Part shown: positions 1-15,947 of the stretch, piece by piece
Layout: each line of letters opens with the position of its first letter
How positions within the stretch are numbered: the first letter of the stretch is position 1
From: Kofleriaceae bacterium
GTDB lineage: Bacteria; Myxococcota_A; Polyangia; Haliangiales; Haliangiaceae
Reading direction: 5' to 3'
Length of the DNA: 15,947 bases
NCBI GenBank assembly: GCA_046597055.1
Contig: JBKJLC010000291.1
Location: forward strand, 1-15,947
Translations under genes and position numbers: made by a program
The notes under the pieces: model-generated
Database searches by the model: none
The model's input: the letters and a program-made list of their open reading frames with translations, nothing else
Told to the model about the DNA's origin: nothing

Positions 1-110
1 CCGCGATGAGCTGCGTCAAGATCTGCAAGGTGAGCGAGGACTGTCGCGCAGACCAGGACTGCAACGGCGTGTCGGGTTCCAACCTCAAGGCGTGCAAGCC
101 CAAGCCGTGA
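1..110 (+). CDS. 3' end of a Cys-rich secreted or lipoprotein-like protein (5' truncated by the window)
   Basis: The frame starting at nt 3 reads AMSCVKICKVSEDCRADQDCNGVSGSNLKACKPKP-TGA, followed immediately by TAG. It has 5 Cys in 35 aa and GC-rich third codon positions. Not in the ORF track; translated by hand. Confidence 0.75.
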   Translation, partial: AMSCVKICKVSEDCRADQDCNGVSGSNLKACKPKP

Positions 111-123
111 TAGGGGCCCTGGT

Positions 124-1503
124 TCAGGGCAGGTAGAAGACGCCTCGCAGGTCCTCGGTGCGCGAGATCTCTTCCGCTGGATCTTTGATCGAGCGCGCGC
201 GGAACTGGTAGTACATGCCGCTCTGGAGTGCCGGGCCCGCGTAGGGGACCGCGAGATCGTTGCTGCCGCCCGGCACCGATTGCTGCCAGACGATGGTCCC
301 GAACGCGTCGAAGACCGTCAGCTCGTAGCGATCCTCCGACGAGTCGTCGACCCAGCGCAGGGTCGGGTTCGCGGTGACCGCTTCGGGACCGTTCGCGCCC
401 GGGCCGAGGATCTCGAGGGCGCCGGTGACCTTGAAGCTCTGCGAGAGCATCACGTTCTGTCCGGCGGCGATCTCCTGATGGACGATGTCGGTGCCGCCGA
501 TGCTGGAGGCATCCCGCACCAGCAGATCGTTCTCGAACGCCGCCAGCACCACGTAGCGGCCGGCCGGGATGCCGCTGATCAGGAATGCGCCGCCGACATC
601 GGGCGCGCGCAGACCGGCCGGCGCCTCACCGCGGGCCAGCTCCTGGTTGAACGTCGACTCCACCACGAGGATGACCGAGGTCGCGTTGCCCGTCCCCCCG
701 TTCACGATCTGGACCGAGCCCGAGAGCGTCGACGTGGCGGCGGGATCCACCGCGAGGTCGACGTTGGCATCTTGCCCCACGGTGAGACTGGTCGTGCCCG
801 TCGCGTAGTTGTGGCCCTGCGCGTAGGCTCGGACCGAGTAGTCGCCGGGGGCCAAGTTCAGGATCTTGTAGTCACCATCGCGATCCGCGATGGCGGAGAA
901 CCCCTTGAGGCTGCTCGACGCGCTCGAGCTCTCCGCGACGACCAGCACGCTCGCGCCCGTCGCGTTCGCGGCAACCTTGCCGTGGATAGCAGCCGTGTTC
1001 GAGCCAGTCGCCATCACGATCAAGCCGACGTCGGTGAGCGCGCTGCTGATGACGTAGGCGCCGTCCGTCAGAGTCGGGCTCGAGGTGTCGATGGGGAGCG
1101 CCAGACGGATCCCGGACGGGAAGGTCAGGTACCCGCCGGCGTCGGCGCGGAGCGTGATGGTTCGCGCTCCAGAGGCCAGCGACCCATCGGGATGGCGGGT
1201 CGTGGCGAGCGCGAGCCGATAGCTGCCGTCGGTCTCCGAGACGGACACCGAGCTCGCTGCCGCGTTGTTTGCATCGAGCGCGACCACACGTGCGCCGGCG
1301 ACCGCGCCGTCGTCTCCGAGATCGAAGACGCGGCCTTCGACCACCACCGGGGCGAAGCAGGCGGGCTCGCCGCCTTCGACCACCTCACAGGCAAGGCCGT
1401 CGTCGCACCCAGCGTTTCCGATCGGATCGCACGGCCCCGCGTCACTCCCGCAGGCGGTGGACCACGCCGCCATGGTCGCCAAGGCAAACTTTAGATTCGA
1501 CAT
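124..1503 (-). CDS. Lipoprotein with a Cys-rich N-terminus, carboxypeptidase-regulatory-like (beta-sandwich) repeats and an FN3-like C-terminal domain, 459 aa
   Basis: Start moved to ATG 1503 (MSNLKFALATMAAWSTAC-GSD), which gives a signal peptide ending in a lipobox-like TAC. Cys cluster CDPIGNAGCDDGLACEVVEGGEPAC. Repeated motifs VEGRVFD..GARVVA..DGSYRL, IHGKV..DGDYKILNLAPGDYSVRA and LSGSV..FLISGIPAGRYVV. C-terminal PTLRW..YELTV..LQSGMYYQFRARS. Confidence 0.8.
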   Translation of the reverse strand: MSNLKFALATMAAWSTACGSDAGPCDPIGNAGCDDGLACEVVEGGEPACFAPVVVEGRVFDLGDDGAVAGARVVALDANNAAASSVSVSETDGSYRLALATTRHPDGSLASGARTITLRADAGGYLTFPSGIRLALPIDTSSPTLTDGAYVISSALTDVGLIVMATGSNTAAIHGKVAANATGASVLVVAESSSASSSLKGFSAIADRDGDYKILNLAPGDYSVRAYAQGHNYATGTTSLTVGQDANVDLAVDPAATSTLSGSVQIVNGGTGNATSVILVVESTFNQELARGEAPAGLRAPDVGGAFLISGIPAGRYVVLAAFENDLLVRDASSIGGTDIVHQEIAAGQNVMLSQSFKVTGALEILGPGANGPEAVTANPTLRWVDDSSEDRYELTVFDAFGTIVWQQSVPGGSNDLAVPYAGPALQSGMYYQFRARSIKDPAEEISRTEDLRGVFYLP

Positions 1504-1790
1504 GTCACGTTGGTGTCCCCGGACCTGGGCGTGGTCGCAGATATCGACCGGCGTATACGATTTACAACGCCCTGCGCAGCGCGCGGCGCGGCGGAGGTAG
1601 GTGCAGAGGCTACGGTGGTCGACTTCGCAGCAGCGCCGAGTGGCGATCGGCGAGCCACCGGGCGGCATCCTCGGCGTCCGCGGGCGCCTCCCTGGCGACC
1701 GAATGCGCCGGCTCGAGGCATCGCCGCGGCGCCCGATGATTCGCCGGGTTCCGCGGCGACGGCGCGGCCCGGCGGGACGTACGATTCGGC

Positions 1791-3728
1791 ATGCACTCGC
1801 CCGCGGCTCGCCGCCTCGTCGTGATCGCCGGCCTCGTGATCGCGTGCCTCGCCGCGCCCCACGCGGCGGCCGATGAACAGCGCGCCTGGGTGCCCGCGAT
1901 CCCCGATGCCGCGACCTGGAAACGCTACTCGAAGACGCTCAATGCCGACCAGTTCGGCAAGTGCATCATCGACGTCAAGTCCGACGACATCTACTTCATC
2001 GACGTCAACCTGTTCAACCTTCACGCCGACTTCGTCCTCGGCGTGCTGCTGAAGCAGGCGTGGACCCGCGACAACATCATCGAGTACAACAAGAACTACG
2101 AGCGGGTGAAGCCGCGTTTCATCCTCTGCTACGTCACCCACCACACCAAGGTGGACCGCTGGACGTTCGCGTTCTGGGAGGGTGACAAGATCGACGCCGC
2201 CGGGGTCCTGCGGGTCAAGAAGAAGCTCGACCAGACGTTCTTCGGGGCCAAGAACCTCGCGTTTCGGCCCGACTCGCCGATGCAGGAGCAGGTCGCCAGG
2301 GACGTCGCCCGGAAAGGCACCAAGACGACGACCAACGACCAGCTGTACAAGGAAGCTGATTTTCAGGCGTTCAACCGGGGGCGCGCGGTCGGGACGCTGC
2401 GGGTGGTCCCGGTCGGAACGCCGTATGACTCGGTCGTCTTTGCGGCGACCGACATCGCGCTGCTCCAGGAGAGCTACCCGGACATCTCGCGGGTGTCGGG
2501 CATCCTGGCCACCGAGTTCTCCACGCCGCTGTCGCACGTCAACCTGCGCGCGACCGCGTGGGGCATCCCCAACGCCGGCGACAAGAAGGCGCGCGCCAAG
2601 TGGGGCGCGCTCGACGGCAAGGTCATCTCCTACGAGGTCACCGACGCCGGCGCCACCGTGCGCGAGGCGACCACGAAGGAGATCGCCGCGCTCGAGGCGA
2701 GCGTGAAGCAGCAACGCCACGTCGACCTCCCGAAGGCGAACATCGACGATCCGAAGCTGCCGATGCTGACGCGGATCCGCGCCAAGGACGTCGTCACCTA
2801 CGGAGCCAAGACCGCGAACCTCGGTGAGATGCGCACCGCGAATCTGCCCGGCGTGCGCATCCCCGACGGCTTCGGCGTGCCGTTCTTCTACTACCTCCGT
2901 CACCTGCGCCAGCACGGCCTCGACAAGCAGATCGAGTCGATGCTCGACGACCCGCGCTTCGCGACCGACCTCGCCTGGCGCAAGCAGGCCCTCGCCCAGA
3001 TGCGGACGGCGATCGTCGAGGCGCCGCTCGATCCGGTCGTGCTCGACATGATCTACAAGCGCGTCCGCCTCAAGCTCGGGGGCAAGGGCGTGTTCGTGCG
3101 GTCCTCGACCAACGCCGAGGACCTGCCGCGGTTCAACGGCGCGGGCCTGTATGACACGGTGCCGAACGTGCGCGGCAAGCAGGCGCTCGGCGACGCCATC
3201 CGGTACGTCTGGGGTTCGGTCTGGAATCTGCGCGCCGTGGACGAGCGCACCGCGGCCGGGATCGATCACCGCCAGGTATATGCCGCCGTGATGATCCAGG
3301 TCGGTGTCAGCGCGACCGCAGCCGGGGTGCTCGTGACCAAGAACCTGTGGGACCCGAACGACGACGACGGTTACACGATCAACGCCAAGTGGGGCCTGGG
3401 CATGCGCGTCGTGGAGGGCCAGAAGGTCCCCGAGCAGATCATCTTCGACGCGAGCAACGATGGCACCAAGATCATCAGCCGATCCGACGACCCGGTGATG
3501 CTCGTCTTCGACGAGAAGGGCGGCATCAAGCAGGTGCCGACGCCCGATGGCGGGGTGATCCTCTCCGAGGCGCGCGCCAAGCGACTGGTCGACGCCGCCC
3601 GGCAGATCCTCCCGCTGTTCCCGCCGGGCGTACCGCTCGACATCGAGTGGGTGCTCGAAGGCGAGACGATCTGGATCGTCCAGGCCCGGCCGTACATCAT
3701 CGGGGCCGCCGCGGGCGCGTCGCGCTAG
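1791..3728 (+). CDS. Exported PEP/pyruvate-binding (PPDK_N ATP-grasp) protein with an upstream phospho-His swivel domain; dikinase-like, 645 aa
   Basis: N-terminal signal peptide (RR-LVVIAGLVIACLAAPHAAA). His motif TPLSH249VNLRATAWGIPN. ATP-grasp motifs YGAKTANLGEM, IPDGFGVP, VRSSTNAEDLPRFNGAGLYDT, SATAAGV and DIEW..WIVQARP. No C-terminal PEP-binding TIM barrel. Confidence 0.85.
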   Translation: MHSPAARRLVVIAGLVIACLAAPHAAADEQRAWVPAIPDAATWKRYSKTLNADQFGKCIIDVKSDDIYFIDVNLFNLHADFVLGVLLKQAWTRDNIIEYNKNYERVKPRFILCYVTHHTKVDRWTFAFWEGDKIDAAGVLRVKKKLDQTFFGAKNLAFRPDSPMQEQVARDVARKGTKTTTNDQLYKEADFQAFNRGRAVGTLRVVPVGTPYDSVVFAATDIALLQESYPDISRVSGILATEFSTPLSHVNLRATAWGIPNAGDKKARAKWGALDGKVISYEVTDAGATVREATTKEIAALEASVKQQRHVDLPKANIDDPKLPMLTRIRAKDVVTYGAKTANLGEMRTANLPGVRIPDGFGVPFFYYLRHLRQHGLDKQIESMLDDPRFATDLAWRKQALAQMRTAIVEAPLDPVVLDMIYKRVRLKLGGKGVFVRSSTNAEDLPRFNGAGLYDTVPNVRGKQALGDAIRYVWGSVWNLRAVDERTAAGIDHRQVYAAVMIQVGVSATAAGVLVTKNLWDPNDDDGYTINAKWGLGMRVVEGQKVPEQIIFDASNDGTKIISRSDDPVMLVFDEKGGIKQVPTPDGGVILSEARAKRLVDAARQILPLFPPGVPLDIEWVLEGETIWIVQARPYIIGAAAGASR

Positions 3729-3829
3729 CCACCCCGGGCACGCGCCGACGGCGTCAACCACGCAGCGCCCGGGGCATCCGGAGCGTCAGGGCGTGAGCGC
3801 AACCGCGGGGGGAGCAAGTGCTTCACGTC

Positions 3830-3862
3830 GGCTCGTGGCCACCGGTAGCAGCGAGCCCTTTT
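3830..3862 (+). terminator. Possible weak intrinsic terminator downstream of the dikinase-like gene
   Basis: GGCTCG (3830-3835) and CGAGCC (3852-3857) form a stem followed by CTTTT. The loop is long and the T-tract short. Confidence 0.25.
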
Positions 3863-4042
3863 CGATCGCCTGGATCGCGCGGCGCGATGGTGGCGAGATC
3901 CGGCAATTCGTGCGGCGGGGCGTCGGGCTGGCGCGACGGTCGTCGCGACGGCGTGTGGTGCGCGGCCCGTGTGACGGGAGGCAACCCCAACCGGTGTTCA
4001 CGGTCGCCCGCGTAAGCCAGCGGAAGTCGTACGGAGGATGCC

Positions 4043-4058
4043 TGGCACGTCGGATGAA
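4043..4058 (+). promoter_or_regulatory. Possible sigma-54 (-24/-12) promoter
   Basis: TGGCACG-TCGG-ATGAA has a perfect -24 element and correct spacing, but GA in place of the consensus GC at -12. It lies just upstream of ATG 4071. Confidence 0.35.
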
Positions 4059-4070
4059 TTAGGGGTTTCC

Positions 4071-4766
4071 ATGACCCGCCTCGCCAACCTCGCTCCGCTC
4101 CTCCTCCTCGCCTGGTCCGCCATGGACGCCGCTCCCGCCGCCGCCGACACCCGGGTTCGCGATCACCGCCCGGCCGAGGTGCAGGCCCCGCCGACCGACA
4201 CGTCGGCGCGCCCGCGCCGGTACCGCCGCCGGGTGGGTCCGCGCATCATGATGCCGCTGCGGTTCGACATCGGTGCGCAGGGCGCCAACACGTCGCAGGG
4301 CTACCTGCCCGGCGTCGAGCTGCGCGCTGGCATCCACTGGGCGTCGCTGAGCCCGAAGCCGACCAACTTCGACATCGGCCTGGGCGTGTTCGGCGCCGTC
4401 CTCGCCGGTCCCGAGAATGACCAGATGCCCGACGCCAACAACGACGTGCTCTATGGCGGCGCGTACCTCGAGGTCGGACAGACCCTCTCGCACGGCAGCT
4501 TCTGGCGCACCTGGGCGTCGGGCCGCGGCGAGTACATCGGCAGCAGCACCTTCGGCACCGAGCAGGCCGGGTTCGGCGTCGCCGGCCGGCTCACGGCCGA
4601 GCTCTATGCGAGCGGCATCGGCATCGAGCCCCGCGGCGTGTTCCTCGGCACCTACGCCGTCGGCGTCTACGCCGAGGCGGCCGGTCGCGGCCTTGGCGAC
4701 GACGTCAGCGCGCTGCAGGTCAGCGGCGGCCTCACCTTCCGCACGCCGCTCGTGTTCATGCCGTGA
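4071..4766 (+). CDS. Secreted hypothetical protein, possibly an outer-membrane beta-barrel, 231 aa
   Basis: ATG 4071 follows AGGGG. Signal peptide MTRLANLAPLLLLAWSAMDAAPAAA, then a VRDHR motif and a Pro/Arg linker. Many alternating Gly/hydrophobic strands (GVELRAGIHW, FDIGLGVFG, YGGAYLEVG, AVGVYAEA, VSGGLTFR). Confidence 0.75.
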   Translation: MTRLANLAPLLLLAWSAMDAAPAAADTRVRDHRPAEVQAPPTDTSARPRRYRRRVGPRIMMPLRFDIGAQGANTSQGYLPGVELRAGIHWASLSPKPTNFDIGLGVFGAVLAGPENDQMPDANNDVLYGGAYLEVGQTLSHGSFWRTWASGRGEYIGSSTFGTEQAGFGVAGRLTAELYASGIGIEPRGVFLGTYAVGVYAEAAGRGLGDDVSALQVSGGLTFRTPLVFMP

Positions 4767-4780
4767 GCCTTGCGCGCCTG

Positions 4781-5058
4781 CCGGTGGCCGCTGGCCTCTC
4801 ACCCAGTCGAGGAGCGCGACCACCCTGCGCGTCTGCCCTTCGACACGCGCCTTCGGCGCGGCTCAGGGCCACCGGAAAAGGGAGCGCGTTCGACCACCCT
4901 GCGCGTCTCCCCTCGGGATCCAGCGCAAGTTCCGGTGGCCCTGAGCCAGGGCTCGCGCAGCGAGCCCGCCGCCTCCGGGCAGACCGTCGAAGAACACGTG
5001 CTGCACCTCGCCGCTCGGCCCTTCGACACGGCGCTTCGTGCTGGCGCAGGGCTACCGG
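4781..5058. repeat. REP/BIME-like cluster of alternating palindromic units between convergent genes
   Basis: Forward 41-bp units at 4835-4875 and 5018-5058 are 32/41 identical (GCCCTTCGACACG..TTC..CAGGGCYACCGG). Reverse units lie at about 4932-4992 and, degenerate, at about 4781-4812. Perfect 18-bp inverted repeat at 4860-4877/4930-4947. Perfect 18-bp direct repeat CGACCACCCTGCGCGTCT at 4817-4834 and 4891-4908. Confidence 0.8.
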
Positions 5059-5086
5059 GGCTGGTGATCGCGTTCGGCCGCGGCGA

Positions 5087-5680
5087 TCAGTCGGGGCAGG
5101 GCGCGCCGGCGGCGGCCCAGGTCTCCCACGCGGCGACGAACGCTGCGTGGGGCGTCGGGACCGGGGTGCGGCCGAAGCCGGGGTTCCAGCCCCAGACGAC
5201 CAGCGGATCGTCGAGGTGGACGCGCAGCGCCGCCATGTCCTTGCCGCCATTGCGGTCCGGATCCTTGATCTGCTCGCACAGCGCCCTCGGCGCGACACCG
5301 ACGAAGACCAGGCGCTCCTCGGGCTTGGGCATGTGCCAGACCGTGGCGACGCCGGGCGGGGTGTGCTCGCCGTAGCTGTCAGGCGGATTGACCGGGCCGT
5401 GGCAGGTGGTGCATTCGGCGCCGACCATGCCGAACCCGGCCGGGCCGCGCATGACGTTCTGGTTGTGCAGGCGACCCTCGTCGCCCTGCAGGGGCACGTC
5501 GCCGGCAGGGTGGCAGTTCTGGCAGCGCGGGTGCTGGAGCACCGAGCGCACGGTCTCGAACGCGACCAGCGCGGGCTGGTCACGGCTGCCAGCGCCGGGG
5601 GAGGGGGTGGACGCGCGGCGGTCGCCGCACGCGGCGAGGACGAGCGTCAGGGACGCGAAGAGCAAGCCAGTTCGGATCAT
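5087..5680 (-). CDS. Diheme c-type cytochrome lipoprotein associated with an IorAB-type oxidoreductase, 197 aa
   Basis: Lipobox LAAC. Two heme-binding motifs, HPRCQNCH and CTTCH. Starts 10 bp downstream of the iorB-like stop codon on the same strand. Confidence 0.85.
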
Positions 5681-5690
5681 GGGCGAGGAC

Positions 5691-7826
5691 CTATGCGAGG
5701 CGGAGCGGAAGCGTGCGGAGGCGCTGCTTGGTCAGCGCGAAGACGGCGTTGGCGACCGCCGGTGCGATCGGTGCGGTGGCCGGCTCGCCGATGCCGCCCA
5801 TCGCGGCCTTGCTCGGGATCACGTGGACGTCGATGCGCGGCATCTCGTACATGCGCAGCGCCGGGTAGTCGTGGAAGTTGCTCTCCTGGACCCGGCCGTC
5901 CTTGAGCGTGAGCTTGCCGTGGAGCGCGGCAGTCAAGCCGAACGCGACGCTGCCCTGGACCTGGGCCTCGAGCCCGAGCGGGTTGACCGCGGTGCCGCAG
6001 TCGACCGCGCAGGTCACGGCGTGGACCCGGATGCGCCCCTGCTCGACCGAGACCTCCGCGACCTCGGCGATGATGGTGCCGAACGACTCGTGCACCGCGA
6101 GGCCGCGCGCGCGCCCGGCCGGCGGCGGCGTCCCCCAGCCGGCCTTGTCGGCGGCGAGCTTCAGCGCGGCGGCGTGGCGGGGCTTGCCCTTCAGCAGGGC
6201 CAGCCGGTACGCGAGCGGGTCCTGCTTCGCGGCATGGGCGAGCTCGTCGATCATGCTCTCCATCGCAAAGGCGGTGTGGGTGTTGCCGACCGACCGCCAC
6301 CACAGGACGGTGATCGGCGTCTTCGGTGAGTGCAGCGAGACCCGCCGCGCCGGCGTCTCCTCGAGGTACGGCGAGTCGGCCAGGCCCTCGACCGAGGTGC
6401 CATCGACGCCGTTGCGCACCGCGAACGCCTCGAACGGCGTGCCGGTGAGGATCGACTGGCCGACCACGACGTGGTCCCACGCGACCGGCAGGCCGCGGGC
6501 ATCGACCCCGACCTGGATGCGGTGCACGTAGGCGGGGCGGTAGAAGCCGCCGCGCATGTCGTCCTCGCGGGTCCAGATCACCTTGACCGGCACCCCGGCG
6601 GCCTTGGCGACGATGACCGCCTCCGACACGAAGTCGGCGGCCGGGTTGGCGCGCCGGCCGAACCCACCGCCCAGGAAGGTGGTGTGCAGCGTGACGTGGT
6701 CGGGCGGGATGCCGAGGATCTTCGCGGCGACCATCTGATCGACCGTCTGGAACTGGGTGCCGGTCCAGATCTCGCACCGATCGCCGTCGATCTTGACCGT
6801 GCAGTTGAGCGGCTCCATCGGCGCGTGGGCGAGGTACGGGACGTCGTACTCGGCCTCGTGGCGCGCGGCCGCCGCGGTCATGGCGGTGTCGATCTTGCCG
6901 ACGTCGGCGACGATCGCGCCCGGCTTCCGGGCCTGGGCGCGGAAGTCGACCAGCAGCGCGGCGGTGTCGATGCCGCCGCCGTCGGGGTCGCCCCATTCGA
7001 CCACCAGCGCGTCGCGGCCGAGCTTGGCGGCCCAGAAGTGCGCGGCGATCACGGCGACGCCGTTGGCGGTCGGCACCACCTGCTCGACGCCGGCGATCTG
7101 CAGCGCCGCGGCGGCGTCGAACTTGACCAGCTTGGCGCCGAACGCGGGCGGCCGCAGCACCACCGCGGTGCGCAGGCCGGGGAACTGGACGTCGATGCCG
7201 AACACCGCCTTGCCGGTGATCTTCTCGGGGGTATCGAGCCGGCGGACCCTGGTGCCGATCAGCTTCCAGGCGCTGGGATCCTTCAGCGACACCGACCTCG
7301 GTGGCGCCAGCTTCATGGCGGCGGCCGCGAGCTGCCCGTACGACAGCTCGCCCTTGGGATGGCGGACCACGCCGCCCTCGGCCTTGCAGCGCAGCGGCGA
7401 CACCTTCCAGCGCGCGGCCGCGGCGCGCACCAGCATGTCGCGCGCCATCGCGCCGACGGTGCGGTAGCGCTCGAACTCGCCGTTGGTGGTCGACGAGCCG
7501 CCGGTCATCTGGAGCTGCATCGCGGGATGGCCGTAGACCGGGGCCGCCGGCGCGTGCTCGCAGCGGACCCGGGACCAGTCGCACTCGAGCTCCTCGGCGA
7601 TCAGCATCGCGAGGCCGGTCCAGATGCCCTGGCCCATCTCGGAGTGGGCGAGCACGACCGTCACCGACTCGTCGGCGCCGATCCGCACGAACGCGTTGGG
7701 CGTGAGGGTCGGGCCGGCCGGGGCCCTGGGGGCCGCGCGCACGCCGGCCGGAACGTAGAAGCTGATGGCCAGGCCCGCGGCCGAGCCGGCCGACACCTGC
7801 AGGAAGCCACGGCGCGAGACGGTCAC
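5691..7826 (-). CDS. iorB: Xanthine oxidase family molybdopterin-binding large subunit (isoquinoline 1-oxidoreductase beta-like) with Tat signal, 711 aa
   Basis: True start is GTG 7826, which overlaps the iorA stop (GTGA). Tat motif SRRGFLQ. Family motifs [34 protein letters not shown] and catalytic GIGEP. The substrate cannot be determined from sequence. Confidence 0.92.
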
Positions 7827-8284
7827 TTGCCACCTCGCTTCAGCCGCGACGCCAGGTGGATGGCCTCGCGCACGCGGACGTAGGTGCCGCAGCGGCAGAT
7901 GTTGCCCGACAGCGCGGCGTCGATCTCGGCGTCGGTCGGGTCGGGCTTGCGCTCGAGCAGCGCGACCGCGGTCATGATCTGGCCGGACTGACAGTAGCCG
8001 CACTGGACCACGTCGGCCTCGGCCCAGGCCCGCTGGACCGGGTGCGCGCCGTCGGGGGACAGCCCCTCGATGGTCGTCACCTTGCGCGTGCCCACGGTCG
8101 CGACCGGGGTGACGCAGGCGCGGACCGGCTGACCGTCGAGGTGGATCGTGCACGCGCCGCACTGGGCCATGCCGCACCCGTACTTGGTGCCGGGCAGGCC
8201 GAGCAGGTCGCGCAGCACCCACAGGAGCGGCATGTCCGGCGACGCCTCGACCTCGCGAATCGATCCATTGATGTCGAGTTTCAT
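7823..8284 (-). CDS. iorA: Small subunit with two [2Fe-2S] clusters (isoquinoline 1-oxidoreductase alpha / CoxS-like), 153 aa
   Basis: Motifs [37 protein letters not shown] and GNICRCGTY. Confidence 0.95.
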
Positions 8285-8406
8285 GTCCAGTGGGTACGTT
8301 CCGCTCGGGTCGGGGCGCGGTCAAGGCTCGGGCCCAGGAAGCCGTGTTGCGAAGTGTTGCGATCGTCGCTCGGGCCCTGATCAGCGGGTAGAGTCGGCGC
8401 GATCGC

Positions 8407-10080
8407 ATGAACGAGCTCGAGCGGATCGCGCGCGAAAGTGCCGCGCTGGTGGCGGCCGGGTCGCCGTTCTTGCTGGCGACCGTGGTGCGCGTGTCGGGCT
8501 CGTCATACCGGCGCCCGGGCGCGCGCATGCTGGTCGCCGGCGAGCGCTGGCTGGCCGGGTGCGTCAGCGGCGGCTGCCTCGAGGGCGACGTGATGCTGCG
8601 CGGCGGGTTCCGCTGTCGCGACGGGCCGGTGGTGGTCACCTACGACTCGACCAGCGACGACGACGCCCCGTGGAGCGTCGGGCTCGGGTGCAACGGCATC
8701 GTCGAGGTGCTGCTCGAGCACGTCGCGGCCGGCGCCGATCACGACGCGCTGCGGTTTGCCCGCGGCTGCTTCGCCGGCGAGGTCGCTGGCACGCTGGTGA
8801 CGGTGATCGGCTCGACCCGCGCGACCGTCCCGGTCGGGGCGCGACTCGCGATCGGCCCCGACTGCGAGCTGACCCAGCCGGTGCGCGACCCTGCCGTGGC
8901 GGCTGCGCTCGCGCAGGCCGCACGCGGGCCGGTCGGCGTGGTCGAGCTCGCCGGGCTCGGCATCACCGCGCTGGTCGAGGCGATCACGCCGTCGCCGCAG
9001 CTGTTCGTGCTCGGCAGTGGCCACGACGCGGCGCCGATCGTGGCGCTGGCGCAGTCGGTCGGGTTCCGGGTCACGGTCGCCGATCACGCGATCCGCGAGG
9101 GCTCGCGGTTCCTCGCCGCCGACCGGATGATCTCGACCGCCGGCGCGACCGATCGGCTCGGCGCGCTGGTCGATGCCGCCGCCGAGGCCTACGTCGTGAT
9201 CATGCACCACCAGATCGGCGCCGATCGCGACGCGCTGGCGATGGCGATGGCGTCGCGGGCTCGCTACATCGGGGTGCTGGGGCCGGCGCGCCGCACGCAC
9301 GATCTCCTGGCCGAGCTTGGCCGGCGGCCCGGCGACGATCCGCGGCTGCACGCGCCGATCGGGCTGGACGTCGGCGCCGAGACCCCCGAGCAGATCGCGC
9401 TCGCGATCGTCGGCGAGCTGCAGGCGGTCACCCGCCAGGCCCGCGGCGGCAAGCTGCGCGACCGGATCCGCGCGGTGCACGCCGAGGTCGCCACGGTGGT
9501 GCTGGCCGCCGGGGGCTCGCGTCGGCTGGGCCGGCCCAAGCAGCTGGTCGAGCTCGACGGACAGACGCTGGTGAGCCGGGTCGCCGCGGCGTGCGTCGCG
9601 ACCCGGGCCGGGCCGGTCGCGGTCGTGCTCGGCGCCGGCGCGGCCGAGATCGCGCGCGCGCTCGGCGAGCTGCCGGTCGCGCCGCTGATCAACGAGGCCT
9701 GGCACGACGGCATCGCGTCGTCGATCCGGGCCGCGGTGCGCTGGGCCGAGACCACCCGCGCCGGTGCGCTGCTGATCACGCTGGCGGATCAGCCGCTGCT
9801 CACGGCCGCGCACCTCACCGCGCTGCGCGACGCATGGCTGGCCGGCGCGCCGATCGCCGCCTCGCGCTGGGACGGCACCGTCGGCGCGCCCGCGGTGTTC
9901 GACCGCGCGCGCTGGCCCGAGCTGGCGCGGCTCGAGGGCGATCAGGGCGCGGCCCGGCTGGTCCGCGGCGACGACGTGGTCGCGATCGACTGGGCCGGTG
10001 GGGCGGTCGACGTCGACACCCCCGACGACGTGCGCGCGCTGGGCGCGCGCCAGGATGACGTCGGTCGTCCCGAGCGCTAG
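8407..10080 (+). CDS. xdhC: Fusion of an XdhC/CoxI-family Moco chaperone and a MocA-type molybdenum cofactor cytidylyltransferase, 557 aa
   Basis: XdhC part: ATVVRVSGSSYRRPGARML, VSGGCLEGD, GLGCNG, VLGSGHDA, YIGVLGP and APIGLDVGAETPEQIALAIVGEL. From about aa 360, nucleotidyltransferase motifs: VVLAAGGSRRLGRPKQL, GIASSI, LADQP, GDQGA and DVDTPDD. No stop codon between the two parts. Confidence 0.9.
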   Translation: MNELERIARESAALVAAGSPFLLATVVRVSGSSYRRPGARMLVAGERWLAGCVSGGCLEGDVMLRGGFRCRDGPVVVTYDSTSDDDAPWSVGLGCNGIVEVLLEHVAAGADHDALRFARGCFAGEVAGTLVTVIGSTRATVPVGARLAIGPDCELTQPVRDPAVAAALAQAARGPVGVVELAGLGITALVEAITPSPQLFVLGSGHDAAPIVALAQSVGFRVTVADHAIREGSRFLAADRMISTAGATDRLGALVDAAAEAYVVIMHHQIGADRDALAMAMASRARYIGVLGPARRTHDLLAELGRRPGDDPRLHAPIGLDVGAETPEQIALAIVGELQAVTRQARGGKLRDRIRAVHAEVATVVLAAGGSRRLGRPKQLVELDGQTLVSRVAAACVATRAGPVAVVLGAGAAEIARALGELPVAPLINEAWHDGIASSIRAAVRWAETTRAGALLITLADQPLLTAAHLTALRDAWLAGAPIAASRWDGTVGAPAVFDRARWPELARLEGDQGAARLVRGDDVVAIDWAGGAVDVDTPDDVRALGARQDDVGRPER

Positions 10081-11330
10081 CCCGGGCCCGGCGGACCGGC
10101 CACGCGCGGGAGAATGACGGTGAACGTGCTGCCCTCGCCGGGCTCGCTCGCGACATCGACCGTGCCGCCGTGCAGCTCGACCAGGCGCTTGGTCAGCGCG
10201 AGCCCGAGCCCGGTGCCCTCTGGCTTGTGACCACCGCCGGCGTCGAGTTGCTCGAACTCGCGGAACAGACGCGGCAGATCGCGGCTGCGGATCCCGATGC
10301 CGCTGTCGGCGACCGAGAGCACCAGCTGCGTCGGGTCGCTGGTCGCTCGCAGCTGCACCCAGCCGCCGCGAGGCGTGAACTTGATCGCGTTCGACAGCAG
10401 GTTGTAGAGCACTTGCCGCAGTCGGACTGCGTCCACGTACAGGTCGGGCAGCTCCGGTAGGTCGATCTCGACCGTGACGCCCTGCTTGAGCGCCAGCGGC
10501 GCGATCGCGCCGCGCACGGCGTCGACCACCACCGCGGGCGCGATCCACTCGCGACGGAGCTCCATCCGACCCGCCTCGATCTTCGACAGATCGAGGAAGT
10601 CATTGACCAGGCTGAGCAGGTGGCGCCCGCTCTGCAGCACGTGCCCGACGTACTCGTGCTGGGTGGGCGCGAGCGGGCCCGCGATCTCCTGCTCGAGCAG
10701 CTCCGTGAACCCGATGATCGCGTTGAGCGGCGTCCGCAGCTCGTGGGACATGCCGGCCAGGAACGACGACTTGAACTGGCTCTCGCGCTCGGCGCGAGCG
10801 CGGGCGCTCTCGAGCTCCAGGTTCTTGTTCTCGAGATCGACCAGCAGCCCGGCACGCGCGGCGGCGAGCTCGCGGGCGGCCTGCTCGCTGCGGCGTAGCT
10901 CGGCGGACTGGCGCTGGATGAGGTCGTTCTTCTTGGCCAGCTCGACGAACACCGAGACCTTCGAGCGCAGCGTCGTCGCCTCGAGCGGCTTGAACATGTA
11001 GTCGACCGCGCCGACCGCGTAGCCGCGGATCATCTGGGCGTCAGCCTTGTCGCCGGCGGTCAGGAAGATGATCGGCGTGTGGCGGCAGCGCGGGCGAGCC
11101 CGGATGTAGCGCGCCGTCTCGTAGCCATCCATCAGCGGCATCTGCACGTCGAGCAAGATCACCGCGAAGTCGTCGGCGAGCAGCCGCCGCAGCGCCTCGG
11201 CGCCGGTGCTGGCCTTCACCAGGTTCTGACCGAGGTCCTCGAGGACGGCCTCGAGGGCGAGGAGCCCCTCGGGCTGGTCGTCGACCAGCAAGATGTTCAC
11301 CGGCTCGGAGGCAAGATCTTCGTCCGGCAT
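10077..11330 (-). CDS. Cytoplasmic hybrid histidine kinase (REC, coiled coil, HisKA, HATPase_c), about 417 aa
   Basis: REC motifs ILLVDD, LLDVQMP, IFLTA and DYMFKP. H-box MSHELRTPLNAI, N-box NLLSNAIKFT, G1 DSGIG and G2 GTGLGL. No transmembrane segment. Start uncertain (11330 preferred; 11369 or 11399 possible). Its stop overlaps the convergent xdhC stop within CTAG. Confidence 0.92.
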   Translation of the reverse strand: MPDEDLASEPVNILLVDDQPEGLLALEAVLEDLGQNLVKASTGAEALRRLLADDFAVILLDVQMPLMDGYETARYIRARPRCRHTPIIFLTAGDKADAQMIRGYAVGAVDYMFKPLEATTLRSKVSVFVELAKKNDLIQRQSAELRRSEQAARELAAARAGLLVDLENKNLELESARARAERESQFKSSFLAGMSHELRTPLNAIIGFTELLEQEIAGPLAPTQHEYVGHVLQSGRHLLSLVNDFLDLSKIEAGRMELRREWIAPAVVVDAVRGAIAPLALKQGVTVEIDLPELPDLYVDAVRLRQVLYNLLSNAIKFTPRGGWVQLRATSDPTQLVLSVADSGIGIRSRDLPRLFREFEQLDAGGGHKPEGTGLGLALTKRLVELHGGTVDVASEPGEGSTFTVILPRVAGPPGPG

Positions 11331-11440
11331 GGGCGAGGGGCTCACAGCGGATCGACGGGACCCGCGCATCACGTATATCACCGTTCTCCCTGACGCCAAC
11401 GCGCGGGCGCGACGACGCGAAGGCGCTACCCTCGGCGCCC

Positions 11441-12571
11441 ATGACCCGCGATCCCGTGTCCGCGCGCATCGTCGAGGAGGCGCTGCGCGCCGCCGCTGCC
11501 CGCCGCCTGCCTGCCGAGGCGCTGGGCGGCGCGACGTTGACCGCCGCCGTGGTCGAACGATCGCGCCGCTACACCAGCGATCGCGCGCGCCTGGCCGCGC
11601 CGGCCGGCGCCGCCGACCTCGCCGCGCGCGCGCTGTTCTTCACGATCGCCGATGCCAGCAAGGTGCACCTGCCCCTGGCCGAGCTGCACGGCGGGGCGTT
11701 GCCGGCGCCGACCGGCTTCCTGGCCGGGCCCGCGCTCGCGGTCCTCGACGTCGGCGCGGGCTGCGGGGCGATGACGCTGGGGCTCTTGACCTACCTGGCC
11801 GGCGCCGGCCTGCGCCCGCGGATCACGGCGACGCTGGTCGATCGCGACGGCGCCGCGCTGGCGATCGCGGCCGATGCGATCGCGGCGGTCGCGGCCGGGC
11901 TCGGGCTGACGGCGATCGTCACGACCCGCACGGCCGACGTCGCGACGCTGACCGCACGCGACCAGGATCTGGTCCTCGCCGGGTCGGTCCTGAACGAGCT
12001 CGCCGACCACGGCGCGCGCACGACGCTCGCGGCCCGGCTGGTCGCGATGCTCGCACCGACCGGCGTCGCGATCGTGGTCGAGCCCGCGCTGCGCGAGACC
12101 ACGCGCGCCCTGCACGCGGTGCGCGACGCGCTGATCGCGGCCGGCACCGCGATGGTGCTGGCGCCGTGCACCCGCCGGGACGCGCCGTGCCCGGCGCTGG
12201 CCGACGAGCGCGACTGGTGTCACGACCACCGGCCGGCGGTGTTGCCGCCGCGGGCCCGACAGCTCGCCACCGTCACCGGCCTGCGCGACGGCGACCTCAA
12301 GCTGGCGTACCTCGCGCTCGCCCATCCGGGCGCGGCGCCGGCGTCGCGTGCGTACCGCGTGGTCGCCGATCCGCAGGCGCTCAAGGGCAAGCACGAGCTG
12401 CTGCTGTGCGGCGCGCCAGGGTGGGTGCCGATCCGCCTGCTGCGCCGCCACCGCGCGGACGGCAACCGCGCGCTCGAGCGGGCCCACCGCGGCGACCTGC
12501 TGACGATCATGCCGGCGCCGGCGGGCGACGTCGGTCCCGACGCCGTGGTCACCGTTGCGCGCGTCGATTGA
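11441..12571 (+). CDS. Rsm22/METTL17-like class I SAM-dependent methyltransferase, 376 aa
   Basis: SAM motif [10 protein letters not shown], then [17 protein letters not shown] and [13 protein letters not shown]. Cys region [20 protein letters not shown]. Confidence 0.8.
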
Positions 12572-12629
12572 GCTCGTCGTCCGCACCAAGGATGCGTACG
12601 ACAGGTCACGTCGCGAGCGCTGCCAGAAC

Positions 12630-12824
12630 CAGCTCGATGGCTCACACGAGCGCGCTTATGGCGGCGTCGGCCTCGGCCGCGCGCTGTTCAAGCGCCTGAC
12701 CGGCCTGCTCGGCGGCACGGTCGCGGTCGAGAGCGTGCTCGGGGTCGGCTCGACCTTCCCGGTCGATCTGCCAACCCGGCTCGCGCTGGCCACCAGCGAC
12801 GACCGCCGCGCCCCGACCGGCTGA
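12630..12824 (+). pseudogene. Remnant of a histidine kinase (C-terminal half of HATPase_c only)
   Basis: [48 protein letters not shown] matches the G2 box and the final strands. No H-box, N-box or intact G1 box upstream, and no convincing start codon. Confidence 0.7.
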
Positions 12825-12844
12825 GCGAGCGAGCGACCGACCGA

Positions 12845-14527
12845 TCAGAGCCGGCCGGCGACGACCAAGCCGCCGCCCCGGCGGTCGATCCACGGAGCGA
12901 TCTGCAGGCTGCGGCGCGCGGTGTTGGCGGTGCCGGGCTCGCCGCGGCGCAGGCGCGCGCGCAGGTCGCGGTTGTAGTCGGCGGCGAGCTCGCTCAGGAC
13001 GTGGGGCGGGGGCCGCCGGGTCGGCGTGAACTTGCCGATCAAGAGGATGCCGGTGCCGACCAGCGCGGCGGTGACGCCGATCTTCATCGCCGTGCCCTTG
13101 CGATGGAGGCAGGGGCTGAAGTCGGGGTCATAGACGTCCGGATCGCAGCGCTCGCCGGCGACCGCGTAGACGAAGCCGCCGACCGCGACGACGCCCCCGC
13201 CAACCATCATGATCTGACGCTGGAGCCGCCGCGCCTCCATTTGCTTTGCAAGGTCGACGCGGCCAGTGAGGCGGAGGAAGACCTCGGTGTCCAGCTTGCG
13301 CCGGTAGACGCCCTGGTAGACCTCGTTGACGCTCGCCAGCTTCGCCGACTGGTGCGGGCCCTGTTCGAGGACCAGCGTGCCGCCGACGGTCAGGTGCAGG
13401 CGGTCCCACTCGGCCTGGGCCGCGGGCGGCAGCGGCGCCTCGTCGTCGCGGGTGTCGGGTACCGGCGTCGTGCCCTTGCCGGCGACCCGGGCCGGCGCCA
13501 CCGTCGTCAGCGTCGACCAGCTGACGTCGGTCACCCCGCCGGCGTAGGCGGTGACGCGCCCGGCAACCTGGTCGGTGCCCTTCCACAGCCGGATCGCGTA
13601 GTCGCCCGGGGCGACCGCGATCGTGCGCACCTGATCGCGCGTGAGCTCCGCGATGATCTGATCGCGGCGGACGTGCACCAGCAGCGCGCGGGTGAAGCCG
13701 GCCGGCAGGCGCACGGTCGCGTTGCGAGTACCGACCTCGGTCAGCACCAGCTCGCCGCGACCCGACAGGCGGTAGTCGTAGTTGGGATGTTGCGGCTCGA
13801 GGCCGACCGCGGAGCTCGACGACACGGTGCGGTTGAACGCGTAGTCGTACCCCTCTGACAGCGTGACCCGTCCGTCGCCGGAGGCGTCGGCCGCGCCGCG
13901 CAACCCGCTGACCAGGTGGTGGGTGAAGAACGAGCCCCGGATCTCGTTCGATTCGAGCGCGGCCTCGTTGGCCGCGCTCGAGGTGAGCATCGCCTCGCCG
14001 CGGGTGGCCAGCTCGTCGGCGAGCCCGATCTCGAACGACGGGCCTGGGCTGCCGCCCTTGGTCTGGACCAGGTGGCCGCTCTTGCAGCCGTCGACCACGG
14101 CGACCCGCACGTCGGCGCCGCTGGCGGCCAGCCGGGCCTTGAGCTCGGCGTAGGTGAACAGCTGGCCGCCCAGCTCGAGCGCCTGCTCGTTCGAGTGTCC
14201 CGAGTAGAAGAAGAGCAGGATGACGCGGTCGTCGGGTGCGGCGCGGACCGCCTTCACCGCGCGGGTGGCGCGGGCGAGCGCGTCCTCGACCGCCGCCCGG
14301 TTCTTGCCCTGGACCAGGAACAGGTTGGCGGCGTCGACGTCGCCGAGGTCGATCAACACGTCGGCGAACTTGCCGGCGTCGTCCTCGGCAAACCGGAGCG
14401 GCGTCTGGGTGGCGCCGCCGGTGTTGTGCCCGACCACGACCGCGACCCGGCGGGTCTCGGCATGGGCGCGGGTGGCGACGGTGGTGACGGTGGCGAAGGC
14501 GAGGGCGGCGAGCAGCGTGCGGCTCAT
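12845..14527 (-). CDS. Exported caspase-family (Peptidase C14, ortho/metacaspase-like) protease with C-terminal accessory domains, 560 aa
   Basis: True start is ATG 14527, overlapping the upstream stop (ATGA). Signal peptide MSRTLLAALAFATVTTVATRAHA. Motifs RRVAVVVGHN and LRFAEDDA, catalytic dyad FFYSGH111 and VVDGC148KSG, and p10-like GSFFTHHLVSGLRGAAD..QHP. Confidence 0.9.
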   Translation of the reverse strand: MSRTLLAALAFATVTTVATRAHAETRRVAVVVGHNTGGATQTPLRFAEDDAGKFADVLIDLGDVDAANLFLVQGKNRAAVEDALARATRAVKAVRAAPDDRVILLFFYSGHSNEQALELGGQLFTYAELKARLAASGADVRVAVVDGCKSGHLVQTKGGSPGPSFEIGLADELATRGEAMLTSSAANEAALESNEIRGSFFTHHLVSGLRGAADASGDGRVTLSEGYDYAFNRTVSSSSAVGLEPQHPNYDYRLSGRGELVLTEVGTRNATVRLPAGFTRALLVHVRRDQIIAELTRDQVRTIAVAPGDYAIRLWKGTDQVAGRVTAYAGGVTDVSWSTLTTVAPARVAGKGTTPVPDTRDDEAPLPPAAQAEWDRLHLTVGGTLVLEQGPHQSAKLASVNEVYQGVYRRKLDTEVFLRLTGRVDLAKQMEARRLQRQIMMVGGGVVAVGGFVYAVAGERCDPDVYDPDFSPCLHRKGTAMKIGVTAALVGTGILLIGKFTPTRRPPPHVLSELAADYNRDLRARLRRGEPGTANTARRSLQIAPWIDRRGGGLVVAGRL

Positions 14528-15444
14528 GGGGTCGTGCGTTTCTGGGCGTCGGCGAGCGGACGCTTGGTCAGGTGGAACACGAGCGGGACCGCGCCGGGCA
14601 TCGCGAGCGCGCCGACCTGCGCGCGCCCGGGCTGGGCCCGCGCGTCGGTCGCGGTGAGGGCGTCGGCGAGCGTGAGCGGTTGGTCGGTGAGGAAGACGTA
14701 GAGCGCCTCGGCCCCGGGCACGTCGTCGAGCACGACGCTGTCGGCGAGCTCGACCGCGGTGCCCGGCGCCAGCGGCGCCGACTGGTCGCCGCCGAACGGG
14801 TAGTACACCGTGTGCACGCCGGCCCCGTCGCGCGAGACGATCAGCACGTGGCGCGCGCCAGCCGGCTCGATCACGAAACGCAGGGCGTCGCCGGGCGCGA
14901 CCTCGGCGCCGTCGGCCAGCTGCCAGATCCGATCGCCGCGCCGGGCGTGGACCTGCACCGAGCGGCCGCCCTTGTAGGCGACGGTGTCGGGGGTGGCGGT
15001 GCCCGCGCTCGCGCTCTCGAGCGGCCTGACGTGCGGCACCGGGGCGCGCGCCCCGGTGCGCGGGTCGTGCGCCGTGGCCAGCGGCTCGTGCGCCGACGTG
15101 GTCGGGCGGTGAGACGGGCGCACCACCACGAGCACGATCGCGACCGCCGCGAACGCGAGCACCGGCAGGACCAGCCGGGGCGGGAACCACCCCGTCAGCC
15201 ACGACTCGTTGGCGCTGGCGCGCTCGCGGATCGCCGGCAGCGTCCGGGGCAGCACCACCAGCTCGAACTGGCGGGCGACCGCGCGCGCCTGCTCGATCAG
15301 CGCGCGGCAGCGCGCACAGCGCTCGGTGTGCTCGCGCACCAGGGGCGGGATCGGATCGGCCACCAGCAGGCTGGCGACCTCGAGCTCGGTGAGGTGCTCG
15401 TCGGAGGCGCCGCTGATCGGGTGGTCGCGGGTGACGCCGCTCAT
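14524..15444 (-). CDS. Single-pass membrane zinc-binding anti-sigma factor (ZAS/zf-HC2) with an extracytoplasmic DUF4384-like domain, 306 aa
   Basis: Start ATG 15444 overlaps the sigma stop (ATGA). ZAS motif H17..H39xxxC43xxC46. TM helix LVLPVLAFAAVAIVLVVV, then a Pro/Thr/Ala linker. C-terminal GDALRFVIE..HVLIVSRDGAG..VYYP..LDDVPGAEALYVF. Confidence 0.8.
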   Translation of the reverse strand: MSGVTRDHPISGASDEHLTELEVASLLVADPIPPLVREHTERCARCRALIEQARAVARQFELVVLPRTLPAIRERASANESWLTGWFPPRLVLPVLAFAAVAIVLVVVRPSHRPTTSAHEPLATAHDPRTGARAPVPHVRPLESASAGTATPDTVAYKGGRSVQVHARRGDRIWQLADGAEVAPGDALRFVIEPAGARHVLIVSRDGAGVHTVYYPFGGDQSAPLAPGTAVELADSVVLDDVPGAEALYVFLTDQPLTLADALTATDARAQPGRAQVGALAMPGAVPLVFHLTKRPLADAQKRTTP

Positions 15445-15920
15445 GCTGCCGCTCTCGCCGCGAACTTGCGCGAGTTGGCCGCGAACGCCGCCAGCTTGTT
15501 GACCACGGTGCGCCGCGACACGTCCATCACTCGTGCGACCTCGCCCTGGTCGAGGCCGTCGACGTGGTGCAGCCACGCGATCGCGCGCTGATCTTCGGGG
15601 GCGCGCGCGATGAGCTGGACCACCAGATCGCGATCGCCGGGGTCGACGCCGACCGTACCGGTGTCGGGGATCTCGGCGACCGGGGTCGGTCGGTGCTTGC
15701 TGTTGCGCAGCTCGTTCAGGCAGTAGTTGGTCGCGATCCGCCAGATCCAGCGGATCGCCTCGTCGGCCGGCGGGGCGCGATCGAGGTGACGGAGCACGCG
15801 CATGAAGGTCTCCTGAGTCGCATCCTCGGCCGCGGCACGATCACCGAGCAGCCGGACGCACCGCCAGTAGATGGCGGGCCCGTACGAACGGTACAGGGCA
15901 GTGAGGCGATCGTCGTTCAA
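15441..15920 (-). CDS. ECF-subfamily sigma-70 factor, about 159 aa
   Basis: Region 2: LYRSYGPAIYWRC..AAEDATQETF..WIWRIATNYCLNELR. Region 4: DGLDQGEVARVMDVSRRTVVNKL. TTG 15920 has GGGAG 8 nt upstream. TTG 15935 or a start beyond the window edge is also possible. Confidence 0.92.
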   Translation of the reverse strand: MNDDRLTALYRSYGPAIYWRCVRLLGDRAAAEDATQETFMRVLRHLDRAPPADEAIRWIWRIATNYCLNELRNSKHRPTPVAEIPDTGTVGVDPGDRDLVVQLIARAPEDQRAIAWLHHVDGLDQGEVARVMDVSRRTVVNKLAAFAANSRKFAARAAA

Positions 15921-15947
15921 GGTGCGAGCTCCCAACCCCGGCGCAGG

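Follow-up and report, generated by a model that had tools for sequence, protein, structure and literature searches.

The operon described here encodes an ECF sigma factor, a single-pass anti-sigma factor and an exported, likely membrane-anchored caspase, and its sequence suggests, with somewhat better than even probability, that the caspase is a dedicated site-1 protease that would act on its own anti-sigma factor and so free the sigma factor. The window that we analyzed, a stretch of DNA of 15,947 nucleotides, carries all three genes on the minus strand according to a reading of the sequence. The original prediction of three same-strand genes joined by two ATGA stop/start overlaps was borne out when the junctions were reread, with the sigma and anti-sigma genes overlapping at 15441-15444 and the anti-sigma and caspase genes at 14524-14527. 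No terminator-like site was found 3' of the caspase gene.

15441..15920, minus strand: ECF sigma factor, 159 amino acids, TTG start (TIGR02937, 68.3 bits; cut-off, 42.9)
14524..15444, minus strand: anti-sigma candidate, 306 amino acids, with a ZAS-type N-domain, one TM helix, a disordered linker and an Ig-like DUF4384-type domain
12845..14527, minus strand: C14 caspase-like protease, 560 amino acids, predicted to be exported

The sigma factor matched Sigma70_r2 (E 4e-15) and r4_2 (E 6e-7), both above cut-off, and, as a short protein with regions 2 and 4 only, it belongs to the ECF type (group 4). Its partner combined the zinc motif, the one TM helix and the external domain that had been predicted for it.

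15307..15396, minus strand: zinc-binding motif H17...H39xxxC43xxC46, from aligned relatives
15121..15177, minus strand: TM helix, residues 90-108, a single hydrophobic segment with a mean hydropathy of 2.79
14563..14961, minus strand: periplasmic Ig-like beta-sandwich (DUF4384-like), residues 162-294, from the predicted model and a fold search

The zinc motif was well kept among aligned relatives (H17 in 74/82, H39 in 78/82, and C43 and C46 in 79/82 each), and about half (46/90) of the more distant relatives retained the cysteines. The predicted model placed N-domain helices at residues 20-28, 34-42 and 44-86. With this helical domain, the motif and the adjoining sigma gene, the protein is by its sequence a class I ZAS protein, for which zinc binding and inhibition are predicted. 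A single TM segment was found in 159/167 relatives. The DUF4384 match was weak in the window protein itself (E 0.042, below cut-off), and at E<=0.01 the aligned relatives matched DUF4384 in 52/78 cases and zf-HC2 in 33/78. The fold search returned generic Ig-like folds only (best Z, 8.0), and the Ig-like domain has conserved residues of its own (D186, D206, D240, E246 and K294). No CHAT or TPR match occurred in 78 family members. Longer fused forms were not found by search, which is weak evidence, and a single-sequence search for anti-sigma loci returned none.

The third protein matched Peptidase_C14 (PF00656, E 2e-11, above cut-off), and four parts could be distinguished.

14459..14527, minus strand: Sec signal peptide (residues 1-23), predicted from its pattern alone: a basic N-region, a hydrophobic core and A21-H-A23
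13736..14452, minus strand: caspase domain with the His111/Cys148 dyad and the invariant acidic residues Asp50, Asp146 and Glu192, from alignments
13499..13720, minus strand: beta-sandwich domain C-terminal to the caspase domain, residues 270-343, from the predicted model
12848..13450, minus strand: C-terminal membrane-type region, with two hydrophobic, Gly-rich helices that flank a Cys pair, and a beta-hairpin at the end

The expectation of a signal peptide (by pattern) together with an intact His111/Cys148 dyad held, and the dyad was intact in every aligned caspase that covered its positions. D50, H111, D146 and C148 were invariant in both sets of aligned caspases (82/82 and 89/89). In the signal region, relatives had a hydrophobic core in 159/167 cases and the AxA pattern in 132/167, and in the mature caspase (residues 24-345) the catalytic Cys was the sole Cys in 164/167. 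D50 and D146 align with two metacaspase aspartates that, in the part of the source consulted, are described as accommodating basic P1 residues (PMC6426788), and the characterized non-caspase members of C14 cleave after Arg or Lys, as far as the sections consulted report (PMC5756287). The caspase thus has an invariant acidic S1 pocket, from which specificity for Arg/Lys is predicted. A Foldseek search with the caspase model matched MALT1, Yca1 and caspases (the caspase-hemoglobinase fold), and MALT1 was the top match for the caspase-plus-Ig arrangement. The EACC1-associated caspase profile NF047832 scored 60.2 bits, below its curated cut-off of 140, and no relatives were found in viral contigs with the patterns used.

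Most relatives carry a barrel-like domain in place of the tail type seen in the window. The majority type made up 94/135 tails and resembled OMP_b-brl clusters (score, 0.94), so that the tail in this family would usually be an outer-membrane-barrel-like anchor. The window's own type was rare (4/135), with a terminal hairpin only and nearest named families scoring 0.79-0.81; its Cys pair was present in 14/14 sequences of the same type. With its membrane-type region, the caspase is probably anchored in a membrane through its C-terminus and not freely soluble.

A Lys-Gly motif occurs once in the anti-sigma factor and twice in the caspase, and we regard it as a candidate cleavage site common to the two.

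14968..14973, minus strand: Lys158-Gly159 of the anti-sigma, where the disordered linker ends; a candidate for site-1 cleavage, from alignment and model
14054..14059, minus strand: Lys157-Gly158 of the caspase, nine residues past the catalytic Cys; a candidate for self-cleavage
13472..13477, minus strand: caspase Lys351-Gly352, candidate release site ahead of the C-terminal anchor

At all three sites K/R-G was near-invariant while the flanking positions varied, and all three fell in low-confidence segments of the models. The anti-sigma site was K in 160 and R in 6 of 167 relatives, followed by G in 156/167, and lies just past a stretch with pLDDT<50 (145-157) and ahead of the first strand, which begins at residue 162. 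The corresponding figures were K 163 and R 2 of 167, with G in 167/167, for caspase Lys157-Gly158 (loop 150-176), and K 123 and R 40 of 164, with G in 162/164, for Lys351-Gly352 (segment 347-360). The motif was kept in 12/12 divergent anti-sigmas from a clade with permuted gene order, and it was absent before the domain in 3/3 stand-alone DUF4384 lipoproteins and before the four tandem DUF4384 copies of P0134, although these controls are few (three proteins and one repeat protein). The original idea of the caspase as site-1 protease gains indirect support here, because the Lys-Gly motif is shared and the S1 pocket is acidic. The case for a needed release is weakest in the window copy, since its linker from TM helix to Lys, at 49 residues, is the longest seen (median, 15). 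Two anti-sigmas (L200 and L209) carry K-G without an adjoining caspase. A prediction of the complex between caspase 24-345 and anti-sigma 145-298 scored 0.00, which bears neither way on the cleavage model. Covariation at P3 between the anti-sigma and caspase sites was tried and rejected: an uncorrected odds ratio of 4.3 vanished under the independent-pairs (phylogenetic) control, and covariation of P3 with caspase positions 191/194, significant only when uncorrected, was likewise lost in independent pairs.

An invariant P1-like Lys would suit inhibition no less than cleavage. The anti-sigma Lys-Gly and Ig-like domain could then occupy the active site of the caspase as pseudo-substrate or inhibitor, with signaling by binding and release in the manner of FecA/FecR, while the anti-sigma would be cut rarely or not at all. 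The conserved residues that the Ig-like domain has of its own fit such a role, as does PCi: encoded at a sigma/caspase locus of a myxobacterium, it inhibits PCaspase and also undergoes cleavage, according to the portion of the report consulted (10.1101/2023.06.23.546230). However, the motif occupies a disordered stretch that joins the membrane to the folded domain, where site-1 cuts usually fall, and the dyad is intact wherever it could be aligned; we consider inhibition with little or no cleavage unlikely.

The trio is widespread in myxobacteria, and the lack of conservation that had been named as refuting the proposal was not seen. The caspase lay directly downstream of the anti-sigma gene in 89/90 anti-sigma-centered loci. 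Around caspases the full trio was found at 69/80 loci, with four more interrupted by contig ends, and caspases without a neighboring anti-sigma numbered 7/80 in one set and 5/80 in another. In a sample of 301 genomes from the phylum, 113 of the 116 with a caspase also had the anti-sigma, 3 had each protein alone and 182 had neither. This co-occurrence is biased toward a high value, because trio members served to build the anti-sigma profile and the count excludes 513 of its weaker matches. At E<=1e-30 the profile recovered 2,524 clusters (50% identity). A sister caspase clade (L011-L023) was considered as a set of orphans and rejected as such, its partners being present in permuted order (sigma and anti-sigma kept at 14/15 loci). 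Few gene associations measured in this analysis were as tight as that of the trio. Its distribution is patchy, and a single genome can hold several paralogues.

A conserved promoter, TTGCGCA-N14-SGGGTT, lies upstream of the operon and of other genes, mostly for lipoproteins.

15929..15939, minus strand: predicted -10 box (GGGGTT) and adjoining GGGAG ribosome-binding site, by promoter motif score

The -35 box TTGCGCA, 14 nt upstream of the -10 box, falls just outside the window on the overlapping contig C116. The site of the operon scored 21.8 bits and ranked second among 57 sites above 16 bits genome-wide, with a motif whose training set had left out the upstream region of the window operon; the scan as a whole carries too much noise for the regulon of this genome to be defined from it. 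Neither this promoter nor the C-terminal membrane-type region of the caspase had appeared in the original prediction. Genes preceded by the promoter were rich in predicted lipoproteins. Three caspase genes without a neighboring anti-sigma (L223, L224 and L226) also bear it, so the caspase is an output of the regulon as well. It might be an output only, processing or shedding envelope proteins, with the anti-sigma Lys-Gly linker serving as bait for some other Lys/Arg-specific protease, such as that of a competitor or prey. The promoter on orphan caspase genes agrees with this, the lipoprotein-rich regulon offers possible substrates, P3 covariation is unsupported, and baiting independent of a complex requires no co-evolution. 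Nevertheless, the same motif occurs in the caspase's own p20/p10-type linker and ahead of its anchor, and anti-sigma and caspase were almost never apart in the 301 genomes and stayed together despite a change of gene order. We judge the output-and-bait explanation improbable, if a little less so than inhibition without cleavage.

In the mechanism that we favor, with the caspase as site-1 protease, the sigma factor at rest would be held by the anti-sigma and the caspase would be an inactive tethered zymogen. A signal at the variable C-terminal domain would make the caspase cut itself at K157|G158, which would activate it, and at K351|G352, which would free it from its anchor. The caspase would then cut the anti-sigma at K158|G159 in the periplasmic linker and remove the Ig-like domain; release at K351|G352 is less certain than this cut and somewhat doubtful. 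An RseP-type protease (an RseP-like M50 gene is present in the genome) and cytoplasmic proteases would complete the degradation of the anti-sigma. The freed sigma would transcribe from TTGCGCA-N14-SGGGTT promoters, its own included (positive feedback), and from those of predicted surface lipoprotein genes. Only tentatively do we propose the whole as a trans-envelope caspase cascade unrelated to CRISPR or cell death, in which an outer-membrane receptor-zymogen with a swappable sensor would cut itself at two Lys-Gly sites, enter the periplasm, cut the anti-sigma and turn on lipoprotein genes.

RseA and FecR are single-pass anti-sigmas whose periplasmic part blocks RseP. The site-1 enzyme of RseA, DegS, is a serine protease serving the whole cell, and in cell-surface signaling an outer-membrane protein signals to FecR, the partner being a TonB-dependent transporter and no protease. 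The window module resembles RseA-type proteolysis in its single-pass anti-sigma with a periplasmic domain and in the RseP-type protease of the genome. With orthocaspases and metacaspases (C14B) and MALT1 it shares the caspase fold, His-Cys dyad, acidic pocket and caspase-plus-Ig arrangement, to which the window caspase adds a signal peptide, a membrane-type tail and a dedicated anti-sigma partner.

The published systems below are compared from parts of the cited papers. Csx29/Csx30 had been named as a precedent, but DdvS/DdvA of Myxococcus xanthus is closer: it consists of a myxobacterial ECF sigma and a zinc-type anti-sigma that crosses the membrane once, the proposed site-1 protease is a periplasmic His-Cys enzyme of clan CD, and RseP degrades DdvA after removal of the periplasmic domain (PMC11506125). 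In DdvA, however, the protease is built in (TPR-CHAT, about 900 amino acids), its active site is incomplete and self-cleavage is a hypothesis (PMC11506125), whereas in the window the protease is a C14 enzyme encoded by its own gene and fitted with a membrane-type anchor, and the 306-amino-acid anti-sigma has a small Ig-like domain. DdvA also governs a CBASS/CRISPR island, in contrast to the predicted lipoprotein regulon here. In type III-E CRISPR systems, similarly, a caspase-fold protease, Csx29, cuts the linker of the anti-sigma Csx30 and relieves an autoregulating ECF-like sigma, CASP-sigma (PMC10028731), and DUF4384 follows the cleaved linker in one Csx30 group (10.1101/2022.08.17.504292); here, 52/78 relatives of the anti-sigma match DUF4384. 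But Csx29 is a CRISPR-linked TPR-CHAT protease that is activated by Cas7-11 and target RNA and cuts after Met427 (PMC10028731), and the parts consulted describe no signal peptide or TM helix (PMC10028731, 10.1101/2022.08.17.504292). The window protease is a C14 enzyme with a signal peptide, and no cas genes were found in the window or among recurrent neighbors. The SAVED-CHAT/PCaspase/PCi/PCc-sigma system of Haliangium ochraceum likewise encodes a myxobacterial C14 caspase, activated by cleavage, with a sigma and an inhibitor, but its PCaspase depends for activation on another protease and on cyclic oligoadenylate, has broad specificity, cuts the sigma itself and acts in abortive infection, and the system has no TM anti-sigma (10.1101/2023.06.23.546230). 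Neither its SAVED-CHAT activator nor its kinase was present in the window or among recurrent neighbors.

Every sigma/clan-CD protease pair studied in the sources consulted is linked to defense, and the patchy distribution and multiple paralogues would also suit a role in phage defense or cell death, with the activated caspase killing or arresting the cell, along the lines of PCaspase and the DdvA-controlled islands. However, the protease is predicted to be exported, PADLOC gave weak matches only, and no CRISPR or defense genes occurred among recurrent neighbors or motif-preceded genes, distant genomic targets lying outside this search. The module thus probably stands apart from CRISPR, as anticipated, and a defense role is very unlikely.

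The claim that no mechanistic description exists stood for the mechanism only, since sigma-metacaspase operons have been in print since 2012. Of the five metacaspases of M. xanthus, four share an operon with a sigma-70 factor, and such operons also occur in Anaeromyxobacter, Haliangium, Sorangium, Ralstonia and Fibrobacter (Asplund-Samuelsson 2012, PMC3501461). Likened by description, these are probably the same family; the text consulted makes no mention of an anti-sigma, of export, of an anchor, of a cleavage site or of a mechanism. In the portion consulted of the Casas-Pastor 2021 ECF classification supplement, DUF4384 anti-sigmas stand under ECF25 and the word "caspase" was not found. No paper on the mechanism of the trio was found in a search with subscription journals mostly outside its coverage. 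The act operon (ActD) of M. xanthus is reportedly linked with caspase homologues, which may bear on novelty.

A natural substrate is known for few bacterial caspase relatives, and, if the proposal is true, a defined, testable one would be gained. Caspase-type site-1 cleavage of DdvA is still a proposal because, in the source as consulted, its signal is not identified. In the present family the enzyme is a protein apart from the anti-sigma, one bond (K158-G159) and two candidate self-cleavage sites are specified, and a promoter is at hand for a reporter, so that point mutants and purified domains can put the question to the test even if the signal is not known. So compact a protease-gated sigma switch could also find use in synthetic biology. 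With 2,524 clusters and a caspase in 116/301 genomes, the module may be a main route of envelope signaling in myxobacteria; if the cascade is true, a receptor-caspase-transcription factor pathway would span thousands of sequence clusters, with several copies often side by side in one genome.

Three minus-strand genes lie next to one end of the window:

15920-15441, minus strand, ECF sigma gene
15444-14524, minus strand, 306-aa membrane protein (anti-sigma candidate)
14527-12845, minus strand, 560-aa Peptidase_C14 protein (caspase)

The arrangement agrees with the original prediction, including the ATGA overlaps at both gene junctions and the caspase residues His111 and Cys148, which are in place. 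The genome has a G+C content of 72%, and the named records most closely related to it are from Myxococcota and 'Deltaproteobacteria'. The trio had also been expected to recur, and neighbourhood searches bore this out. Among 80 caspase-centred loci from the species-genome collection, 69 carried the full trio in order, while 4 were cut by contig ends and 7 had no partners. The metagenome loci (n = 80) gave 49 full trios, 12 with anti-sigma and caspase but the sigma gene cut off, 3 without sigma, 11 with too little upstream DNA and 5 without anti-sigma. In anti-sigma-centred loci the caspase was directly downstream in 89/90, a figure favoured by a profile built from trio members, and the sigma gene was upstream in 88/90, being cut off in the other two. 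These 90 loci comprised the 30 best (window included) and 60 selected among listed matches with an E value of at most 1e-28, with 513 weaker matches outside the sample; at E<=1e-30 the profile matched 2,524 clusters. In one set of 301 genomes, whose related members are not independent, 113 had the anti-sigma (E<=1e-15) together with the caspase (E<=1e-30), 182 had neither, and each protein occurred alone in 3. The trio is real and widespread.

A sister caspase clade was ruled out as an orphan, since 14 of 15 re-fetched loci kept both partners in a permuted order: the caspase comes first, in most cases a Cys-rich lipoprotein next, then sigma and anti-sigma. The window's own genome also holds the fragmentary remains of another module of this type, without sigma (G000:C288:11435-12460): a frameshifted N-terminal part of a caspase is followed by a Lys-Gly and Ig-like anti-sigma fragment, and upstream, on the opposite strand, is a gene for a Cys-rich lipoprotein. 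At locus L200 (G312:C116), a Ser/Thr kinase-like gene replaces the caspase after sigma and a Lys-Gly anti-sigma, and a caspase is found elsewhere in that genome.

In the predicted model of the anti-sigma, an N-terminal helical domain carries H17/H39/C43/C46; next come a transmembrane helix (89-108) and a disordered linker, and an Ig-like sandwich begins at residue 162. The fold matches were generic. DUF4384 was matched in 52/78 relatives and zf-HC2 in 33/78, and the zinc cysteines were kept in 79/82 close relatives compared with 46/90 more distant ones. In one anti-sigma-like protein of 758 aa, P0134, the N-terminal domain is duplicated and DUF4384-like domains occur four times in tandem.

The caspase was modelled as a caspase fold followed by a beta-sandwich, with MALT1, yeast metacaspase and caspases as the best structural matches. 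D50, H111, D146 and C148 were invariant among aligned caspases, and D50 and D146 align with metacaspase aspartates that are described as binding basic P1 residues (PMC6426788). The caspase is predicted from its sequence to be exported: among 167 relatives, 159 had a hydrophobic core and 132 an AxA motif, and the mature part had a single cysteine in 164. The C-terminal tail is variable yet nearly always membrane-like; 94 of 135 complete tails, about 170 aa long, belonged to a single group, 20 and 7 fell into longer groups, 4 were of the window's type and 10 were scattered. A tail of the majority type resembles OMP_b-brl clusters (score 0.94). N-terminal domains of small outer-membrane barrels sit in the periplasm, and a caspase domain preceding such a barrel would stay there. 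The tail in the window contains two Gly-rich helices and ends in a beta-hairpin; a Cys pair separates the helices in 14/14 same-type sequences. Against named families, the nearest scores of the window's tail were too low to count. Tails of about 380 aa (L141, L147 and 18 similar loci) carry short repeats rich in Gly ahead of an end that is barrel-like, which suggests a surface-exposed sensing domain.

The two proteins share a Lys-Gly motif, counted in the 167 pairs left after 3 identical ones were dropped from 170 (window counted once). Anti-sigma position 158 was K in 160 and R in 6 and position 159 was G in 156, with most flanking positions variable. In the caspase, position 157 was K/R in 165/167 and position 158 was G in 167/167, and positions 351 and 352 were K/R in 163/164 and G in 162/164. 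All three sites lie within or at the end of low-confidence model segments, and the anti-sigma lysine is separated from the membrane by a median of 15 residues (range 7-49, n = 165; 49 in the window). The divergent permuted-clade anti-sigmas, outside every profile, had Lys-Gly in 12/12 readable cases. The motif was absent from 3/3 stand-alone DUF4384 lipoproteins (L205-L207) and before all four DUF4384-like copies of P0134, so that, judged from these proteins, it is not required by the DUF4384 fold. Two observations count against a shared site: covariation at P3 was at clade level only, and two anti-sigmas with Lys-Gly (L200, L209) had no adjacent caspase. We consider it quite improbable that the caspase binds the anti-sigma without cutting it.

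The most economical reading, which we regard as probable, is regulated proteolysis with the dedicated caspase as site-1 protease, making the first, periplasmic cut; we infer every proteolytic step. A tethered zymogen would mature at K157, may be freed at K351 and would cut the anti-sigma at K158, after which RseP would complete proteolysis; an RseP-like gene is present in the genome. The released sigma would induce its own operon and surface lipoproteins.

The motif TTGCGCA-N14-SGGGTT scored >11 bits upstream of 72/161 sigma genes, on whose upstream sequences it was trained, compared with 0-6 in five shuffles. The window's predicted sigma promoter has its -10 box at the window end and its -35 box on contig C116 (117-nt overlap), and this site, untrained, was second best among 57 genome sites >16 bits. 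Because there are so many such sites, the best three others in this genome are leads only: C115:16619 (minus strand, 21.9 bits) before the gene of a roughly 200-aa membrane protein, C77:26763 (minus, 16.5 bits) before a 1033-aa repeat-rich lipoprotein, and C16:18737 (minus, 17.7 bits) before a small membrane protein. Across all fetched loci, 139 sites of at least 17 bits precede an ORF (79 sigma, 4 caspase, 1 anti-sigma, 55 others). The 55 represent 43 distinct genes, 24 lipoprotein-like and 10 otherwise exported or membrane-like; by a simple rule, and on a background different from the 43-gene set, 409/3,503 ORFs of the window's genome are lipoprotein-like. The 29 motif-preceded genes scanned had Ig-like, beta-propeller, lectin, RHS or no known domains. 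Three of the four caspase sites mark true starts of orphan caspases, and the promoter lies 22-23 nt before the caspase start in L223, L224 and L226. These three are close relatives of the window's caspase, and L223 and L224 are without sigma or anti-sigma. It seems unlikely that the caspase is a regulon output while another protease cuts the anti-sigma as bait. Recurrent trio neighbours were housekeeping or unknown genes, none defence-related. A defence or death function is highly improbable.

Elsewhere in the window, 124-1668 (minus strand) encodes a lipoprotein-like protein with carboxypeptidase-regulatory-like Ig domains, a gene kind like several predicted regulon members. The PPDK_N (PEP/pyruvate-binding, ATP-grasp) protein at 1791-3728 (plus strand) carries what looks like a signal peptide at its N-terminus, an unusual feature in its family. 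A short ORF at 12555-12824 (plus strand), between an Rsm22-like methyltransferase gene and the caspase gene, resembles by eye a histidine-kinase C-terminal fragment. A molybdenum hydroxylase-like cluster spans 5087-10080:

5087-5680, haem-motif protein
frame of ORF 5691-8639, probable large subunit (putative)
7823-8284, 2Fe-2S subunit
8407-10080, divergent XdhC/MobA-like fusion

Sigma-70/metacaspase operons have been reported in M. xanthus and related genera, in the available text without anti-sigma or mechanism (PMC3501461). For DdvS/DdvA, as described in the accessible text, caspase-like site-1 self-cleavage was proposed and RseP action shown (PMC11506125); anti-sigma cleavage was shown for Csx29/Csx30 (PMC10028731, 10.1101/2022.08.17.504292), and some Csx30 contain DUF4384 (10.1101/2022.08.17.504292). 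PCaspase is a myxobacterial C14 enzyme activated by cleavage (10.1101/2023.06.23.546230), and ECF54 and EACC2 link ECF sigmas to caspase-like genes (PMC8999054, PMC8195603), in the portions available without the trio's type of anti-sigma. A mechanistic description of the trio was not found in the literature searched, which was mostly non-subscription, covered the ECF supplement in part and had the act-operon papers outside it. The trio would work like these systems but lacks their defining features. Overall, it is probably protease-gated ECF signalling in a new form, and its model gives a precise, testable prediction.
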